Sequence record: NC_041916.1
DNA length: 64,000 nucleotides
Reading direction: 5' to 3' (one strand)
Part shown: positions 1-64,000 of the stretch, in pieces
Numbering within the stretch: position 1 is the first letter of the stretch
How the letters are laid out: the number at the start of each line of letters is the position of its first letter
The notes under the pieces: model-generated
What the model was told of the DNA's origin: nothing
What the model saw: the letters and a program-made list of their open reading frames with translations, nothing else
The model's database searches: none
Made by a program: the position numbers and the translations under genes

Positions 1-27
1 CCATATGGAGGAGAGGATAGTATTATG

Positions 28-378
28 TTAATCAGCGGCAGATTGATATGGGACGTTGAGTTCGTCCAACCAGTTCAACAAATCAGTGTCGTTAGGAATG
101 AACACCAAGATGCGATTCAGATTGGCTTTCTCCAAACACTGGAAATGGGAAACCAAACAATCTCGGGACATGTACTCCATAACCACCACAGGCACTTTGG
201 TGGATTCACGATTGTACAAATACGAACACTCAGCGTGGGTATCGTATTCCATTCCAACGTAGATGTGATTTAACTCATCTAAGTTACGAATGTCTTTACA
301 ATCATCCTCTCTGGTTGAGTCGTATGTCCAGACCTCCACACCATGCCAACGTTTCGGTTCTGTGACGTTAGTAGACAA
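28..378 (-). CDS. hypothetical protein; resembles the two modules of the adjacent 206-aa protein
   Basis: 116-aa ORF overlapping the upstream gene in operon fashion; ends ILVFIPNDTDLLNWLDELNVPY, like VYIECGNGLSKLMTEKGIQHI in the neighbour. Confidence 0.75.
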   Translation of the reverse strand: MSTNVTEPKRWHGVEVWTYDSTREDDCKDIRNLDELNHIYVGMEYDTHAECSYLYNRESTKVPVVVMEYMSRDCLVSHFQCLEKANLNRILVFIPNDTDLLNWLDELNVPYQSAAD

Positions 379-988
379 TGTGTTGGATCCCTTTCTCAGT
401 CATCAATTTAGAAAGACCGTTACCACACTCAATGTAAACGTTAGCGGTTTTCTCGTACACTTTGATCAACGTTAGTACGTTGGTGAGTTCGTTAATCGTT
501 TCGATCTTACCGAGACTGACTAAGATGCCTGTAGGGGCGTCTTCTGGTTTATCGTTCGCACATTGGTAAGTCAACGTATCTTCTTTCTTAAAGACTGTGC
601 CTACTTTAACGTGTTCTTGGAACTCGATGTCTTCAACGTCGTCCACACGAATGAGCTTTAACGTTTTGAATGAATGGAAAAGATTACACGGTAACAAGTT
701 GGTGTAGAGTTTGTGTTCACGTAAGAAAGCCACTACTTCTGGTGTGAAGTTACCGTAGACTTCAGCGTTAGGATAATCACGTTTGATCGCTTCAATATGA
801 ACTAACGCTTCTTCAGGGTTGTGAGCTACTTTGTTCACCAAATGGAAATACGGTTTCTCCCAACCAGCGATCATAGTGATGACTAAGTTAATACGATCAT
901 CTTCAGCACGAGATGTGATAACCCCACGACGGTAGTTCTCCAGATCTTTAGGTAGATCTTCGATAGTATTGATTTTCTTGATTAACAT
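368..988 (-). CDS. hypothetical protein, probably two ~100-aa internal modules
   Basis: 206-aa ORF, GGAGG Shine-Dalgarno upstream, overlaps both neighbours. Confidence 0.8.
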   Translation of the reverse strand: MLIKKINTIEDLPKDLENYRRGVITSRAEDDRINLVITMIAGWEKPYFHLVNKVAHNPEEALVHIEAIKRDYPNAEVYGNFTPEVVAFLREHKLYTNLLPCNLFHSFKTLKLIRVDDVEDIEFQEHVKVGTVFKKEDTLTYQCANDKPEDAPTGILVSLGKIETINELTNVLTLIKVYEKTANVYIECGNGLSKLMTEKGIQHIVY

Positions 989-1671
989 GCGGCCTCCTTC
1001 GGCACACTGTAGTTAGGGAAAATAGAAACGAAGCGTTCGATTTTTGGTACGATGGACGTGTCGACTTTACCTAGTGTAGCTAGGTGTAAAGTTAACTCTT
1101 TAAAGTCTCGTTTATCAAATATGTTACGGAACTCACCATGACGAGCTGACAACAAACGAAGTAATGCTTCAAAATCGTCATCGAAACTCTCCACCGATAA
1201 CTCTACGTAGTTGCATGACAACGACGGTGATACGAGTAATGTGTTTACGTCTGACGCCACAGTCGGGGTAAACTTAAGATGATCTGCAACCAATGTGACC
1301 TCTTGTTCCACTAGGTTTGCACACCACTTCAGCAGATAAGCGTAAAAATAACTTAACTCTTCTGCTAAGGCTGGATAAGTATCGGCGTCGTCTTCGATGG
1401 TGAACGTGATGTATTGAGATTCACGGATGCTGTTACTCGGCCAGATTTGCAAAGAGTGGTCACCTTTCTTTAAACCACGAGTGTCTAAGAAACAAGTGTA
1501 CCCGCCATTATTAAGCGGATAACGATACACACTACACGCACGATGACTCGCACGCTCACCATCAGCAATCCCCACGTTAATGGTAGACTTGGGATTACTT
1601 TGAAAGTCAATGACTTGGAATGTGAAGAAAGTGTCGGGTTTCACGACACTTTTATTATGAATTATTTTCAT
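982..1671 (-). CDS. hypothetical protein with putative N-terminal Ig-like domain
   Basis: 229 aa; first ~95 aa beta-strand-like with LKKGDHSLQI motif; ATGA overlap with upstream gene. Confidence 0.8.
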   Translation of the reverse strand: MKIIHNKSVVKPDTFFTFQVIDFQSNPKSTINVGIADGERASHRACSVYRYPLNNGGYTCFLDTRGLKKGDHSLQIWPSNSIRESQYITFTIEDDADTYPALAEELSYFYAYLLKWCANLVEQEVTLVADHLKFTPTVASDVNTLLVSPSLSCNYVELSVESFDDDFEALLRLLSARHGEFRNIFDKRDFKELTLHLATLGKVDTSIVPKIERFVSIFPNYSVPKEAAC

Positions 1672-2462
1672 TTTCTCACCTTTGCAGTTACGGCACGGTT
1701 CATTACACGCAGTCCGTTAGGTAGTGACAGTGCAGGTGCATCCCCAATAGCGTAAGCTACTAAGAACTGGTAATGATGCATGAGGTCGCGACCAATTGGT
1801 TGCTCGATCATCATCACGCGGAAAGCAGGAGACAACATCCACTCGTTGTATTCTACCGCATTAGCCAACCCGCGAGCTGCGCTCATCGCACTTTCAGTAT
1901 TGATTTCGTACGCTTTGATGTCGTCCAAGTCATTGGTAGGGCAAACGTTAAGTTCCATGGTAGGGAAACGTTCTTCGTTCTCCACCCAGTACAACTCGTA
2001 GTAAGAAGGGCCCACCGACCAACCAAACAACTTGGTGCGTTCTTCTGCTTGTTCACGTCTAGCATAGGTCTCGTGAATAATCGAGAGGATGCGAGCAAGC
2101 TTACCTAACCAATCCCATCCTGCCGCCAATGCCATTGCATCATGAGTTTCTGTTGCTAGGCGACTCCCACACTCCACCATCATAGTTTCAGAAACCATAA
2201 CAATTTCTTCACCACGCTTAATGCGAATGTTAAGTTCGTACTCACGACCAACCAGATTCTCTTCATGGTCGACCAAAGAGTAAGAGATTTTGTTCAATGG
2301 CAGGTTGTCGTATAACGGGATGCCATTGATCAGTACTTCGGCGGTAAGCTCATGTTGGTTTGTTAAACCAGTTAAGTGTTGTTGGTAAGGGAAAACTGCA
2401 ATAGTGTCGCCCTCAGTATGAATTTGTTTGCTGATTTGTAGGGAGAATAAACGTTTAGTCAT
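1668..2462 (-). CDS. hypothetical protein with putative N-terminal Ig-like domain
   Basis: 264 aa; HTEGDTIAVF and GREYELNIRI motifs in first ~95 aa. Confidence 0.8.
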   Translation of the reverse strand: MTKRLFSLQISKQIHTEGDTIAVFPYQQHLTGLTNQHELTAEVLINGIPLYDNLPLNKISYSLVDHEENLVGREYELNIRIKRGEEIVMVSETMMVECGSRLATETHDAMALAAGWDWLGKLARILSIIHETYARREQAEERTKLFGWSVGPSYYELYWVENEERFPTMELNVCPTNDLDDIKAYEINTESAMSAARGLANAVEYNEWMLSPAFRVMMIEQPIGRDLMHHYQFLVAYAIGDAPALSLPNGLRVMNRAVTAKVRK

Positions 2463-2979
2463 TTTCTTGTACCTCTAAGTCTGCGAAAGATTTTACTAAT
2501 GAAATGTATTGGTTACGTTGGAAGTCACAAAACTTGTGAAGTCCGGTAGTACGGTCTTTTAATGGAACAGTGCGAGAATGATCAATGTGAGCGCCCGCTA
2601 TTGCAATGCGTCCTAACGTTTCTGGATGAGACACTGCGATCAAACGAATCAACGACTCCCAGTGTTCACTGATCGGTTTCGTGATGTCGGTTAGATCAAT
2701 AGAGATGATGTTTCTTAGGTTACCTAGATCTTCGTCGGTAACAGTCAAGAAAGCAAGACGTTCACCTCGTGTTTCATCCCACGCTACGGTAAGATAAATG
2801 GTGAACTCTCGGTACCAACATTCACTAGGGTTAAAGCAATCCACTAGAACGAGGTCAAACTTATGACGTTTGCTATTCTTAGCTTTGTCTTCCAACTCCT
2901 TATTAGGAGTGTTTAATAAGGTCATGGCTTGGTGCAGGGTTAAAAACAAATCTTCTGCTGGTTGTAAATCTACTTGCAT
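2455..2979 (-). CDS. hypothetical protein
   Basis: 174-aa ORF, AAGGT SD, overlaps downstream start. Confidence 0.8.
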   Translation of the reverse strand: MQVDLQPAEDLFLTLHQAMTLLNTPNKELEDKAKNSKRHKFDLVLVDCFNPSECWYREFTIYLTVAWDETRGERLAFLTVTDEDLGNLRNIISIDLTDITKPISEHWESLIRLIAVSHPETLGRIAIAGAHIDHSRTVPLKDRTTGLHKFCDFQRNQYISLVKSFADLEVQEND

Positions 2980-3005
2980 AATGTTACCTTGGAAATAATA
3001 AAAAA

Positions 3006-3035
3006 ATGAGATGACCTATTAATTGATCATCTCAT
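3006..3035 (-). terminator. intrinsic terminator
   Basis: ATGAGATGA/TCATCTCAT stem followed by a T-run on the minus strand, just after the 3042 stop. Confidence 0.65.
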
Positions 3036-3041
3036 AAAAGT

Positions 3042-3362
3042 TTATTTTTGTTTTGGTCTCATGTCGAGGACTAGTCTACCCGGATCTTTAAAGTGCAATA
3101 ACTCGCACACCATTTCATTCAACAAAACTTCCCATCTACCTTCAGCATTCTTACGGAAATCTAAACCGTAAGCGTCGTGTAAGTAACGAGAAGCGATGTC
3201 AGTGCTTTTTAGGTACGCCAGTAGCCTTTCACCAAATGGGATCGAATACTCTTCATATAGCTCGTGTATGCGAGCGTGCTTAGACGGTTCATTTAACGAA
3301 GCAATTTCCTTTTCTAGGAACTCTTTTAAACCTACAAAACAGAAAGGTCTCTTAATGGACAT
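3042..3362 (-). CDS. hypothetical protein
   Basis: 106-aa ORF with AAGGAG SD overlapping the upstream stop. Confidence 0.75.
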   Translation of the reverse strand: MSIKRPFCFVGLKEFLEKEIASLNEPSKHARIHELYEEYSIPFGERLLAYLKSTDIASRYLHDAYGLDFRKNAEGRWEVLLNEMVCELLHFKDPGRLVLDMRPKQK

Positions 3363-4434
3363 CAGATAAGTACTCCTTGGTCTTTAGATCAGGGGAAACA
3401 ACCCACGTCTCACCGTTGTACTGAAAGTACAACCCGAAACGTTGGCTAGTGACGGACTCGTGCTTACCTAGGGAACGTAATAGTCTACGGAACTCTGTCC
3501 CGAACATACAACTCATAAACGCACGTCCGGTTTTGGTTTGGATGTCACACTTCGACTCGGAAAGGAAGCGTTTGTAGAAAGTGTCAAAGATCTCTTTAGT
3601 TAGAGGTTTTTCCACACTAACCTTGACTCTAGGTTTCTTTAATGACACCCCACGAATCGCACCCACCACCGGATGACTCTTACGTTGTTGAGTACCGTAC
3701 ACGTTATCCACGGTACGGTAGATGAACTCATCTTTCAAACGAAGTCGTGTGCGGATGGATTCATCTTCAGTAAACTTAACCGGATGCATGAAGCGTTCAA
3801 ACAACTTGCCGGAATCCAACACACGTCCAAAATCTTCAGAGGCCATGACTTTTGCCATTAAGTCACTAACGGTCAGCGCTTTAATGTTACCGACCGACAT
3901 GCCTAGTTCATCTCGAAGAGTGGCGGTGCATAGACCACCTGCATATTCGATTTGTAGGAAATGTCCTGCGATGTAAGTCTCCATGATCTTGTAATCACCC
4001 GTACCCATAAGAAGATCTAAAGGAGCCATCATGGTGTGCAGACGACGCAGTGACTTGAGTTTGCGTTCTTCGGTAATCCCCGGCATGTCCAATTCGGTGG
4101 AACGGATAATGTGGATAGGGGATTCCGCTTCTACTAAGTGGTCGTCTTGATTGTAGAGGCGAGCTTTGATGTAGTAATCACCCTCCATCTTACGAAGGTG
4201 TTGAGGAAGGATGTTAGCGGTGACGATTTCTGACTCTAAGATTTCGTCATAAACGGTTACCCCAGTATCTGGACCAACTAAGCCGCTTTCTTCGTCTTCG
4301 ACATCCATCTTTAGATCATGGACAGTAATGGATAAGCGTTTACCAAACCAACAACGGTCTGTGTAAAAATCCACCGCGTTAGGCATTTTGAAACCGTGTT
4401 CTGTGTAATCCACATCTACGTGAAAGTTTTTCAT
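3352..4434 (-). CDS. hypothetical protein with putative N-terminal Ig-like domain
   Basis: 360 aa; WFGKRLSITV and MEGDYYIKARLY motifs in first ~110 aa. Confidence 0.85.
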   Translation of the reverse strand: MKNFHVDVDYTEHGFKMPNAVDFYTDRCWFGKRLSITVHDLKMDVEDEESGLVGPDTGVTVYDEILESEIVTANILPQHLRKMEGDYYIKARLYNQDDHLVEAESPIHIIRSTELDMPGITEERKLKSLRRLHTMMAPLDLLMGTGDYKIMETYIAGHFLQIEYAGGLCTATLRDELGMSVGNIKALTVSDLMAKVMASEDFGRVLDSGKLFERFMHPVKFTEDESIRTRLRLKDEFIYRTVDNVYGTQQRKSHPVVGAIRGVSLKKPRVKVSVEKPLTKEIFDTFYKRFLSESKCDIQTKTGRAFMSCMFGTEFRRLLRSLGKHESVTSQRFGLYFQYNGETWVVSPDLKTKEYLSDVH

Positions 4435-4465
4435 AATTAAAATCTCTAAAAAAGTTTAAATAAAG

Positions 4466-4485
4466 AGGGTGACCGAAGCCACCCT
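4466..4485 (-). terminator. intrinsic terminator with cUUCGg tetraloop
   Basis: minus strand AGGGTGGC-TTCG-GTCACCCT then CTTTATTT. Confidence 0.75.
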
Positions 4486-4492
4486 AAGTCGA

Positions 4493-6010
4493 TTAGTAAT
4501 TGGTGTTGGAGAAAATACTGTAAAGGTGTTTGTCTACTATAGTACCTTTATCACACAGACGTTCCACCAAGTTCATGATTCGATCGTGGTCCACCGTCCC
4601 CGTAACATCAGTAAGGATGAGTCGGGTGTTACGATCATCCGTATTAGCTCGCAACTTAGTTAGCTTTTCTGCTAAATCCCCTTCGTAAGTGTGTAGGTTC
4701 TTCAGCTTGTAACCACCTAGTGTTTCCAGTATTCTAACCAGCACCGGGATGTTGTTAACGTTAGCACTGAAATCCGGGTAAACTTGTTCACCATCAGGTA
4801 AATAAATGTTCACGAAATGAGGTTCGTTTATTTCGAACTTCAGACCGTGATCAGCCGCAAACAGTTTTATGTGTTCGCTGGTGACTCGTACTGCACCCTC
4901 AAAGACTTTCGCTGCTGCATCACCTTTCAGGTTAGATTGTGTCCCCAGTTGCTGTGTGACCTTTTTAAGTTCAGACAGTCTAGGGTAAGGCATGATCTCT
5001 TTACTAAAGATTTCATAAGCACGTGAAATACAAGTTCCGGTTTGATCACTAACACGAACCGTGAAATCCGTGATAGGGAACAGACCAAAATCTGGCCGCA
5101 TGATATTCACCGCCTTCAGTGACTTCACTGTAGGATGAACTTCAGTTGATTTAAGATCGATGCTGTTATCAAGGACCATCATCAAATCTTCCATGACTTT
5201 ACGTTTACACACACGGATGTCTTCAAAGTTAAACTCTTCCCACTTTGAACCCACACGACGGTAGACTTTGATAGGTCGATCCACACAAACATACACTCGC
5301 CAGCAACCACGAGACAACGTTAAGAAATACGCATCGCGATTAAGCGGTGACGCGTGTTCCGGTTCAGAGTCGAATAACGTATCGAACCAACCGTAACATA
5401 TGTCCACCTTACCTCGTGTTAAGAACGGAGGTTGGTCACGGTCTTTAAGTGCATTAAGTGTGCCGTTTAGGGAGTTCTTAAATGCTTTAACCGCAGCGTG
5501 ATGATCGTTCTTAGCGTCTTCCTCAAAGAACCCCGGAAGGATGCCTAACAACCCTGCTATGCGCTGATTGAGATGGTTGGTTAACTTAGCGTTCGGTTCC
5601 ATCCAGCTATGCGGTGCTGTGTGTCTGGATTCAAGATTATTCATGAGGTATAACCACCCGCTGCGACCGTATGGACGGCGTGCCTTACACCATCCTAAAT
5701 CCAACACCACGTGTTCTTCACCCAATGACCAACCGTCGCTAGCATGGTCAAAGATCAAGGTTCCCCAGCCTTCTTTATCATTAGGAAGGGTTTTCTCACC
5801 CCACTCTAACGCCCCACCTTGGTTAAATCCGTAGTTGACGAAACCCACGCGGTTTTCATCAGCCATGCACTGGAACTCTTTAGGCAGACGTGCGTCACTC
5901 AGTATAGCGCGCATGTGAGCAGGGAAGCCGGAAGGATGTCCTATCTGGTGTTGGACCATTTCACAAAAGCCAGCCATTTGTTCTAGAAATAATTCAGTGT
6001 GCTTATCCAT
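4493..6010 (-). CDS. hypothetical protein
   Basis: 505-aa ORF with AAGGA SD; no recognised motif. Confidence 0.85.
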   Translation of the reverse strand: MDKHTELFLEQMAGFCEMVQHQIGHPSGFPAHMRAILSDARLPKEFQCMADENRVGFVNYGFNQGGALEWGEKTLPNDKEGWGTLIFDHASDGWSLGEEHVVLDLGWCKARRPYGRSGWLYLMNNLESRHTAPHSWMEPNAKLTNHLNQRIAGLLGILPGFFEEDAKNDHHAAVKAFKNSLNGTLNALKDRDQPPFLTRGKVDICYGWFDTLFDSEPEHASPLNRDAYFLTLSRGCWRVYVCVDRPIKVYRRVGSKWEEFNFEDIRVCKRKVMEDLMMVLDNSIDLKSTEVHPTVKSLKAVNIMRPDFGLFPITDFTVRVSDQTGTCISRAYEIFSKEIMPYPRLSELKKVTQQLGTQSNLKGDAAAKVFEGAVRVTSEHIKLFAADHGLKFEINEPHFVNIYLPDGEQVYPDFSANVNNIPVLVRILETLGGYKLKNLHTYEGDLAEKLTKLRANTDDRNTRLILTDVTGTVDHDRIMNLVERLCDKGTIVDKHLYSIFSNTNY

Positions 6011-6022
6011 TTTCTTTTTTCC

Positions 6023-6805
6023 TTAACGGTATAGGTTACAAAACTTTTCATCGACTTCTAAGAGTTTCTTGTCACGTACAATCGGTTCGAAAGTTACCGT
6101 GTTACAAGTCACGACGATCGCATCTTTAATTACTTCTCCGTAAACAGGGTCTTTGCTCATACGGAGGATGGATTTGAATCCGTGTTCTGAGCTCAAATCT
6201 TGGAGCAAGGTTTGACCTGCAATACTGGCGGCTTGGCGTAGGAAATAGAGTGGCGTTAATCCCCAACCACGCAATGGTGCCTTAGTACGATAAACTTCAC
6301 CTTTACGACCTAACATTATTAATGTGATCATTGGTTCTCGACCGATGAAATCGATTTCTACGACGTGGTTCCAACGCGGTGTCGTGAACTCGAACACTTT
6401 ACGTTGCTCACCTTTGTATAGCGGTTTTTGAATGTGTTCATCAAACGCGAGTTTGCTTAGGATGGCGAGCACTCGGTTACCACGCTCTAAGTTTTTACCC
6501 AGATCAAACAGTCGTTGGGATTGGATGATCATTGGGTCGGTTTCTTTGAATTTCAGTGATTTCTTAACCACGACTTCACTACCACGGTTAACGTAAATGT
6601 AAACCGTTACGTCTCCGCTTGTTTCGAACCCTAAGCTGTATTCAGTGTTCTGATCAACGATAGCCGACTCTAGGATGATTTGGTCGTTAGCGTAAACCGT
6701 AGTGACACAACCTTTGGCTCCGGTAACGGAATAAAGGATGTTGATAGAATCACCTTTAGCGTAGTCTCGACCTTCAGTGATTAGATTCTTGATTTGTACT
6801 GACAT
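6023..6805 (-). CDS. hypothetical early protein with putative N-terminal Ig-like domain
   Basis: Start moved to the second Met (6805), which has an AGGA SD; DYAKGDSINILY and FETSGDVTVYIYV motifs; directly downstream of the promoter motif. Confidence 0.85.
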   Translation of the reverse strand: MSVQIKNLITEGRDYAKGDSINILYSVTGAKGCVTTVYANDQIILESAIVDQNTEYSLGFETSGDVTVYIYVNRGSEVVVKKSLKFKETDPMIIQSQRLFDLGKNLERGNRVLAILSKLAFDEHIQKPLYKGEQRKVFEFTTPRWNHVVEIDFIGREPMITLIMLGRKGEVYRTKAPLRGWGLTPLYFLRQAASIAGQTLLQDLSSEHGFKSILRMSKDPVYGEVIKDAIVVTCNTVTFEPIVRDKKLLEVDEKFCNLYR

Positions 6806-6850
6806 GATGTTTGTCCTTTTGTTGGATAAAAGATTTACGTATGACATTCA

Positions 6851-6870
6851 TACACATAAGTAATATAGGT
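6851..6870 (-). promoter_or_regulatory. phiKZ-type early promoter (virion RNAP)
   Basis: minus strand ACCTATATTACTTATGTGTA; one of six copies; the TATATTAC core matches the described phiKZ early promoter. Confidence 0.75.
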
Positions 6871-6907
6871 CTGTTTTTATTTACTAAAAAAATAAAAAAG
6901 CAAAGTA

Positions 6908-6934
6908 GTACCCTACCCCATTGGGGTAGGGTAC
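6908..6934 (-). terminator. intrinsic terminator (CTACC/GGTAG stem family)
   Basis: GTACCCTACCCC/GGGGTAGGGTAC 12-bp stem, T-rich downstream on the minus strand. Confidence 0.8.
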
Positions 6935-6946
6935 GTACTTAAGTGA

Positions 6947-7237
6947 TTAACGCGTAATGCGCACTTTACCTTCTGCTGTTACTTCAGTACCAGCTTCAGT
7001 AGCTTCCACAACTTTAACCGCCACTGTGTAAGTGCCTGCTTTAGGAACTTCAGCTTTGAATTCAGTTGCGAAATAACCTTGTTGGTCGGTGTAAACATTT
7101 GCTTCGGTTTCTTTACCGTCAAACGAAACAACAACTAGGTGGGGTTGCACGATACCGTCAATCTTGCCCTTCAGCATGATTTGTTCGCCGCGACTTACTT
7201 TTTCTGTCACTACAAAGTGATTAAGAATTGCTGACAT
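6947..7237 (-). CDS. stand-alone Ig-like domain protein
   Basis: 96 aa, all beta-like; VSRGEQIMLKG, VYTDQQGYF and VPKAGTYTVAVKV resemble repeats in the 1423-aa protein; AGGAG SD; many GCT/ACT/GTT codons. Confidence 0.85.
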   Translation of the reverse strand: MSAILNHFVVTEKVSRGEQIMLKGKIDGIVQPHLVVVSFDGKETEANVYTDQQGYFATEFKAEVPKAGTYTVAVKVVEATEAGTEVTAEGKVRITR

Positions 7238-7256
7238 TATTAGTCTCCTGATTAAG

Positions 7257-7281
7257 GAGGTCGTAAGTCCACGACCTCATA
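7257..7281 (-). promoter_or_regulatory. putative late promoter (TATG) followed by a 5'-terminal hairpin
   Basis: minus strand TATG-AGGTCGT-loop-ACGACCTC then TTAATCAGGAG; same layout at 20738-20766. Confidence 0.45.
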
Positions 7282-7287
7282 AAATGC

Positions 7288-8646
7288 TTAGTGGACTGTA
7301 GGTGGGTTCAGCAAGTCCGCTTCACTAATGAACTTATCGTTGTTCATGTCCGCTGGTTGAACGTTAGTGTAAGGACCAAACAAGTCTGTCTCAACATCGA
7401 ATAGGTGTTGAATCAAAGAGTCGAAGAACGTACCAGAGTAAGTCTGACAGCGTTTAGCCACAGTCTGGTAATCTTCAGCCAGAATGAAACGTTGACCTTC
7501 AGCAGGGCTGTGCAGGTACATGTTAGACAGATCCAGTTTAACGTCGTTATTGTGTTCTTTACGTGCTTCTTCTACCAACGCCATGATCTCACGAATCTCT
7601 TCATCAATCAGCTGACGACCTTCATCAGAAAGATCACTGAATTCCCAAACACGGACTGTGTGACGAGCCAGTGGATGGTGAATCGCACGGAAGTACATCT
7701 GTTCGATTTCTTTGTTCAACATCGCGTAACCGGTGTTGTGGTTCAACAAGTTACCAATGATGAGGTTCATTTCATCGATTTCAGAATTGATCAGAGCAAT
7801 AGTGCCTAGGTCAGTTGCATCATCCCACTCGTCTTCATTAACCGGTGTACGTTCAATAGTGAACGAGCCTTCTGAGCGATGTGGTTGACGATCCAAGCCA
7901 AGAGAGATTTTATGGTCTTCGATGTTGAGTGAGAACCATAAATCGTGATCACGTGGAACTTTACTGTCAGTGCCCCAACTGTTCACTAGGTAACCGGTTT
8001 GTTCCAAATGCTTAGCGATACGTTTAGCGTTACGATTTACGAATTGTTCAGCGTGAGTAATGTCACTTGCAAGCATGTCACCAAACGTCGCTTCACACCA
8101 CTCATCACTTGGGACGTGAGTAACGATGTTTTGCAAACGGTTGATCACTAATGGGTAATAACGATTCGCTTTCTTCGCTACTTTAGGATCCATAGTTGAC
8201 ATTTCTAGGTTACCTAGATACTCGACCATACGAGTCACGCCTTCACGAGCTTCTTGTGTCTGAGCCAGCAGCGCTTGACGGCAACCAGCCAACTCGTCCA
8301 ACAATGTACCCATCATTTCGTTGTAAACCAAGTAATTGATTTCACCACGATTAGCCAGATACTCTTTGAGTTTGGCTGCTGACGAGTCTTTACCCGATTC
8401 TTCCGATGCCAAATAATCTGTTAGGTCCACCGGCAGGTTAAGGTCGAAGTGAATGTTTGTCATTGGCAGATAGGCGTGCGGAGTGATCGTGACGTGCATG
8501 TCTTCTAACGCTACACCAGTGTGGTACAACCCCGGATTACCTTTGTCATCAGTACCACGAATAAAGAACGTCATGTCACCAAGACCTTCAGCGATGTGCG
8601 CAAAGATTTTCCAAAGTTCATGGTTAGGTTTTACAGACTTAGTCAT
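7288..8646 (-). CDS. hypothetical protein
   Basis: ~452 aa; start at 8646 chosen for its AAGGA SD (the ORF extends to a GTG at 8664). Confidence 0.85.
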   Translation of the reverse strand: MTKSVKPNHELWKIFAHIAEGLGDMTFFIRGTDDKGNPGLYHTGVALEDMHVTITPHAYLPMTNIHFDLNLPVDLTDYLASEESGKDSSAAKLKEYLANRGEINYLVYNEMMGTLLDELAGCRQALLAQTQEAREGVTRMVEYLGNLEMSTMDPKVAKKANRYYPLVINRLQNIVTHVPSDEWCEATFGDMLASDITHAEQFVNRNAKRIAKHLEQTGYLVNSWGTDSKVPRDHDLWFSLNIEDHKISLGLDRQPHRSEGSFTIERTPVNEDEWDDATDLGTIALINSEIDEMNLIIGNLLNHNTGYAMLNKEIEQMYFRAIHHPLARHTVRVWEFSDLSDEGRQLIDEEIREIMALVEEARKEHNNDVKLDLSNMYLHSPAEGQRFILAEDYQTVAKRCQTYSGTFFDSLIQHLFDVETDLFGPYTNVQPADMNNDKFISEADLLNPPTVH

Positions 8647-8689
8647 TTCTATTTCCTTTATCACTTTAAATGTTAAATAAGAGGTTTAT

Positions 8690-10774
8690 ATGTTTAGTGG
8701 GTTATTCGGACCGGCCATAGAAGTTGAAGCAGGTCGGACCGTAATTAGTGGTGTGTCATGGCGACACTTAGAACAAGATTTAATCAGACTCTATGGCACC
8801 ACGACTATTTCGAAGTACATGTTAAGTCGAATTAATTCTCGTAAATTCGAAGTTAAGTCCTTTTTCCTTTTGGAACTCAATCACCTAATAACTAGACTAC
8901 TACAGTTAAAAACCACACGAACCAATCGTCGTGATCTTTCTAAGTTATTAGAGTTGATCCAACAGGAAACATGGATCCAAGATACGTTATTGTCAAAGGC
9001 TACCACGTTTGACTTTAAGGCTATGCAAAAACGTGTGAAGCTCAAACCATTAGAACCTCAGTTACGTTTCTTAGAAACTTACCCTGTTCGTAAATCATCG
9101 TACCACCTTAAAGGATTGTTGTTAGATGGTCGTGCTGGCTCGGGTAAGACGTCGCTATCGTTGATGTGGTCAGAGTCTCTGCCAAAGGGTAAGACCGTGG
9201 GTTTTGTTCCACTTAACGTTATTGATGAAGTGTGGGGTAACCACATGACTAATAACATTAAGCATGAAGTTTGGCACACTCCACCGAAGTACTGGTCTAC
9301 CAAGATGGACCGTCCACCGTCAAAAGATGATGAATACTACTTCTTCCACTACGACTTCATGTTGAACCCGCTGTGTGAGAAATACCTTCGTCAGATCGAA
9401 CAGTGGAACCGTGGCAACCCTGCGTTTAAAATGATCATCGATGAATGTCATAACTTCAACGACCCGAACTCTAAACGTACTAAGAAGCTTATCCAGTTTA
9501 ATGAAGAACTGGGCTTCACTGACACGCTACCGATGTCTGGCACTCCGATTAAAGGCCTCGGTAAAGAATCGTACGCCGTGTTCTGTTTGATCGATAACTT
9601 CTTTAAGGGTAATGTCCGAAAAGCCTTCCTAGACGGTTACGGGCGCTCTCGTGACAAACTGAACGAATTGCTCGCTCACCGTATCGGTGCAGAAAAATAC
9701 ACCATCTCGGTATTGAGCGGATTGGGTGACGCGCCAGAAGCAGAACGTGTTAAAGTTCAAGTCCCTCATGCGGAGCACTTCACCTTAGACGCTGTACGAA
9801 ATCAGATGAAGACGTACATCCAAGACCGTTACACTTATTACAACAAAAATATGGACAAGTACATCAACTACTTTAACCAAGTGATTGATGACTATCGTCA
9901 TTATTGTACCAAGCGTAACGATCAGCAAGCTTTGACCGAACTAGATGAATACTTACGCATCGTGAACAAATTCCGTCGTGATGGTTACAACAACTTCACT
10001 GACGCAGAGTTATCTAAGCGTGCTAAGAAGATCGAACTCGACATCGAAGAATGGATGCCACCTAAGGAACGCAAACATTTCCGTAATGCTAAGTCCATCG
10101 TCAAGTACGTTGGTCTGAAGATTCAAGGTGAAGCGTTAGGTAACGTCTTGGGTAAAGCTCGTATCGAAGCGGTGAAAGCGTTGGTGGAGTACGCGGAACT
10201 ACCGAAGTACATTGATCATGTAGAGAAGAAAACCCTTATCTTTACTGATCACATCGACGTGGTCTACGAGTGTGAAGACCAACTGAGCCAACAAGGTTAC
10301 GACACGATCTTCATTCACGGAGAGAACACCAACGAACGAGATAAGCTGGTTAAAGAGTTCGAAGAGAAAGAATCGAAGAACCCATTGATCACGACGTTCA
10401 AATCGTTGTCCACCGGCTATCCGCTGATCATGGCAAACCAAGTGTTGTGTATGAACGCTCCGTGGCGTGATTACATCTTGACACAAACCATCGCTCGTGT
10501 TCACCGTCAAGGTCAAACTGCACCATGTTTTGCTTACATCTTTGAGCTAGACACACAAGGTCGTGACAACGTTACGAGTCGTAACATTGATATCATGGCG
10601 TGGTCTAAACAACAAGTAGAAGAAATCATGGCGGTACAACATGGTGAAGACGTTACATTGGTGGGTGTATCGGGTATGGAACAACTGTTCGATGATGAAC
10701 ATGAATTGTGGGATGAGCACTTGTTACCGAAAGGTTACGGTGAACTGATGAACACAATCATGGACATGTTTTAA
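8690..10774 (+). CDS. SNF2-family (SF2) helicase/ATPase, phiKZ-type
   Basis: Walker A GRAGSGKT, DECH box, motif III MSGTP, motif VI QTIARVHRQGQ. Confidence 0.9.
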   Translation: MFSGLFGPAIEVEAGRTVISGVSWRHLEQDLIRLYGTTTISKYMLSRINSRKFEVKSFFLLELNHLITRLLQLKTTRTNRRDLSKLLELIQQETWIQDTLLSKATTFDFKAMQKRVKLKPLEPQLRFLETYPVRKSSYHLKGLLLDGRAGSGKTSLSLMWSESLPKGKTVGFVPLNVIDEVWGNHMTNNIKHEVWHTPPKYWSTKMDRPPSKDDEYYFFHYDFMLNPLCEKYLRQIEQWNRGNPAFKMIIDECHNFNDPNSKRTKKLIQFNEELGFTDTLPMSGTPIKGLGKESYAVFCLIDNFFKGNVRKAFLDGYGRSRDKLNELLAHRIGAEKYTISVLSGLGDAPEAERVKVQVPHAEHFTLDAVRNQMKTYIQDRYTYYNKNMDKYINYFNQVIDDYRHYCTKRNDQQALTELDEYLRIVNKFRRDGYNNFTDAELSKRAKKIELDIEEWMPPKERKHFRNAKSIVKYVGLKIQGEALGNVLGKARIEAVKALVEYAELPKYIDHVEKKTLIFTDHIDVVYECEDQLSQQGYDTIFIHGENTNERDKLVKEFEEKESKNPLITTFKSLSTGYPLIMANQVLCMNAPWRDYILTQTIARVHRQGQTAPCFAYIFELDTQGRDNVTSRNIDIMAWSKQQVEEIMAVQHGEDVTLVGVSGMEQLFDDEHELWDEHLLPKGYGELMNTIMDMF

Positions 10775-10788
10775 AAAATAAACTTAAT

Positions 10789-10823
10789 AATAACTACCTA
10801 CCCGCTGAGGGTAGGTAGTTATT
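10789..10823. terminator. bidirectional terminator between convergent genes
   Basis: AATAACTACCTACCC/GGGTAGGTAGTTATT 15-bp stem with A/T flanks on both sides. Confidence 0.85.
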
Positions 10824-10843
10824 TACGCATTTTAAGCTTTTTT

Positions 10844-11347
10844 TTATTTTCTTACGAGTCCTGCACCCAAATCCATGATAGGTTTGAACGCTGTCGTGGT
10901 TACTTCTTTGATGCCACGAGTGGTGAACGTTAATGACTCATCACGTTGACTGGTTACCGTTAGGGAATTCAAAGTGAAGTCTAACGTAGTGAAGAACAAC
11001 GAACCAGACATAATGAAATCCGGACGGTATAGATCAACCAGCGTAGAGATGCAAGTACGTGGTGCGCGACTCAATTGGTAAAGGCCTTTAGGGTCTAGGA
11101 TGTAAATACCTAATGCAACTTGAGTTAGGTTAGTCTCGTCCCAGTTACCGAAGCCTGCGAATTGATCTAAGAACTTACGTGAATAACGACGACGAATAGT
11201 GCGTGTTTCATTACCGTCGTTTAACTCGATGGTTAATGAAACACGAGCTCCATCATAATCAGCACGAATGGAAGATTGAGTCATGGTCACCAGAGAAAAT
11301 GTGCGACCAACAAAGCTTTGGATAGGTAGTAGTGTTTTGATAGACAT
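10844..11347 (-). CDS. hypothetical protein
   Basis: 167-aa ORF, AAGGA SD. Confidence 0.8.
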   Translation of the reverse strand: MSIKTLLPIQSFVGRTFSLVTMTQSSIRADYDGARVSLTIELNDGNETRTIRRRYSRKFLDQFAGFGNWDETNLTQVALGIYILDPKGLYQLSRAPRTCISTLVDLYRPDFIMSGSLFFTTLDFTLNSLTVTSQRDESLTFTTRGIKEVTTTAFKPIMDLGAGLVRK

Positions 11348-11359
11348 GGAATAATCCTT

Positions 11360-11821
11360 CTATGAATTAGGGTAAAATACACTGGCTTCGAGTTTGTTAG
11401 GTGACCAGTGATCTAAAATGATGGTAAGGGGGTGTTCGCCTTTAACATGGAACTGTATATAACGGTCGTCAGTTAACCTCAGAGAGGCGAGACGGTTACG
11501 GTAAGGTAAAGACCACACTTTTTGTTTATAAGGGTTTAGAAGCGTTTTTAACACGCTTAAAACGAAACGGTACGAACGACGACTGTTATCCTGATAAAGT
11601 CTGTCATTGGTAAGCCATTCGAAATAGATGGCAATTAAGTCATCGCTGCTTACTGGTCGAGCGACGGAAAATGGCATGGATTTAACACGTTGGTTCCCCG
11701 AACCCGAGGAACCAACATAACCTATTAACTTACCATTTTCTTTTTTCACCTCACACCAGTACTGTCCGTTTTGATATCGAGTCAATTCGTCATCAATAAC
11801 GGGATCAAGTCCGATGTGCAT
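11360..11821 (-). CDS. hypothetical protein
   Basis: 153-aa ORF in a tight operon. Confidence 0.8.
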   Translation of the reverse strand: MHIGLDPVIDDELTRYQNGQYWCEVKKENGKLIGYVGSSGSGNQRVKSMPFSVARPVSSDDLIAIYFEWLTNDRLYQDNSRRSYRFVLSVLKTLLNPYKQKVWSLPYRNRLASLRLTDDRYIQFHVKGEHPLTIILDHWSPNKLEASVFYPNS

Positions 11822-11824
11822 GGT

Positions 11825-12346
11825 TTAGTTTCCTAAGTCGGTGATCTTTAGAACAAAGGAAGTTTTTGGTGTATGTGGAAAAGAAATGATTCCACTAACG
11901 CCAATGCGAGAGCCTTCAGGAAGTTGATTGTGCAACTCCGTAACAAAGCGTTCGTGTAGGGCATCCCCAGTGAAGTAGTGTTCGTCTTCTTGCTTAGCCA
12001 AACGATACGCTTCGATACATAGGTGACGGAAGTAGTCTTCACGAATCACGTTTTGTAAAGGCATCTTGATCGGGAGTTCGCGTTCGTTGTGACCACGACC
12101 TAAAGTCAGTTTGCTGCACAGACTTGGTTTAAACTCAGATAAGTTAATTTCCAGTTCGATGTAGTTGCTGACAGACAGATCTTGCTTTCCAGCCATTGGT
12201 TGAATAAAACGCTTCAAATTGTAGCGAGCCGATTTAAGATGAGTGGCTAGGTTGTTTAATCGCTTTACACGATCATTATTACGGAACCCTACTACTCCAG
12301 CCGAGAAATCAGAAACGACTTTATTAAAAATTTGTTCTTGGTTCAT
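11825..12346 (-). CDS. hypothetical protein
   Basis: 173-aa ORF, AAGG SD. Confidence 0.8.
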   Translation of the reverse strand: MNQEQIFNKVVSDFSAGVVGFRNNDRVKRLNNLATHLKSARYNLKRFIQPMAGKQDLSVSNYIELEINLSEFKPSLCSKLTLGRGHNERELPIKMPLQNVIREDYFRHLCIEAYRLAKQEDEHYFTGDALHERFVTELHNQLPEGSRIGVSGIISFPHTPKTSFVLKITDLGN

Positions 12347-12365
12347 GGTTAAAAACCTTACATAA

Positions 12366-12821
12366 TTAGCTTGCCTTAGGGAGCAAGACTTGTGTAAAAA
12401 TACGTCCGTAGTAACATGGGTGGTTTAGTACCCAACGTCCTTCCATACGCTCTGGTTTAAAGAGCAATTGTTCTTCAGTGAACTTCGTACCTAAGATACG
12501 GTTAACGTCCTCTAAAGAGTGGTTAGGTTTAACCGCGATGTAGTGGTGCATGATTTTGCCATCGTAGTAAACCCCTTCTTGTTCAGCGTCATCTCGAGAC
12601 AAAAAGCCACCAGAGAGACTTTCAAGTTGTTTAGTAATGCTAGTGCGTTTCCAAGCCAACGGAATACGTTTACCGTTTAAGAAGCCTTCCGCAGTAAAAC
12701 GGTCTGGATAGTCAGCGTTCTGCTGGATCGTGTCTAGGTCAACATTAAATTCACCCGTCAGGACCTCAGGATTACGCTTACCTACCAGACCTTGAATTGC
12801 TGTTACTAAAGAAGTTTTCAT
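12366..12821 (-). CDS. hypothetical protein, possibly virion-associated module
   Basis: 151 aa; EDVNRILGTKFTEEQL resembles EEIQTLLGFRFEPGEL in the N-terminal region of the 1423-aa Ig protein. Confidence 0.75.
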   Translation of the reverse strand: MKTSLVTAIQGLVGKRNPEVLTGEFNVDLDTIQQNADYPDRFTAEGFLNGKRIPLAWKRTSITKQLESLSGGFLSRDDAEQEGVYYDGKIMHHYIAVKPNHSLEDVNRILGTKFTEEQLLFKPERMEGRWVLNHPCYYGRIFTQVLLPKAS

Positions 12822-12908
12822 GATGTGTACCTTATTGATTTTTATTGATTTTCTGCTTGTGAGAAGTGAAGTTTTTCGATCAATAAAATCGGTACACGTG
12901 GTGGAAAT

Positions 12909-13235
12909 TTATTCTTTCGGAATATCGCTAACAGAGATACCAACGATGTAGTCGTCCACAACCCACATGTATTGGAACGGACTGTCTTCCGGTATCAGCT
13001 CAGTACCATTCAAAACAATCTCGGTGTTGAAGTAATTCGTGATATCGGTGTGGATTTTAGCGAGGTACGGTTCCAAGTCCTTATTCACTATTACTGGTAA
13101 ATTGTCTTCACCATCACTCCCGGCACTGCGGATGATGATCAATATTTCTTTACCGTTTAGATGAAGATACTTCCCGGTAGGACGTTCACCAAACATCACA
13201 CAACTGTTTAGGAATTCGCTTAATTCGTTTTTCAT
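12909..13235 (-). CDS. hypothetical protein
   Basis: 108 aa, GGAG SD, overlaps upstream stop. Confidence 0.8.
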   Translation of the reverse strand: MKNELSEFLNSCVMFGERPTGKYLHLNGKEILIIIRSAGSDGEDNLPVIVNKDLEPYLAKIHTDITNYFNTEIVLNGTELIPEDSPFQYMWVVDDYIVGISVSDIPKE

Positions 13236-14239
13236 AGTTCTACTCCCATAATGGTACGGAACTGTTTAGAATACTTACCCTTACCCTCTGGCTCGGCAGA
13301 AGCATGTTTTAGGTAATGTCCAAAACATAAGTAAGTGCCAGCTTGAATCAACAAGTAGTCACTTGGCAACATATCAGTTGCTGGGTAAGTCCACTCTTTG
13401 GTATGCACGTTGTACGACCAAAGAACCTCACCGTCACGCTTGATCACCGCCATTAGATCAAAGTCAGGACGTTCGATTGTCATACAGTATTTGTGATTGG
13501 AGCTGCTTTCCACACGCCACGGGGCAGGTAAGTGACCATAGGTGTTGATGTAGTCGCTAGGACCTGACGCTAAACACTCTGCTAATGCTGAGAACCCTTT
13601 AGGGGTAGGGTATTCTAGGATGTTGTCTTCATAACACTGAGCGAGGTCTTCACGGAGCGATTTAACTAACTCTTGCCCCAAAGCCTCGTTGTTACGGAAC
13701 CACGATACCAGTTCTACACAATGATTCAATCCGTGTTCATTGGAATACTTAGTATGGATCAATTTCTCTCCGTAGATGGAGAGCTCGACTCGGTACACGC
13801 CGGGACCAATAAGGGTAACACTGAACATTATGTACTCACTTTTGCCGTAAACTAAAACGAACTTATGAGCAGGTTGGCGCTCCACCGACTTAGAACTTAG
13901 CCATTGTTTTAAAGTGACAACTAAGTCGACGTAACTGTTGGTCCAGTCTGGGTTACCATTAGGGACCCATTCTTCTAACGGGTGTGAGTTAGCATAGCGA
14001 GCGACCATACGCTCCATCATGCTACCTTCATAAAGATCAATTGATTCCGTATCCAACGGGTGGTCGTCGGCGTCGTGTTTGATCTCTACTCTCTCATTAT
14101 TAATCAACGCGCTTAACAACCACGTGTGGTCATTGTTAAACGTTACTGTTGAAAAAGCGTCTAAATGAACACTGAACGGTTTTGATACTAAATCGAGTTT
14201 GTGTTGGTTTTCAGAAATGGTCTTCGATAGAAGTTTCAT
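13232..14239 (-). CDS. hypothetical protein
   Basis: 335-aa ORF, AGGA SD. Confidence 0.85.
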   Translation of the reverse strand: MKLLSKTISENQHKLDLVSKPFSVHLDAFSTVTFNNDHTWLLSALINNERVEIKHDADDHPLDTESIDLYEGSMMERMVARYANSHPLEEWVPNGNPDWTNSYVDLVVTLKQWLSSKSVERQPAHKFVLVYGKSEYIMFSVTLIGPGVYRVELSIYGEKLIHTKYSNEHGLNHCVELVSWFRNNEALGQELVKSLREDLAQCYEDNILEYPTPKGFSALAECLASGPSDYINTYGHLPAPWRVESSSNHKYCMTIERPDFDLMAVIKRDGEVLWSYNVHTKEWTYPATDMLPSDYLLIQAGTYLCFGHYLKHASAEPEGKGKYSKQFRTIMGVEL

Positions 14240-14316
14240 AATCTTTCCTAATTAAAAAGTTGGATAAACGTAAAAGGTCGGAACTGACATGCCGTTTCCG
14301 ACACGCCAGCTACGAG

Positions 14317-15069
14317 TTATTTTAAAAGCTTTTTCATTAAAACATCGGTAGCAATCTCTTGCTCTCCCCAGAACTCCGGGGTAAGGTGCTTGTAAAGGAT
14401 TGCGTCTTGTTTGATTTGCAATGTTTCGTGTCTTAAGAAGAAGCTGTAAACCCCGCCTTCTCCACGATACAAATAAAACTGTGACTCACGGTAATAACGA
14501 GTCTGCGGACGTTTAGTGAACGTCGTCAACAAGTAAACTTCACCTAACCCTAATTGGTAACGAGCAGCCACGTCTGATCGAGTCACGTACCATATCAACA
14601 AGGACATGAAACGTTGACTTTGGTCGACCATGTATTTATCAACCACTTGTTTGTATGCTGATAAACCACGCTCTAAGATTTTCATACAACTTGATTCGTA
14701 TTCACGCATCAACTCTAATGTGATCTTTTGAACGGCTTTGATGATAGACTCACGGTTTTCCATCAAAGTGTGGAAGACTTCTTTGCGATCATAAAAGACC
14801 CCTAGAAATCCTTTCATCACCTTCACCATCGGAACACACCCACTGACCTTAATGGATAGGTCGTTGTCCAACCCACTTTGGTCTTTAAATACCCATGCTG
14901 CTTCTTTCCCTTCATAATGGAAAAGGATTGAAGTATCATCGGTGGCGTACACACGACGGTCTCGGTACTCGTTAAATTCACTGACGTAACCCGCTACTTG
15001 ACTTAATGCCAAAATGGCTTCCATAAGTGATCGGAAATCATGACAATAACTATTTAGAGTTGTAGACAT
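14317..15069 (-). CDS. hypothetical early protein
   Basis: 250 aa, AAGGAG SD, first gene after a promoter motif. Confidence 0.85.
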   Translation of the reverse strand: MSTTLNSYCHDFRSLMEAILALSQVAGYVSEFNEYRDRRVYATDDTSILFHYEGKEAAWVFKDQSGLDNDLSIKVSGCVPMVKVMKGFLGVFYDRKEVFHTLMENRESIIKAVQKITLELMREYESSCMKILERGLSAYKQVVDKYMVDQSQRFMSLLIWYVTRSDVAARYQLGLGEVYLLTTFTKRPQTRYYRESQFYLYRGEGGVYSFFLRHETLQIKQDAILYKHLTPEFWGEQEIATDVLMKKLLK

Positions 15070-15099
15070 TGTATCTCCTTATGTAAAAATGTTAACTCT

Positions 15100-15119
15100 T
15101 ACACTCAAGTAATATAGGT
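15100..15119 (-). promoter_or_regulatory. phiKZ-type early promoter
   Basis: minus strand ACCTATATTACTTGAGTGTA. Confidence 0.75.
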
Positions 15120-15129
15120 TTTAAAAAAT

Positions 15130-15157
15130 ATAAGGTAGAGGTTTCCCTCTACCTTAT
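15130..15157 (-). terminator. intrinsic terminator, GAAA tetraloop
   Basis: minus strand ATAAGGTAGAGG-GAAA-CCTCTACCTTAT then ATTTTTT. Confidence 0.8.
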
Positions 15158-15181
15158 TGTTGTTATAGTTAGTTCTAACTG

Positions 15182-18100
15182 TTATGCGTTAGTCCAGTTA
15201 ATGGTGTGGGTTGCTTTAGTAACATTAGAGCTACCGTCACCAAATCTGTACGTTACTGAACCTGCGCTATTTACACTCATCGTGAACTGTTTCGTACCAT
15301 CCGGACCAGAGCTGGTTACTGGGAACGGGATACCGCCGTTATCCCAAACGATAGTTTGGTTTGGCATTGGATCACCGTTTTGGTCAACTGTTGCTACCAC
15401 TACTGGAACGTCTTGTCCAACGATACCTTCGGTCTCACCACTTAACACTACGATCGCTGAGTAAACTGGCTCAACTACCGCCGCTTCCCAAGTCACCGTG
15501 TGTTCGATTGCAGGGATAGTGCCACGAGAGAATTTGTACGTCACATCACCCGGTTCTGTACCATCGATGTTAAGAATCAATTCACCGCTCGAATTACTGT
15601 TGCGAATCGATGGGTCTCCGTCACCGTATTGTACTGCAACGCTCTCGCCACCGATAGGGTCACCGTATTGGTCCAAGGTTCTTAGTGTCAACACCAGTTT
15701 CTCACCAACGGTTGCAGTGCTAGGTGGGTTGACCAGTTCCATGCTGCTGAACTTAGGTGGTGCTACCGCCCAAGTCAATGCCACGTCTAGTGAAGCATCA
15801 CCAGATTCAATCGTCAATGTCTCAACACCGTCGGTTGCTTCAGTTACCACAAACGTTGTACCTGTTTGTTCTACGGTACCTGCACCAGTGTAAGAGTAAG
15901 TTGGAGTCACACCAGTAATGATTGCATCTTTACCGTTTAACAATTCAACTTTTACAGCGATTGGTTGACCAGCATCCACGTCGTTGTCGATTGGATCAAT
16001 CTGGTTGATCTGTGTCGCCACGTCTTTACCCACGAAAGTAACTTGGTTAGAATCCGACGCTTCACCTGAAGTAAAGGTGTAGGTCTTGGTTTCTGCTACC
16101 GCGTGTTGAACGTTGAATGTTGCACGTCCGTTAAAGATAGTGTTGGTACGACCGAGTTCGTTACCCAATTCATCCGTCATGACGACTTCAACATCAACCA
16201 TGTTGTTGTTGCGTTGGTCACGTACCAAGATGCTGAAACTTAAGTCAGTATTGGTGTAGTGTGTAATTGGAGTAGTGCCTGCGCCTGATACCGTAGTCGG
16301 AACCATTTTCTCAACGATAACCGTTGTGTAAGGACCTTTAACCACTTTACCGTAACGTAGCGAACTAGAGAACGTTCCGGGAGTATTCGTAGTGTAAGAG
16401 CCAGCGAAAGTACCATCCGGTTCAGTGGTTACCGTAGTTAACACTGATTGGTCAGAACTTAGGATTAACTCTACTTCTTTACCAGACACGTCACCGCCAC
16501 CCGGAGACACTAAAGTACCTTGGAAGTTAAATGGTGTACCTTGCAGTACGCTTTCAGGGCTGAACTTAACCGCAGTGATGTCGTAAACGATTTCCGCCCA
16601 CTTGATCACCACATCACGACTCAGAACACCTGAGGTAATAGTCAGTGTCTTAGTTGCAACGACGTCAGAAGAAACTTGGAACTCGAACTTCAATGGGTCC
16701 GCTGAGGTGTTAGCCACTGGCTGACCATCTAGAGTCGCAGTTACTTCCGTTTCCATGTAGGCGTTAAACTGGTCTAAGATACCACCTGTGATGATTGCCG
16801 TCTTACCTTCAAACGTGTTGCTGGTTTCGTACTCATCGATCACATCGATTTCTACTGGACGAGAAGCTTCACGAACAGACAAGTCCGCTTCGATGGTTTG
16901 ATCAGGGTAAGTCAATGAAGTTGCCGTGATTTTGTGAGCACCAGATTGCGCAGCAGTCAGAGTAACGCTGAACGCACCATCTACATCACACACCGCATCG
17001 TGTTCTACACCAGAATCGTCAGTCACTTTAATGACTTCACCAGTCATGTCCATGCCGTGATCGGTTGCGAACTCACCCGTAGCCACGTAGTCTTCACCAA
17101 TAGACACTAAGATAGGAGAAAGACTGAAGGTATTAAATACCGGTGGAGTTTTCTCTTTCCAAGTCAAAGACAGACCAACGGACTTATCTTCTACGGTTAC
17201 GGTGTAGCTTTGATTCAGACTGTCTGTGGCGATGTAAGCTTCACCCGCAAAGTTGTAACCCGTTTCTGTTAAGGCTGAAGTGATTTCCGTACCGTCAGGA
17301 CGAGTCAGAGTTGCTTCACCCACAACATAAGGGTCACCGTATTGGTCAGTAGCACGACCTGCGATGTCGATGGTTTCATCCGTCCAGATTGGAGTAGGGT
17401 AAGTGCTGTCCATAGACAACGTGTTCAAACGAGGAACACGAGCCCACATCACACGGTGTTCAGCCGATACCGTACCCTCTGCATCTTCAAAGCGATAAAC
17501 AAATTCACCAACAGTGTCTTCGTTTGTTAGCCATTGGAATACACCTTGATCCGATGAGGTTAGGTCTTGACCCGCATCATCGTTCGTAAACAGCTTAAGA
17601 GCGACGTTAGGGAACGCGTCACCCAACTGGTCCAAAGTTAGACCACTAAGCAATAGAGGGTCGCCTACGACGCCTGAGGTAGGTAAACCATCATCCATAC
17701 GGATTTCACTGAAACGAATCACTAGGTTCCAAGTAAAGTCTACTGGTTCTTCTAGCGCTTGACATTTCAACGTGATGGATTCCACCATGGCTTCTGTTGC
17801 ACCCGCTGGACTGCTGATGGTCGCTACGTACTCTTCGCCATCGGCAACGTAAGGAGTAGGGTCACCACCTTCACGACGCCATGTACCGGACGTGCCCACC
17901 ATTGGGCGATCTTTGGTATCGTAGATCTTGAAGCGGAGTTCACCGTCTTTAAACAGTTCACCTTCACTCAAGATGATCTCGAAACGTCCCGGTGTTTGTT
18001 CGGTCGCGTTAACCGTGATCTCCACGATATTAGAATCGCCTGTCGGGTAGCTGAATTTCACTTGGAAGACTTTAGGTTCTAAGTCATCGTTCTCTACGTC

Positions 18101-19453
18101 ATAAACGTATTTAAGCTGACCGTCTTCATCTGGAGTGATCTGGTGAACCGCGTTACCGTCTACCATGACCGATACCTGCGCCGAAGTCATCGTTAGGTCG
18201 TCTTCGGATTTCAAAGTCGACGTTAAGGTCACGAGTTCATCTGCATTCACTTCGGTTTTATCTGCCACCAACTGACCAAGCACTAAGTCTGTCAATTGTA
18301 ACTCGTCCATGATAGTGAACGTGTCAGCAGCGAAGTTAAGATCTTGAGGAAGACCGCAAATGAATTTAACATCCATCTCACCCGCTTTAGTCGGAGTATG
18401 AGTGATGTCAAACGTGCCGTCTTCTAGGAAGTCGTATTCTACTGGTTCCACACCTACTTCCGTCAGAACGATCTTAGGTTGAAGATCGCCGTAACCCCAA
18501 GGGCGATTGGTGAATGCACCAGTAAGCGCACCAGCGAAGCGTAGTGGGAGACCTGCACGAGGTTTGTCCACTGCTACGGTGTATTGGTCGATGGTCCAGT
18601 GTTCATCCACGTATTCCACGGAATACACGTCGGTCACTTTATCGGCGTCCACACCAACGTTGACTTTAAGACGTAGATCATCTGTTGTCTCGTTAGCAAC
18701 GTCCAATTCCAAAGTATATTGGTTTTGATCATCCAGCGTACCTTCGATCACTTCACCATTACGGTAAGTCCCTACGAATTCCGCACGGAATTGTTTGTCG
18801 ATCGTTCCACCCATAATCGGTGCATCGTTAGTACGAGCTACCGTAACAAACTGTTTAGGGGCGAACGGGTTTGCTGCGAAACCGCCTTCAAAAGAAGTCT
18901 CGCGAGTTACTTCTAACGCTGTGCCGTCAGATAACGTACCATCCGCATTAGGTGTAATTTGATTTACTGGTAAAGAACCGTCAACAATCACTGACTTAAC
19001 ATTCAAGTGTTTAAGACGAAGTTCCAGTTCACCCGGTTCAAAACGGAAGCCCAGTAGTGTTTGGATTTCTTCTACGTCCATCCCCGCTTTGATCACCAAA
19101 CAAAGTTCGTTGATGTCTTCTACGAAGTATTTGCCCGGAACGATGATCTTCTTCAACGCTTCCAGTGAAGGAATAGTTGTAGTGTCTTTATCATGCAAAA
19201 CAGGAACAGTATCACCCGGTGACCATTGTTGGGTAAATTCGAATCCATCTCGACCAACAATCTTGATCTTACCAATGAAGCGTCCTGCTCCCTGATATGG
19301 TTCTTTGATACTTAGGAATTGGACTTCATCGTCCGTCAGACCCTCAAAACGGGATTTCGTCAAAGCGATCTCCGCTGGGTCACCTTTAGACTCTGCGAAG
19401 CTGATACGAATCAATGCAGTTTTGTCTAACAGGATTTGTCGAATGTGTTTCAT
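15182..19453 (-). CDS. large Ig-like repeat protein (probable virion fibre/decoration protein)
   Basis: 1423 aa; roughly a dozen ~90-100-aa invasin/Big-like repeats (DQYGDP, DQLGDAFPNV, DQNGDPMPNQ, G.Y.F); N-terminus shared with the next gene. Confidence 0.85.
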   Translation of the reverse strand: MKHIRQILLDKTALIRISFAESKGDPAEIALTKSRFEGLTDDEVQFLSIKEPYQGAGRFIGKIKIVGRDGFEFTQQWSPGDTVPVLHDKDTTTIPSLEALKKIIVPGKYFVEDINELCLVIKAGMDVEEIQTLLGFRFEPGELELRLKHLNVKSVIVDGSLPVNQITPNADGTLSDGTALEVTRETSFEGGFAANPFAPKQFVTVARTNDAPIMGGTIDKQFRAEFVGTYRNGEVIEGTLDDQNQYTLELDVANETTDDLRLKVNVGVDADKVTDVYSVEYVDEHWTIDQYTVAVDKPRAGLPLRFAGALTGAFTNRPWGYGDLQPKIVLTEVGVEPVEYDFLEDGTFDITHTPTKAGEMDVKFICGLPQDLNFAADTFTIMDELQLTDLVLGQLVADKTEVNADELVTLTSTLKSEDDLTMTSAQVSVMVDGNAVHQITPDEDGQLKYVYDVENDDLEPKVFQVKFSYPTGDSNIVEITVNATEQTPGRFEIILSEGELFKDGELRFKIYDTKDRPMVGTSGTWRREGGDPTPYVADGEEYVATISSPAGATEAMVESITLKCQALEEPVDFTWNLVIRFSEIRMDDGLPTSGVVGDPLLLSGLTLDQLGDAFPNVALKLFTNDDAGQDLTSSDQGVFQWLTNEDTVGEFVYRFEDAEGTVSAEHRVMWARVPRLNTLSMDSTYPTPIWTDETIDIAGRATDQYGDPYVVGEATLTRPDGTEITSALTETGYNFAGEAYIATDSLNQSYTVTVEDKSVGLSLTWKEKTPPVFNTFSLSPILVSIGEDYVATGEFATDHGMDMTGEVIKVTDDSGVEHDAVCDVDGAFSVTLTAAQSGAHKITATSLTYPDQTIEADLSVREASRPVEIDVIDEYETSNTFEGKTAIITGGILDQFNAYMETEVTATLDGQPVANTSADPLKFEFQVSSDVVATKTLTITSGVLSRDVVIKWAEIVYDITAVKFSPESVLQGTPFNFQGTLVSPGGGDVSGKEVELILSSDQSVLTTVTTEPDGTFAGSYTTNTPGTFSSSLRYGKVVKGPYTTVIVEKMVPTTVSGAGTTPITHYTNTDLSFSILVRDQRNNNMVDVEVVMTDELGNELGRTNTIFNGRATFNVQHAVAETKTYTFTSGEASDSNQVTFVGKDVATQINQIDPIDNDVDAGQPIAVKVELLNGKDAIITGVTPTYSYTGAGTVEQTGTTFVVTEATDGVETLTIESGDASLDVALTWAVAPPKFSSMELVNPPSTATVGEKLVLTLRTLDQYGDPIGGESVAVQYGDGDPSIRNSNSSGELILNIDGTEPGDVTYKFSRGTIPAIEHTVTWEAAVVEPVYSAIVVLSGETEGIVGQDVPVVVATVDQNGDPMPNQTIVWDNGGIPFPVTSSGPDGTKQFTMSVNSAGSVTYRFGDGSSNVTKATHTINWTNA

Positions 19454-19477
19454 TTTATTTCCTTAGTACACGTCAAA

Positions 19478-19504
19478 TATAAGTGGGGTGGACCCCCACT
19501 TATA
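19478..19504 (-). other. stem-loop between the two fibre-like genes (5' hairpin or weak terminator)
   Basis: TATAAGTGGGG/CCCCACTTATA 11-bp perfect stem. Confidence 0.55.
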
Positions 19505-19523
19505 AAATGACAAAAAAATAAGG

Positions 19524-20720
19524 TTACTCCGGAGCAGCGATTTCCAGCATCCCTCCACGTTGGAAACTATACGCACCCGGTGTGCGGATAGCTAACTCGT
19601 AGATCCCCGGGTTCAAAACAGGGAACTCAAAGTCTGTCATGGTTTGATCATTGAACTCAACGAAGTACAACAATTCTTCGCGGTCAAAGAGGTACAAACC
19701 CGGACGTTCGTCGTCCTCTGGGATTTCCCACACCGCGTTACCAACTGGTTTGAATTTAAACGAACCGGTAACTGGAGTTGGGTAAGTAACAGAGGCGTTA
19801 ATGGTTCCGTCCAGCATGAACTGGTAGGAATGGTTGGTGATCGGAATAGCTTGGATGCTAGCGCGCCATTCAGAACCCTTACTGAGTGTCATCCAAACGC
19901 ACTTACCGATAGCGGCTGGGTCATCCACAATAATTTCCAATGGAGAACCTGCTGCATAGGTATAACCGGTAGGAGTATCTACCTTATAGTACGCTCCACC
20001 TTCAGTCGAATACACCGTGATGATATCACCGTCTTCCATCCCCGGGACACTTTCTAAATCAATAATGATTTTAGACGTGACATGAGGACCGACTTTCAAA
20101 GGCTTACGAGGACCTAACGGATACTGTTTTACCCCATTAGCATCTTCATGCCATAAAGTAATTTTGATGTCAGGGTGGTCACATTCGGTCGGGAAAAGAT
20201 CGGTGAGATCACGGACTGGCATAATACCGTTAATGAATGGACCAGCAAAGACTACGTACTCATCGAAGCAGTAGGTCTTCACCAACTCAGAGTCTATGTT
20301 TACCAGTTTCTTCACAACAAAATCATTGAACGGGATGACTCCGGAAAACATAGCGACTTCATTTAAACCGTAGTACTCCAAAAGGATTGGGTGGTACACA
20401 GGCTTATTGCTCATGAAGTTATATTGGGAACTGAACATCTCCAGTTCATCCGCCAATATTCTTAACCCATCCGTGGGCGTTGCCGGGGACCAGAACTGCT
20501 TGATAACACCACCGCCTCGTTGACTTAGGTCAATGTCAGCGGAATAACGAGCTGAACCGGGTGCAGTTTCTTGGATGTTACTGATCGTAACTTCCTCGAG
20601 CTTTAAATCTTTGAAGAGACGTTCGGCTTCCTCTAACTTAGCAGGATCACCTGAGTTCTTCGCATTAAGGATTCTAACTTCACTCATACGGGTGATGAGC
20701 ATTTGTCTTGGATCTTTCAT
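19524..20720 (-). CDS. probable virion protein; N-terminal domain paralogous to the 1423-aa Ig protein, C-terminal Ig-like domains
   Basis: RQML..SGDPAK..EV..I.E..G..R..KQFWSP aligns with RQIL..KGDPAE..EV..IKE..G..R..TQQWSP; C-terminal LNPGIYELAI. Confidence 0.85.
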   Translation of the reverse strand: MKDPRQMLITRMSEVRILNAKNSGDPAKLEEAERLFKDLKLEEVTISNIQETAPGSARYSADIDLSQRGGGVIKQFWSPATPTDGLRILADELEMFSSQYNFMSNKPVYHPILLEYYGLNEVAMFSGVIPFNDFVVKKLVNIDSELVKTYCFDEYVVFAGPFINGIMPVRDLTDLFPTECDHPDIKITLWHEDANGVKQYPLGPRKPLKVGPHVTSKIIIDLESVPGMEDGDIITVYSTEGGAYYKVDTPTGYTYAAGSPLEIIVDDPAAIGKCVWMTLSKGSEWRASIQAIPITNHSYQFMLDGTINASVTYPTPVTGSFKFKPVGNAVWEIPEDDERPGLYLFDREELLYFVEFNDQTMTDFEFPVLNPGIYELAIRTPGAYSFQRGGMLEIAAPE

Positions 20721-20737
20721 GGCTTTTCCTTGATTAA

Positions 20738-20766
20738 CTATGAAGGGTCCTCATGACCCTCCATAG
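20738..20766 (-). promoter_or_regulatory. putative late promoter (TATG) with 5' hairpin
   Basis: minus strand TATG-GAGGGTC-ATGAG-GACCCTTC then TTAATCAAGGA and ATG. Confidence 0.45.
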
Positions 20767-20783
20767 CATCGCAGTTAGATCCC

Positions 20784-21377
20784 CTAACGTTCGTATTTCC
20801 CTTCACGGAAGTGGGTTAAGCACACCGCATGATAGGTTTCATTCCCACCTACCACAACCGCTGATTCACCCGGATTACCGTAATGCGCTTTGCCGTCCAA
20901 CACCATCATGTTGTGGGTCGCGTTCTTACCACACCAGCACATACCTTTCACGATGTTGATTGAACTCGCGTGACGCAACAACCAATCTGAGGCAGGGAAC
21001 CCGCCACCTTGGAAGTTATTACGCAAACCGTAACACAACAAAGGAATCTTACGTTCCGCACAAATAAGGCTCAATGCTTCGATTTGTTCTACACTGATGA
21101 ATTGCACTTCGTCAATGATGATCACGTCTGGTGCTTGTTCAGGGTTACGTAACCATAACTCTAGTTCACCCAACCCTTCTTTAGGGAAAGGAATGCAGTT
21201 ATCCCATTTAGCCCCACTACGACTTGACAACGTACGAGGACAGCCATCGCGGGTATCCACAACCGGTTTAAGAACGTAAGGATACATTCCTCGCTCTTTG
21301 TAGTTAAACGCGGTCTGAATGGCGGTGGTAGTCTTACCACTATTCATCGCACTGGTATAAAAGTAAATCTTAGACAT
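20784..21377 (-). CDS. tdk: thymidine kinase
   Basis: P-loop SAMNSGKTT, IIIDEVQF, YGLRNNF, zinc ligands CWCG and VCLTH. Confidence 0.95.
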   Translation of the reverse strand: MSKIYFYTSAMNSGKTTTAIQTAFNYKERGMYPYVLKPVVDTRDGCPRTLSSRSGAKWDNCIPFPKEGLGELELWLRNPEQAPDVIIIDEVQFISVEQIEALSLICAERKIPLLCYGLRNNFQGGGFPASDWLLRHASSINIVKGMCWCGKNATHNMMVLDGKAHYGNPGESAVVVGGNETYHAVCLTHFREGKYER

Positions 21378-21648
21378 ATGTACCTACTAAAAATATAATG
21401 AGTCCCACCGTCAGTCCAACGCTGGCGGCTATGCCGGCGTGGTTAAGTGTGATAAAGATGTCTTTGCTGATATCGACCCGGATTTCGTCCGGGGTCGTTG
21501 TTTTAGATAAACAAAAATAACACCAGCACATAGCGATGATTCCAGCGCAAATTTCCTTTTGCTGGAAAATTATTGAAACAATCAACAAACAACTAACCAG
21601 TGTCAAGCGCCACCAATTAGAAGGGTTGCCTTCAGAATCAGTAATCAT
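21370..21648 (-). CDS. small membrane protein (about 3 TM)
   Basis: 92 aa with three hydrophobic stretches. Confidence 0.75.
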   Translation of the reverse strand: MITDSEGNPSNWWRLTLVSCLLIVSIIFQQKEICAGIIAMCWCYFCLSKTTTPDEIRVDISKDIFITLNHAGIAASVGLTVGLIIFLVGTYV

Positions 21649-21938
21649 ACTAACCCCCGAATAAAGTCAGCGTTATAGTAAATCCAATACACCAGTCCCC
21701 AGACGATCATATCCAGCCATAAAGCCTTAAAGGTAAAGAACTGTTTGTTCCGCATCCGGCGGTGATAGACCTCAGGTTTGATCACGGCGATATGCACAAG
21801 ATCAATTGCGATTACGGTCACGATGGTTAGGGTGATCCACGACAAGCCTAGTGAGAACGCGATTAAGGCCACACCGTATAAAGTAAAGATCGTAACGGAA
21901 GCCATGTCGTGGGTAAATAAATGTTTTAGGTTTTTCAT
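21645..21938 (-). CDS. small membrane protein (about 3 TM)
   Basis: Start at 21938 forms an ATGA overlap with the upstream TGA; three hydrophobic segments. Confidence 0.75.
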   Translation of the reverse strand: MKNLKHLFTHDMASVTIFTLYGVALIAFSLGLSWITLTIVTVIAIDLVHIAVIKPEVYHRRMRNKQFFTFKALWLDMIVWGLVYWIYYNADFIRGLV

Positions 21939-22240
21939 AGTACTGCGGATACCCCAGACCAAATCACAAAGCCGACGATACATGACAAACCAATCGCACA
22001 CTTGTTAAACCACAAGTTACCGTAAGGTTTGACACGAACCAAGTAAGTGTTGTCAAAGTTAATAATGAGCAATAGGTAACAAATGGCAATACCAATAGTT
22101 CCTTGCAACCACGTCCATCCGATTAAAGATGCGACGGTTCCAATTACGATCATCAGTACAATACGGAATAACTCACGACCGTCTGATAGGAGGTGATAGA
22201 TCGGAAGTCGATTACTTAAACTATTTTTTGCATTGTTCAT
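21935..22240 (-). CDS. small membrane protein (about 3 TM)
   Basis: 101 aa, hydrophobic segments, overlaps both neighbours. Confidence 0.7.
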   Translation of the reverse strand: MNNAKNSLSNRLPIYHLLSDGRELFRIVLMIVIGTVASLIGWTWLQGTIGIAICYLLLIINFDNTYLVRVKPYGNLWFNKCAIGLSCIVGFVIWSGVSAVL

Positions 22241-22499
22241 CTTTATTCTCTTTATTAATGATGGTGGAAGGTGTGTAATGTCTTTTTAGGTGTCGACGCA
22301 TCAGCTCGATGTCTGGACAAAAATCGTCTCCCACTTTGGTACGCTCGTGGGGAGCTTGCGCCCAACGTGCCGCCGCAGAGATAGCAGGGTCGTAAGCACA
22401 CCAGTGTTCTAGATCATGGAGACGTTGTTTAAGGAACCACAGTTCGTTAAGCTCTTTACCTGCAACCATATTTTTAATAAAACGTTTTAACCAATTCAT
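22221..22499 (-). CDS. hypothetical protein (AGKELNEL family)
   Basis: 92 aa, AAGGA SD; paralogue of 22658-23029. Confidence 0.8.
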   Translation of the reverse strand: MNWLKRFIKNMVAGKELNELWFLKQRLHDLEHWCAYDPAISAAARWAQAPHERTKVGDDFCPDIELMRRHLKRHYTPSTIINKENKDEQCKK

Positions 22500-22511
22500 A
22501 TCCTTTACCTT

Positions 22512-22661
22512 TTAAAAACGAGTGGGGTTAACCATGCTTAAATGTAATGCTCGTTGAGTCGGGGTCAGTATCATCCCCGGGTTGGGTTGAAACTTCGCTA
22601 AGACCAAAGCTGCCTCTTTTTGGCGTTTCTTTTCTTTTTTACGTTGTTTCTTTTTCTTCAT
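22512..22661 (-). CDS. small highly basic protein, 49 aa (not in the ORF track)
   Basis: MKKKKQRKKEKKRQKEAALVLAKFQPNPGMILTPTQRALHLSMVNPTRF; GAGG SD and ATGA overlap with the upstream stop; fills the operon gap. Confidence 0.65.
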   Translation of the reverse strand: MKKKKQRKKEKKRQKEAALVLAKFQPNPGMILTPTQRALHLSMVNPTRF

Positions 22662-23029
22662 GACCCACCTCTCGGGAACTTAACAACATTGGATGAACTC
22701 GGTTCATCGTCGACGTTTGGGTTAACTGGCTCTGGGATTAATTCAGAAGCGTCGCGACTACCATAATACTTGGGGGTCGACTTTAACACTTGCTCACGGT
22801 AATGCTGAGGCGACCTATGACGTAATATGTAACGGAAACGAAAGCTATCACGAAACCCTTGAATATTGGATTTGTTTTCTCCAGCTATCCAGTCCACCGC
22901 TTCCACGATCTTGGGTTCGGTCCCCATGTAACTTTTCATTTCACTGAGTCTTTGCTTTAACTCCGCTAACTCGTTAAGTTCTTTCCCCGCTATTTTCTCA
23001 CGCAACCATAGATAAAATTTATTTAACAT
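22658..23029 (-). CDS. hypothetical protein (AGKELNEL family)
   Basis: 123 aa; IAGKELNELAELKQRL versus VAGKELNELWFLKQRL. Confidence 0.8.
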   Translation of the reverse strand: MLNKFYLWLREKIAGKELNELAELKQRLSEMKSYMGTEPKIVEAVDWIAGENKSNIQGFRDSFRFRYILRHRSPQHYREQVLKSTPKYYGSRDASELIPEPVNPNVDDEPSSSNVVKFPRGGS

Positions 23030-23059
23030 AGTTCACCTTAAAAAAATAAATACTAAAGT

Positions 23060-23085
23060 ATGTGGACCCCCGTAGGAGTCCACAT
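23060..23085 (-). terminator. intrinsic terminator after the chaperonin gene
   Basis: ATGTGGAC/GTCCACAT stem, T-rich downstream on the minus strand. Confidence 0.7.
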
Positions 23086-23094
23086 TATCTTTGA

Positions 23095-24654
23095 TTAAAT
23101 ACGTACGTCCGCTAAGCGAGAGTTCATGATGATCGAGTCAGTGTCCATCAACGTGATCGCCATTGATACCGCTGCTTCCAATGCAGTACATGTTGCCAGT
23201 GCCGCGTCCCATACGTTAATCGCACCCGGAGTAGGACCGACTTCACCCGTTGCCAAGTTGGTGTATGAAGTGATGTTATCAAAATCCGTCTTCATCAGAT
23301 ACACTACTTGTTGACGCAATACAGAAGCGTAAGTTGCTGCGATGTCACACTCAGGGTATTTGGTTTCTAACACTTGACCTACTTGCGCTAACGAGTAACC
23401 ACAACCCTGTAGGACACCGTTAGACAATGCTGAACGACAAACACGACCTACGTCCTCAAAACGGTCACGACGTTCTTTGATGTCCGATTCTGTCACACCA
23501 CCGACGTAGATAGTAACGCTACCACCTGACAAAATGTTAAGGCGAGCTTTAATGATCTTACCTAATGCCGAATTACGTTGTTCTACATCCAGTTCATCAA
23601 TTTGCTTTTTCACAGCATCGGCTGCTCGTTGCAGGTTAACGGTGTGTTGAACACCACGACCAGTGACTGCGAATTGCGTCACGTTTACATGAACCATTGG
23701 GAACTCTTGTTCGTCCGCATACACATTAGGGTTCGACATCAGTTCTGTCATCATCTCAGTACCTAACACCAAAGCGATGTCATTTACCAAAGAAACACCT
23801 GAAGAACCTGCTGCGTTGATCTTAATCACCTTAAAGGCTTTGCGACCCACCGTGGTGTTCATTTGTTTGATCGCCGCTTCAGTAACTTCATCCGCACCAC
23901 GACAAACGATCAAGTAAGTGCCGCCTGATTTCACGTACTCTTCTGTCAGGTCAACGAACTTCATGATCTCTTCTTTGCTGTCCAAGCCACGAATCTTATC
24001 CGACACTAAGATAGGACGGTAATCACCGCGACCGTGGAATTGTTCCGTTAGACCTGTACCCAATTCGGACATGTCAGGAGAAAGGAAACCACCCGGCCAA
24101 GTACAACCATTGCGGTACTGCACCTGATCTTGGTCGTCACCTGAATCACGGAACTCTAGGTCTGGCAGATGTGGATTGTCACGGTACACTTCCAGAATCT
24201 TGTTCACGATCACTTGGTCGTTGTTACTGGTCGTTAATAGTACGTCCGATAACAACGTAGAGTTGATGTCCACTTCCGTTGACATTGCTTTCAGGACGTC
24301 CAGCACTTCATCGGTGTATTGACGAAGCAGTTTCTTAGTACGGAAACTGATTTGGCTTTTGAAGCGCAGGTAGAACTCGTTCAACAGAAAAGCGGTTGTT
24401 GTCGTACCGTCACCACAAATGCGGTCTGTGCGTAAACAACATTCTGCGATCATTGTCGAGATAAGGTCTTTGGTTGGATCGTCGAAGCGCATGGCTTTAG
24501 CGACAGTCACACCATCTTTAGTAGGATGAGGTTTACCCGACTTATCACAAACCACGATGTTACCATCAGGTCCCATAGTGGATTTTACAGCACCACAAAC
24601 TTCACGAACGGTTTCGTCTTTGATTGCTTGCGTGTCTTTGTAATTTACGTACAT
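23095..24654 (-). CDS. groEL: GroEL-like phage chaperonin
   Basis: MGPDG, TKDGVTVAK, GDGTTTT and ERRDRFED motifs of group I chaperonins; no GGM tail; 519 aa. Confidence 0.92.
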   Translation of the reverse strand: MYVNYKDTQAIKDETVREVCGAVKSTMGPDGNIVVCDKSGKPHPTKDGVTVAKAMRFDDPTKDLISTMIAECCLRTDRICGDGTTTTAFLLNEFYLRFKSQISFRTKKLLRQYTDEVLDVLKAMSTEVDINSTLLSDVLLTTSNNDQVIVNKILEVYRDNPHLPDLEFRDSGDDQDQVQYRNGCTWPGGFLSPDMSELGTGLTEQFHGRGDYRPILVSDKIRGLDSKEEIMKFVDLTEEYVKSGGTYLIVCRGADEVTEAAIKQMNTTVGRKAFKVIKINAAGSSGVSLVNDIALVLGTEMMTELMSNPNVYADEQEFPMVHVNVTQFAVTGRGVQHTVNLQRAADAVKKQIDELDVEQRNSALGKIIKARLNILSGGSVTIYVGGVTESDIKERRDRFEDVGRVCRSALSNGVLQGCGYSLAQVGQVLETKYPECDIAATYASVLRQQVVYLMKTDFDNITSYTNLATGEVGPTPGAINVWDAALATCTALEAAVSMAITLMDTDSIIMNSRLADVRI

Positions 24655-24701
24655 GGAATTTTCCTTATATAAAGTTAGATGAGTTTATTACTCGGGATAG
24701 A

Positions 24702-24721
24702 TACACCCGAGTAATATAGGG
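24702..24721 (-). promoter_or_regulatory. phiKZ-type early promoter
   Basis: minus strand CCCTATATTACTCGGGTGTA, embedded in an 11-bp inverted repeat. Confidence 0.7.
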
Positions 24722-24731
24722 TTGAATAAAT

Positions 24732-25892
24732 TTAGTTACCGAAGTAATCGTTAAGTTTTAAGTCGTCAATCGTTAGACGGTGACTACCTAGTTTGATGTC
24801 TTTATCAATCGACATCGTCGCTGGCGGGATATTGAAATCGAACTCACTAATCAGTTGATCAATAAGGTTGGTTTCTTCTTCGTCTACTACCAGACCATCC
24901 ACCGACAATGTGAAGCTGTGATTTAACGCACCCATGCGGTTAGCAATGAACTGCGCGTAAATCGCGTAAGGCAGCACTTCGTGAGCAAACTCAGTCATCG
25001 GGAATAACGTGGTCATATGAAGTTTAGCCGACAAATAGTATTCCGGACAATCTACAATGTTGAAGATTAAACGAATGGCTTCTTCACGACCAATCGATTC
25101 AAACATGGTGTTGTCAAAGAACCCGTTGATGTTAGGAATGTCAGCGTACTCTTTTCCTTCCACTAACGCTTTAACCACATCCATCGCATTTTCGTCTTCC
25201 GGCTCGAACTCGTTGAAGAAGTACTCCAAACGTTGGTTCATCGGAATCAGAGTTTTGATGAACGTCATCATGACCTGTTTAGGTGTGTACTTTAAACGAC
25301 CTTCTTTTAGGTTATCGACGACGCTGTTATCACTGAGTGGAATTAAGTTAGGATGTTGGAACAACACCATTCCGTTGTCACCCGGGTAAGTAAAGGCACA
25401 ACCATGGTTTGGACCAGTTTGACCACGAGGGATTAAGACCACCTGTTGTTCAGACTCAATTCCGGATTCACGAATGCACGCTTCTAGGGTTAGGTGTTTC
25501 GTCATCATACCGTTGTTGACGTAGGCTTCACGCAGATCGTCCAGTGACTCGATGTTCACACCCGCTTTACGGAAACGTTCCGCGGCTATGTTGATGCGCT
25601 GATCTTCATCAAGGGCTTGTGTGTAACTGATTTCTTCGAATTCAATGAAGCTATCACGGTGATGACAACCCGCAGAATGAAGAACTTCGACGTCTGCCTT
25701 TTCATCCAACAACCAGTTGAGTTCCGCTAATCCGGTCACAACGCCTTCCAATTTCACTTTCTTAGACCATTGCGGTAACACACTTTCCTCACTCAACATG
25801 AATTGATGGGTGAATCCCGGGATGATCTTTTGTTCCGTGATGGGTAGATTTTTGCTGATGACTTCTTTAAGAGCTTGAATGTAATTACTCAT
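24732..25892 (-). CDS. thymidylate synthase-like protein, catalytically degenerate
   Basis: ThyA fold landmarks (SKKVKL..AELNWLL, GQTGPNHG, YYLSAKLH, YAIYAQFIA, LTIDDLKLNDY), but the catalytic PC reads PK and RSxD, DRTG, SRR and H-x-Y are lost. Confidence 0.75.
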   Translation of the reverse strand: MSNYIQALKEVISKNLPITEQKIIPGFTHQFMLSEESVLPQWSKKVKLEGVVTGLAELNWLLDEKADVEVLHSAGCHHRDSFIEFEEISYTQALDEDQRINIAAERFRKAGVNIESLDDLREAYVNNGMMTKHLTLEACIRESGIESEQQVVLIPRGQTGPNHGCAFTYPGDNGMVLFQHPNLIPLSDNSVVDNLKEGRLKYTPKQVMMTFIKTLIPMNQRLEYFFNEFEPEDENAMDVVKALVEGKEYADIPNINGFFDNTMFESIGREEAIRLIFNIVDCPEYYLSAKLHMTTLFPMTEFAHEVLPYAIYAQFIANRMGALNHSFTLSVDGLVVDEEETNLIDQLISEFDFNIPPATMSIDKDIKLGSHRLTIDDLKLNDYFGN

Positions 25893-25900
25893 GGTGTTTC

Positions 25901-26545
25901 CTAATTAAGGTTATCGGACGCCGTTTCTTGGCGTGTAAAGAATTCAGAGAAATCCGACGCTTTCAAACGTTGGTATTCTTCGGGGTTAAATGGATGGTCA
26001 AACGTACCGTCAGCGACGAGTGAATCGGCGATTTCATCTTCGGAGTTTTTCACATCGTAAGTCGTGGAGTTAAACAAGTAATAAGCAAACCCAACCAGTT
26101 TCATGTCGCTGGTAAGTTGTGTGCCTTCCACTAATTGTTCTTGTTGGATTTGGGTTTTCATTAAATCCAGTGTTCCGTCTATTAACTCCATGACACGTTC
26201 CGGTACGGATAAATACGTGGCTTTGTGTATGACGTTACTGAAAGAGAACAACTCTACGGACTCGCCTGTGTCCACCGCAATAAAATGAAGCAGTTGCCAA
26301 TCCGTTGTTTCACCTAATATGGTAATCCCAGTTTTAATGGCCGTAGTCCGGTCTTCCTTTCGGGACAAGAACTTGAGATACGGTGTCCAGTGCTTACCGT
26401 CCATTTGGTGATAATGAGAACCAGAAAAATACAGCTGGTCGTGAATCTTGGATACTACCAAGGCAATGGTTCTTTGTCCGCGCTTTTGTCCTTGTCGAGG
26501 TAAAAGACTTTGAACTTTATTACGTTTACTGGTATTTCTACCCAT
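25901..26545 (-). CDS. hypothetical protein
   Basis: 214 aa, AAGGA SD, basic N-terminus. Confidence 0.85.
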   Translation of the reverse strand: MGRNTSKRNKVQSLLPRQGQKRGQRTIALVVSKIHDQLYFSGSHYHQMDGKHWTPYLKFLSRKEDRTTAIKTGITILGETTDWQLLHFIAVDTGESVELFSFSNVIHKATYLSVPERVMELIDGTLDLMKTQIQQEQLVEGTQLTSDMKLVGFAYYLFNSTTYDVKNSEDEIADSLVADGTFDHPFNPEEYQRLKASDFSEFFTRQETASDNLN

Positions 26546-26573
26546 TGCGATAATCCTTAAATGAAAAAATAAA

Positions 26574-26593
26574 CCCTACCCGTTAAGGTAGGG
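26574..26593 (-). terminator. intrinsic terminator (CTACC family)
   Basis: CCCTACC/GGTAGGG stem, T-run downstream on the minus strand. Confidence 0.7.
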
Positions 26594-26599
26594 GATAGA

Positions 26600-27082
26600 T
26601 TATTTTACCGGAGCTGCGCTCAAGTTATCAAAGTAGAAGGTTTCACCGATGAAAGGTTTCAGTATGTCTTTCATGCGTTCACCTTCTTCTACGTCGATGT
26701 CGTAAGCCACAGACATGTGTGCAACGTAATCGTCCCAACCATGATCATAGCCCGCCGCTAACCAACGCTGGTGTTCTTCTTTAAGTTGATCAGAACGCAT
26801 CACAAACGCTAACGCTGATTGTTTACCGTCTTTGATCGGACCCATCAGTTCAATGGCGACGACTTCACCTTCATAAACCGTGGTCGGGTCGATTTCTTGT
26901 TCTAAGGTAACGTGGCCCAAATCTTTGTCGTAGGCAATCGTGCTATGGAACTTACCATCATCGATAGGAGTAACACCTTGTTCGATTAAGATGTCACGAA
27001 TACGTTCACATTGATGGAACGCCAAATCAACAGAAACGTAACCCTTAGGTTCAGTAACAATAGGATCTAAATTAATTTTCAT
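26600..27082 (-). CDS. acb1: 2H phosphodiesterase, Acb1 (T4 gp57B)-like anti-CBASS candidate
   Basis: Two HxT/S motifs (H46-S-T48, H122-M-S124); KFHSTIAY and ALAFVMRSDQLKEEHQ..AGYDHGWDDYVAHMSVAY parallel T4 57B as recalled. Confidence 0.75.
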   Translation of the reverse strand: MKINLDPIVTEPKGYVSVDLAFHQCERIRDILIEQGVTPIDDGKFHSTIAYDKDLGHVTLEQEIDPTTVYEGEVVAIELMGPIKDGKQSALAFVMRSDQLKEEHQRWLAAGYDHGWDDYVAHMSVAYDIDVEEGERMKDILKPFIGETFYFDNLSAAPVK

Positions 27083-27605
27083 TGTTTAGTTCTCTAGGTT
27101 TTAAATAAAGTAAATCACCATGATCACCAATCCCGATTTCTGGGAGAAGGTTACCGTAGACTTGCTCTAACCAGTCTGGGTCTTGGTGGACTTCTAACAT
27201 CAGCTGTGCGCTGTGGCAGTAACTGAGTTCTTCTTTGGTGGGAATGTAAATGAACGCCACTTCTTCAGGGGAAACTGAGATATGACTGTCGTGTGTGCTA
27301 TCAGGTGCGGTGTTACTGATAACGTTAAAACGACGACCGTCCCAACGGGTATGCAGACCACACTCTGGTTGTTCCCCACCTAATACCGTTCCGTCTTTCA
27401 AACGAAGGTAATAAGGTAAGGTGTAAGCACGTCCGTTGAACTTATGCCATATCCCCGGATAGAACGGATGATGGTTCAAGTAATCGTTATTTACTGGAGG
27501 GGATTCCAACGTATGGATGCCTTCAGATAACGATTTGAGTAACTCGGAGGTTTGACAGTCCGCTTTCATAGCGATGTGAATATCACTGATCAATTTCTTA
27601 GCCAT
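27072..27605 (-). CDS. hypothetical protein
   Basis: 177 aa, AAGGA SD, overlaps downstream start. Confidence 0.8.
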   Translation of the reverse strand: MAKKLISDIHIAMKADCQTSELLKSLSEGIHTLESPPVNNDYLNHHPFYPGIWHKFNGRAYTLPYYLRLKDGTVLGGEQPECGLHTRWDGRRFNVISNTAPDSTHDSHISVSPEEVAFIYIPTKEELSYCHSAQLMLEVHQDPDWLEQVYGNLLPEIGIGDHGDLLYLKPRELNNEN

Positions 27606-27607
27606 GA

Positions 27608-27901
27608 TTACTTCCTTGTTAGGCGGTAGAGTTTAAGAAAGTCGGGATGGAACTGACTGCGCCACCCACAGCTTGGACAAACGAACTGTTCACCATCATA
27701 ACTCGTCCTAGGCAATTCATCACACTTCTTATAGTTACCACAATAAGGTGTGTAACGAGGTCGTGTGAGTATGTTGCATCGTACGGTAGTGCCCACTAGG
27801 GGATGACGATAAACGGCATCCTCTTCGTTAGGGCTGATGGTTTCTCCAGCTTTGACTTTCTTTAAGATTTTCTTAACGGTTTGATTGGATATCGGAGCCA
27901 T
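27608..27901 (-). CDS. small zinc-ribbon protein
   Basis: PYCGNYKKC and FVCPSCGW cysteine pairs. Confidence 0.75.
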   Translation of the reverse strand: MAPISNQTVKKILKKVKAGETISPNEEDAVYRHPLVGTTVRCNILTRPRYTPYCGNYKKCDELPRTSYDGEQFVCPSCGWRSQFHPDFLKLYRLTRK

Positions 27902-27910
27902 GTGGTGTCC

Positions 27911-28435
27911 TTATCGTTTTTTGTACTTCCACCACTGATGACCTTTCGATTCATACTTAGGTAGATTTTCGTTGTAAGTGTAATACCCTTCATCCACCTG
28001 TGTAGGATTAGCACGCGCAGCGTCCTGTGCCATGGTGTCACAGCGTTCGTTGTCAGGGTCGCCAGAGTGACCTTTCACCCAATGCCATTGTACGTTGTGA
28101 TAACGTGTCATGTCATAGAGTCTGCGCCACAGATCTTCATTCTTAACAGGACCACCATCCGCTCGTTTCCAACCCCGGCGTAACCAACCATGTACCCATT
28201 GTTCGATGCCTTGCTTTACATACTGCGAGTCAGTAGTGATGCTCACCTTACGAGGCTCTGTAAGCCCTTCTAAGGCTATGATGGGTGCGAGTAGTTCCAT
28301 GCGGTTATTGGTGGACCAAGCGTAGCCGTCAGACAGCTCTACGGTCACATCCCCATCACGGACTACGATTCCGTAACCCGAGGGTCCCGGTCCAGATTTC
28401 CCGATGCATGAACCATCGGTGTTTATTATCAGCAT
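27911..28435 (-). CDS. rnhA: ribonuclease HI
   Basis: TDGSC, TNNRMEL, TDSQY, WVKGHSG, NERCD. Confidence 0.97.
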   Translation of the reverse strand: MLIINTDGSCIGKSGPGPSGYGIVVRDGDVTVELSDGYAWSTNNRMELLAPIIALEGLTEPRKVSITTDSQYVKQGIEQWVHGWLRRGWKRADGGPVKNEDLWRRLYDMTRYHNVQWHWVKGHSGDPDNERCDTMAQDAARANPTQVDEGYYTYNENLPKYESKGHQWWKYKKR

Positions 28436-28459
28436 GATAATGTTTCCTTGTAGTTATGT

Positions 28460-29404
28460 TCATACATAGTACATCTCAGTTTTATTCAAATGAAGATTGT
28501 TCTTAACGGTTTCATTACGGAATTGCGTGAAGTTCTTATTGGTGTAAAACTGCACAATACGCAACACGATATAAACCGAATAACCTACTGCATCACTCAC
28601 GTCCTTTAACGAGGTGTGTTGACCTTCGATCGCTGAAGTGATGTCATCCATGATATTTGGATCGACTAAAGTGAACCCCTTGCCATCTTGGTTACGGATT
28701 TGTGGGTGCTTTTGATGTTTCTTAACCCAAGCCCCTAAAGTGATGCCGTAAAGTTCTTTATGTAACGTCTCTATAAACGCTCGGTTGAATCCAGTACGTT
28801 TAAGGAGTTCTTCCATCGTGCATTGTTCTTTAAGGAAAGAATTACGAACGTACTGCGCTTTGGTCATACGAATGTAAAGAACCAAAGTTTCTTCAGGGGA
28901 ATACTCACGCCACACGGTATCAATCATGGTCATTCCCATTTGGAACTCGTCAGCAATGTCGGTATGGATCTTTACCTTTCCATTTTTCTCATCAATGAAC
29001 GCCATCATTTCTTCGGCTAGGAACTGTCGATAGTTTTGATGACTGGATTCCAAAAACTTATCCAAACGTTTAATATTACCCAGATGGACGAGGTGGGTCA
29101 AAGGTAGACCGAACCATCTGCGTAATGCCGCAGTTGTACTATGCAAGCAACTAAACCCTATCGTCTTTGCAATCTCTTCGACTGTACCGTTACCTTCATT
29201 AAGAAGTTTTAGAACCACCTTTTTACGGTTTTCGTTGATGTACTCTTTACCGGTAAGATGAGTAAAGCTTTTAATCGCCTGAGCGAAGATTGATCGTCCT
29301 ATACCAAAGTGTTCACATAGTAAAGCGATTCTGCTAACTTCAGGATGAGCATCGATGTAAGTTTTGATTTCTTTTCCTAGCTCTTTAGCGTATGTCTTTT
29401 TCAC
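28460..29404 (-). CDS. tandem AraC/XylS-type HTH DNA-binding protein
   Basis: TVEEIAKTIGF..LRRWFG, TMEELLKRTGF..LYG, SLKDVSDAVGYS; about five HTH units; GTG start with GAGGA SD. Confidence 0.8.
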   Translation of the reverse strand: MKKTYAKELGKEIKTYIDAHPEVSRIALLCEHFGIGRSIFAQAIKSFTHLTGKEYINENRKKVVLKLLNEGNGTVEEIAKTIGFSCLHSTTAALRRWFGLPLTHLVHLGNIKRLDKFLESSHQNYRQFLAEEMMAFIDEKNGKVKIHTDIADEFQMGMTMIDTVWREYSPEETLVLYIRMTKAQYVRNSFLKEQCTMEELLKRTGFNRAFIETLHKELYGITLGAWVKKHQKHPQIRNQDGKGFTLVDPNIMDDITSAIEGQHTSLKDVSDAVGYSVYIVLRIVQFYTNKNFTQFRNETVKNNLHLNKTEMYYV

Positions 29405-29442
29405 AATAGTTTCCTCTTAAAGGTTAGATAAAATGTTGGTCT

Positions 29443-29462
29443 TACACTCTGATAATATAGAT
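29443..29462 (-). promoter_or_regulatory. phiKZ-type early promoter (variant)
   Basis: minus strand ATCTATATTATCAGAGTGTA. Confidence 0.65.
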
Positions 29463-29573
29463 TTGTATATTTTTATCTTTCCGTATATTATCTTAAATTA
29501 TCCTACGGATTTGAGCTTAGACCCCCTCCCCCAAAATAATAGACAAACCAGTAAAAAAATAATCAACGGTAAT

Positions 29574-29603
29574 AACCCTACCTCCCGTTAAGGAGGTAGG
29601 GTT
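29574..29603 (-). terminator. intrinsic terminator (CTACC family)
   Basis: AACCCTACCTCC/GGAGGTAGGGTT 12-bp stem. Confidence 0.8.
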
Positions 29604-29612
29604 AGTTTATTA

Positions 29613-30638
29613 TTATCCAAGGATACGGTTAGCGGCACGAGCCATAGTGATGATTTCATCACGACCAGAGATCGCGTCAGCGTAGTGACTCACTACCGAC
29701 AACGTAAACTCATCGAGGTCTTGGTTTTCGTATTCGGCCAACAACTCTTCTAGGATGGTGAACAACGTATCGTTGTTAAGCTGCTCAGGCTTCAGGAACA
29801 CCGCTTCTTTGAATGACTCTAACTTACCTAGCCAATAACCTACAACGCCATCTCTAGAGCCCGTTACGAGCGTAATACCGAATGGGTTATACCACTCCCC
29901 CATCAAGCTCATGCGACACATTGGGTGGAAGATCTCAATGTTCCCCGGTACACGCATCGAGAACTCTTTAAAGCTCTTGACATCACCGGACATATTGACG
30001 GTCAGTCCCTTAGCTTCCACTTCCACTGACTTCATATGAGTGTTGCGAATACGCGCAATACCATCTACAGTCAAGTAACACTCATGAATGGTGGAATTGG
30101 TCATGTGACACTGCTGATCAATTTTGATCTCTGACTCAGAGAGGTTAGATGAAATAACCGTACCGCCAGCACCAGTCTCCATGGTCACTTCTCGGAAAGT
30201 AGAATGTCTTACGTTATAGACGTCTACGTAAGACTCCATAAACGTAGCTCGAGAAACGATCTGGCAACATACCTCAGACGACCATGCGACCATGTAACCG
30301 TTTATGGTACGAACGTTCACCTTACTCGCCCCAACTAAAAACAAAGTCGCAGCCGGCGTACCCATACTCAACAACTCACCCACTTTCACGACATGGGCAT
30401 CGTTGGTAAAGATCAGTTGAAGTTCACGTCCATTTTCATCTTTAGCGGTAGCTTCGTACAAAGTGCACTTAGATAGTTCTTCACGAATTACAAATCCGGA
30501 AATATGATCCAATCGGTCTGTGGACAAAATGTCTTTGACTTTCTTGCCATCGAATGGTTTGCCAACCAGTTCTTGTACTTTACCTCCTAGAACAACAGTG
30601 AGATTGACTTCTTTAGGCAGTGCTTTTTCTTTAGCCAT
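29613..30638 (-). CDS. putative beta-helix repeat protein
   Basis: 341 aa; short periodic S/N/T-hydrophobic repeats (NSTIHECYL, RIRNTHM) preceded by a GFVIREEL motif. Confidence 0.7.
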   Translation of the reverse strand: MAKEKALPKEVNLTVVLGGKVQELVGKPFDGKKVKDILSTDRLDHISGFVIREELSKCTLYEATAKDENGRELQLIFTNDAHVVKVGELLSMGTPAATLFLVGASKVNVRTINGYMVAWSSEVCCQIVSRATFMESYVDVYNVRHSTFREVTMETGAGGTVISSNLSESEIKIDQQCHMTNSTIHECYLTVDGIARIRNTHMKSVEVEAKGLTVNMSGDVKSFKEFSMRVPGNIEIFHPMCRMSLMGEWYNPFGITLVTGSRDGVVGYWLGKLESFKEAVFLKPEQLNNDTLFTILEELLAEYENQDLDEFTLSVVSHYADAISGRDEIITMARAANRILG

Positions 30639-30644
30639 GTTTAC

Positions 30645-31145
30645 TTATTCCTTTACAGCAGTTACTTTAGATTTAGCGAGATGGATCATCGTGGTGTTAA
30701 TCAGCAGATTGCCTTCTGGTAAATCCGTTTGATTAAACAACAAAGAATCGCGCATGATGATTTTCTTACCTTGCAGCTCACAATTAAACAGACCGCCGTA
30801 ACCTTCAACTTTCAACGCACCCTCTACAGAGCTGTTAAACAACCATACCGAAGTAGGTTGAGTTAAATCGACGTGCAGGTCAACATTAATGTTATCGTCG
30901 AACTCGATGCTTAACAGACCGTCTGGTGACTCATAAGAGTAAACCGGATGATCTTCTTCACGAGTCTCAGCCCAATCATTGATACCTAAGCGAACGAAGG
31001 GATCGTTGTCACACATCGACATGGCACTCATAGCGATCACTGACGTGATGGTCTCTGAATCGTTACCAACGATGTTGACTTCGTAAGACTTTGTTTCACC
31101 GTTGATGGTGAGTTCTTTAATGGTGGTTGGGATTTCTGTTTCCAT
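30645..31145 (-). CDS. putative beta-helix repeat protein (short paralogue)
   Basis: LFNSSVEG, LFNCELQG, MRDSLLF repeats; start at 31145 has a GAGGT SD. Confidence 0.7.
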   Translation of the reverse strand: METEIPTTIKELTINGETKSYEVNIVGNDSETITSVIAMSAMSMCDNDPFVRLGINDWAETREEDHPVYSYESPDGLLSIEFDDNINVDLHVDLTQPTSVWLFNSSVEGALKVEGYGGLFNCELQGKKIIMRDSLLFNQTDLPEGNLLINTTMIHLAKSKVTAVKE

Positions 31146-31201
31146 AATAGTTACCTCACCCATTAGGAAGCCCGTGAGGACTCCCTAACAGATTTAGAGT
31201 T

Positions 31202-32458
31202 TTAAATGGTCGCCATTAAGCGTGATTGGTTAATCAACGACACACGACCGTGTAGAACGCCTACAGCTTCATCAATGATAGAGGCTTCGATGCTATTACG
31301 CATAGCACGGTTGTGCAGCCCATCTTCGTCGCGCTTTTTCGCTTTCTTAGGGAAAAGGATGGCGGTGACTTTCTCACGAATGCTCATACGAGACTCGTCT
31401 AGGTCGATGTAAGTGGTCGGGGTGATGTATTCTTCATTACTGCTTTGCGACTGTAGAAGAATTTGGATTTTGTTGTCCTTACGAACAGGGAAGAACAGAA
31501 TCTCAAAACGACCTAGACCTGCACCAGTCTTACCTTGTTCGAACGCACGATTGATTTCCAAATCGACGGAGTCATCATGAAAGTGGAAATCTTTCATTGG
31601 CATACGAGCCCAGTAGCCTTTCTCTGTATGTTTACCTAGAGAGAACGAGCGTGCTGAGATGTTCACGTTATCTAAACGACAACCAGAGATTGAAGAATAG
31701 TTAGAAGTGTTAAAATAACAACGTTCTAGTTCGGAATCACGAATCGAACCCTTAATGTTACCAGAACAAGCAAGTAGATCAGCGTTCTCAATGTGGTCGG
31801 CGTTTAGTCCACCGTGTTTAAGTAAGATGTTGGAGTTTTTAATGCTACGTGTTTTCATTCGATTACGGTCTAGCGTGGAACCAACAACCGAGCTAACCAG
31901 TGTTGTGGTTTCCAAATCCATATTGATCACGACGCTATGTGGACAAGATTGTGAGAAATCCGTGTCCAGATCCTTCGCCGCCACTCTAGAATTAAGAACG
32001 TAAAGCGTGGCTTTCTGACCGCTATCCTTTCTAGGGAATCCACACCATGGGGAGTCGCTGGCGTTCACTGATAAATCAACGATAGAAGATTCATCCATCC
32101 AGATTTGGTATTGATCGTTATCTACAACCTTGTAAAGTTTTTCATCACGTAGCTCAGTTTTCGATGAAAGGAACCCGTAACCACCCCTTGTATAGTTTTC
32201 AATTTCCTGCACAAGGTTAGATAAACGGTAGTTCTCCATTCTGAGAGTCCCCAAAGTCGTTGACTCTTGAGTCTTAGTATCTACACGATAAATCTTACCA
32301 TCCGGTAGGACGGCAATACCTGTGGTGTTGGCTAGCAAAAGGTCGCCGTTCGCACTAGATGTGTATTCTAAGGTAGTCTCGATCTCGTTGATTTGTTCAC
32401 CAGACACAGTTTCTTCTTTAACTTCAGGTGTTTTTACTTTAGTTGCTTTCTTAGACAT
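31202..32458 (-). CDS. putative beta-helix repeat protein
   Basis: 418 aa; GGYGFLSSKTEL..IWMDESSIV, then SIKNSNI, SIRDSELERC, SISGCRLDNV repeats. Confidence 0.75.
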   Translation of the reverse strand: MSKKATKVKTPEVKEETVSGEQINEIETTLEYTSSANGDLLLANTTGIAVLPDGKIYRVDTKTQESTTLGTLRMENYRLSNLVQEIENYTRGGYGFLSSKTELRDEKLYKVVDNDQYQIWMDESSIVDLSVNASDSPWCGFPRKDSGQKATLYVLNSRVAAKDLDTDFSQSCPHSVVINMDLETTTLVSSVVGSTLDRNRMKTRSIKNSNILLKHGGLNADHIENADLLACSGNIKGSIRDSELERCYFNTSNYSSISGCRLDNVNISARSFSLGKHTEKGYWARMPMKDFHFHDDSVDLEINRAFEQGKTGAGLGRFEILFFPVRKDNKIQILLQSQSSNEEYITPTTYIDLDESRMSIREKVTAILFPKKAKKRDEDGLHNRAMRNSIEASIIDEAVGVLHGRVSLINQSRLMATI

Positions 32459-32490
32459 GATTGCCTTTCCTTATTACGAGTGATGGTTGG

Positions 32491-32811
32491 TTAACGGTTA
32501 AATAGTGTGCCGGCTAATTCGTGGTCTTTATCAGAATAACGAATGTCACCGTCGGTTTTGTCTTTTAGCCAAACGACAAAATGAGAGTCACTAAGCTTAG
32601 ACACTTCACGGTTGGTATGTTCTGAGTTAGTGAGCACCTGTGTGTCATTCAAAATCGCGAGTTCCACGTCACTGATTGAATAAATAGTAACAGAACTGTA
32701 GTTGACCGAATGAACACGGTAGCCGGCCATGCCATTGGCTTTCAAGCGGCGTAGGATTTCTGTGCCGTCGAGTTCACCAACGTGAATGGTGACAAGATAA
32801 AGTTCTCGCAT
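32491..32811 (-). CDS. hypothetical protein
   Basis: 106-aa ORF. Confidence 0.7.
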   Translation of the reverse strand: MRELYLVTIHVGELDGTEILRRLKANGMAGYRVHSVNYSSVTIYSISDVELAILNDTQVLTNSEHTNREVSKLSDSHFVVWLKDKTDGDIRYSDKDHELAGTLFNR

Positions 32812-32843
32812 AGGAGGTCGTCCTTATAAAAATGAAAGCGCTG

Positions 32844-34808
32844 TTAACAGCGCTTGATAATGTCCACAACTTCACTCACGGTCAGTTCTGGGTGGATGGT
32901 AAGGTGAACCACTGGAACGTCAAGCGTTTTGGCGGTTTCCAGTTTGTGTTTAGTAGGGTGTTCACCAGCCACTACGGTTACGGTTTTAGAATTCACTTTA
33001 TCAGTGACTTCGAAGCCGTGGGTTAACAACTCATGAGCCAACGCTTTACGACGGAACGGGAACTTACCAGTTACACATACCGGACGTAAATCAGTTGGAA
33101 TCTCGATTGACGTAAAGGTGAGTTCTTTCATCAACGCTTCTAACGGTGCACGATGAACCTTAACGTAAGCCGCACAGTTCAACGCAATCCCCCAACCGAT
33201 ATCTTTGATGTCAGATAAACGTTTCGTGTCACACAGATCATCTAAGAGTGTCTCAGGGTCACTAAGCTCCGTTGCTAAAGCTTTCGCTGTCCCTTTACCT
33301 ACTCCATTAATTCCCAGTGCAGTGATGAAGCGAATCAAGTTGGTTTCACGACTGTCGTCGATCGCATCCAATAGCTTCTCTTCGGTCTTGGTTAACGGTT
33401 GCTGACCTAATACCGTACGAAGACGATACAAATCAACAAAGTTATTCAGATAACCTAAATCAGAAAAACGTTTGATGGAAGCAGGACCCAAGCCCATGAT
33501 GTTCATACCGAACTTACCACCGAAGTTCAACAAACGACCAAAGGTCTGTGCTGGACATCCTGAGTGGTTCGTACAACGTAAGAACACTTGATCTCCATCG
33601 GTCCCTTCGTAATGAAGCGGTTCTTCACAACTAGGACAGGACTTAGGTGATTTACACTGACGACCTTTACCTACGGTGGTCACCTCAAAGAACTGAGGAA
33701 TGATATCACCCGCCATACCGATGACGACTTCACTGCCAACACGTAACCCTTCACTTGAACGTTGGAATGCTCGGAAGTTATGTAGGGTCGCTCGACGAAC
33801 CGTAACACCTGCTATTTGTACCGGAGCAAACTCAGCCACTGGAGTGACGTTACCGGTACGACCTGTTTCCCACACCACATCTTCCAGTTTACTGGATTCC
33901 TTGAGTGTAGGGAATTTGTAAGCAATAGCCCAACGAGGATGATGGTTGGTTGCTCCCAATTTGTTACGAGCCTCTTGGGACTTGATCTTAGTCACAATCC
34001 CATCAATGGCGTACGGGATGTGAACTGGACGTTCCACCGTAATAGTGTCCACCGGGTAATCCGCCGCAGTACGGAATCCACAGTCACGCAGAGCCTGCAT
34101 AGTGGCGTCGTAATCATGCTCCATCACACGAGGGAAAGTGTGAGCAATAAATGTTAAGGAACCGTTAACCACATCCCCTAAAGATCGGTTACGGGTAATA
34201 CCGGAAGCTGCATGACGAGGGGTGATGTAAGGAGTCGGTACGACGTCATTAATACGATCGTACATGGACAACTCGATGACACCTTCACCGTCTATCATGA
34301 TCTCGGAATCTTCGTTAACGTAAGCGCCTGCTAACTCACTAGGAATGTTTTCATAGTAAGGTAACGCTTCGGTCACATCTTCCCCAATCAACCCCGTTCC
34401 ACGAGTTAAGATTTTATCCAGCTTACCACCAATGTAAACCAGACGTAACGCGATGCCATCAAACTTCCATTCATCAACTAAATCACCACGCGATTCCTCT
34501 GGGAGTTTCTCCGTCCAATCCGCGTGTTGGTCTGGTGAGAACACGTTCGCTAACGACAACATCGCCGGTTCGTGTTTCACCTTAGTGAACTTGGATTCTT
34601 CTTCATCGATAGGTACTGCTTGGTCACGATAAACATCCACGTCAGGTGTCAACAGTTCTGGATGGTCGTTGATGATTTGGTTGTACTCTTGCACCAACAA
34701 GTCGTAATCCGCATCGCTGATCTCTGACTTATCTTGACGATAATAAATCTGAGCGTGATAACGGATTTGCTTAGCGAGTGTTTCTAAACGAACTTTAAAC
34801 AGATTCAT
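32844..34808 (-). CDS. ligA: NAD-dependent DNA ligase
   Basis: KFDG adenylation motif, RGTG, HPRWAIAYKF, GRTG, RATLHN, Zn finger CPSC..C..C, C-terminal BRCT. Confidence 0.97.
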   Translation of the reverse strand: MNLFKVRLETLAKQIRYHAQIYYRQDKSEISDADYDLLVQEYNQIINDHPELLTPDVDVYRDQAVPIDEEESKFTKVKHEPAMLSLANVFSPDQHADWTEKLPEESRGDLVDEWKFDGIALRLVYIGGKLDKILTRGTGLIGEDVTEALPYYENIPSELAGAYVNEDSEIMIDGEGVIELSMYDRINDVVPTPYITPRHAASGITRNRSLGDVVNGSLTFIAHTFPRVMEHDYDATMQALRDCGFRTAADYPVDTITVERPVHIPYAIDGIVTKIKSQEARNKLGATNHHPRWAIAYKFPTLKESSKLEDVVWETGRTGNVTPVAEFAPVQIAGVTVRRATLHNFRAFQRSSEGLRVGSEVVIGMAGDIIPQFFEVTTVGKGRQCKSPKSCPSCEEPLHYEGTDGDQVFLRCTNHSGCPAQTFGRLLNFGGKFGMNIMGLGPASIKRFSDLGYLNNFVDLYRLRTVLGQQPLTKTEEKLLDAIDDSRETNLIRFITALGINGVGKGTAKALATELSDPETLLDDLCDTKRLSDIKDIGWGIALNCAAYVKVHRAPLEALMKELTFTSIEIPTDLRPVCVTGKFPFRRKALAHELLTHGFEVTDKVNSKTVTVVAGEHPTKHKLETAKTLDVPVVHLTIHPELTVSEVVDIIKRC

Positions 34809-35433
34809 TAAGCATCCCTAGTTTCTCATATAAGAAATCTTTAAATTCTGGAAATGAGGAGAAACGAGTAAAGTGAACGTAATTGTTCACCAAATGTTCT
34901 CCCACACATTGCAATACATTGCCATGGTAGTCTAACTCTTTTTGACGGTTGATACCGTGGTAAGGGTTATCGTCCACGATAATGAAACGGTCACCATAGA
35001 TACCTTGTAAATAAGTCAGCTTACAAGGATGTTCTTCCGAGTTCAGACAATGAATGTCTTCGAAGAGTTCCAAGTCGTGTTTAGACAACCAACGAATGGT
35101 TTTACTAAACCCAGTGTCTGACCAACCACGGTGGGTACAAATACTGAACGTGTGACCTAAGTCTTTAAGTTCTTTGATTAGTGCGCGGAACTCACCGACA
35201 TGGTTGCTCAACCACGATGCCATCGCACAATCTAGCATGAAACGTTCTGGTCTCAGAATCTGTTCGTAGATGTCGTTTTGTAAAGCAGGTGACGCTAACA
35301 CGTAGGCATGACCGTCACGATCGCACGATTCCATTTCTTTAGCGATTTCTGGTGACGTTGGGTTGAGATTAGTACGAATAAACGCGTGGGTCGCGGTTAA
35401 CGTGTCGTCCATGTCAAAAGTAATGTGGTACAT
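34795..35433 (-). CDS. HAD-superfamily hydrolase, 5'(3')-nucleotidase-like
   Basis: Motif I FDMDDTL, motif II CTHRG, motif III K, motif IV IVDDNP. Confidence 0.8.
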   Translation of the reverse strand: MYHITFDMDDTLTATHAFIRTNLNPTSPEIAKEMESCDRDGHAYVLASPALQNDIYEQILRPERFMLDCAMASWLSNHVGEFRALIKELKDLGHTFSICTHRGWSDTGFSKTIRWLSKHDLELFEDIHCLNSEEHPCKLTYLQGIYGDRFIIVDDNPYHGINRQKELDYHGNVLQCVGEHLVNNYVHFTRFSSFPEFKDFLYEKLGMLNESV

Positions 35434-35441
35434 AAAGGTTC

Positions 35442-35891
35442 CTAGTTAATGATTTTAAACGCACAGTATTGTTTGTGCCAGTTATAAAGATCAGAACGAA
35501 TCGAGCCGTTGATTAAGTTAGCTTGGTGGTCACGTAAACTGGTCATTAAGGACTTAAAGATTTCTTTAAACGATTCCCCGTGTTCTTCAGGGACGTCGGT
35601 CACCACTAACGTAGGTTTGGTGATGACAGATAACAATTCGTCAATGACCTCTTCAAATGGAGCCTCTGGGAGTTCTCCGGTCTTCACCCAACCCGTTTCA
35701 TAAGCTCGAATGAGTTTACCGTGATGAATACACTCTGAGTCTCTACCGTAAGTAAAGTCGACTTCCGAATGCACACAATCTAAGTCGATGTCGTAACCAA
35801 GTTTGTATATTAGGTCTAAATAACCCCTACTTTGTTTTTGTGACCCTCCTGTCTCTAATAAAGAGACAATAGAGTATTTCGATTCAGTCAT
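35442..35891 (-). CDS. degenerate DEDDh/DnaQ-like exonuclease-fold protein
   Basis: IVSLLETGG (compare VxxDxETTG), IHHG, EAPFEEVIDELLSVI..TLVVTD (compare AP.FEEV..EF..FI...LVxHN); ExoI Asp absent. Confidence 0.5.
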   Translation of the reverse strand: MTESKYSIVSLLETGGSQKQSRGYLDLIYKLGYDIDLDCVHSEVDFTYGRDSECIHHGKLIRAYETGWVKTGELPEAPFEEVIDELLSVITKPTLVVTDVPEEHGESFKEIFKSLMTSLRDHQANLINGSIRSDLYNWHKQYCAFKIIN

Positions 35892-35950
35892 CAGAATGTT
35901 TCCTAAATAAAAAGAGCGCAGGGTGACGCTAGCCACCCTACGAACCGTTT

Positions 35951-36238
35951 TTAATGTATGCCTGCCACGATGTTGTGAATGCTGGTTTCCGCACGACCAT
36001 CGTCAGCAAACCCTTGGGCGAATGTACTAACAATACGCTCGTTGTTCATTCCAAAGGTCACGTAACCAATACACATGTTGTTGATGAAAACAGACGCTTG
36101 CCATTGGTGATGGATTTTGGTGTACTCGACTTTAACCAACTCGTTTCCGTTAGGAGACAGTTGCAGAATACCGTTGGCGTCGTACACGCCTCGCATAAAT
36201 ACAGGCTCTCGGCTTGTTGGTAGAATGTAGTTGTTCAT
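35951..36238 (-). CDS. hypothetical early protein
   Basis: 95 aa, AAGGA SD, first gene after a promoter motif. Confidence 0.8.
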   Translation of the reverse strand: MNNYILPTSREPVFMRGVYDANGILQLSPNGNELVKVEYTKIHHQWQASVFINNMCIGYVTFGMNNERIVSTFAQGFADDGRAETSIHNIVAGIH

Positions 36239-36303
36239 AATGTGGTTCCTTAAACTTTTCTAGAGTGTCCATAGAACCGCACATGGAGTAACGATTCACT
36301 AAC

Positions 36304-36323
36304 AACACTCTAGTAATATAGGT
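36304..36323 (-). promoter_or_regulatory. phiKZ-type early promoter
   Basis: minus strand ACCTATATTACTAGAGTGTT. Confidence 0.72.
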
Positions 36324-36330
36324 TTGTATT

Positions 36331-38808
36331 TTATTTGAATTTAGCCTTCTGGTTCGCATCAGCAGGTACGGTGATACCTTCTGAGTTCAGCGCGATGACG
36401 TTCGCATTTTTAAACATGCTGGTGTGTGAGAAAAAGTGAGACACCATGAGTATCTGATTTACATCACCACTGGTCGAGATATTTAAAATGTAATCGAACA
36501 AACGTTGTTGGTGGTATGCGTCGAGTTTGACCCCAACCTCATCCAACATCAAAGGGAAGCGGTTCTTTGACTTATAACGAATAAGTATCATACGAAACGC
36601 TAGGTTGATAATGTCTTGTTCCCCACCGCTACAATCGCTGATGTCTTTAGATGGTTTACCGTCCACCGAGTTAATTACGGGGAAGTTGTAATCCAGATCA
36701 CCCTTTTTGTTAACACACGGTAGTATGTACAACGGGGTGGTAAAAACTTGACGAATGTGAGCATTCATATTAGCGCAGACCGTCTTGATGAAATCCTCCA
36801 TCATTTTACCGATCAGGCCTTTATTGGGACAAACGTTATCTTGTAATATTTGTAGTTGGGCTTTTCGTTTCTCGAGTCGTGCGATGTCCAGTTCGATGGA
36901 TTCAATCACCGAAGCTAAACTGCGACCTCGAATCAACATTTGCATGAAGTTGTCTTTAGCGGGTACCCATTCCGCGACAGCTTTGTCCGTAGCTTGTCTT
37001 AACAACCATCTCCCTTGCTCTTTGAACGATGACAAAATGTCCTCTTTCATTATTCCTAGTTGATCTACTTTGTGCTCTCGTGCTGTGATGGATTCCAAAT
37101 GATATTCGATGGTTTCCAATCGCTCGTTAAACGTACGCAACGTACGCTGTTCACTAGCCAAAGAACTTTCCAGTTCCGTCAATTGACGGGTGAGTTCGGT
37201 TATGTCATTACGGCGTAATGAAGCAATGCGTGTCCCTAACGATTCGATCTCAGTTTGATGTTCTTTAATGAGGTTACGACGGGTACGACGCTCCACCGTC
37301 GCTTTAAAAGCATTGATCAAAGGTGAACAATCTTTGTAACCCACACCGTAATCTTTAAGTACGTTCAACACGGTATGTTCGTCGTCACGATACATCCTTG
37401 CTTCTTTAACGACTGGCGTAAGTGTGTTAAAGAACTCCTCGTCGTTTTTCAGCTTAACATCTAAACTACGGTATTCTTCCACCACCAATTTCAGCTGTTG
37501 TTCTAAACGCACCAAGTCTTTACGTTTTTGTTCTACGTCTTTGATGTCGAATCCCGGTTTGAATTCAGTTGCACACTCAGGACACTTCATGTCTTCGGCC
37601 ATATCAAAATGTTTCAAAGCATGACGTAGTTCTTCCACCTCGTATTTTAAGGTGCGACCGTGACCTATGTTCTTCTCCAGTTTTTCTTGGAGGATTTTGT
37701 AACCGAGCAAAGTGACTTTTTCAGAAGACGCTTGCACAACTTGTTCCAGCTTAGGACACAACGTCTCGGACGAAGTCGCTATGATGTCCAGTTGTTCCTC
37801 GGTCAAGTCTGGTAACAAATTACGCACTAAACGATCAGCGTCATTAAAGACTTGTTGGTCATGCTTTTGGAACTCTATCAGTTGAGCTTGTTGTTGCTCC
37901 AACACTTCCGGAGTTTCGTTAACATAGTTGACACCAGACAAGGTTTCCATCAACGAAGCCAATCGAGTACGAATCGCAGTAATGCGGTGTTGCGATTTCT
38001 CCATGATGCGTTTGGTTTGTTCTCGTTTTACGGTGAGTTCTTCGGGACCTTCAATGGTGGTTACGGAACCGATCACGAGTTCTTTGGTCAGCTTGATGAA
38101 CCGGTGAATCATCTCACGAGTTTCTTGTTGAACGTTTTGCTCGTTCGCCAATAATCCGCTGAGCACCATCGCATCTTTAATGCGAGTGTCCAGTTCATTG
38201 ATCTTAACTTCCAGTTCCGCTACGTTAGTTCCGCTTAAGGTTGCCGCTCGTTGGTTTTCCTCAGCCAAACGTTTGTGTTGGTTCTTAATCGCCCCGATGC
38301 TGTTACGCAACTCTGCTTTGATTTTATTGTAGACACTTAACGCGTAACGAGTATCGTTAGGATACATTTCCATGAACAGTTGCTTACGAGCTGCTGTTGA
38401 CAAGGTCGAGAACAAATTGTTGGTTTTAAGACCAGACATGTATTTCACTAACGCCGGTGTTAACCCGAAATAAGTGACACACAATTCACGCTGCACGGTT
38501 AATGTCCCACCAGTGTTCAGTTCTTCTACACCGTTCTTTTTGAATGAGTGAGTGGAGCTAGTCCCGGTGTGTGATTCCAAGATGTAAAATTCTTGAGGTG
38601 ATACAATCCACTTAACGTATTTGTAACCACCTTTTGCGTAATCGGCATTATCAGGTGGTAGTGGATGACATTCTTTAAGGATGCTGGTTTTACCAAATCC
38701 ATTACGACCCATGAAGATGTTCACTAGGTCAGCTAAATCCAAAGTTACTGACTTTGTTCCTTTGGTCAGTAACCCTACGTTATTTTTTAAACGTAATTCT
38801 GCAATCAT
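36331..38808 (-). CDS. sbcC: SbcC/Rad50-like SMC ATPase
   Basis: Walker A GRNGFGKT, long coiled coil with CPEC hook, signature CSGGE, Walker B LMLDE, H-loop VSH. Confidence 0.92.
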   Translation of the reverse strand: MIAELRLKNNVGLLTKGTKSVTLDLADLVNIFMGRNGFGKTSILKECHPLPPDNADYAKGGYKYVKWIVSPQEFYILESHTGTSSTHSFKKNGVEELNTGGTLTVQRELCVTYFGLTPALVKYMSGLKTNNLFSTLSTAARKQLFMEMYPNDTRYALSVYNKIKAELRNSIGAIKNQHKRLAEENQRAATLSGTNVAELEVKINELDTRIKDAMVLSGLLANEQNVQQETREMIHRFIKLTKELVIGSVTTIEGPEELTVKREQTKRIMEKSQHRITAIRTRLASLMETLSGVNYVNETPEVLEQQQAQLIEFQKHDQQVFNDADRLVRNLLPDLTEEQLDIIATSSETLCPKLEQVVQASSEKVTLLGYKILQEKLEKNIGHGRTLKYEVEELRHALKHFDMAEDMKCPECATEFKPGFDIKDVEQKRKDLVRLEQQLKLVVEEYRSLDVKLKNDEEFFNTLTPVVKEARMYRDDEHTVLNVLKDYGVGYKDCSPLINAFKATVERRTRRNLIKEHQTEIESLGTRIASLRRNDITELTRQLTELESSLASEQRTLRTFNERLETIEYHLESITAREHKVDQLGIMKEDILSSFKEQGRWLLRQATDKAVAEWVPAKDNFMQMLIRGRSLASVIESIELDIARLEKRKAQLQILQDNVCPNKGLIGKMMEDFIKTVCANMNAHIRQVFTTPLYILPCVNKKGDLDYNFPVINSVDGKPSKDISDCSGGEQDIINLAFRMILIRYKSKNRFPLMLDEVGVKLDAYHQQRLFDYILNISTSGDVNQILMVSHFFSHTSMFKNANVIALNSEGITVPADANQKAKFK

Positions 38809-38857
38809 CTTATTTACTCTTAAAAACAGTTATCTCTAATCTAATAGGTCCCGTCGT

Positions 38858-39982
38858 ATGAATTTACTGAATTTCGTTGGTGTGGGGACAGTGGTCGAAA
38901 ACAAACCTGAAAAATCTTACTTTGTTAAAGTCACTGTGAAACGTGAGTTCCCCCAAGCTGACGGTGCTGGTTTAGCCAATGCCACACAAGAATCGGTTTC
39001 TAACCCCACGGCAGACGGGGGTTACCAAACCAGTAATGTATTGAAGTCCAACTTCTACATGCCTAAATGGATGCCCTTTAACCCCAACCGCATCACTGCA
39101 CCGGACGTGCGTGTTGGTTCTAAGGTCGCCATCTATAAGTTTGCTGACAACGATCAACTGTACTGGACCACTTGGGGTATCGGTAATGAATCGTTCCGTT
39201 TAGAACACGTGGTGTATGCGTGGAACGCCAATCCTAACTTCGATAAAAATGCACCTTTCAGTTTTGACGATTACTACACACTGGTGTTTTCTACCCGACA
39301 CCAAGAAGTGGTCTTCAAAACCACCCAAGCCAATAAAGAGCCAGTGGCGTACCGTTTAGGGTTCAACACCAAGAACGGGACATGGGCATTAACGGATACT
39401 GAGAAAAATGCGTTTGCCTTAGATTCCTTGAAACACTCTTGGGTGATGCGTAACTGGGAAGGGTCCATCTTCAACATCCATCGTAAGAACATTTCGATGA
39501 TCAACAAAGGAACACAGTTATTCGAAGCGGATGAGTCGATTAACATGAAGACGGATAAGATGTACGTGACTTGTAATGAGTTAACCATGCATGCTCGTGA
39601 TTTCATGAAACTGACGACGAAGGATTATTCCCTAACCACGACGAATACCGTGATGAAGTCTGACTCCTTATCCATCGACACAAGTTCGTTTGACATTAAG
39701 TCTAAAACGGCTAACTGGAAATCCGATTCCATCAGCATCACTTGTCCAACCAACAGCATCAAAGGTAACGTTGGGATACAAGGCAACTTAGGTGTGGCTG
39801 GCGGCATGAGCTGTAGCGCTGGACCGGGTGGTAGTGGTGGTACACTAGTAACATCAGGTGGTATCGTTGCAGATAAGATCGTGGAGTCGAAAGTGGACGT
39901 AGTGGCTGCGGGGATTTCATTGAAGTCTCATACCCATACTGGTAACAAAGGTGCTCCAACTTCTCCACCATTAGGTGCTTAA
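38858..39982 (+). CDS. baseplate central spike / puncturing protein (gpV/gp5-like)
   Basis: N-terminal OB-like region, beta-helix repeats, C-terminal LKSHTHTG metal-binding HxH; position beside SbcC as in phiKZ. Confidence 0.8.
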   Translation: MNLLNFVGVGTVVENKPEKSYFVKVTVKREFPQADGAGLANATQESVSNPTADGGYQTSNVLKSNFYMPKWMPFNPNRITAPDVRVGSKVAIYKFADNDQLYWTTWGIGNESFRLEHVVYAWNANPNFDKNAPFSFDDYYTLVFSTRHQEVVFKTTQANKEPVAYRLGFNTKNGTWALTDTEKNAFALDSLKHSWVMRNWEGSIFNIHRKNISMINKGTQLFEADESINMKTDKMYVTCNELTMHARDFMKLTTKDYSLTTTNTVMKSDSLSIDTSSFDIKSKTANWKSDSISITCPTNSIKGNVGIQGNLGVAGGMSCSAGPGGSGGTLVTSGGIVADKIVESKVDVVAAGISLKSHTHTGNKGAPTSPPLGA

Positions 39983-39986
39983 TAGT

Positions 39987-40021
39987 AATAACTCCTACCT
40001 CCGCAAGGAGGTAGGAGTTAT
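39987..40021. terminator. bidirectional terminator, GCAA tetraloop (CTACC family)
   Basis: ATAACTCCTACCTCC-GCAA-GGAGGTAGGAGTTAT between convergent genes. Confidence 0.85.
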
Positions 40022-40027
40022 ATTTAC

Positions 40028-42538
40028 TTATGTGATTTTTAAATCAACGGTTCCGTTGGTTTCTACTATGGCGTAAAGCTGACCACGTTCAACAGGAACT
40101 CCACTCACCAACACAGACACAACACCATTGGTTAGGGTGAGGTAGATGTATTGTTTTGTGTTAGGTGTGTAACGTGCCACTAAGCCCGGTGGAATGTCAA
40201 ATGGGTCGCCATTGACCTCCATTCGTGTACCCGGTTCAATTGCCAACAACCCCGTGGTGTTAAACTCACCAGCGTAACGGTCCACACTCACCCCATAATA
40301 GTTAGAGTACTCGCCCTTACCCGGTTCCACACGTTTAGGGATACAAGGTCCGCTTAACGTCATCACTACCGGAGCAAAATCAATTAACCCTGCTTTATCC
40401 GGTTGTGGAACGTATTTGATCACCGAACCAATGTTACCGTTGTTGAGACGGAATTCAAAAATACCCGGTACGTGTTTAAATGGGTTTTGAATTACCACAT
40501 GACATTCTTCATTATGGAAATGGACATAGAAGTCTGTCATTAACCAACGTCGGTTATTGGACACGTGTTTGAAAGCAGGTTCACTTTCATTAAGAACACT
40601 TCGGTCACCTACACGAGTTAAGTGGTATTCCCCATTCACCGTTAATTTCACGTCCAAGTAAGCAACGTCTAAATAACGAAGATGATCAGCACGGATTTCC
40701 AGACCGTGTAATTGCTCACCGTCTTGCATAACCACCAAAGCGGTGTAACCTAAACCACCACGGAAGTCTAACCACTCTTGATGTTCCGCTTTAAACGTCT
40801 CTAAATCCTCAGGGACGATGTAACCCGGTTTCCCGTAGATATCGCCACCTACTTTACCACGAGCGTCTAGGACTCCTTGGTAGTCGTTCTCATTCGACCA
40901 AACCGTGCCTGCTAACCCCACCTTACCATTTGACTGGATGGTGTTGACGTATTCACGAGACAACATAGTACGTTCTGCCATCGGGAAAATGAGTACAGGG
41001 TGATTGAATCGGAAGTTGTTCCCACCGACACCCACTTTGCCGTCGTAATGACACAAATAGTGAGACCAATCCCCATCCGCGTGAACTTGCCCATTGATGA
41101 CCGTGTGATCATTGGTCAACAACATTCGACCCAAGCTGTTTCCTAATGGAGAATAATGTCGGTTAGTGACCAGACGTTGTTCCGTCAAAATAGAGCCTGC
41201 GAGCAACTCTTCTCGACTATCCAATAAGTCTCGGAAACTGGTGTGTGGGTACGAGTGTTCCAAGAAGTAAGTGCGATGACCGTAATGACGACCGCTGATG
41301 TGTCCGCCTGTCGATTTGATTACACCACGACCGTAGACCGGATGGAACGCATGGTTGTCTGGCAATACATCCAAGAGATCGTCTTTATATGGATGCAATG
41401 TCAACGTGCATGCATTAGCACTGTAATTCCCTTCCCAACGGAACACATAAAGATTAGTGATACCATCAACGTTGAGATGAACCAACAAGAACATCGTCAG
41501 CTGATTCAAATCTTCATCGTGTTCTAAACCACCGTAGACTTTACCTTCGTGTAGGACCGTCACGGCTTTACCCGGGAAATACTCATCCCAAGGTACCGTG
41601 ACGATTTGGTCATTCATCACACGACCGTTTACCGTGAACGTAAAGGTGTCGTCGAAAGACAGTTTATTACCGAAGACGACTTTACGTAATCCCAGAGCAA
41701 TCCCTTGGTCGTAAGCGTAACACGTTGCACCATAGCCTGTTTGTAGATCGTTGTTGATCTCTAACCAAGCTAACTCTTTAGCCAAACTGCCCGCGGTTCC
41801 CGGAGCCGTAAAGGAGAGCGGTTGATGCTGATGGTAGTCGTCCAACAAAAAGTACTCATTGGTCGATTCGCGTTTAAGCGTTTTACTACCCCATCCGTAA
41901 GCAGTGATGTCACTGTCAGTTACCCCCAGACTCACACCTTCCACCACGCTGTGGTTTTGAATGTAAGGCAAGGTTGGTAAATAAGTGATACCTGACTTAA
42001 CGTTAACCGGACCAATTACTCCGCCGTGGTAAACCACTGGTGTGAAATCTTTCCATTCATCCACGAAGTCAGTGTCTTTGATCCCACGTGCATCAAACAA
42101 CGTATCTAAGTGCAAATTGTTCTTAGTGTAGAAGTCGTTACCACGAGCCAGTACTCTTGGGTCCTCGTCATACTGCCATTGTTGTAAAGCATCGGTCAGT
42201 GCTTGCGGATCCAGATACGTTTTCCATCCGTCACCCGTCAAGATGTTTTCTGAGGAACCAAAGGGGAAGTCGTTTACCATTTGCAACCCTAGGGTGGAGA
42301 GGTTTTCTCCGTGCTTCAATCCCTTGGTGTTGATATGGTCTTCTAGTTGTCGTTCTAAGTTCCCGTAATCACGGTCACGTTGAGCACTGATACGGTCAAC
42401 CACTTTGTTGACTTTCTCATCAGTCTGTCTTAATTGCTCCGCACGCTTCGCCATAATCAAAGCGAGCTGGCTGTAGACATGACCAATCTCTACGGAGTCC
42501 TGAGGTTTGCCCGGGATACCTCCATTAATGACTTTCAT
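40028..42538 (-). CDS. tail fibre/baseplate protein
   Basis: 836 aa; H..KH..LGL.MVNDFP trimer-type motif shared with neighbours; beta-rich body. Confidence 0.75.
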   Translation of the reverse strand: MKVINGGIPGKPQDSVEIGHVYSQLALIMAKRAEQLRQTDEKVNKVVDRISAQRDRDYGNLERQLEDHINTKGLKHGENLSTLGLQMVNDFPFGSSENILTGDGWKTYLDPQALTDALQQWQYDEDPRVLARGNDFYTKNNLHLDTLFDARGIKDTDFVDEWKDFTPVVYHGGVIGPVNVKSGITYLPTLPYIQNHSVVEGVSLGVTDSDITAYGWGSKTLKRESTNEYFLLDDYHQHQPLSFTAPGTAGSLAKELAWLEINNDLQTGYGATCYAYDQGIALGLRKVVFGNKLSFDDTFTFTVNGRVMNDQIVTVPWDEYFPGKAVTVLHEGKVYGGLEHDEDLNQLTMFLLVHLNVDGITNLYVFRWEGNYSANACTLTLHPYKDDLLDVLPDNHAFHPVYGRGVIKSTGGHISGRHYGHRTYFLEHSYPHTSFRDLLDSREELLAGSILTEQRLVTNRHYSPLGNSLGRMLLTNDHTVINGQVHADGDWSHYLCHYDGKVGVGGNNFRFNHPVLIFPMAERTMLSREYVNTIQSNGKVGLAGTVWSNENDYQGVLDARGKVGGDIYGKPGYIVPEDLETFKAEHQEWLDFRGGLGYTALVVMQDGEQLHGLEIRADHLRYLDVAYLDVKLTVNGEYHLTRVGDRSVLNESEPAFKHVSNNRRWLMTDFYVHFHNEECHVVIQNPFKHVPGIFEFRLNNGNIGSVIKYVPQPDKAGLIDFAPVVMTLSGPCIPKRVEPGKGEYSNYYGVSVDRYAGEFNTTGLLAIEPGTRMEVNGDPFDIPPGLVARYTPNTKQYIYLTLTNGVVSVLVSGVPVERGQLYAIVETNGTVDLKIT

Positions 42539-44760
42539 TAATTGTCCTCACTTAATGTAACCTTGGTGATACCAGCTGCCGTGTAATCCGCTTTGGCAAT
42601 GATAGCCGAGTGACCGATGCCCTGATCACTGTCACTTACCCAACTGCGGAGTTTACCACCAACATACCCAACATGGACGTAGATTGACCCTGTTGAACCG
42701 GCAACGATGTGATTGCGTATATCCCAGATGTTACGTTTGATGTTAACACGTTTACCCATGTAGACCATGTCAGTGTCCGTCAACACCCCGAAGTGCCAAG
42801 AAGATACTTGAGCAGGTAAGCCGATCAAACGCTTCTCAACAATCCCACCTTTGACCTTTCTGCCAATGTTGCTTAGGTAGAGATCGAACAGATTATCATA
42901 ACCTGTTGGTAAGCGACGGATAACACCATTGTTGCCATTTAAGTGCATGGTCCCGGTTAATCCGAAGTGAGCGTCAGGGTAATCTGCATTCATACGTTTA
43001 ACGTAATCAGCCAACACCGTATCGAACGAATCGATCTCGATTACAGTTTTGTACACCTTAGCGTTAGAACCGCTTAGATTGCGATACAGCGTGTTATCGT
43101 CCAAACTGAAAGACCACGACATTTCTATCGGTAACGTATGACCGTTCACCACCATTGCTTTAATGATCTTAATAAAGAACGAGTTTTGTTTACGTAAATC
43201 ATCGTCCCCTGTTAAGACAGTCATATGACCCGTAAAGGTAGGTGTCACATCACTGACAAAAGAGTGATGATACGTTCGGTAAGCACCACCGCCTCCTTTC
43301 ACCACATCGATCAATGGTAAGGTCGTTACTGGGTTACTCACAATCCCGTCAGCGTCTTCCACACCAACCGACATAGGGTTCATAACCAGCGTCGTCGTTG
43401 GGGAAAGTGCAGTCATCTTAGCCGCATACAGTTTGTATTCCGCATCGTTGGTATTCGGAACTGAAGCCAGTAACAAGACATGGTTACCAACCGAGAAGAA
43501 CCAACTGCGAGTTCGCCAAGCTGCACCAATGTCCGCGTTGACCTTACTCATGTCTAACTTAACACAATCTTTCTGATCTCGATTCAAGACCGAATCCGGG
43601 TTAGGGTAGAACAACGCACTCAAGTCTTCTGAGTGGTGGGTAACCGCGTAACCTTTACCAATAACACGAAGGGTACGGTCCATAGGGAGATCTCGTCCGC
43701 CTACTTGAGGATAGACCGGAGCCAAGTCGTAAGTGACTTGCAGGAGTTCGGCGTCGTCATCAGTTAACCAAATCCCCGTAGGAGCTTGGTCGTCCGCTGC
43801 CGCGACGATGTAACGCATGTCCCCGTTCATGTATTTGCGAACCCCACCTAAGGTCAGTGTCTCGATGTTTTGTTCACGAGTCACCCCAACACTTCGAGGA
43901 GGAGCAGTGTAACTCAATCGACCTGCCGCAACGTGCCCCGGACTAATGCGTCGTTTTTGTTGGACGGTATTCAACAACCCACGAGGAGTGGTGAATGAAA
44001 CCGGGTTCACTCCACTCAAGTCTTCCGAAGCGTTACTCAACGGATAGTTAGGAATGTGCTTGAGTTCAAAATCATCACGAACTAAACGGTGTGGGTTACC
44101 GTAATCCTGATCGTGGTCATCCAACATGTCCCAGAACGCACGATGGCGTAATGTAAAGTCACGTTCAGCACGATCAATCTTGGTTTCGTTTTCCACCCAG
44201 TGATCTTTACGACCACGGACCACCATCTCTAATTGCATGTCAGCGAACGCGATAAACTGGTCCCAGTTAGCCACTTCGTTCGCTACGTCATGCCAGTGTT
44301 GGTACGCTGGTAGCGTTTCTGGTTTTCCTAAGACCTGTGTTTCCCAATCCACCCAGTATTCACTGTGGATGAGTTCATTGGTCATCTTACCGATAAGTGA
44401 ACGAGGGAAACCCGTGTTCCCCACACTACGGTACTTGATACGAAAACTCTTTTTGTTGTTGAGTGCGGTATTCAAAATACGGAAGAACAAGTAAACGGGT
44501 TTACCAGTGTCTTTTAAAAGCGTATCGTTTAATGTTTCGAATACGTAGTCTTTGTTCTTACGCAACAACTCACCGTTGCCATCATAAAGCTCAAAGTCTT
44601 TCTCGTAGAAAGGCGCGTAATCAGGACGATACCAGTCACGAGTACGGACGGTAACCGGCTGTGTCTCATCAATGTAGTTGTCTGGATTTTCTGCTCGTAA
44701 ATCCAGCTGCAACAGTTTTACCTTTTCCATAGTTGCCTCTGTTAGGGTGGGTTTCCCCAC
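42538..44760 (-). CDS. tail fibre/baseplate protein
   Basis: 740 aa; N-terminal P.YAPFY..DF.L..GKPETLPAYQHWH and YGNPH motifs shared with paralogues. Confidence 0.8.
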   Translation of the reverse strand: MGKPTLTEATMEKVKLLQLDLRAENPDNYIDETQPVTVRTRDWYRPDYAPFYEKDFELYDGNGELLRKNKDYVFETLNDTLLKDTGKPVYLFFRILNTALNNKKSFRIKYRSVGNTGFPRSLIGKMTNELIHSEYWVDWETQVLGKPETLPAYQHWHDVANEVANWDQFIAFADMQLEMVVRGRKDHWVENETKIDRAERDFTLRHRAFWDMLDDHDQDYGNPHRLVRDDFELKHIPNYPLSNASEDLSGVNPVSFTTPRGLLNTVQQKRRISPGHVAAGRLSYTAPPRSVGVTREQNIETLTLGGVRKYMNGDMRYIVAAADDQAPTGIWLTDDDAELLQVTYDLAPVYPQVGGRDLPMDRTLRVIGKGYAVTHHSEDLSALFYPNPDSVLNRDQKDCVKLDMSKVNADIGAAWRTRSWFFSVGNHVLLLASVPNTNDAEYKLYAAKMTALSPTTTLVMNPMSVGVEDADGIVSNPVTTLPLIDVVKGGGGAYRTYHHSFVSDVTPTFTGHMTVLTGDDDLRKQNSFFIKIIKAMVVNGHTLPIEMSWSFSLDDNTLYRNLSGSNAKVYKTVIEIDSFDTVLADYVKRMNADYPDAHFGLTGTMHLNGNNGVIRRLPTGYDNLFDLYLSNIGRKVKGGIVEKRLIGLPAQVSSWHFGVLTDTDMVYMGKRVNIKRNIWDIRNHIVAGSTGSIYVHVGYVGGKLRSWVSDSDQGIGHSAIIAKADYTAAGITKVTLSEDN

Positions 44761-44768
44761 CCGTATGA

Positions 44769-47700
44769 TTATTTAATCCCGTTGGCGTTCAGAGTCACGG
44801 TATCCACTACCACCACCCCGTCGTTAACCACGTTACCTTTTACCGCCCACAAATAAGGACCGTGATAACCGGTTTCCATTACGACGGTGTAAGTGACTTC
44901 TCCTTGCGGTGGGGTCAGCGAACGGAAATCGTAATTCAACCAACCAAGGTCGATCAACTGTTGGTGTTCACCTAAGCTAATGTTCGGTGGGTAGTAAGTA
45001 AAGTGTTGGGTATCCAACACCGTGTTTAAGCCAGCCATCGGAAGATTGCCCGAGACTTTATTCGGAACCGACGGTAAGTTAGGAGGGGTTACCCCCACGT
45101 TCAACAAACCTTTCATTTGTTGCTGTTTAGGGATGTCAGTGTTCACCCAACCCAGTTCATCGGTCAAATAAGTATTGACCGGCGTCTTAACTCCATTAAT
45201 GGAAACGAGAGACTGGATAGTGCTGTTGGCGTTGACGGTCAACACACTATTTAGGTTAACGTGTTCGTATTCATCCCCGGCTTGTGTCTTAGGACACATA
45301 ACCACAGTCAAAACACCCTGAGCGTCTTTGTAAGCGTTAACAGACCCTGCATGCAATGTGACTTCAGGATTTGGAATTAACGCCGCCTTGATACCGTATG
45401 GGAGTGTGTGAGTGGTGATCTTGTTCGTATGACTCATTAGGGTTTCGGCACCCAATACTGTCACTGGAATATAGTCAAGGTATTCGTCCACTCGACTGTA
45501 GACTCCGTCTACCATAGTAAACACGTGTACCGTGGTACGAACTTCAGACGCAACCAAACGATCAACATACATTAAGTCAGGGAATCCGTGTGCTCGACCA
45601 GACACGAAGGTCCAATGATCACTAGGAAGAATGCCGAACAAATCTAAAAACGCTTTGGTAGGTTTAAAGTAATGCTGACTCTTAATCCCCTTATTACTAA
45701 CGATGGAGTAAAGTGACAGGTACGGTTTCTTACTCGTCTTGCTTAGGACAGACATCAAGAAGTCGGTACCCATGGTGCTCAAATAAGTGCCAGCACACAA
45801 ATCCGTATCCATCCCTTCTACCTTAGTAATGGTTCCTCCGAACCCGGGTGTTTGATGAGCGGTTCCCAACACCGTACGGTTCCCAACATCATCAAACTCA
45901 GTCTTAACAAACCACGAACGTTGACCGTCCACACCCCAACCTTTAAATAAGGTGGTACGACCTTGTTTCTCCGAAGTTGCCATCACGCCATAATAAGGCT
46001 GAACCCCATTAGGGTGATTCACATCTAAAGGTAGCACAGGTTTTGTAATGCGAACACCACATCGGTCAGTATCCCAAGGTGTACCCACATCCAAATACCA
46101 TTGACGACCAATGGATTCAACACTGTAAAGTTCAGGCATGAACGTGTAACCGTAGGTACTGCCTTCATCTGGAGCAGCATAACCGAATCCAAAGAAGCCT
46201 TCGCAATCCATCATTACCACGGACCCACTTAGGTTACCCATGGTGACCGGGAATTGACACGCAATCTGTTCAAAGTAGTTGTTGGCATCCGGGACAGGAC
46301 GGAACAGTAAATCAGTTTGAACATAAGGACGAGAACGAGTGTCAGTAAAAGTCAGGGTTACTTTACGAGTAGCATGATTCACTTGACACTTCGCCATGTG
46401 AGCGTGACTGTAACGACGAGTTACCCCATTGTAGGTGAATGCCTCAGGCAGAATGAATTCGACGTGCAGAAGTCCATCCACGAACGTTGGGAGCAAAACA
46501 ATACGTTGACGTTCATCAACCAGATCTACCCCTTTAGAGAAAACCATATCACCAGACGTGTATTTACCACCAGTAAACCCGCGAGGGAATAACAACACTT
46601 TACCAGAGTCGTTACGAGCGGTGTTGTCGTTCAAGGTTTTGTAAGAGAACGTGTATTCACTTAATGCTAACTGACTGACGTCCGCTAACTTCACCATGTA
46701 CCAAATCAAGGTCGGGTTCTTTAAGTAGTCGCTGGTGCGAGTTAACCACACGTGATCATCGATGACCGTCATTTGGTACGAAGACCAGTTCTCAGCGAAA
46801 TCACCAGAGACCAAGAGTTCGATCACTTTAGGAGTAAGGTCGGAGCGATGTGTCTCCGCAATGCGACAATACCAACGGTCTTTGGTACCCACGATGTGAC
46901 AACGACCAGTCCCACCCGGAATCATACGAGTAACTGGTTCGTTCACCCCTTCTAACTGGAAAGGAATGTGGGTGTTCTTCCATTGACATTCTGCCAACAA
47001 AGAGTTGAGGTCTAATGGGTTAGGGTTAACGACGTGATTGATTGCACTACCTTGCTCATCCCAAAACTCACCCAGACCGTATCCCTTACCATCTTCACCA
47101 ATCCAGCAGCTGACCTTTAAATCACCCAAGCCAGTCGCGATTCGATTAATGCGCAGGTGATTCGTATCACCAACTAACGCCAGTTTAGAAAACTGTGGGA
47201 CAACGTGGTCTTCTACGGAAATCCCTTGTGCTTTGATAACACGATGGGCGTGGGCTGATAATGTGCGGTGCTGTTCTGATACTCCTAAATCCACTTCTCT
47301 TAATGTCGCTGTTTTAACAGGGTCGATCAAATCTAACCCCGGGACTTTTCGAGACGTAGTGCGGTGAGGATCATCATGATGAGCGTAATGTTTATTGGTG
47401 TAGTAGTTCATCATGGTGCGGTACGGTATCATGTATGATTCTAGGTTACTTAACTGACCTAAGAACCAATCACGATAAGGAACCATTTCAGAAGTACCAA
47501 ATAACGTATCCAAACGCTCTTGATAGAAACGAACCAATCGCTGGAAGTAATAGAACCCCGAGGCTAAATCGTGACCGTGGAGTTTTGGAATCCAGTGTTC
47601 TGGACGTTCTAAGATTTGATCAAACCAAACTGGACGTTGGTCGATGGCTGCGGATTCATACCAAGACTTCGTAGTCTTAGTTAAAGCAGGAACCGTCCCC

Positions 47701-48014
47701 AGAGTTTGATAAGTCAACTCTAAGTCAGGTAGGTTTGGTTTTAGTTTGCGAATGGTCCAACCCACTGGCGCACCAGCGTATTCAGACAACTCGTCATCGA
47801 TGCTTGTGAAGTCGTAGTCTTCACCCTTCACCAACGGGTTAGGGTTACCTACGGCATAAACATCCAGAGACTCTAGAAAAAACGGTGCGTGCTTAGGAAC
47901 AACGATAATCGCACTTCGTTCATCCGCCGCTGGAATGCGTTCGCGAGGAATGTTGTTTTCTGGGGATTTCCCAGAGACATCCACACGGAATTGTTTAATT
48001 TCAGGGAGATTCAT
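44769..48014 (-). CDS. tail fibre/baseplate protein
   Basis: 1081 aa; shared N-terminal PKHAPFF..FDQILERPEHWIPKLHGH and DDPH motifs. Confidence 0.8.
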   Translation of the reverse strand: MNLPEIKQFRVDVSGKSPENNIPRERIPAADERSAIIVVPKHAPFFLESLDVYAVGNPNPLVKGEDYDFTSIDDELSEYAGAPVGWTIRKLKPNLPDLELTYQTLGTVPALTKTTKSWYESAAIDQRPVWFDQILERPEHWIPKLHGHDLASGFYYFQRLVRFYQERLDTLFGTSEMVPYRDWFLGQLSNLESYMIPYRTMMNYYTNKHYAHHDDPHRTTSRKVPGLDLIDPVKTATLREVDLGVSEQHRTLSAHAHRVIKAQGISVEDHVVPQFSKLALVGDTNHLRINRIATGLGDLKVSCWIGEDGKGYGLGEFWDEQGSAINHVVNPNPLDLNSLLAECQWKNTHIPFQLEGVNEPVTRMIPGGTGRCHIVGTKDRWYCRIAETHRSDLTPKVIELLVSGDFAENWSSYQMTVIDDHVWLTRTSDYLKNPTLIWYMVKLADVSQLALSEYTFSYKTLNDNTARNDSGKVLLFPRGFTGGKYTSGDMVFSKGVDLVDERQRIVLLPTFVDGLLHVEFILPEAFTYNGVTRRYSHAHMAKCQVNHATRKVTLTFTDTRSRPYVQTDLLFRPVPDANNYFEQIACQFPVTMGNLSGSVVMMDCEGFFGFGYAAPDEGSTYGYTFMPELYSVESIGRQWYLDVGTPWDTDRCGVRITKPVLPLDVNHPNGVQPYYGVMATSEKQGRTTLFKGWGVDGQRSWFVKTEFDDVGNRTVLGTAHQTPGFGGTITKVEGMDTDLCAGTYLSTMGTDFLMSVLSKTSKKPYLSLYSIVSNKGIKSQHYFKPTKAFLDLFGILPSDHWTFVSGRAHGFPDLMYVDRLVASEVRTTVHVFTMVDGVYSRVDEYLDYIPVTVLGAETLMSHTNKITTHTLPYGIKAALIPNPEVTLHAGSVNAYKDAQGVLTVVMCPKTQAGDEYEHVNLNSVLTVNANSTIQSLVSINGVKTPVNTYLTDELGWVNTDIPKQQQMKGLLNVGVTPPNLPSVPNKVSGNLPMAGLNTVLDTQHFTYYPPNISLGEHQQLIDLGWLNYDFRSLTPPQGEVTYTVVMETGYHGPYLWAVKGNVVNDGVVVVDTVTLNANGIK

Positions 48015-48094
48015 AATCTGTCCTTACGGGTGGTTCCTGTCACACCGTAAGGTGGAAGGAAATGAATAAAGAGTAACCGGCTGGTCAATATCAT
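48011..48094 (-). CDS. possible 27-aa upstream ORF coupled to the 1081-aa gene
   Basis: ATG at 48094 with a short AGGA; its TGA overlaps the downstream ATG; it spans a hairpin covering the downstream SD. Confidence 0.3.
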   Translation of the reverse strand: MILTSRLLFIHFLPPYGVTGTTRKDRL

Positions 48095-48163
48095 AAAATC
48101 CTAAATGCAGTAAATATTAAGCCCGAGGGTTCTTTCGAACCCCCAGACTCAATCAGCTTTAAA

Positions 48164-50614
48164 TTAACGCCATTCCCACAACGACCAACCACTCACAACA
48201 CCTGAAGCGATTTGACTACCTGAAATCCAAATACGACCCCATAATTGGTTACCAGCGAACCAGTATTGACGGAATTCCAAGCGGTGGTAACACGACCACC
48301 AACATGCGTTCGGGTTGTAAGCTTCCACGTTACCATCGGTTTCTAAGATCAACTTAAAGCGAGCTTCATCGAAACGACGACCGCCGCCTTTGATGCCCGT
48401 GTTAAAGTCACCACGGTAGATGTCCATCGAGGTACGGTTACCCGTTGCCAGACTCCAGCTGGATTTACCCGACTTGACCATCACCCACTTCTTGTTCTCT
48501 ACGTTACTTAGACCAATGTCAGATGCGGTTAACGTAATGTCAGAAGTCAGTGCTTTGCCATTAACTTTACGACCGGTAGGTACTTTGCCGTTTAATAAGT
48601 CGGTGGTCACTTTTTGTGACATGACCTTATTGGTAGCACTTCCCGCACCTTGTACGATGTCCGATGTGTTGAGCTTGGAGTTAAGACGAGTATCCGTCTC
48701 ACCTTTACTGTAAGCACCGACGTCAGATGATGACAAAGAGATGTTACCGCTTAATGGTTTGCCGTTAACCGTACGGTTGGTAGGAACACGACCTAGGATA
48801 GCGTCGTATACACCTTTTTGAGTAACCACATGTGCGGTACTCGTACCCATAGAGTTGGTCATTGACGACTTGAGAATGTAGTTATTATCTCGAGCGTTAA
48901 CTTCCGCTTTGGTGTATGCTCCAACGTCCCCTGCTGATAAGACAACGTTCCCTGTCAGTGGCTTACCGTTGATGGTGCGACTGGTAGGTACTTTGGTGTT
49001 CAGCTGATCAGTGACCCCTTTCTGAGTCATTACGTAAGCGGTACTAGATCCCAAAGAGCTCGTCATGTTAGACTTAGGAATGTAGTTACCCAGACGATTG
49101 TCTACTTCAGCTTTGCTGTAAGTACCAACATCACCGGGACTCAAAGTGATGTCAGACGTCAACGGTTTACCATTGACCTTTCGTCCAGTAGGAACACGGG
49201 TGTTAATCGCGTCCGTCACACCTTTCTGCGACATGGCGATTTCAGTGTTGGAACCGGTAGACTCACTCAACGCTGACTTCAATACTGCGGCGTCACGTAC
49301 TGCTTTATCTTTATTATCGATTTCGGATTTACTGTACGTACCCACATCTGAAGGACCCAGACTGATGTTGGTGGTTAACGGTTTGCCGTTGACGGTTCTC
49401 GAAGTTGGGACTTTAGCATTAAGCTGTTCGGTTACCACTTTTTGCGAGATGACTTTGTCGGTCGCGGTACCCGTAGCTTGTACCACGTTGACTTTGTCAA
49501 ATTTCTTCGCTAACTCATCATCGATGTATTTCTTAGAATACCCGCCCGTTTCTTCAGGACCTAAAGTAATGTCCGATGTTAGGGGTTTGCCGTTGATGGT
49601 ACGTGTGGTAGGAACCTTCTTCGCTAACTCTTCTGTCAACAGTTTTTGAGAAACCACGTTGACGATAGAACTGCCTAAGGCTTGAACCACTTCAGCTACA
49701 GCACCAGACTTCAATCCTAAGTTCAAACGAGCTTCACGTTGAGCCGCTGCACCACCGGCGTGGATCTCACTCAACAGTCCCTCTTTCGTTAGGAACATTG
49801 CTAACGCTTCTTTGATCGTCAGCATTGCGTCTGGGTCATCTCCTGCTTCTGGGTTCGTAGGGGTAGTGTCTGGAGTCAAACCTAAGTCATTTAGGATTTG
49901 CTCTGTCAACTTACGACCTTTAGCCAGCGTCAGATACAATTGATCGGAGTTACCCGCCAAGTCAGCATCCGTAGCAGGCGAATAGTTCGCCACTTTACCA
50001 AGGTTGAAATCGGCAGCGGTTGCACTAGGGTGAGCTAGCTTGAATGCTTTGTTGATGTGCTCAACTAACTCGGTCGCTACGGTCGGGTTGTTAAACTCGT
50101 CACGTTGACCTTTGTCTAGCTCAGTAAGAACATCGATCAGTTTTTGATAGTTGTACGTTAGATCGGGTTCGTGAGCATGGGGGTCAGCCGGGAAACCTTC
50201 CATAGGGAGGTTAACTACTTGACTCCAGTTCGCGATGCGATCGGTATGGATGATGCTGGCAGACAGATTGATAAAGTCTTGGTCAGACATCGTAAACGGT
50301 TCACCAAGTGTTTTGTAAGACTCGATTGTAAGCTGTCGGTTCTTACCACTACTTAGTAACGTCAGACCACCGTAAACGGTGCGGTTGTATTGTTTAATGA
50401 ACTCCACGAATGGGTACACGAATACAAAGTCTCGCCCCGGCTTAAGCTTGGCTCCCGTTTGCGCATCCTTAAGAACAAAATCTTTCTCAAAGAACGGACC
50501 ATAACGAGGGACCAGTAGGTCTCGCTCGTCACCTAAAGCTGTAACTGACTCATTCGGTACCAAACATTCCGGATTGTCCCCAAAGGGGTTCCAAGGATAA
50601 TTTAGGTAACTCAT
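48164..50614 (-). CDS. tail fibre protein with repeated shaft
   Basis: 816 aa; shared N-terminal domain (PRYGPFF, WSQVVNLP..FPADPHAH), six shaft repeats, short C-terminal tip. Confidence 0.88.
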   Translation of the reverse strand: MSYLNYPWNPFGDNPECLVPNESVTALGDERDLLVPRYGPFFEKDFVLKDAQTGAKLKPGRDFVFVYPFVEFIKQYNRTVYGGLTLLSSGKNRQLTIESYKTLGEPFTMSDQDFINLSASIIHTDRIANWSQVVNLPMEGFPADPHAHEPDLTYNYQKLIDVLTELDKGQRDEFNNPTVATELVEHINKAFKLAHPSATAADFNLGKVANYSPATDADLAGNSDQLYLTLAKGRKLTEQILNDLGLTPDTTPTNPEAGDDPDAMLTIKEALAMFLTKEGLLSEIHAGGAAAQREARLNLGLKSGAVAEVVQALGSSIVNVVSQKLLTEELAKKVPTTRTINGKPLTSDITLGPEETGGYSKKYIDDELAKKFDKVNVVQATGTATDKVISQKVVTEQLNAKVPTSRTVNGKPLTTNISLGPSDVGTYSKSEIDNKDKAVRDAAVLKSALSESTGSNTEIAMSQKGVTDAINTRVPTGRKVNGKPLTSDITLSPGDVGTYSKAEVDNRLGNYIPKSNMTSSLGSSTAYVMTQKGVTDQLNTKVPTSRTINGKPLTGNVVLSAGDVGAYTKAEVNARDNNYILKSSMTNSMGTSTAHVVTQKGVYDAILGRVPTNRTVNGKPLSGNISLSSSDVGAYSKGETDTRLNSKLNTSDIVQGAGSATNKVMSQKVTTDLLNGKVPTGRKVNGKALTSDITLTASDIGLSNVENKKWVMVKSGKSSWSLATGNRTSMDIYRGDFNTGIKGGGRRFDEARFKLILETDGNVEAYNPNACWWSCYHRLEFRQYWFAGNQLWGRIWISGSQIASGVVSGWSLWEWR
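48500..49690 (-). repeat. six ~68-aa (~204 bp) coding repeats
   Basis: Recurring (S/T)QK.VT..L..KVPT.R.(I/V)NGKPL..(D/N)I.L...D(V/I)G.YSK. Confidence 0.9.
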
Positions 50615-50692
50615 AACAAAGGCCTTATGTTAGTGTCAAATCGTCCAAGTATCGAAACGATTCTATAGAATTCACCTAGGAGACAATCTATA

Positions 50693-51928
50693 ATGTATCT
50701 TTTCAGACGAGCTATCGGGGCCTTCCAAGGAGACTTGGCTGGTCTGCAACCGCTCAAGATAGAAAACGCGAAGCTTAGTGACGTGGTATCCAAAACCCGA
50801 GCGTTGTTTATCACGGTTTACGACAAGCTATTACTTAAAGAAATCACGATCGATATGAAAGAGTATCGTACCGAGACCATCGTGTTCAAAGGGACAGTTC
50901 AAGATTGGTTGGACACCAAAGAGAAAATACCGTTGAAGACGTTCACCGGCAAGATTGGTGAGAAGTATTATTACGTTCGCGCAGAAGACATGCAACTCAT
51001 GGGTTATAAAGTTCTTCCTGCCCGATTGGATTTGGCAGCGGGTCGACAACCCCAAGTCACCGCAGTGGGTGCTAAAGATATTTTAGTGAAGCACATCGAA
51101 GTTGCTAATCCTAATTATCCACTATTTGTACAAACGACGTTGTTTACTTACAACGGCTACTTTGTACGAGCTCACGGAAGACCAGACGGCATTTATTTAG
51201 AAGGTGCGGGTAAGAACTTCCAGATCAATGATCGAGGTCACGTTGGCGCTTTAGACTTTAAAGGAATCAGTAAAGTGGAGACACTTCCCTTTAAAGCGGA
51301 GTCCATGGACATTGATCTTAACAAACACGCCGTGTACGTTACGTTAGACCGTGATGTTTTACACGAGACCATCTGGTTTGTAGTCGCCGGTAAATTGATT
51401 TGCGGTGCCCCTGCGGTTGCCAAAACAGGTCATAACACCATTCGTATAGATTTACGTGCTTTAGACTTAGGTCGTTTATTGATTCAGTCTGCTAAGCACA
51501 TTGACTTGGATAATATCGCCAATTGTAAAAGTGGTATTGTCGAAGCTGGGCTCTTAGAGAAACCTAAGACCATCGAGGAGTTGTTCACCAACTTTAACAG
51601 TTTCTTAGTAGTGCTGTCGAATCCTTATATTGGGGTTGACATCTCTCCTTTGGAACAATATACGTTCCCAACGACTTTCGCAACGGAAGATCGTTTCCAC
51701 CATCCCGTGATGTTTTCTGATGGACGTTTCCCAACGTACCGACATCGCGATGGAGCAGGACGTAGACTGTTAGATTTTGATGTACGGCTGTTAGATGTCC
51801 CTATGGATTATTCGACGGGGCCTAAGAACGGGGGTGACTTGTATCACGATAAAGTGAACTGGTCCCATCCTCATACTCTGGTTGAAGCTTATCACTTCAA
51901 AATCTATTCGATATTCAAGGATCTATGA
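50693..51928 (+). CDS. probable virion structural protein (phiKZ-like)
   Basis: 411 aa, AGGAG SD, located in the tail cluster; function by context only. Confidence 0.7.
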   Translation: MYLFRRAIGAFQGDLAGLQPLKIENAKLSDVVSKTRALFITVYDKLLLKEITIDMKEYRTETIVFKGTVQDWLDTKEKIPLKTFTGKIGEKYYYVRAEDMQLMGYKVLPARLDLAAGRQPQVTAVGAKDILVKHIEVANPNYPLFVQTTLFTYNGYFVRAHGRPDGIYLEGAGKNFQINDRGHVGALDFKGISKVETLPFKAESMDIDLNKHAVYVTLDRDVLHETIWFVVAGKLICGAPAVAKTGHNTIRIDLRALDLGRLLIQSAKHIDLDNIANCKSGIVEAGLLEKPKTIEELFTNFNSFLVVLSNPYIGVDISPLEQYTFPTTFATEDRFHHPVMFSDGRFPTYRHRDGAGRRLLDFDVRLLDVPMDYSTGPKNGGDLYHDKVNWSHPHTLVEAYHFKIYSIFKDL

Positions 51929-52311
51929 TTATGCCTGATCAAGACAAAAGCATGGCGTGGAGTACCGTACAGTTCGGTACTATCGTCGGGTTACTAATCG
52001 TTATCGTGTTGTTAAGCACAGCCAACGTTTTCTCAAGTCGTTCCAATGGAATGTCTGACAAAACCATTGATCGAATGGAGGGGGTAATTAAATCCCTTCA
52101 GGAACTCAATGAAGAGTCGCGTGACTTGGTGAAACAAAATCGTGCCAGCAATCTAGCGTTAAGTCAATTCTTAGAGGAAAAGAGAGCTGACCGCAGTACC
52201 ACGTACAATGAGTTAATGTCTAAGTATCAAACTGAAATGGAAGGAGTAATACCTAGTGTCCCTATTAAAACTGCTCCAGTGGGGGAGCATACTGAGATTC
52301 CTGATAAGTAA
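51925..52311 (+). CDS. putative i-spanin (Rz-like)
   Basis: Single N-terminal TM (FGTIVGLLIVIVLLS) followed by a coiled coil; overlaps a lipoprotein gene. Confidence 0.65.
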   Translation: MIMPDQDKSMAWSTVQFGTIVGLLIVIVLLSTANVFSSRSNGMSDKTIDRMEGVIKSLQELNEESRDLVKQNRASNLALSQFLEEKRADRSTTYNELMSKYQTEMEGVIPSVPIKTAPVGEHTEIPDK

Positions 52312-52753
52312 GCTAGGTCTGCTTACGGTCGTTATTCTGGTAGCGTTGTTTGCGCTTCTGGGATGTAGTAGTCAACCTAGTTTTGAAGAAGGTTCGGCTC
52401 AACTTAAAGTTGAAACCGAAATTGCTAAGATGGATGTAATCCGTGCCAACATTGGTTCGTTAAGAAGCAGTGTCGTCGACATCCCCTCTTACTTAAAGGA
52501 AGATCCCCCTAGCTTTCCCCCTAGTGAACTGGAGGCTTTAAAGTTGTTCCTTGACACTCAGAAATGTCAAGGTGACCCGGTTCCCAAAAGTTGCTTGTTA
52601 ACCACCGTGATTTATTCGATCGAGCTGGCTAACCGAGCTGATGACGGTAGCGAAAAACTCCACGGAGCAAAAGTTACGGTGAATCAGCTTATCCGAACGC
52701 TGGACCGCATCTACGCCATATTAGAAGCGCAACCTCCGGATGACAGCAAGTAA
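52256..52753 (+). CDS. putative o-spanin lipoprotein (Rz1-like)
   Basis: Hydrophobic signal ending in lipobox LLG-C then SSQ; Pro-rich stretch; GTG start with AGGAG SD. Confidence 0.65.
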   Translation: MSLLKLLQWGSILRFLISKLGLLTVVILVALFALLGCSSQPSFEEGSAQLKVETEIAKMDVIRANIGSLRSSVVDIPSYLKEDPPSFPPSELEALKLFLDTQKCQGDPVPKSCLLTTVIYSIELANRADDGSEKLHGAKVTVNQLIRTLDRIYAILEAQPPDDSK

Positions 52754-52770
52754 TCTGCAAATTGCATAGA

Positions 52771-52802
52771 AACTCCCTACCTCCTTTCGGGGGTAGGGAG
52801 TT
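52771..52802. terminator. bidirectional terminator (CTACC family)
   Basis: AACTCCCTACCTCC/GGGGGTAGGGAGTT between convergent genes. Confidence 0.8.
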
Positions 52803-52816
52803 GTTTTGCTTTTTGA

Positions 52817-53185
52817 TTAAGGAGGAGCCTTTCCAGAATCCTGTGGTTTGGTATTAGGTTCCAAAAATCCCCGCAGCCGATCTTTAAGATTCACCGCATT
52901 TGGATCGTTAGAACTGAAGAGTAGTGACAACAGTTTGTTTACACTCATGTATTGCCATGCTATCGCGATTGGTCCGAACGTGATCAAGAACACCGTCATG
53001 TCACTCGGCCAACCTTTCCCAGCCTTTACTGACTCCACGATAGATCCCATACCAGAGTAAGAGACCCAACATGTCGTAAGCACCGCGATAATCCCACACA
53101 AGGTGCGGAAACGCGTACCCCACTTACCTAACACGATACCTTCAGTGGATTGGATAGGTTCTTCTTTTTTATTGGACGTTTCCAT
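52817..53185 (-). CDS. membrane protein, holin candidate
   Basis: 122 aa, two hydrophobic helices, charged termini, next to the spanin pair. Confidence 0.5.
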   Translation of the reverse strand: METSNKKEEPIQSTEGIVLGKWGTRFRTLCGIIAVLTTCWVSYSGMGSIVESVKAGKGWPSDMTVFLITFGPIAIAWQYMSVNKLLSLLFSSNDPNAVNLKDRLRGFLEPNTKPQDSGKAPP

Positions 53186-53768
53186 AGAACTTACCTCGGT
53201 CTATAGCGATTCTTTCACAAACGTTTAAGTTTATCGCTATAGCATCGATGGAGTGCTCATCTAGGACGTCTAAGTCGTGTCCGTTGAGATCAATCGCCTT
53301 GTACTTCTTGATCCCTTTGGTCACGTCTTCTTTTTGTGTTCCTTTGAAGTTCGCACCCACTGTCTCTTTGGCAGCGCGCGGAGGAACGTTAACCATGTAG
53401 AGTCCTTCTCCGTAGGATTCGGTTTCCATACGTAAAAGGGACACGGCTTCTATTAACCGTTTAAAGGTGTCTGGGGACGCTCCTAAGAAGTTATCCTCAC
53501 ACACCGCAATAGTAGGTTTAAAAAACTCTAAGAGTTGGCGATAGCTCTTAGAGAGACCGTGAATGCGTGATTGCACCGCACCGTCGTCGTCATAATTAAC
53601 TGAACCGTAATGCTCAAGTTTTTCACCGTGGATGGTTTCCACCCATTGGAGTTTAAACTTCTCAGTTTCAGCCAAGTTAATGTCGATGATAGATACACCC
53701 ATACGTTTTGTCGATGGGTCTATCGCAATAGATCTTACCCAACCGTCGGCCAGTGGAATCGTTATCAT
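53169..53768 (-). CDS. ruvC: RuvC-like Holliday junction resolvase
   Basis: IAIDPS, VCED, PPRAAKETVG, QKEDV, DEHSIDAIAI acidic tetrad. Confidence 0.85.
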   Translation of the reverse strand: MITIPLADGWVRSIAIDPSTKRMGVSIIDINLAETEKFKLQWVETIHGEKLEHYGSVNYDDDGAVQSRIHGLSKSYRQLLEFFKPTIAVCEDNFLGASPDTFKRLIEAVSLLRMETESYGEGLYMVNVPPRAAKETVGANFKGTQKEDVTKGIKKYKAIDLNGHDLDVLDEHSIDAIAINLNVCERIAIDRGKFYGNVQ

Positions 53769-54679
53769 TCTTCCAAGAGCATTGGGTATGCTCCGCCTAG
53801 GTCAAATTTCAATACGATCTCACCGTTCGCGTTGGCGTCGCGAGCATGGCGTTCTGATACTACGTATTGAGTTACTGCCGAAATCAGTTCTTTGTAACGG
53901 AAAGTCGTACCGCCAGCACCTTGACCTTCGGTAGTGGATTCAATCCCCCACACGATTTGGTATTCGCTGATCGCTGCCAGTGATGGGTCACCAAACAACA
54001 AACGACATACGTTACGGAGTTCTTCTAGTTGACTGCCCGATAGAGACAAATCCAGAATGCCGGAAGACATTAGGAACGTGTTCGATAGTGGAACCGTACC
54101 ATCTGAATTCAACGAAATAGGAGTAGGGTTCAAAGACTCTTGACGGTACACGTAGTCTTCAGGAACTTCGTTACCTGTTGCCGGGTTACGGTAACCACGT
54201 TTGGTCTTAGGAATGAATTCGTCCGTGCCAACGGTGTGTAGCCAGTAGAACGCCGTAGGAACACCGTCGATGATCTTAACCGTACGCATACGGTAAGGTT
54301 CACGTTCTTGTTGTGTCAAGTCATCATCCAGAGGACGAGCACACATTGGAATAGAATAGAACAAGTTCTGGTCGAACGGTTGGTGTTGGTTAGTGTAGTT
54401 CACCGGGATTTGAGTCACTGGGTGATTACCAACGATTTGGTAACCTTTGATGCCCACACCAAAATAACCTAGACGGAAGTCACCGCCGTTTTTAACACCT
54501 AGTGATTTAGACGCTTCTACTTCGTGGTGTTCATTCAGAGTAGTGTTAGGCGGAATGTTCAAAGATTGATCACACGCTTTGGCGATCATGATGTTCGTAC
54601 CCATAGGTTGGATACTCACCATTTGAGCAGGAACGCGGGAGTTATCAGACTCTCTGATAATATCGTTTTCGGTTGCCAT
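53765..54679 (-). CDS. probable virion structural protein
   Basis: 304 aa; PNTTLNE and LGYFGVGIKG motifs of the type seen in phiKZ-like tail-cluster proteins; context. Confidence 0.7.
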   Translation of the reverse strand: MATENDIIRESDNSRVPAQMVSIQPMGTNIMIAKACDQSLNIPPNTTLNEHHEVEASKSLGVKNGGDFRLGYFGVGIKGYQIVGNHPVTQIPVNYTNQHQPFDQNLFYSIPMCARPLDDDLTQQEREPYRMRTVKIIDGVPTAFYWLHTVGTDEFIPKTKRGYRNPATGNEVPEDYVYRQESLNPTPISLNSDGTVPLSNTFLMSSGILDLSLSGSQLEELRNVCRLLFGDPSLAAISEYQIVWGIESTTEGQGAGGTTFRYKELISAVTQYVVSERHARDANANGEIVLKFDLGGAYPMLLEE

Positions 54680-54742
54680 GTTAAAGTGGTCCTTTAAGTT
54701 CTAGTAGAATAGTCTGTCATACCATTACAGTATGGGTAAAAG

Positions 54743-56851
54743 TTAATAAGCCCAAGTTGCTTCACGAATCCCCACGGAAGTAGGAATACGGATGGTTGCC
54801 GCTCGGTCCACAGGAATCTCTTTCAGCTGGATGTTTACTTCACCGTGCAGATTACCCGTCATTTGAATGTCGAGAGTTTCAGCGTGGTTTCGTTTATCAG
54901 TAATCTTAGCTGCCGTAACCAGTCCGTGTTTTGGATGTGCTTTAATGTGCACCGGTAGGTTAGGTGTTAATAGATGGTCACCACTGTTGCTGATCTTGTT
55001 ATCGCCAGTAATCCCTAAATGAACCACATCAGTACTTTCGGCGGTGTTGTTGCCATCGTCGATGTCTTTAATGAACTGCACCGTATAAGAGCTCAGTTCC
55101 GCCATCAGAGACACAAGGTTACTTTGTATTTGACGAAGTGAAACAATACCCTTAACGTCCCAACCGGTTGCTTTAGAGAAGATGTCCCAACTTAACTCAA
55201 TGAGGTCAGTTCCAGTGTATTTGTGTAAATTGAGTTCTCGGTTCTCTAACCAAGAATCCACTGTAGGGAATTCTTCTTTATCATGCAACCAATACAACCC
55301 GTGATCGTACAAGCGACGGACGCACTCTTTGGTGTAAGCATGTTCATACAACTCGTCGTGCTGAGCGTAGATCTTTTTGGCTTTCCATTTGGCTTGGTGA
55401 ATGTCAAACGACTGCTCAAAGAACTTATCCGGTGAAATGACCTTCAGTGTAGGTATCCATTGTTTACGTATTCCCACTACAGTTTCGTGATGAAGAATGT
55501 CTTTAGGACCTGCGGCTTGGAACACTTCATGAGGACGAAGTTCTTTGGTCATGACGTCTTGGAACCAGAATGGGTCGATGGCTTCCAGAGGTTCACCACG
55601 GAGCTTTCTGGTTAAGAGTTGCCAGTAGATCAACGCTTCTCTAGTGCTTAAACGAATGTGGTTGCCGTTGAGCGGGTCTATGAAGTCCACCACGGCGTCA
55701 TACAGACCGTGCTTAGTCATGTATATCCATTCGTGGTAAAGTGTCTTCATCAACGTGTCAGCGTGACGGTTGGTGTAATCTTCCATGGTAGAGTCTAGGA
55801 CTTTAGTAGAAAGATTGTTAAATGTGGATTCTTCGGATTCCGGAGCGGTGATCTCTTCGTAGTATTCCGCCATTAACTCGTTATCACGTGCCATGCCTTT
55901 TTCTAAGTTGATGATCTGACGGTTGGTGTATCGTTCACCAGTGTCGTAATCCAACTCTTTGAAGTTGAGGCGTTCTTTGATAAAGAGTCCTTTAGGTTTC
56001 CCTACTTCTTCCATATCTTCCGTGTTGATCAAAGTACGATAGTGGAAAATAGGAATCGATTCAGGAGTCAACAGATTTTCAATCAACTGTTCCAAGGTGA
56101 AGTTCTTACCAAGGTTGTTGGTGATGTACTCGATGTTACGGTACAACCACATTTTCTGTTGATTCGAAATACCGTTACGGTAAACACGGAAATCACCATA
56201 AGAGTTCAATCGATTCCAAACGTGGTAGTCTGAAACGTTGCGAGTTCCGAAGGCTTCTAACCGTGATATCAATATAAGGGGAATCATTAACCCATACAAA
56301 GTAGCTAGGTCAATGGCGAGTTGTAAGTTCTCGGTGTGAATGTAATCGGAATCAAAGTGACGCTGCGTATAAGCGTTGATCCAACGTTGTAGACTAGGAA
56401 TCAGTTGATCTTCGTTGGATTCGATAAGATCTTTGTTATAACGAAGGATCTTATAGTCTTCGGCTCCAATAGCGTATTCCATATCAATGGGATCCATAAT
56501 CCCGTTGATTAAGTCGATTTGTCCCGGATGTTGTTCGGACAATTGTTTATACCAGTAAGACCCCGGTTGATACGCCCGGCGAGTAGCCAAGTGGATATCT
56601 AAGTTGGTCTTGTTAAACAAAATCAGTTCACCGTTATCTATAGAGGTAACGTACATCGGGATATCAGTTGCGTGGTATTCTCCGGTCATATTGAGATAAT
56701 AACGCCACTGGCGTTTATCTTCAGATACCGGATAACCCGCGTCTGCTAATAACTTGTTATCGGTGACGCCAATGGCTTCACATTTGATAACGAGTGTTCG
56801 CACCAGACTGAATACGCTCTCCACGTGGGCGTTAAATTCAATATTTTCCAT
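54743..56851 (-). CDS. probable virion structural (baseplate-type) protein
   Basis: 702 aa; YYLNMTGEYHATD motif; divergent from the portal candidate as in phiKZ-like gene order. Confidence 0.7.
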   Translation of the reverse strand: MENIEFNAHVESVFSLVRTLVIKCEAIGVTDNKLLADAGYPVSEDKRQWRYYLNMTGEYHATDIPMYVTSIDNGELILFNKTNLDIHLATRRAYQPGSYWYKQLSEQHPGQIDLINGIMDPIDMEYAIGAEDYKILRYNKDLIESNEDQLIPSLQRWINAYTQRHFDSDYIHTENLQLAIDLATLYGLMIPLILISRLEAFGTRNVSDYHVWNRLNSYGDFRVYRNGISNQQKMWLYRNIEYITNNLGKNFTLEQLIENLLTPESIPIFHYRTLINTEDMEEVGKPKGLFIKERLNFKELDYDTGERYTNRQIINLEKGMARDNELMAEYYEEITAPESEESTFNNLSTKVLDSTMEDYTNRHADTLMKTLYHEWIYMTKHGLYDAVVDFIDPLNGNHIRLSTREALIYWQLLTRKLRGEPLEAIDPFWFQDVMTKELRPHEVFQAAGPKDILHHETVVGIRKQWIPTLKVISPDKFFEQSFDIHQAKWKAKKIYAQHDELYEHAYTKECVRRLYDHGLYWLHDKEEFPTVDSWLENRELNLHKYTGTDLIELSWDIFSKATGWDVKGIVSLRQIQSNLVSLMAELSSYTVQFIKDIDDGNNTAESTDVVHLGITGDNKISNSGDHLLTPNLPVHIKAHPKHGLVTAAKITDKRNHAETLDIQMTGNLHGEVNIQLKEIPVDRAATIRIPTSVGIREATWAY

Positions 56852-56871
56852 AATTTATCCAAGAGGGTGTT

Positions 56872-59769
56872 ATGACAGGAAACAGAGGTAACACACGTGT
56901 CGATCGCACAGAGCTGCGGAAGAACGTGAGCAAAATACCTAAGTCGGTAGAAGCTATTTTGAATGTACGCGTTGAAGAAGAACGTCCCGCTGGTAGAGGG
57001 GACGAAGAAGATCAACTGCGTCGTATTCAGAACCGAAAGCTCAAAAGCTTAGGGGATATCATCGCCAACTCGATTAACGCTGCGGTGGATTTAAAGAAAA
57101 TCACGCCGTACATTACAAAAGCGGAAATCATTTGGAAGACGTTGATTCTTCACCCAAACGGTGCTAAGAAAAGTATCTTAGAATACGATTCAAACTCTTC
57201 ACAATTCAAAAACACTAAACTTCACGAAAGTCTTTTAAAGGCCTTAAGTGAATACTACACTAACGACTATAAAATCGAACAGGAACTCCCTGATATCGTT
57301 AAAGACCTTTTGGTCGGCAGTGGTAGTTACGTTAAACTCAACATCACTCGTCCTGCGCTCGATAACCTAATTAACGGTAATCAGTTGGTGGAAGGTAACG
57401 AGGCATTCAACGCTGAGACTTATCGTAGAGAAGTAGACGCCGAGATTAAGAAAGAGTTTAAAGAAGACGAAGAGTCTAAACAATTGCTCGCCAAGAACAT
57501 TGGTTTTGTTCGTAACCCTAAGAAAGAAGTTATTGGGGGGATGGAAAGCATTTGGGGTGGTAAAGACGAGACGGATTACGAATTCCACATTCTTGATAAA
57601 AGCTTTGGAATTACCGTAACGGATAACGTCAGCTGTTTAGCAATGCGCAATGCCACGGAGCGTCTCAAAGTCAACATGGCTCGTATTCAAGGTACGGAGT
57701 CTCTAAAGGACTACATCAACAACCGTATCGAGAAAAGCACGGTGTTGGACAGTGGTGATGAGAAGAAAGGTAAAGGTCAACCTAACCCGGGCGCTAAAAC
57801 CAAGAACCTGAACTTGGCTCAACAAGAAGCGCTGCAACAAATCATGCCGGGTCAGCGTAGCTTTGCTACCAAACCGACACAGTCTATCCGTAAGCCTAAT
57901 GTTTATACTCAGGCTCCTTGGGGTACACCGTTAGGTTATCATCCGCCGAGTGAATGTTTCATTCCAATTCACGTTCACGGTGACGTTAAGCGTCTGCGTG
58001 GTGGTTACGCGTTGATTGATGACAACGGTGAGTTCTTGAAAATGTCTAAGGACTACCAGTTCTATCAATCACTGTCTCAACAGCAAAACAAAATCGATGA
58101 GAAGCCTAGCGGTACGACCACTAGCACTTTGATTGCTAACTTACGTAAAGTGCAACAAGGTGGTGAGTGTGACTTTGACATGTCCGAGTTTGCTATGATA
58201 GCAAAAACTCAGATTGAGAAAGAACTGTACCAATCCATTTACTCTGGTGGTGACGGTGAAGACATCTCTATCGATTTGGAAGAGTCAGTGTTAAAACTGT
58301 TCTTAGAGCGTGCGTTCCAACAACAACGTACTCGCGTGCTGTACATTCCTGAATGTTACTTCACGTACATGGCGTTCCAACACAACCGTTTAGGCATCGG
58401 TGAATCTTTAACGACACAAGCTAAAGACTTCATTGCTCGTCTGGCGGCATTGGATATTGCAGATGCACTAGCGCAGTTAGATAACGCTCAAACTCGTAAT
58501 GAGTTAGTAGTGGCTATCGAGTCACAAGATACGGACCCAGATTCAACCGTCTCCATGGCTCGCTATGAGTTCTTCAAGTCTAACCCTACCGTACATAACT
58601 TGATCTCTACTGGTACGTTGTCCATGCCAATGATCGTGGATGCTTTGAAAGAGCAATCCTTGTTAGTTCGTGTGGAAGCGGGTGATAACAAATTCATCAC
58701 GGCACCTCAGATGCAATTGAACCAAATTGATCGCACTGGGTTTAAACGTGTGGATGAAGACTCTCGTCAATACTTGTTGAGTTCTATTGCGAACTTCTTT
58801 GGTCTACCTCGTAGCTGGCTGGATGAACGTGATGAGAACGGTAACAATTTCCAAATCGAAGCACTGGCTGAACAGGAAACGTTACGCAACCAGACCATCA
58901 TGTACCAGACTCAACTTGGTGAGTTCTTAAGTGACACTATCCGTAAGAACCTTATGGTGAACGAAGTGGTGATGAACCGTTTGATCGACATCATCATGGA
59001 CACACCGAAGAACTTATGGGTTCCTGACTCTAAGACCCAGATTGAAGGCGGTGATCGTGAGAAGGTCATGGTGATCTTGAATGACTTTATCCAGAACTTC
59101 TTTGTATCACTACCACCTCCTACCACTATGGAGTCGGTAGCTAAGATCAAAGAGAAAATGGATTTAGCGGAAGATTGGTCGACTAAAGTAATCGAAATGT
59201 CTGCGACTAAAGGTTTGATGGAACCGTTGTTGCGTCGTGCTGGTGTTGACACCGAAGAACTGGACCCAGAAGAGATCTCCAAACAGTTCGCTGCGGTGAT
59301 TCGTTTCCGTGCCTTTAAACTCTTTAACGTTCCTACTCCGTTTGATGACATCATCAACAAAGGTCGTGAAGGTGGTATGTACTCTCTGCTTAATGACTTG
59401 GATTACTTCAACGAAAACTTATCTCTGTTCATGATTGAATACAAGAAGCAGTTTGATAAGCGCACGGAGAAATTCGTGAAAGCCCTACCTAAGCCTGCGG
59501 GTGAATTAGGTGGAGAGGAAGAGGATGACTTCAATAACACCGGTTTAGATGGTGAGACAGAAGAACCTGAAAACACCGACGGTCTAGAAGAAGAACCGGA
59601 ATTCGAAGATGAGGAACTCCCATCTGACGAAGAAGAGGAAACTGAAGAGACCGAGGAAGAACAGGAAGAAACTGAGGAGTCTGAGGAGTCTGACGAAGAA
59701 GAAGTTGAGGAAGAAAATCCAGAGGCCGACGCTTTAGAGGATGACGAGGAAGAAAAACCTCAAGAATAA
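56872..59769 (+). CDS. probable portal protein (phiKZ gp129-like) with acidic tail
   Basis: 965 aa; size, helical character and synteny with the tail cluster; no diagnostic motif confirmed. Confidence 0.6.
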   Translation: MTGNRGNTRVDRTELRKNVSKIPKSVEAILNVRVEEERPAGRGDEEDQLRRIQNRKLKSLGDIIANSINAAVDLKKITPYITKAEIIWKTLILHPNGAKKSILEYDSNSSQFKNTKLHESLLKALSEYYTNDYKIEQELPDIVKDLLVGSGSYVKLNITRPALDNLINGNQLVEGNEAFNAETYRREVDAEIKKEFKEDEESKQLLAKNIGFVRNPKKEVIGGMESIWGGKDETDYEFHILDKSFGITVTDNVSCLAMRNATERLKVNMARIQGTESLKDYINNRIEKSTVLDSGDEKKGKGQPNPGAKTKNLNLAQQEALQQIMPGQRSFATKPTQSIRKPNVYTQAPWGTPLGYHPPSECFIPIHVHGDVKRLRGGYALIDDNGEFLKMSKDYQFYQSLSQQQNKIDEKPSGTTTSTLIANLRKVQQGGECDFDMSEFAMIAKTQIEKELYQSIYSGGDGEDISIDLEESVLKLFLERAFQQQRTRVLYIPECYFTYMAFQHNRLGIGESLTTQAKDFIARLAALDIADALAQLDNAQTRNELVVAIESQDTDPDSTVSMARYEFFKSNPTVHNLISTGTLSMPMIVDALKEQSLLVRVEAGDNKFITAPQMQLNQIDRTGFKRVDEDSRQYLLSSIANFFGLPRSWLDERDENGNNFQIEALAEQETLRNQTIMYQTQLGEFLSDTIRKNLMVNEVVMNRLIDIIMDTPKNLWVPDSKTQIEGGDREKVMVILNDFIQNFFVSLPPPTTMESVAKIKEKMDLAEDWSTKVIEMSATKGLMEPLLRRAGVDTEELDPEEISKQFAAVIRFRAFKLFNVPTPFDDIINKGREGGMYSLLNDLDYFNENLSLFMIEYKKQFDKRTEKFVKALPKPAGELGGEEEDDFNNTGLDGETEEPENTDGLEEEPEFEDEELPSDEEEETEETEEEQEETEESEESDEEEVEEENPEADALEDDEEEKPQE
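59513..59766 (+). repeat. low-complexity Glu/Asp-rich coding tract
   Basis: GAA/GAG-rich; encodes EEEETEETEEEQEETEESEESDEEEVEEE. Confidence 0.9.
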
Positions 59770-59785
59770 AAAAATAAAGACTAGT

Positions 59786-59817
59786 CTTACCTACCGTCCC
59801 GAGGGACGGTAGGTAAG
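59786..59817. terminator. bidirectional terminator (CTACC family)
   Basis: CTTACCTACCGTCC/GGACGGTAGGTAAG stem between convergent genes. Confidence 0.85.
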
Positions 59818-59819
59818 TA

Positions 59820-60182
59820 TTATTTTTGCTTTTTATAATCACGGTGCAAAATAGTAAGGTGTTCGAAGAACTTAAAGTTCAAACTTCCTAATAGGTAGAA
59901 ATAGTTTTTTGCTTTCTCTAAGAGTTCCCCGACATGTTCAGATGTAAAGAACCATTTTAAAAATAGTCTAGCTACCATATCGGTTACTTCTGAATCCCCA
60001 CGATACCACTGGTAACCATACAACATCTCTTTACAAAGTTTTAAATCCGGAGGGGTGTTGTCTGAACTTATTCCTTCTTTAACAACTATCTCACTTAACT
60101 TTGACTTAAAGTCGGAGATTTCTCCCAGCGTCATTCCTAATGTAAGAAACGGGATAGGGTGATCTAGGACTTCACTGTTCAT
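59820..60182 (-). CDS. hypothetical protein
   Basis: Start at 60182 (MNSEV) with AAGG SD; the longer ORF start lies beyond a terminator. Confidence 0.6.
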   Translation of the reverse strand: MNSEVLDHPIPFLTLGMTLGEISDFKSKLSEIVVKEGISSDNTPPDLKLCKEMLYGYQWYRGDSEVTDMVARLFLKWFFTSEHVGELLEKAKNYFYLLGSLNFKFFEHLTILHRDYKKQK

Positions 60183-60218
60183 AGTGGTCAACCTTAAACA
60201 AAAAATAAAAGAGGAAGG

Positions 60219-60244
60219 TGTTATGGATCTTTCGACCCATAACA
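60219..60244 (-). terminator. intrinsic terminator
   Basis: TGTTATGG/CCATAACA stem, T-rich downstream on the minus strand. Confidence 0.65.
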
Positions 60245-60256
60245 TCCCCACCCAAT

Positions 60257-60727
60257 TTACATATCTACTTCGTCGTCGTCTTCTGCAAACAGGGCGTTAG
60301 TGATTAGACCACCAATTAGACCTGCGCCGAAGCCAGCTGAGAAACCCAACAACACATTCTTAGTTGCTGAGTAATCTTCAGGTTCATCATTCAAAGTAGT
60401 GCTTACTGCGACTGTCGCACCTAGACCAGTAGCCGCTGAAGCTGTGGTTTTAGTTACTGCACAAGAAAGTAGAGAACCTACAATACCAGCAGCTGCACGA
60501 GTAAGGTCCACATTAATAGTGAAACTCTTTTCTTCTTCTTGAGCTTCATTAGTTTCTTGAGGCTCTCCAACGTTTTGAGGTTCTTTAACGTTTTGAGGTT
60601 CTTCTGTAGATTGAAGTTCCTCGGCACCACCCATCTCAGTTTGGTAAACAATGTTGTCTGTGTTAGACATCACTGCTTCTTCGATTTGTTGGATAGTTTG
60701 GTTTTGTTCGTTTGTTTTGTTAGTCAT
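60257..60727 (-). CDS. glycine-zipper membrane protein with acidic termini
   Basis: Hydrophobic Gly/Ala segments (GFSAGFGAGLIGG), EPQNV repeats, C-terminal EDDDEVDM. Confidence 0.85.
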   Translation of the reverse strand: MTNKTNEQNQTIQQIEEAVMSNTDNIVYQTEMGGAEELQSTEEPQNVKEPQNVGEPQETNEAQEEEKSFTINVDLTRAAAGIVGSLLSCAVTKTTASAATGLGATVAVSTTLNDEPEDYSATKNVLLGFSAGFGAGLIGGLITNALFAEDDDEVDM

Positions 60728-60782
60728 GATAATACTCTCGTAAGTTAGGTTTGGATGTTACAGGTCGGTTGGTTAGTTAGGA

Positions 60783-61205
60783 TTAATCTTCTAGTTCAGC
60801 GTCAGCTAGATCAGTTACTGTATCTTCAGCTTCTCCTGAAGCCATCAGTTTCATAACTGCGTCTACGCCTGCTGAGCCTAACACACCAGCAGCTGCACCG
60901 ATCATCATGTCTTTCAAAAGACTGCTTTCACGGTTCTCTTCAGAGAAGTAGTAAGAAGCAGCGGCAGTAGTCACCACACCACCAACTGCTGATGGGATGC
61001 TGCGGTTTACAAGTACAACACCTGCTGTACTTGACAGACCACCAAGAAGGACATTGATGTTGTAGCCTTTACGACCCGCTTTAGGTTCAGTTTCACCTTT
61101 CACCTTTTTCACTGCATCATTAAAGATTTGTTCAGCAGCGTTAGTACCAACTAGTTTAGAAAGTTCAGATTGAAGTTGGTTTAGTTCTTTGTCAGAAGTG
61201 TTCAT
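60783..61205 (-). CDS. glycine-zipper membrane protein (paralogue)
   Basis: INVLLGG..SAVGG..IGAAAGVLGSAG, acidic C-terminus; GAGGA SD. Confidence 0.85.
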   Translation of the reverse strand: MNTSDKELNQLQSELSKLVGTNAAEQIFNDAVKKVKGETEPKAGRKGYNINVLLGGLSSTAGVVLVNRSIPSAVGGVVTTAAASYYFSEENRESSLLKDMMIGAAAGVLGSAGVDAVMKLMASGEAEDTVTDLADAELED

Positions 61206-61255
61206 AATGTATTCCTCGATAAGGTTAAATAGATTAACGTATATGCTCTTGCTTA

Positions 61256-61275
61256 TACACCTAGACTATATAGGT
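61256..61275 (-). promoter_or_regulatory. phiKZ-type early promoter (variant)
   Basis: minus strand ACCTATATAGTCTAGGTGTA. Confidence 0.6.
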
Positions 61276-61315
61276 CTGAAAATAACTGTATGTTAAAAAA
61301 TAAAGAACCGTAACT

Positions 61316-61347
61316 CTACTCCTCTCCCGTAACAGGGAGAGGAGTAG
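61316..61347 (-). terminator. intrinsic terminator
   Basis: CTACTCCTCTCCC/GGGAGAGGAGTAG 13-bp stem. Confidence 0.8.
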
Positions 61348-61353
61348 GATATA

Positions 61354-62130
61354 TTACAATTCAAGTTGTGCTTTCATGAAGTTCAAAGCGGCTTCACGAT
61401 CAGGGAATTCACGATAAACTTCTACCGCGTATCGTCCCGACTCCGTGGTCGCCATAGTGCAACGTTCAGGCATAAGTGGTTCAATTTCTTCACGTACAGC
61501 TTCCTGAACAGCTTCAGATACTTCTTGGAACATCTCATCAGTTGAAGTATCAGGACCTTCCTCGTGATACTGGTAAGCCTTATCGATGGACTCACGATCA
61601 TGCGGCGGCACATCACGGGTATTGACATTAACGTAAAGCTCTAGGAACTTTTCGTCGTCCATGAATAATGCCTCAGGTCCAGTGATGGAAATGGTCAGGG
61701 TATCACTGCCACGATGCGCATCAAAGATGTAAGGGTAACTACCGACACTCCAAGCAACTATGATTCGTCGAACGGAAGGCTTAATACAACCATTTTTAAT
61801 AAAGCTGTCAGAAACATAGTTTTGAAGCAACTCTTCAATGTTGAGTTCTTTATCGGCTTTGGTGTGCACATTAATCAAACCAAACTCGCGGGTGACGGTT
61901 AGTTGTTCGTCAGTGACAGGGATCAATAAATAATGACGCCCACCTAAAATCTCCCAACTCACGGTAGCTGGTAAGAACTTAAATTGTTCATCGGATAGAC
62001 CATTGATCCATTCGACTAATTCGTATTCGGCATTCAGGCGTATCGATTTAATCTTATCAACATGGACTTGAAGTTTTGTCATTACTTCATGTTGAATATC
62101 GCCGGGTGCTTTAGCAATTGGTTTTGACAT
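61354..62130 (-). CDS. hypothetical protein
   Basis: 258-aa ORF. Confidence 0.85.
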   Translation of the reverse strand: MSKPIAKAPGDIQHEVMTKLQVHVDKIKSIRLNAEYELVEWINGLSDEQFKFLPATVSWEILGGRHYLLIPVTDEQLTVTREFGLINVHTKADKELNIEELLQNYVSDSFIKNGCIKPSVRRIIVAWSVGSYPYIFDAHRGSDTLTISITGPEALFMDDEKFLELYVNVNTRDVPPHDRESIDKAYQYHEEGPDTSTDEMFQEVSEAVQEAVREEIEPLMPERCTMATTESGRYAVEVYREFPDREAALNFMKAQLEL

Positions 62131-62133
62131 TTC

Positions 62134-63105
62134 TTATTCCTCGTCAACAAGTTCTTTAATAGTGCCGTCCGACGCCCACAGAGGACGTTGCTTAACCAGA
62201 CCAAGTTCTGCACGCAGTTCGTTGATCTTTCTTACAGTATTAACCAGTTTAGGGTCTAGCTCTCGGAATTGTTCAGATTCGACTGACACCGGTAAAGGTT
62301 TCTCAAAATCAATAGATGACGCGAAGTACTTATCTGGGTGAGCATGGATGCGATACAGCACACGTTGGTCAAATGGGTAATGTACCGTAACGTTCCCAAA
62401 ACGCGCTTCAGGCGTTGTTTTGTATAATGGGTAACGTGGTGCATTAAACCAGTTAACGAACGTCTCATAGGCTTCCATGGAGGTCTCAGCATCATTCAGC
62501 AGTTCGGCTAGACGGTAAGCTTCCAGTTTAGCAATCTGCATGAAATCTGGTTCGTGTTTCACACTCGGGAACATAACGTTGTAAGGTGTCAAAGATTGGT
62601 TCCCACGATAACGCACTTCTTCCGACGGCAACAACATGTAGTAAGTTTGAGGGTTGTCAAAATCAATACCGTTGAATCGCAACACGCCTTTGAACGGGTA
62701 ACGAACGTATTGTTCCTGCCATGGCTGACTAGGCAGCTTCTGACCAAGGTACAAACGAGTGAACATGTACTTAGTGGTTAGCCAGTTTTCTGCTATTGGT
62801 ACATCGGGATGATGCTCCGTGCAAATAACGAGGTTGTTATTTGGCGCAGTGAAATAAACCTGAGGTTCTTTGTTGAACATGCGCAGCTCTACTTCGTTCT
62901 TAGGGAACTTCACCACCAAGTACGCGTCTTCTAACCCCACACACATATCTGGGATTTCAATCATGTCGCTAGTAAACGGATATGACTGATGTATGGCTTG
63001 GATGATGTCTGTGGTTTGATCGCTCGTCTTATTGACGAGCGCTGTTTGTAAACGGTAACGAATAGCTGCGACTAATTCGTCTAAATCGAAGATATGAGGG
63101 TTCAT
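62134..63105 (-). CDS. hypothetical protein
   Basis: 323-aa ORF, 1-nt overlap with upstream stop. Confidence 0.85.
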   Translation of the reverse strand: MNPHIFDLDELVAAIRYRLQTALVNKTSDQTTDIIQAIHQSYPFTSDMIEIPDMCVGLEDAYLVVKFPKNEVELRMFNKEPQVYFTAPNNNLVICTEHHPDVPIAENWLTTKYMFTRLYLGQKLPSQPWQEQYVRYPFKGVLRFNGIDFDNPQTYYMLLPSEEVRYRGNQSLTPYNVMFPSVKHEPDFMQIAKLEAYRLAELLNDAETSMEAYETFVNWFNAPRYPLYKTTPEARFGNVTVHYPFDQRVLYRIHAHPDKYFASSIDFEKPLPVSVESEQFRELDPKLVNTVRKINELRAELGLVKQRPLWASDGTIKELVDEE

Positions 63106-63647
63106 TACTTCACCTTATCAAATTTAGGAGTTAAGCAGTCCCATAAACGTGCAGGGTCTACACTTCGTTGTACAGCGCCATTACGTCGTAGTAAGAGGAA
63201 CGCTGATTGTGAGTAAAACACCGATGAGTGATTCAATTGGTTTGCCTTAACTGGGTGGTCGGCCAGACTGATGTTAAGCGGTCGACGCTTGTCATCATTA
63301 GTCAACGCTTGTTCACTCAATCCACGGCAGTACGCGAATTTATCAAGTTGTGTTCTCAAATCCATTTTGGTACCTACAGGAACCGGAAGACGGAAGAAGA
63401 TCACTTCACGACTTCGGTTGTTCAGAGGCACACCTATGTTAATGAGTCTGATTTTATCAGATTTACCTCTGATACGTAGATTGTTCCAATCGTCGTATTC
63501 TTCGGTTACGATCTTGAACAAATTGTCGTAGTAACCCGGCTTATCGCTGACAGCAAGTTCAGTCAGACGTTTTTCCAGTTTAACAGTAAAGCCTTCCACA
63601 GAGCGTGGGTAAAATAGTTTCTTCAAAAACATAAAAAAATAATCCAT
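63105..63647 (-). CDS. hypothetical protein
   Basis: 180-aa ORF. Confidence 0.8.
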   Translation of the reverse strand: MDYFFMFLKKLFYPRSVEGFTVKLEKRLTELAVSDKPGYYDNLFKIVTEEYDDWNNLRIRGKSDKIRLINIGVPLNNRSREVIFFRLPVPVGTKMDLRTQLDKFAYCRGLSEQALTNDDKRRPLNISLADHPVKANQLNHSSVFYSQSAFLLLRRNGAVQRSVDPARLWDCLTPKFDKVK

Positions 63648-63660
63648 TTAAATATAGAGA

Positions 63661-63678
63661 GAGGGACCGAGGTCCCTC
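63661..63678 (-). terminator. probable terminator hairpin
   Basis: GAGGGACC/GGTCCCTC stem. Confidence 0.55.
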
Positions 63679-63693
63679 CTCATTAAGTCACGA

Positions 63694-63972
63694 TCACAGT
63701 CGATGTGTCATTTCTAGCGGTAATACAGTTAGATTCGAAACGCCTTGTTTAAGACGACGAATGGTACCTACGTTGCCACCGTCATAACGGTTCGTTTGGA
63801 AAGACCAACGACCATTGTTCACATCGGTGAAGATCACCAGTTGTTCTACGCCATCGTGCAAACGCGCTGAGGCTTTTGAGTAAGCGTAAGAGATTACAGA
63901 GAAGAAGTCTGGCATTTCACTGCGCTTGATAACAGCTACCGTTTCTTCAACACGCTGCACAGGAGCAACCAT
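63694..63972 (-). CDS. hypothetical protein
   Basis: 92-aa ORF. Confidence 0.7.
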   Translation of the reverse strand: MVAPVQRVEETVAVIKRSEMPDFFSVISYAYSKASARLHDGVEQLVIFTDVNNGRWSFQTNRYDGGNVGTIRRLKQGVSNLTVLPLEMTHRL

Positions 63973-64000
63973 GTTAGAGATACGAGTAACGATTACTTCA

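Follow-up and report, generated by a model that had tools for sequence, protein, structure and literature searches.

Few enzymes are as conserved or as well studied as thymidylate synthase (TS), and phages carry paralogues of it with changed chemistry. These include the T4 dCMP hydroxymethylase gp42 and the 5-hydroxy-dCMP synthases RB69 gp48 and DLP3 gp80, which have an acidic residue at position 177, still act on nucleoside monophosphates and keep both the cysteine nucleophile and the arginine cluster of the TS active site. Position 177 sets the specificity for uracil or cytosine in TS homologues (Asn for uracil, Asp for cytosine), and the 5-hydroxy-dCMP synthases are an example of the unexpected chemistry that such homologues can gain (10.1101/2025.06.16.659550). 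PhiKZ-like, nucleus-forming phages of the Chimalliviridae encode a long-type TS (phiKZ gp235, 201phi2-1 gp350; 457-488 aa) that carries insertions, keeps every catalytic motif (DRTG, IHEL, VYGK, SRR, PPCH, YQRS-D, PFN and H-x-Y) and scores 294 bits on the Pfam model PF00303. In unrelated folds and organisms, the trypanosomatid prozymes of AdoMetDC and deoxyhypusine synthase are dead paralogues conserved alongside an active one, with which they have been shown to heterodimerise. Our search of the literature found no described family that keeps the TS fold while discarding TS chemistry.

The window analysed here covers the first 64 kb of the genome of Vibrio phage pTD1, which belongs to the Gorgonvirinae and is a jumbo phage of the nucleus-forming kind. 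One of its open reading frames, ORF386, is the same protein as the pTD1 entry BAW98237.1, which is annotated only as "hypothetical". Our analysis reveals that ORF386 is a much-altered second copy of TS in pTD1, with the shape kept and the thymidylate-making residues gone (Table 1). A first-pass annotation of the DNA had described an intact 386-aa frame with a TS fold and colinear ThyA landmarks. Translation of the frame, from MSNYIQALKEV to DDLKLNDYFGN, confirms the first of these claims, and the AF2 model (pLDDT 86.5) confirms the second. The model matches 384 TS chains in the PDB at a Foldseek E-value of 1e-3 or better (best E 1.5e-8), and VIA-align superposes it on ThyA structures with a Z-score of 21.0 and an rmsd of 2.6-2.8 A over about 225 of some 255-264 ThyA residues. 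ORF386 thus belongs, at the level of the TS alpha/beta fold with its large central sheet and its helices A, B and J, to the TS/dCMP hydroxymethylase superfamily.

At the sequence level the relationship is much fainter. The Pfam Thymidylat_synt model (PF00303) matches only aa 24-88 with 19.3 bits (E 7e-4), which falls below the gathering threshold of 24.3 bits and does not amount to family membership, and only two of 11 members of the ORF386 family give any match to it. HMMER searches of 1.84 billion proteins recovered no ThyA among the matches of the ORF386 family, nor was the family found from the ThyA side. Profile comparison with hhalign, in contrast, aligns aa 1-84 with E. coli ThyA 1-85 (E 8.5e-4), aa 204-331 with the phiKZ-type TS (E 5e-4) and aa 306-384 with E. 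coli ThyA 178-253 (E 1.7e-3). The N- and C-terminal blocks therefore line up with E. coli ThyA in the colinear order described in the first-pass annotation, and the homology between ORF386 and ThyA is far beyond chance. A profile search of PDB sequences returned only a chance-level match, between the hairpin insertion and the ArgR DNA-binding domain (E 0.66).

Table 1. Features of the ORF386 locus, with positions in the 64-kb window
Feature	Coordinates	Strand	Identifiers and evidence
ORF386, TS-fold protein without TS catalytic residues	24732..25892	-	BAW98237.1, phrog_26020; ORF, AF2, Foldseek, VIA, dN/dS
N-terminal TS core, aa 1-84 (helix A, strand beta-i, helices B and C)	25641..25892	-	hhalign, Pfam (aa 24-88), conservation
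Insertion at the small-domain site, aa 85-156	25425..25640	-	family alignments, hhalign against long TS
P204-K205-Q206, replacing the Pro-Cys-His nucleophile motif	25275..25283	-	hhalign, column content
Helical insertion in the beta-iii/beta-iv hairpin, aa 217-283	25044..25244	-	long-TS alignment, hhalign, DSSP of model
aa 293-305: M293-T-T-L-F297 replacing Q-R-S-C-D, E305 replacing Asn177	24978..25016	-	hhalign, conservation
ORF214, 214-aa orphan ORF, candidate partner	25901..26545	-	synteny, junction sequence, AF2
Terminator-like hairpin and T-run upstream of ORF214	26574..26593	-	pattern scan only
Conserved intergenic element between TS-like gene and chaperonin: TATATTAC followed by a 9-bp stem-loop	24688..24718	-	sequence, alignment
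Phage GroEL-like chaperonin	23095..24654	-	Pfam Cpn60_TCP1, synteny
Thymidine kinase, a few genes downstream	20784..21377	-	annotation, synteny

The first-pass annotation had further claimed that all recognisable catalytic residues are lost, with PC reading P204-K205, QRSxD reading MTTLF and the Asn of PFN reading Glu. Placing aa 85-203 on ThyA by sequence only gave no reliable register, either by global and alternative hhalign alignments or by ungapped profile sliding, and the PC, QRSxD and Asn177 positions were fixed only via a bridge through the insertion-bearing 201phi2-1 gp350. This bridge confirms all three substitutions: hhalign pairs P204, K205 and Q206 with P297, C298 and H299 of gp350, and strand beta-iv is aligned with a confidence of 8-9, placing T294, T295 and F297 at Arg166, Ser167 and Asp169 and E305 at Asn177. 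Each of the 14 family sequences has either K or N at the Cys146 position (N in three), P204 is invariant, Q206 is present in 13 of the 14, and the Asn177 position is an invariant Glu, which is neither the Asn of uracil specificity nor the Asp of cytosine specificity. The positions of Arg21, His207 and Tyr209 are taken by I18, L334 and V336 in variable columns, and variable columns also hold T294 and T295, which with I18 mark the phosphate-binding positions Arg21, Arg166 and Ser167. The folate contacts Trp80, Trp83 and Asp169 are replaced by R79, F/L82 and F297 (variable), and the C-terminal lid or tail is absent, the model aligning by VIA only to ThyA residues 1-255. No conserved arginine pair in place of SRR (Arg126'/Arg127') was found in the family alignment, where helix H and strand beta-ii have no firm register and two mappings can be drawn. 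The claimed loss therefore stands for Cys146, Arg21, Arg166, Ser167, Asp169, Asn177, His207 and Tyr209, but not for Glu58 of the proton-relay network, which is retained as E57 in 13 of the 14 sequences; equivalents of W61, D81, P145 and Y181 are kept as well. The nucleophile is absent, as are folate-binding Asp169, His207/Tyr209, the arginines that bind phosphate and the C-terminal tail; judged from its alignments and model, ORF386 is therefore predicted to be unable to carry out TS chemistry as we know it. The invariant C139 in the first insertion could leave room for a relocated nucleophile.

Among named viral proteins outside its own family, the closest structural relatives of ORF386 are the long-type TSs of the same virus family. 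The long TSs of 201phi2-1 and Aeromonas phage D3 match the model with E-values of 1e-12 to 1e-11, as against 1e-5 to 1e-7 for canonical phage TSs. A 393-aa viral protein (UPI001EA56C5A), ranked second in BFVD, is structurally closer still than any long TS (E 7e-18, TM 0.60). Relative to ThyA (E. coli, M. tuberculosis, L. casei), ORF386 has about 127 extra residues in three insertions, two of which, one at the small-domain site and one in the beta-iii/beta-iv hairpin, sit where the long TSs also bear inserts. The first of these, aa 85-156, falls in the first insertion of the long TS by hhalign, with the position in common and no sequence similarity; L. casei TS also has an insert at this site. 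It contains the most conserved motif of the ORF386 family, N127-G128-M-M-x-K-H-L-T135-L-x-x-C139, in which C139 is the only invariant cysteine. The hairpin insertion, aa 217-283, is the least conserved segment of the protein and occupies the same site as in the phiKZ/201phi2-1-type TS; a region-limited hhalign comparison gave E 5.1e-4 against the long TS and 0.59 against canonical TS. Common descent of this insertion relies on that hhalign value of about 5e-4, and the likeness might be convergent. ORF386 differs from the long type in that almost no catalytic motif survives, the second insertion is absent, and helix H and strand beta-ii are apparently absent, whereas the long TSs of gp350, KTN4 and Viktualia retain the catalytic motifs.

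An active thyA elsewhere in the genome, which the first-pass annotation had proposed to look for, is indeed present in active-looking form. This ThyA gene of pTD1 lies at about 200 kb of the genome in a DHFR-HD-ThyA operon, where it adjoins DHFR, scores 176 bits on PF00303, carries the PC, QRSCD, N and HxY motifs and is 56% identical to Vibrio ThyA. Every genome checked has such a strongly conserved, fully equipped Vibrio-type ThyA alongside the TS-like gene, and Aphrodite1, PDCC-1 and phiKT1028 have one each, with no long TS found in these three phages. Vibrio phage BONAISHI yielded neither a TS, nor a TS-like gene, nor the chaperonin. A recent exchange of the catalytic ThyA among these phages was ruled out: where the protein is 91% identical, synonymous sites have already reached saturation (pS 0.72), and the gene is therefore old and strongly constrained. 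Between pTD1 and Aphrodite1, dN is 0.73 for ORF386, 0.074 for ThyA and 0.37 for the chaperonin, and the constraint on ORF386 is relaxed relative to that on the enzyme.

ORF386 might act as a poison or regulatory subunit that heterodimerises with phage or host ThyA through the beta-sheet interface of TS. This was the leading idea of the first-pass annotation, which also named a decoy for a defence sensor, an RNA binder and a structural protein as conceivable roles. Active sites in TS are shared across the dimer, and such a heterodimer would be inactive or altered because ORF386 cannot donate Arg126'/Arg127' to the site of its partner. The fold is kept, including the long sheet strands, an active-type ThyA coexists in every genome checked, and the prozymes, as dead-paralogue regulators, offer a conceptual model. 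We nevertheless regard this role as very unlikely, since hhalign detects no sequence similarity between ORF386 and the Vibrio-type ThyA (probability 0.6%), the helix H/beta-ii region with the cross-dimer arginines appears deleted or rebuilt, and a ThyA that is nearly frozen while ORF386 evolves fast does not suggest a co-evolving interface. Unlike the prozymes, moreover, ORF386 coexists with a xenologue and not with a recent duplicate.

The ORF386 family is tiny, with 15 phage records and nine clusters among the 1.84 billion proteins, and the frame is unbroken in 14 homologues, with identities as low as 25%. That the gene is probably selected, as previously suggested from the intact frame, agrees with dN/dS values of 0.119 (dS 0.37) and 0.067 (dS 0.20), which at unsaturated dS indicate purifying selection. 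As the fastest-evolving of the genes compared, and one that has lost its enzymology, ORF386 might be taken for a decaying relic, a displaced TS without function and heading for loss. This is hardly credible: neutral decay, the outcome that the first-pass annotation had named as fatal to its reading, is already contradicted at the sequence level by dN/dS of 0.07-0.12 at unsaturated dS, by a frame that stays intact in 14 lineages with saturated synonymous sites, and by 43 positions that are at least 85% conserved. ORF386 combines the marks of a pseudoenzyme, namely lost catalytic residues, purifying selection and a coexisting active-looking enzyme.

Of particular interest is where the conservation lies. 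In the N-terminal core, E57, W60 and H78-R79-D80 correspond to E. coli Glu58, W61 and I79-W80-D81 and fall in the 88th-99th conservation percentiles. More widely, E57, H78, R79, D80, H163, P204, K205, Q206, E301, E305 and Y309 fall in the 84th-99th percentiles, compared with the 12th-64th for the abandoned catalytic positions. About ten cleft positions are highly conserved in the family with new polar residues, and the positions of W80, Y94, C146, H147, G173 and N177 hold residues that are new and yet conserved. By equivalence with TS, the conserved residues would cluster spatially in the cleft. That cleft positions, including that of Glu58, are among the most conserved of the protein points to a working pocket that has been remodelled, and not to a bare scaffold, although the charged residues could perhaps form a buried salt-bridge network that merely stabilises an emptied pocket.

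Such a pocket might still be catalytic, or might serve as a small-molecule sponge, with the rebuilt cleft working on a substrate or signal for which no 5'-phosphate serves as anchor (a nucleoside, a polymer base or a cyclic pyrimidine nucleotide) and the invariant Glu reading the base. The new polar residues are conserved while all phosphate-binding positions have drifted, Glu58 is retained, E305 is invariant at the specificity-setting position, C139 is invariant, TS homologues with unexpected chemistry are known in the 5-hydroxy-dCMP synthases, and an Acb1-like anti-CBASS phosphodiesterase is encoded two genes away. Against this, the residue in place of the nucleophile is K in some members and N in others, and ORF386 evolves ten times faster than ThyA. 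To our knowledge, all characterised enzymes of the TS family keep the cysteine nucleophile and the arginine cluster, both of which ORF386 has lost. PADLOC and NCBIfam scans returned nothing, and ORF386 matches no model of a defence or anti-defence system. The neo-functional TS homologues of the 5-hydroxy-dCMP synthase study, too, follow the same ThyA/dCMP-hydroxymethylase paradigm (10.1101/2025.06.16.659550). Taken together, we consider an enzyme or sponge of this general kind unlikely. The more specific proposal that E57, H78-R79-D80, H163, K/N205-Q206, E305 and possibly C139 form the working site of a new TS-fold enzyme, or of a sponge for a pyrimidine-derived molecule without a free 5'-phosphate (for instance a cyclic pyrimidine that serves as an immune signal), encoded next to the phosphodiesterase in an anti-defence neighbourhood, is quite unlikely.

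The explanation that we favour, and think probable if by no means certain, is that ORF386 represents the TS that chimalliviruses had ancestrally: an acquired ThyA took over the catalysis, and the old protein was kept, by virtue of its remodelled cleft, as a non-catalytic binding protein. ORF386 would descend from the long, insertion-bearing TS typical of nucleus-forming jumbo phages (the phiKZ gp235/201phi2-1 gp350 type), and the Vibrio-type ThyA would have taken over dTMP synthesis in the phage from which the Gorgonvirinae descend. The displaced copy would then have lost its nucleophilic Cys, phosphate-binding arginines, folate contacts and C-terminal lid, and because of these losses would be unable to methylate dUMP. 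The base and cofactor side of the cleft would meanwhile have been rebuilt with the polar residues E57, H78-R79-D80, H163, K/N205-Q206, E/D301 and E305, and this cleft, together with the lineage-specific insertions, may hold a ligand or a protein partner. The identity of the protein and its evolutionary history are shown or strongly supported by the comparisons above; the binding role we infer. On this view an enzyme gave way to an equivalent gained by horizontal transfer and was then kept for another job, in nucleus-forming jumbo phages, whose many uncharacterised genes are under active study. If the pocket does bind a ligand or partner, it would be a new use of the TS scaffold and might point to a new control of phage-host interplay or nucleotide metabolism; if ORF386 is a mere stabilised scaffold, it would still be a clean textbook example of the birth of a pseudoenzyme.

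The setting of the gene offers further clues. The order ORF214, TS-like gene, chaperonin is the same in all relatives, and ORF214 lies immediately upstream of the TS-like gene in all of them; the two genes are 8 nt apart in pTD1 and overlap by 4 nt in phiKT1019. In pTD1 the Shine-Dalgarno-like AGGAAA in front of the TS-like gene shares nucleotides with the stop codon of ORF214, and the two proteins are probably made together. The AF2 model of ORF214 (pLDDT 82.6) has no fold match; a degenerate DHFR, which would mirror the frd-td pair, was considered and ruled out, the model matching neither DHFR nor any other fold. The strict gene order and coupling-type junctions, along with fast evolution under purifying selection, as is typical of structural and interface proteins, would suit a purely structural role for ORF386, in a complex with ORF214, as client or adaptor of the adjacent chaperonin or as a virion component, with the charged residues only stabilising the fold. 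We give this a slim chance, since the most conserved residues fall on former active-site positions and are not spread over the surface.

Wherever the flanks of a family member extend far enough, the chaperonin gene follows the TS-like gene immediately, save in one metagenomic relative (L014), where an overlapping DHFR gene lies directly after the TS-like gene, between it and the chaperonin. In the intergenic element that separates the two genes, mean identity is 83% across five Tidunavirus-like loci, the motif is counted five times where 1.7 are expected, and in phiKT1028 a G-C pair of the stem-loop is replaced by A-T in a compensatory manner. The hairpin upstream of ORF214 and another at 23060-23085, both from a pattern scan only, bracket ORF214, the TS-like gene and the chaperonin. 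A similar TS/DHFR/TK-chaperonin neighbourhood occurs in Klebsiella phage Miami and Aeromonas phage D6, with TS or DHFR near chaperonin-TK. A 381-aa ORF upstream of DHFR in D6 was considered as another TS-like protein and rejected, being a GNAT acetyltransferase with no hhalign match. The Acb1-like phosphodiesterase gene also belongs to the immediate surroundings of ORF386.

The 386-aa reading frame (ORF386) called in the first-pass annotation is present exactly as described in Vibrio phage pTD1 (AP017972.1, 239 kb; Gorgonvirinae, Tidunavirus), whose first 64 kb make up the window. pTD1 is one of the nucleus-forming Chimalliviridae (PMC10587174). The ORF386 product, BAW98237.1, is assigned to PHROG 26020, which carries no function. 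The thymidylate synthase (TS)-like family that it represents occurs in 15 of 50,697 phage records, all of them Gorgonvirinae of Vibrio or Photobacterium, and, in a collection of 1.84 billion proteins, falls into 9 clusters at 50% identity; a HMMER search of those 1.84 billion found no link between the family and any ThyA.

Features of the TS-like locus and the operon carrying the true ThyA of pTD1
Feature	Coordinates	Strand	Remarks
Intergenic element, TS-like gene/chaperonin	24688-24718	minus	TATATTAC, then stem-loop
TS-like gene (ORF386)	24732-25892	minus	386 aa; BAW98237.1, annotated 'hypothetical protein'
214-aa ORF	25901-26545	minus	AF2 model pLDDT 82.6; basic N-terminal helix
Acb1-like 2H-phosphoesterase, 160 aa	26600-27082	minus	Pfam Acb1 (anti-CBASS protein), E 8.6e-13, above threshold
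97-aa ORF, paired cysteines (zinc-ribbon-like)	27608-27901	minus	between RNase HI and 177-aa ORF
DHFR - HD-domain protein - ThyA operon	G000:C1:199325-203215 (L010)		pTD1 genome, beyond window

The sequence signals for TS in ORF386 are weak, though colinear. A Pfam Thymidylat_synt match to residues 24-88 (E 7e-4) scores 19.3 bits against a cut-off of 24.3 bits, and hhalign comparison of the 14-sequence family alignment with a mixed ThyA alignment pairs residues 1-84 with E. coli ThyA 1-85 (E 8.5e-4) and residues 306-384 with 178-253 (E 1.7e-3). An AlphaFold2 model built on an alignment of 11 homologues (pLDDT 86.5, pTM 0.78) matches 384 PDB chains at E<=1e-3 in Foldseek (best E 1.5e-8), and every PDB chain among the matches listed is a thymidylate synthase. 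VIA-align superposes the model on ThyA with Z 21.0 and an rmsd of 2.6-2.8 A over about 225 residues, spanning ORF386 residues 1 to 386 and ThyA 1 to about 255, and all 100 of the 100 protein-language-model neighbours of ORF386 are PF00303 clusters. ORF386 is a thymidylate synthase fold, and the structural matches bear out the first-pass view that the ThyA fold is kept.

Because direct alignment of the middle of ORF386 to canonical ThyA is unreliable, the long TS, an insertion-bearing enzyme of phiKZ-like nucleus-forming phages, was used as an alignment bridge. The best BFVD matches to ORF386 are a member of its own family, then an unnamed 393-aa viral protein, then long TS; gp350 of 201phi2-1, a long TS, matches at E 1.4e-12, compared with 1e-5 to 1e-7 for canonical phage TS. 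The long TS of 201phi2-1, KTN4 (a phiKZ-species phage) and Viktualia retain every catalytic motif and, compared with E. coli ThyA, have three insertions, one of which lies inside the beta-iii/beta-iv hairpin. In hhalign the TS-like family aligns with long TS end to end (1-386 versus 1-448, E 3.4e-4), and residues 196-340 alone fall in the correct colinear place in long TS (E 5.1e-4) versus a wrong place in canonical TS (E 0.59). Across this bridge P204-K205-Q206 corresponds to Pro-Cys-His, M293-T-T-L-F297 to Gln165-Arg166-Ser167-Cys-Asp169, E305 to Asn177 and H163 to Tyr94; the earlier reading of PC as PK, QRSxD as MTTLF and Asn as Glu was right. In the N-terminal block I18 is equivalent to Arg21, E57 to Glu58, W60 to Trp61 and H78-R79-D80 to Ile79-Trp80-Asp81, and in the C-terminal block L334 is equivalent to His207 and V336 to Tyr209. 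The view that every catalytic residue has gone went too far, since Glu58 is kept as E57. ORF386 is without the machinery for TS chemistry, and as regards that chemistry the pseudo-enzyme label is justified.

Conservation within the 14-sequence alignment divides the former ThyA positions into two sets. The columns for Arg21, Arg166, Ser167, Asp169, Phe176, His207 and Tyr209 are unremarkable or variable (12th-64th percentile), and those for Glu58, Trp61, Ile79, Trp80, Asp81, Tyr94, Pro145, Cys146, His147, Gly173, Asn177 and Tyr181 lie at the 84th-99th percentile, with new residues in most. The phosphate and folate anchors have accordingly been given up, and the cleft has been rebuilt on its base side, which is kept constant; the spatial clustering of the conserved residues is taken from their TS equivalents. 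The first-pass observation is essentially correct, qualified by this conserved, remodelled cleft. A rival reading is that ORF386 is a neo-enzyme, or a sponge for a ligand without a 5'-phosphate; as a 2025 preprint demonstrates (10.1101/2025.06.16.659550), phage TS homologues are able to evolve new chemistry (5-hydroxy-dCMP synthesis), and it restates that the choice between uracil and cytosine is set by residue 177. The most conserved single motif of the family, N127-G-M-M-x-K-H-L-T-L-x-x-C139, lies inside the first insertion and contains its only invariant cysteine, C139. The helical hairpin insertion (aa 227-275; window 25044-25244(-)) gives a profile match at chance level (E 0.66) to the winged-helix DNA-binding domain of ArgR, no more than a lead.

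The active thyA that the first-pass annotation proposed looking for elsewhere in the genome is present at 200825-201715(-), the one PF00303 gene above threshold in pTD1 (176 bits), with its Cys, Q-R-S-C-D, Asn and H-x-Y motifs complete. It is 56% identical to ThyA of Vibrio and other marine gammaproteobacteria. Aphrodite1, PDCC-1 and phiKT1028 each have a Vibrio-type ThyA, and a long-type TS was not found in these three. Across the Gorgonvirinae the true ThyA is extremely well conserved (91% identity, its synonymous sites being saturated), unlike most of the other genes compared. ORF386 might be a poison or regulatory subunit forming a heterodimer with ThyA, but this reading is weakened: it has no detectable similarity to Vibrio-type ThyA, it has apparently lost the segment bearing the cross-dimer arginines, and the evolutionary rates of the two proteins are opposite. 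In phiKT1028 (record 146040-148063) the catalytic thyA is broken into two pieces with about 1 kb between them, suggestive of an inserted intron or homing endonuclease.

The reading frame is intact in 14 homologues, whose identity falls as low as 25%, and dN/dS of the TS-like gene is 0.119 (dS 0.37) between pTD1 and a 92%-identical metagenomic relative and 0.067 (dS 0.20) between Aphrodite1 and phage 5 TSL-2019. These data uphold the earlier 'probably selected' and contradict a decaying relic. For the chaperonin and thymidine kinase neighbours, dN/dS is 0.04-0.06 in the pTD1-metagenomic pair. Across the deep pTD1-Aphrodite1 divergence, the TS-like gene has a dN of 0.73 and the 214-aa neighbour one of 0.54, compared with 0.37 in the chaperonin, 0.17 in RNase H and 0.074 in true ThyA; the TS-like gene is under constraint, though much less tightly than a working TS.

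There is strong support for ORF386 having descended from the insertion-bearing type of TS found in nucleus-forming phages. In the simplest history, which would explain ORF386 as a displaced ancestral TS, the Gorgonvirinae ancestor carried the long chimallivirus TS and then gained a ThyA of host type, and its old TS gene would have lost catalysis yet remained. Positional hints agree. In a metagenomic relative (L014) a 245-aa DHFR gene (2048-2785) overlaps the TS-like gene at its 3' end and stands before the chaperonin, which is thereby one gene further away; the pTD1 DHFR, unlike this one, sits beside true ThyA at about 200 kb. DHFR-TS pairs of other phages also overlap, although the gene order is reversed in L014. 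In Klebsiella phage Miami and Aeromonas phage D6, TS or DHFR lies a few genes upstream of a homologous chaperonin-thymidine kinase pair, which suggests that this nucleotide-metabolism/chaperonin neighbourhood is old and recurs in other jumbo phages.

We infer that ORF386 is a non-catalytic binding protein acting through its rebuilt cleft and insertions, probably jointly with the 214-aa ORF; a pure scaffold is a rival. Searching the literature for phage TS pseudoenzymes, or for phage TS-like proteins that lack the catalytic cysteine, returned nothing relevant, and ORF386 is a novel variant inside a very well-known enzyme superfamily, of moderate interest until its function is shown. An ORF of 212-217 aa lies directly upstream of the TS-like gene in every relative, with a gap of 8 nt in pTD1 and a 4-nt overlap in phiKT1019, and in pTD1 the 214-aa ORF has a stop codon that overlaps the AGGAAA before the TS-like start. 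The confident model of the 214-aa protein matched no known fold when compared with PDB, AFDB clusters and ESM Atlas (best Z 4.6), and the protein appears to be an orphan fold. A complex predicted from one 214-aa chain and two copies of the TS-like protein reached 0.16, short of the mark, and bears on no reading.

Wherever the flanking sequence is long enough, a GroEL-like chaperonin lies directly downstream, L014 apart, and terminator-like hairpins flank the three genes. The TS-like/chaperonin intergenic region has 83% mean identity across 5 Tidunavirus-like loci, exceeding that of coding sequence, and its stem-loop has a compensatory change in phiKT1028. TATATTAC is similar to the early-promoter motif of phiKZ and has 5 occurrences in the window versus 1.7 expected. 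The Acb1-like gene, which is the second gene upstream of ORF386, is kept in relatives (also as PF23474 in L016, a relative), and the 97-aa zinc-ribbon-like ORF, without annotation in the pTD1 record, is called in L016.

Follow-up and report, generated by a model that had tools for sequence, protein, structure and literature searches.

The gene gp030 (FDH33_gp030) of Vibrio phage pTD1 encodes a 2H phosphodiesterase of the Acb1 family, with similarity far beyond chance, and the encoded chain ends at the point where the lid of T4 Acb1 starts, i.e., the C-terminal tryptophan lid is absent. We infer from homology that the protein is an Acb1-type cytoplasmic phosphodiesterase that degrades cyclic di- and trinucleotide alarm signals and would protect the phage, a reading to which we assign a probability of about 70%. 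The presumed substrates and the anti-defence role derive from this homology, and a putative lid function of the N-terminus from analogy with the BCSR5 enzyme PDE-9.

The window, i.e., the whole 64-kb stretch of DNA that was analysed, is identical (100%) to the first 64 kb of the pTD1 record (AP017972 / NC_041916, 239,276 bp), and window coordinates equal record coordinates. In the NCBI taxonomy pTD1 belongs to Chimalliviridae, Gorgonvirinae, Tidunavirus, i.e., to a nucleus-forming family. The features discussed below are collected in Table 1.

Table 1 Location of gp030, its functional elements and neighbouring features in pTD1
Feature	Coordinates	Strand	Remarks
gp030 (FDH33_gp030), Acb1-family 2H phosphodiesterase	26600..27082	-	160 aa, ATG start; stop codon 26600-26602
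N-terminal extension, codons 1-13 (MKINLDPIVTEPK)	27044..27082	-	disordered in model; candidate N-terminal lid
G14-Y15-V16	27035..27043	-	Y15 aligned with T4 Y12 (nucleobase stacking)
First catalytic motif H46-S-T48	26939..26947	-	corresponds to T4 H44-S-T46; H46 and T48 invariant in 33 sequences
Second catalytic motif H122-M-S124	26711..26719	-	corresponds to T4 H113-I-T115; H122 invariant in 33 sequences
Last core beta-strand and C-terminus, codons 148-160 (TFYFDNLSAAPVK)	26603..26641	-	A157 aligned with T4 E141, K160 with T4 K144
Terminator-like hairpin, CCCTACC..GGGTAGGG then T-run	26574..26593	-	six bases past gp030 stop; consensus scan only
gp031, PHROG 29790	27072-27605	-	177 aa; overlaps gp030 start by 11 nt
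97-aa ORF, zinc-ribbon-like paired Cys (…YCGNYKKC…CPSCGW…)	27608-27901	-	unannotated gap between gp031 and gp032 in NC_041916
Second terminator-like hairpin	29573-29604	+	

The gene and its family

RefSeq names the product of gp030 'RNA ligase' and GenBank 'phage protein'. M1 is the first possible start downstream of an in-frame stop, and the only in-frame alternative before Met80, a TTG at Leu20, was rejected as it would remove the first beta-strand; for both reasons the 13 residues preceding that strand belong to the protein. The gene is present as a single copy, since a six-frame Pfam search of the whole genome returned the same single PF23474 match, and comparison with the orthologue of phage VP4B (84% nucleotide and 94% protein identity) gives a dN/dS of 0.04, i.e., gp030 is under purifying selection.

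Membership in the Acb1 family is supported by several kinds of comparison. The Pfam Acb1 model (PF23474) matches residues 15-139 over profile positions 4-122 of 144 and scores 48.7 bits (gathering score 27; E 8.6e-13), and the LigT-type model 2_5_RNA_ligase2 (PF13563) stays under its threshold (17.4 bits, gathering score 27). T4 gp57B is matched by BLASTP at E 1e-8, PHROG 755 ('RNA ligase') at E 2.7e-32, and a profile-profile comparison of the vibriophage and T4 groups gives a probability of 96% and E 3.4e-9 over the core only (38-132 vs 36-123). Homologues of gp030 were detected by tblastn in 125 of 50,697 phage records, including the annotated gp57B of JS98, JS10 and IME08 and the jumbo phages EL, RisingSun, Miami and those related to Rak2. 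A word-based protein search, too shallow to reach T4, found three close relatives with the single protein and ten with a seq profile of seven sequences, all of them carrying PF23474, and a deeper alignment was assembled from phage records and IMG/VR loci. In IMG/VR, the pTD1 protein and profiles A1 and A2 recovered Gorgonvirinae phages only and the Miami homologue, used as query, gave no match; PADLOC and NCBIfam scans gave none either. The Acb1 entries of the PDB were found weakly by single sequence, more strongly by profile and clearly by structure; the top of the PDB sequence search, a leucine-rich-repeat 'cell surface protein' (4GT6, E 1e-4), was dismissed, its match being short, repeat-like and limited to residues 20-47.

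The AlphaFold2 model built on a 33-sequence alignment (mean pLDDT 87.6, pTM 0.82, values <50 at residues 1-8 only) predicts a compact 2H phosphoesterase fold that is nearest to the solved Acb1 structures, with a helix at residues 131-140 following the second histidine motif and a terminal beta-strand at residues 148-157 (pLDDT about 90). Its best matches in Foldseek and VIA are the phosphodiesterase of Burkholderia phage BCSR5 (9Q2Y, 1.5e-7, Z 15.5, 2.7 A over 147 residues; 9Q2G, 6.9e-7, Z 14.8, 2.8 A over 145) and FBB1 Acb1 (7T26, 8.6e-7, Z 15.1, 2.5 A over 136; 7T27, 5.6e-6, Z 14.8, 2.5 A over 134), well ahead of plant CPDase 1JH6 (7.3e-4, Z 12.1, 4.1 A over 148) and LigT 5LDI (2e-2, Z about 10, 3.6 A over 139). 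Every LigT, CPDase and Usb1 entry ranks 3-5 Z units under the four Acb1-type structures, whose rmsd is also lower (2.5-2.8 A vs 3.6-4.1 A).

A preliminary description of this DNA had placed an Acb1-like phosphodiesterase here, and the interval that it named is exactly one minus-strand ORF of 160 aa. The Acb1-like identity is borne out by the Pfam, BLASTP and profile-profile scores, and the HMM and structure comparisons proposed along with it both put gp030 with Acb1; the grouping with LigT or other 2H families that it had named as contrary evidence is seen neither in the Pfam scores nor in the structure ranking.

The name 'RNA ligase' was discarded as proof of a ligase function, given that RefSeq applies it equally to T4 57B, a proven Acb1. 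It is a carry-over from PHROG 755 and stands on 57B of NC_000866, gp030 of NC_041916 and gp126 of NC_007623, and most jumbo-phage clade members are labelled 'RNA ligase' or hypothetical; UniRef names the orthologues of Aphrodite1 and PDCC-1 'Anti-CBASS protein Acb1'. As applied to T4 57B and its homologues, the label systematically misnames anti-CBASS phosphodiesterases.

Catalytic residues, base contacts and the missing lid

T4 Acb1 has the catalytic tetrad H44/T46/H113/T115 (HxT/HxT), stacks on the bases of its ligand with Y12, W74, F107 and W147, reads adenine N6 with E141, and closes a lid (residues 145-152) that becomes ordered over the ligand, the closed pocket shutting out rings of >3 bases (Hobbs et al. 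2022, PMC9117128). We checked this numbering by counting along the T4 sequence. Both catalytic motifs have clear counterparts in gp030 (Table 1); the threonine position of the second motif is occupied by Ser in all jumbo-phage homologues but the BCSR5 enzyme, which has Thr in common with the T4 type. As for the base contacts, the aromatic residue at T4 F107 is kept as W116 (residue table), T4 W74 falls on either Met80 or Gly81, according to the alignment used, with no aromatic residue within L79-M80-G81-P82, E141 falls on Ala157, and W147 has no counterpart, i.e., three of the five T4 nucleobase contacts (W74, E141, W147) are missing.

In three independent MAFFT alignments the gp030 end D-N-L-S-A-A-P-V-K160 pairs with T4 D-R-E-Y-K-E141-P-L-K144, and T4 L145-D-W147-A-D-D-L-K152 is left unpaired. 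The structure alignments agree: residues 12..160 of the model lie on 1..137 of the 144-residue FBB1 chain, stopping before the FBB1 lid, and residues 9..160 lie on 12..165 of the 165-residue BCSR5 protein (147 aligned). The last strand, TFYFxNL..P, is strongly conserved, and the chain ends straight after it; therefore there is no C-terminal tryptophan lid over the substrate. The profile-profile alignment of Gorgonvirinae and T4-type proteins covers the core, and the C-terminus was placed by the global and structure alignments instead; we infer the equivalence of A157 and E141 from the global MAFFT alignment (EP motif) and the structure-alignment end point, the local profile alignment ending at 132. 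Ala at this position is seen in pTD1, VP4B and the near-identical metagenomic P0001, the other Gorgonvirinae orthologues having Glu-Pro.

The GYV, H46-S-T48 and H122-M-S124 motifs of the preliminary description all sit exactly where it had put them. It had also read the end, AAPVK, as lacking the Glu/Trp-containing C-terminal segment of T4 Acb1, which holds for the lid and W147, absent by alignment and structure alike, and fails for the glutamate, whose position is present and holds Ala157.

The missing C-terminal lid is not special to pTD1; it is the norm for its jumbo-phage clade. In a survey that took in Gorgonvirinae, EL-like phages, RisingSun, Miami, Rak2-like phages and BCSR5, all jumbo-phage homologues examined end at the T4 K144 position or one to three residues away from it and have no Trp lid, and LDWxxDLK is carried by Straboviridae-type proteins only (residue table). 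The homologue of Miami (MT701590 85722-86111) is, from its annotated start, a protein of 129 aa without the first strand and its Gly-Tyr motif, and the tblastn match begins 54 nt upstream of that start, which was probably miscalled.

The N-terminal extension

The 2H phosphodiesterase PDE-9 of BCSR5, a Burkholderia jumbo phage (9Q2G, 9Q2Y), has its lid at the N-terminus (residues 1-15) and not at the C-terminus (Doherty et al. 2025 preprint). By analogy, it is possible that residues 1-13 of gp030 act as an N-terminal lid. This extension holds no aromatic residue and no net positive charge, and its sequence is not conserved; relatives have 3-13 residues ahead of the conserved Gly, and orthologues 4-13. 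In most clade members from outside Vibrio the first strand is preceded by no more than 2-3 residues (the Miami start being uncertain), and these seem to be without any lid.

Gene neighbourhood

The order RNase H, 97-aa ORF, Acb1 homologue, gp029 is conserved in six Gorgonvirinae phages. The 97-aa ORF has counterparts of 44-79% identity at the same position in VP4B, PDCC-1, 2 TSL-2019, USC-1 and Aphrodite1; it gave no Pfam or PHROG match and is probably a missed gene. Into this otherwise conserved order gp031 is inserted in pTD1 and VP4B only, and we rejected it as a functional partner of gp030 on account of this restricted presence. The genes adjoining gp030 gave no defence-related matches. 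The hairpin behind the stop codon, found by consensus scan, suggests that gp030 closes a transcription unit. The two terminator-like hairpins of Table 1 have a common core, CCCTACC…GGTAGGG, which may be a recurrent intergenic stem-loop of pTD1.

Proposed function and alternatives

We propose that gp030 is made in the host cytoplasm and acts as a metal-independent 2H phosphodiesterase, most likely cleaving 3'-5'-linked cyclic di- and trinucleotides before these can activate effectors lethal to the infected cell. Candidate substrates are 3'3'-cGAMP, cUA and cAAA/cAAG of CBASS and, possibly, cA3 of type III CRISPR. As in T4 Acb1, H46/T48 and H122/S124 would provide the acid-base catalysis by which the 2'-OH attacks the neighbouring phosphate, with a 2',3'-cyclic intermediate, and Y15 and W116 would stack on bases. 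The pocket would then lie open, or the 13 flexible residues at the N-terminus would cover it. Such an enzyme could shield a nucleus-forming phage from signalling defences, to which the nucleus is no barrier. Against nucleus-forming phages, type III CRISPR with NucC has been documented; our search of the literature on CBASS in pTD1 hosts found nothing specific.

The loss of three base contacts and the unconserved N-terminal extension speak against this explanation, as do findings of Doherty et al. (2025 preprint): Panoptes was not activated by T4 Acb1 from which the lid had been removed, the lid was concluded to be necessary for catalysis, and two structural groups of phage 2H phosphodiesterases cleaved none of 18 messengers. 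The missing contacts and these findings would also favour a gp030 that, being lid-less, is unable to hold cyclic oligonucleotides and persists as a weak binder or one without catalysis, or else serves some unrelated purpose, a reading that we regard as very improbable indeed: both HxT/S motifs are invariant, the dN/dS is 0.04, the last strand is strongly conserved, and PDE-9 could still cleave 3'3'-cGAMP after deletion of its lid (Doherty et al. 2025 preprint). LigT, 2'-5' RNA ligase and plant CPDase have the superfamily fold and HxT/S chemistry in common with gp030. The RefSeq name would make gp030 an RNA-end or nucleotide-metabolism enzyme (a LigT/CPDase-like 2',3'-cyclic phosphodiesterase or a 2'-5' RNA ligase) with a role in RNA repair instead of counter-defence, which is quite improbable, as the Acb1 model lies over its curated cut-off and the LigT-type model under, Acb1 structures are the closer ones in both Z and rmsd, and 'RNA ligase' is a legacy family name.

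An Acb1-family enzyme with shifted substrates, its pocket re-tuned because W74, E141 and the lid with W147 are gone, is unlikely, and it could take several forms: it might spare 2'3'-c-di-AMP and so not trip Panoptes, like PDE-9, drop the adenine requirement, or act on rings of greater size, for instance the cA4/cA6 of type III CRISPR. The residue table is consistent with such a shift when set beside the adenine reading by T4 E141 and the closed T4 pocket that bars rings of >3 bases, and so are the action of type III CRISPR signalling on nucleus-forming phages and the properties of PDE-9, which is likewise without a C-terminal lid and selective against 2'3'-c-di-AMP. However, sister phages keep the Glu, Ala being confined to pTD1, VP4B and P0001, and specificity is set by the core and not by the lid (Doherty et al. 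2025 preprint). Extended to the whole jumbo-phage clade, the idea of a functionally distinct lid-less Acb1 branch, which without W74, W147 and, in pTD1, E141 would have an open pocket and a different messenger spectrum, is rather unlikely; if true, this branch could attack oligoadenylates of type III CRISPR beyond cA3 in size, or leave 2'3'-c-di-AMP intact and evade Panoptes, and would represent a tailored cytoplasmic shield of nucleus-forming phages against signalling defences that get past the nucleus.

Significance

Nucleus-forming phages escape DNA-targeting defences and stay exposed to defences that signal by small nucleotides, and a cytoplasmic enzyme destroying such signals would make sense as one of their counter-measures; a 2026 review still gives Tad1 as the sole anti-defence protein so far described from jumbo phages. 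The identification of gp030 is already known, both from Pfam/UniRef-based annotation and from the preprint of Doherty et al. (2025), which curated 75 phage 2H phosphodiesterases found by structure search, purified 16 candidates, and lists 'NC_041916.1__YP_009599317.1__FDH33_gp030' in its Supplementary Table 1; YP_009599317 carries no PDE number there, i.e., it is outside the 16 purified candidates. In the published literature we found no mapping of the gp030 end point, no mention of the loss of W74/E141/W147, no report of its activity and no assay of any member of the jumbo-phage Acb1 clade. Activity in this clade, if shown, would fill a small gap and correct the widespread 'RNA ligase' annotation, and the gain is incremental because the family, its chemistry and its lid variability are published and gp030 is catalogued.

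Comparison with known systems

Compared with the Acb1 of T4 and of Erwinia phage FBB1 (7T26, 7T27), gp030 has an identity of 23-24% over the whole alignment and 28% in the best local segment. It differs from T4 Acb1 in having neither lid 145-152 nor W147, Ala157 for E141, Met80/Gly81 for W74, HxS instead of HxT as second motif, the extra helix 131-140 after that motif and four more N-terminal residues. In the maximum-likelihood tree gp030 falls into a jumbo-phage clade, apart from the T4 type and from BCSR5, both of which sit on long, uncertain branches. This clade comprises the Gorgonvirinae orthologues, Pseudomonas phage EL, Erwinia RisingSun, Klebsiella Miami and the Rak2-like phages Munch, BF and GAP32, and its members are like gp030 in having Leu/Met at T4 W74, the HxS second motif, a chain end no further than T4 K144 and no Trp lid; at the E141 position the sister vibriophages keep Glu, whereas pTD1 and VP4B have Ala.

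PDE-9 cleaves 3'3'-cGAMP and largely spares 2'3'-c-di-AMP, so that Panoptes is not triggered (Doherty et al. 2025 preprint). We recovered the BCSR5 sequence and aligned it with gp030: both are without a C-terminal lid, have a matching C-terminal end point (BCSR5 …LTFDGLKATRMM and pTD1 …FYFDNLSAAPVK align end-to-end) and a helix after the second His motif, and start with MKI…, the conserved Gly-(Leu)-Tyr-Val being preceded by an extension in each. However, identity is about 20%, the two do not group in the tree, the extension is about 12-13 residues long in gp030 vs about 16-17 in PDE-9, where it carries Arg/Tyr, and PDE-9 keeps a Trp at T4 W74 and an HxT second motif, gp030 neither; an N-terminal lid function has been demonstrated for PDE-9 alone. 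gp030 is a member of a known family, and its lid-less build has a characterised precedent in PDE-9.
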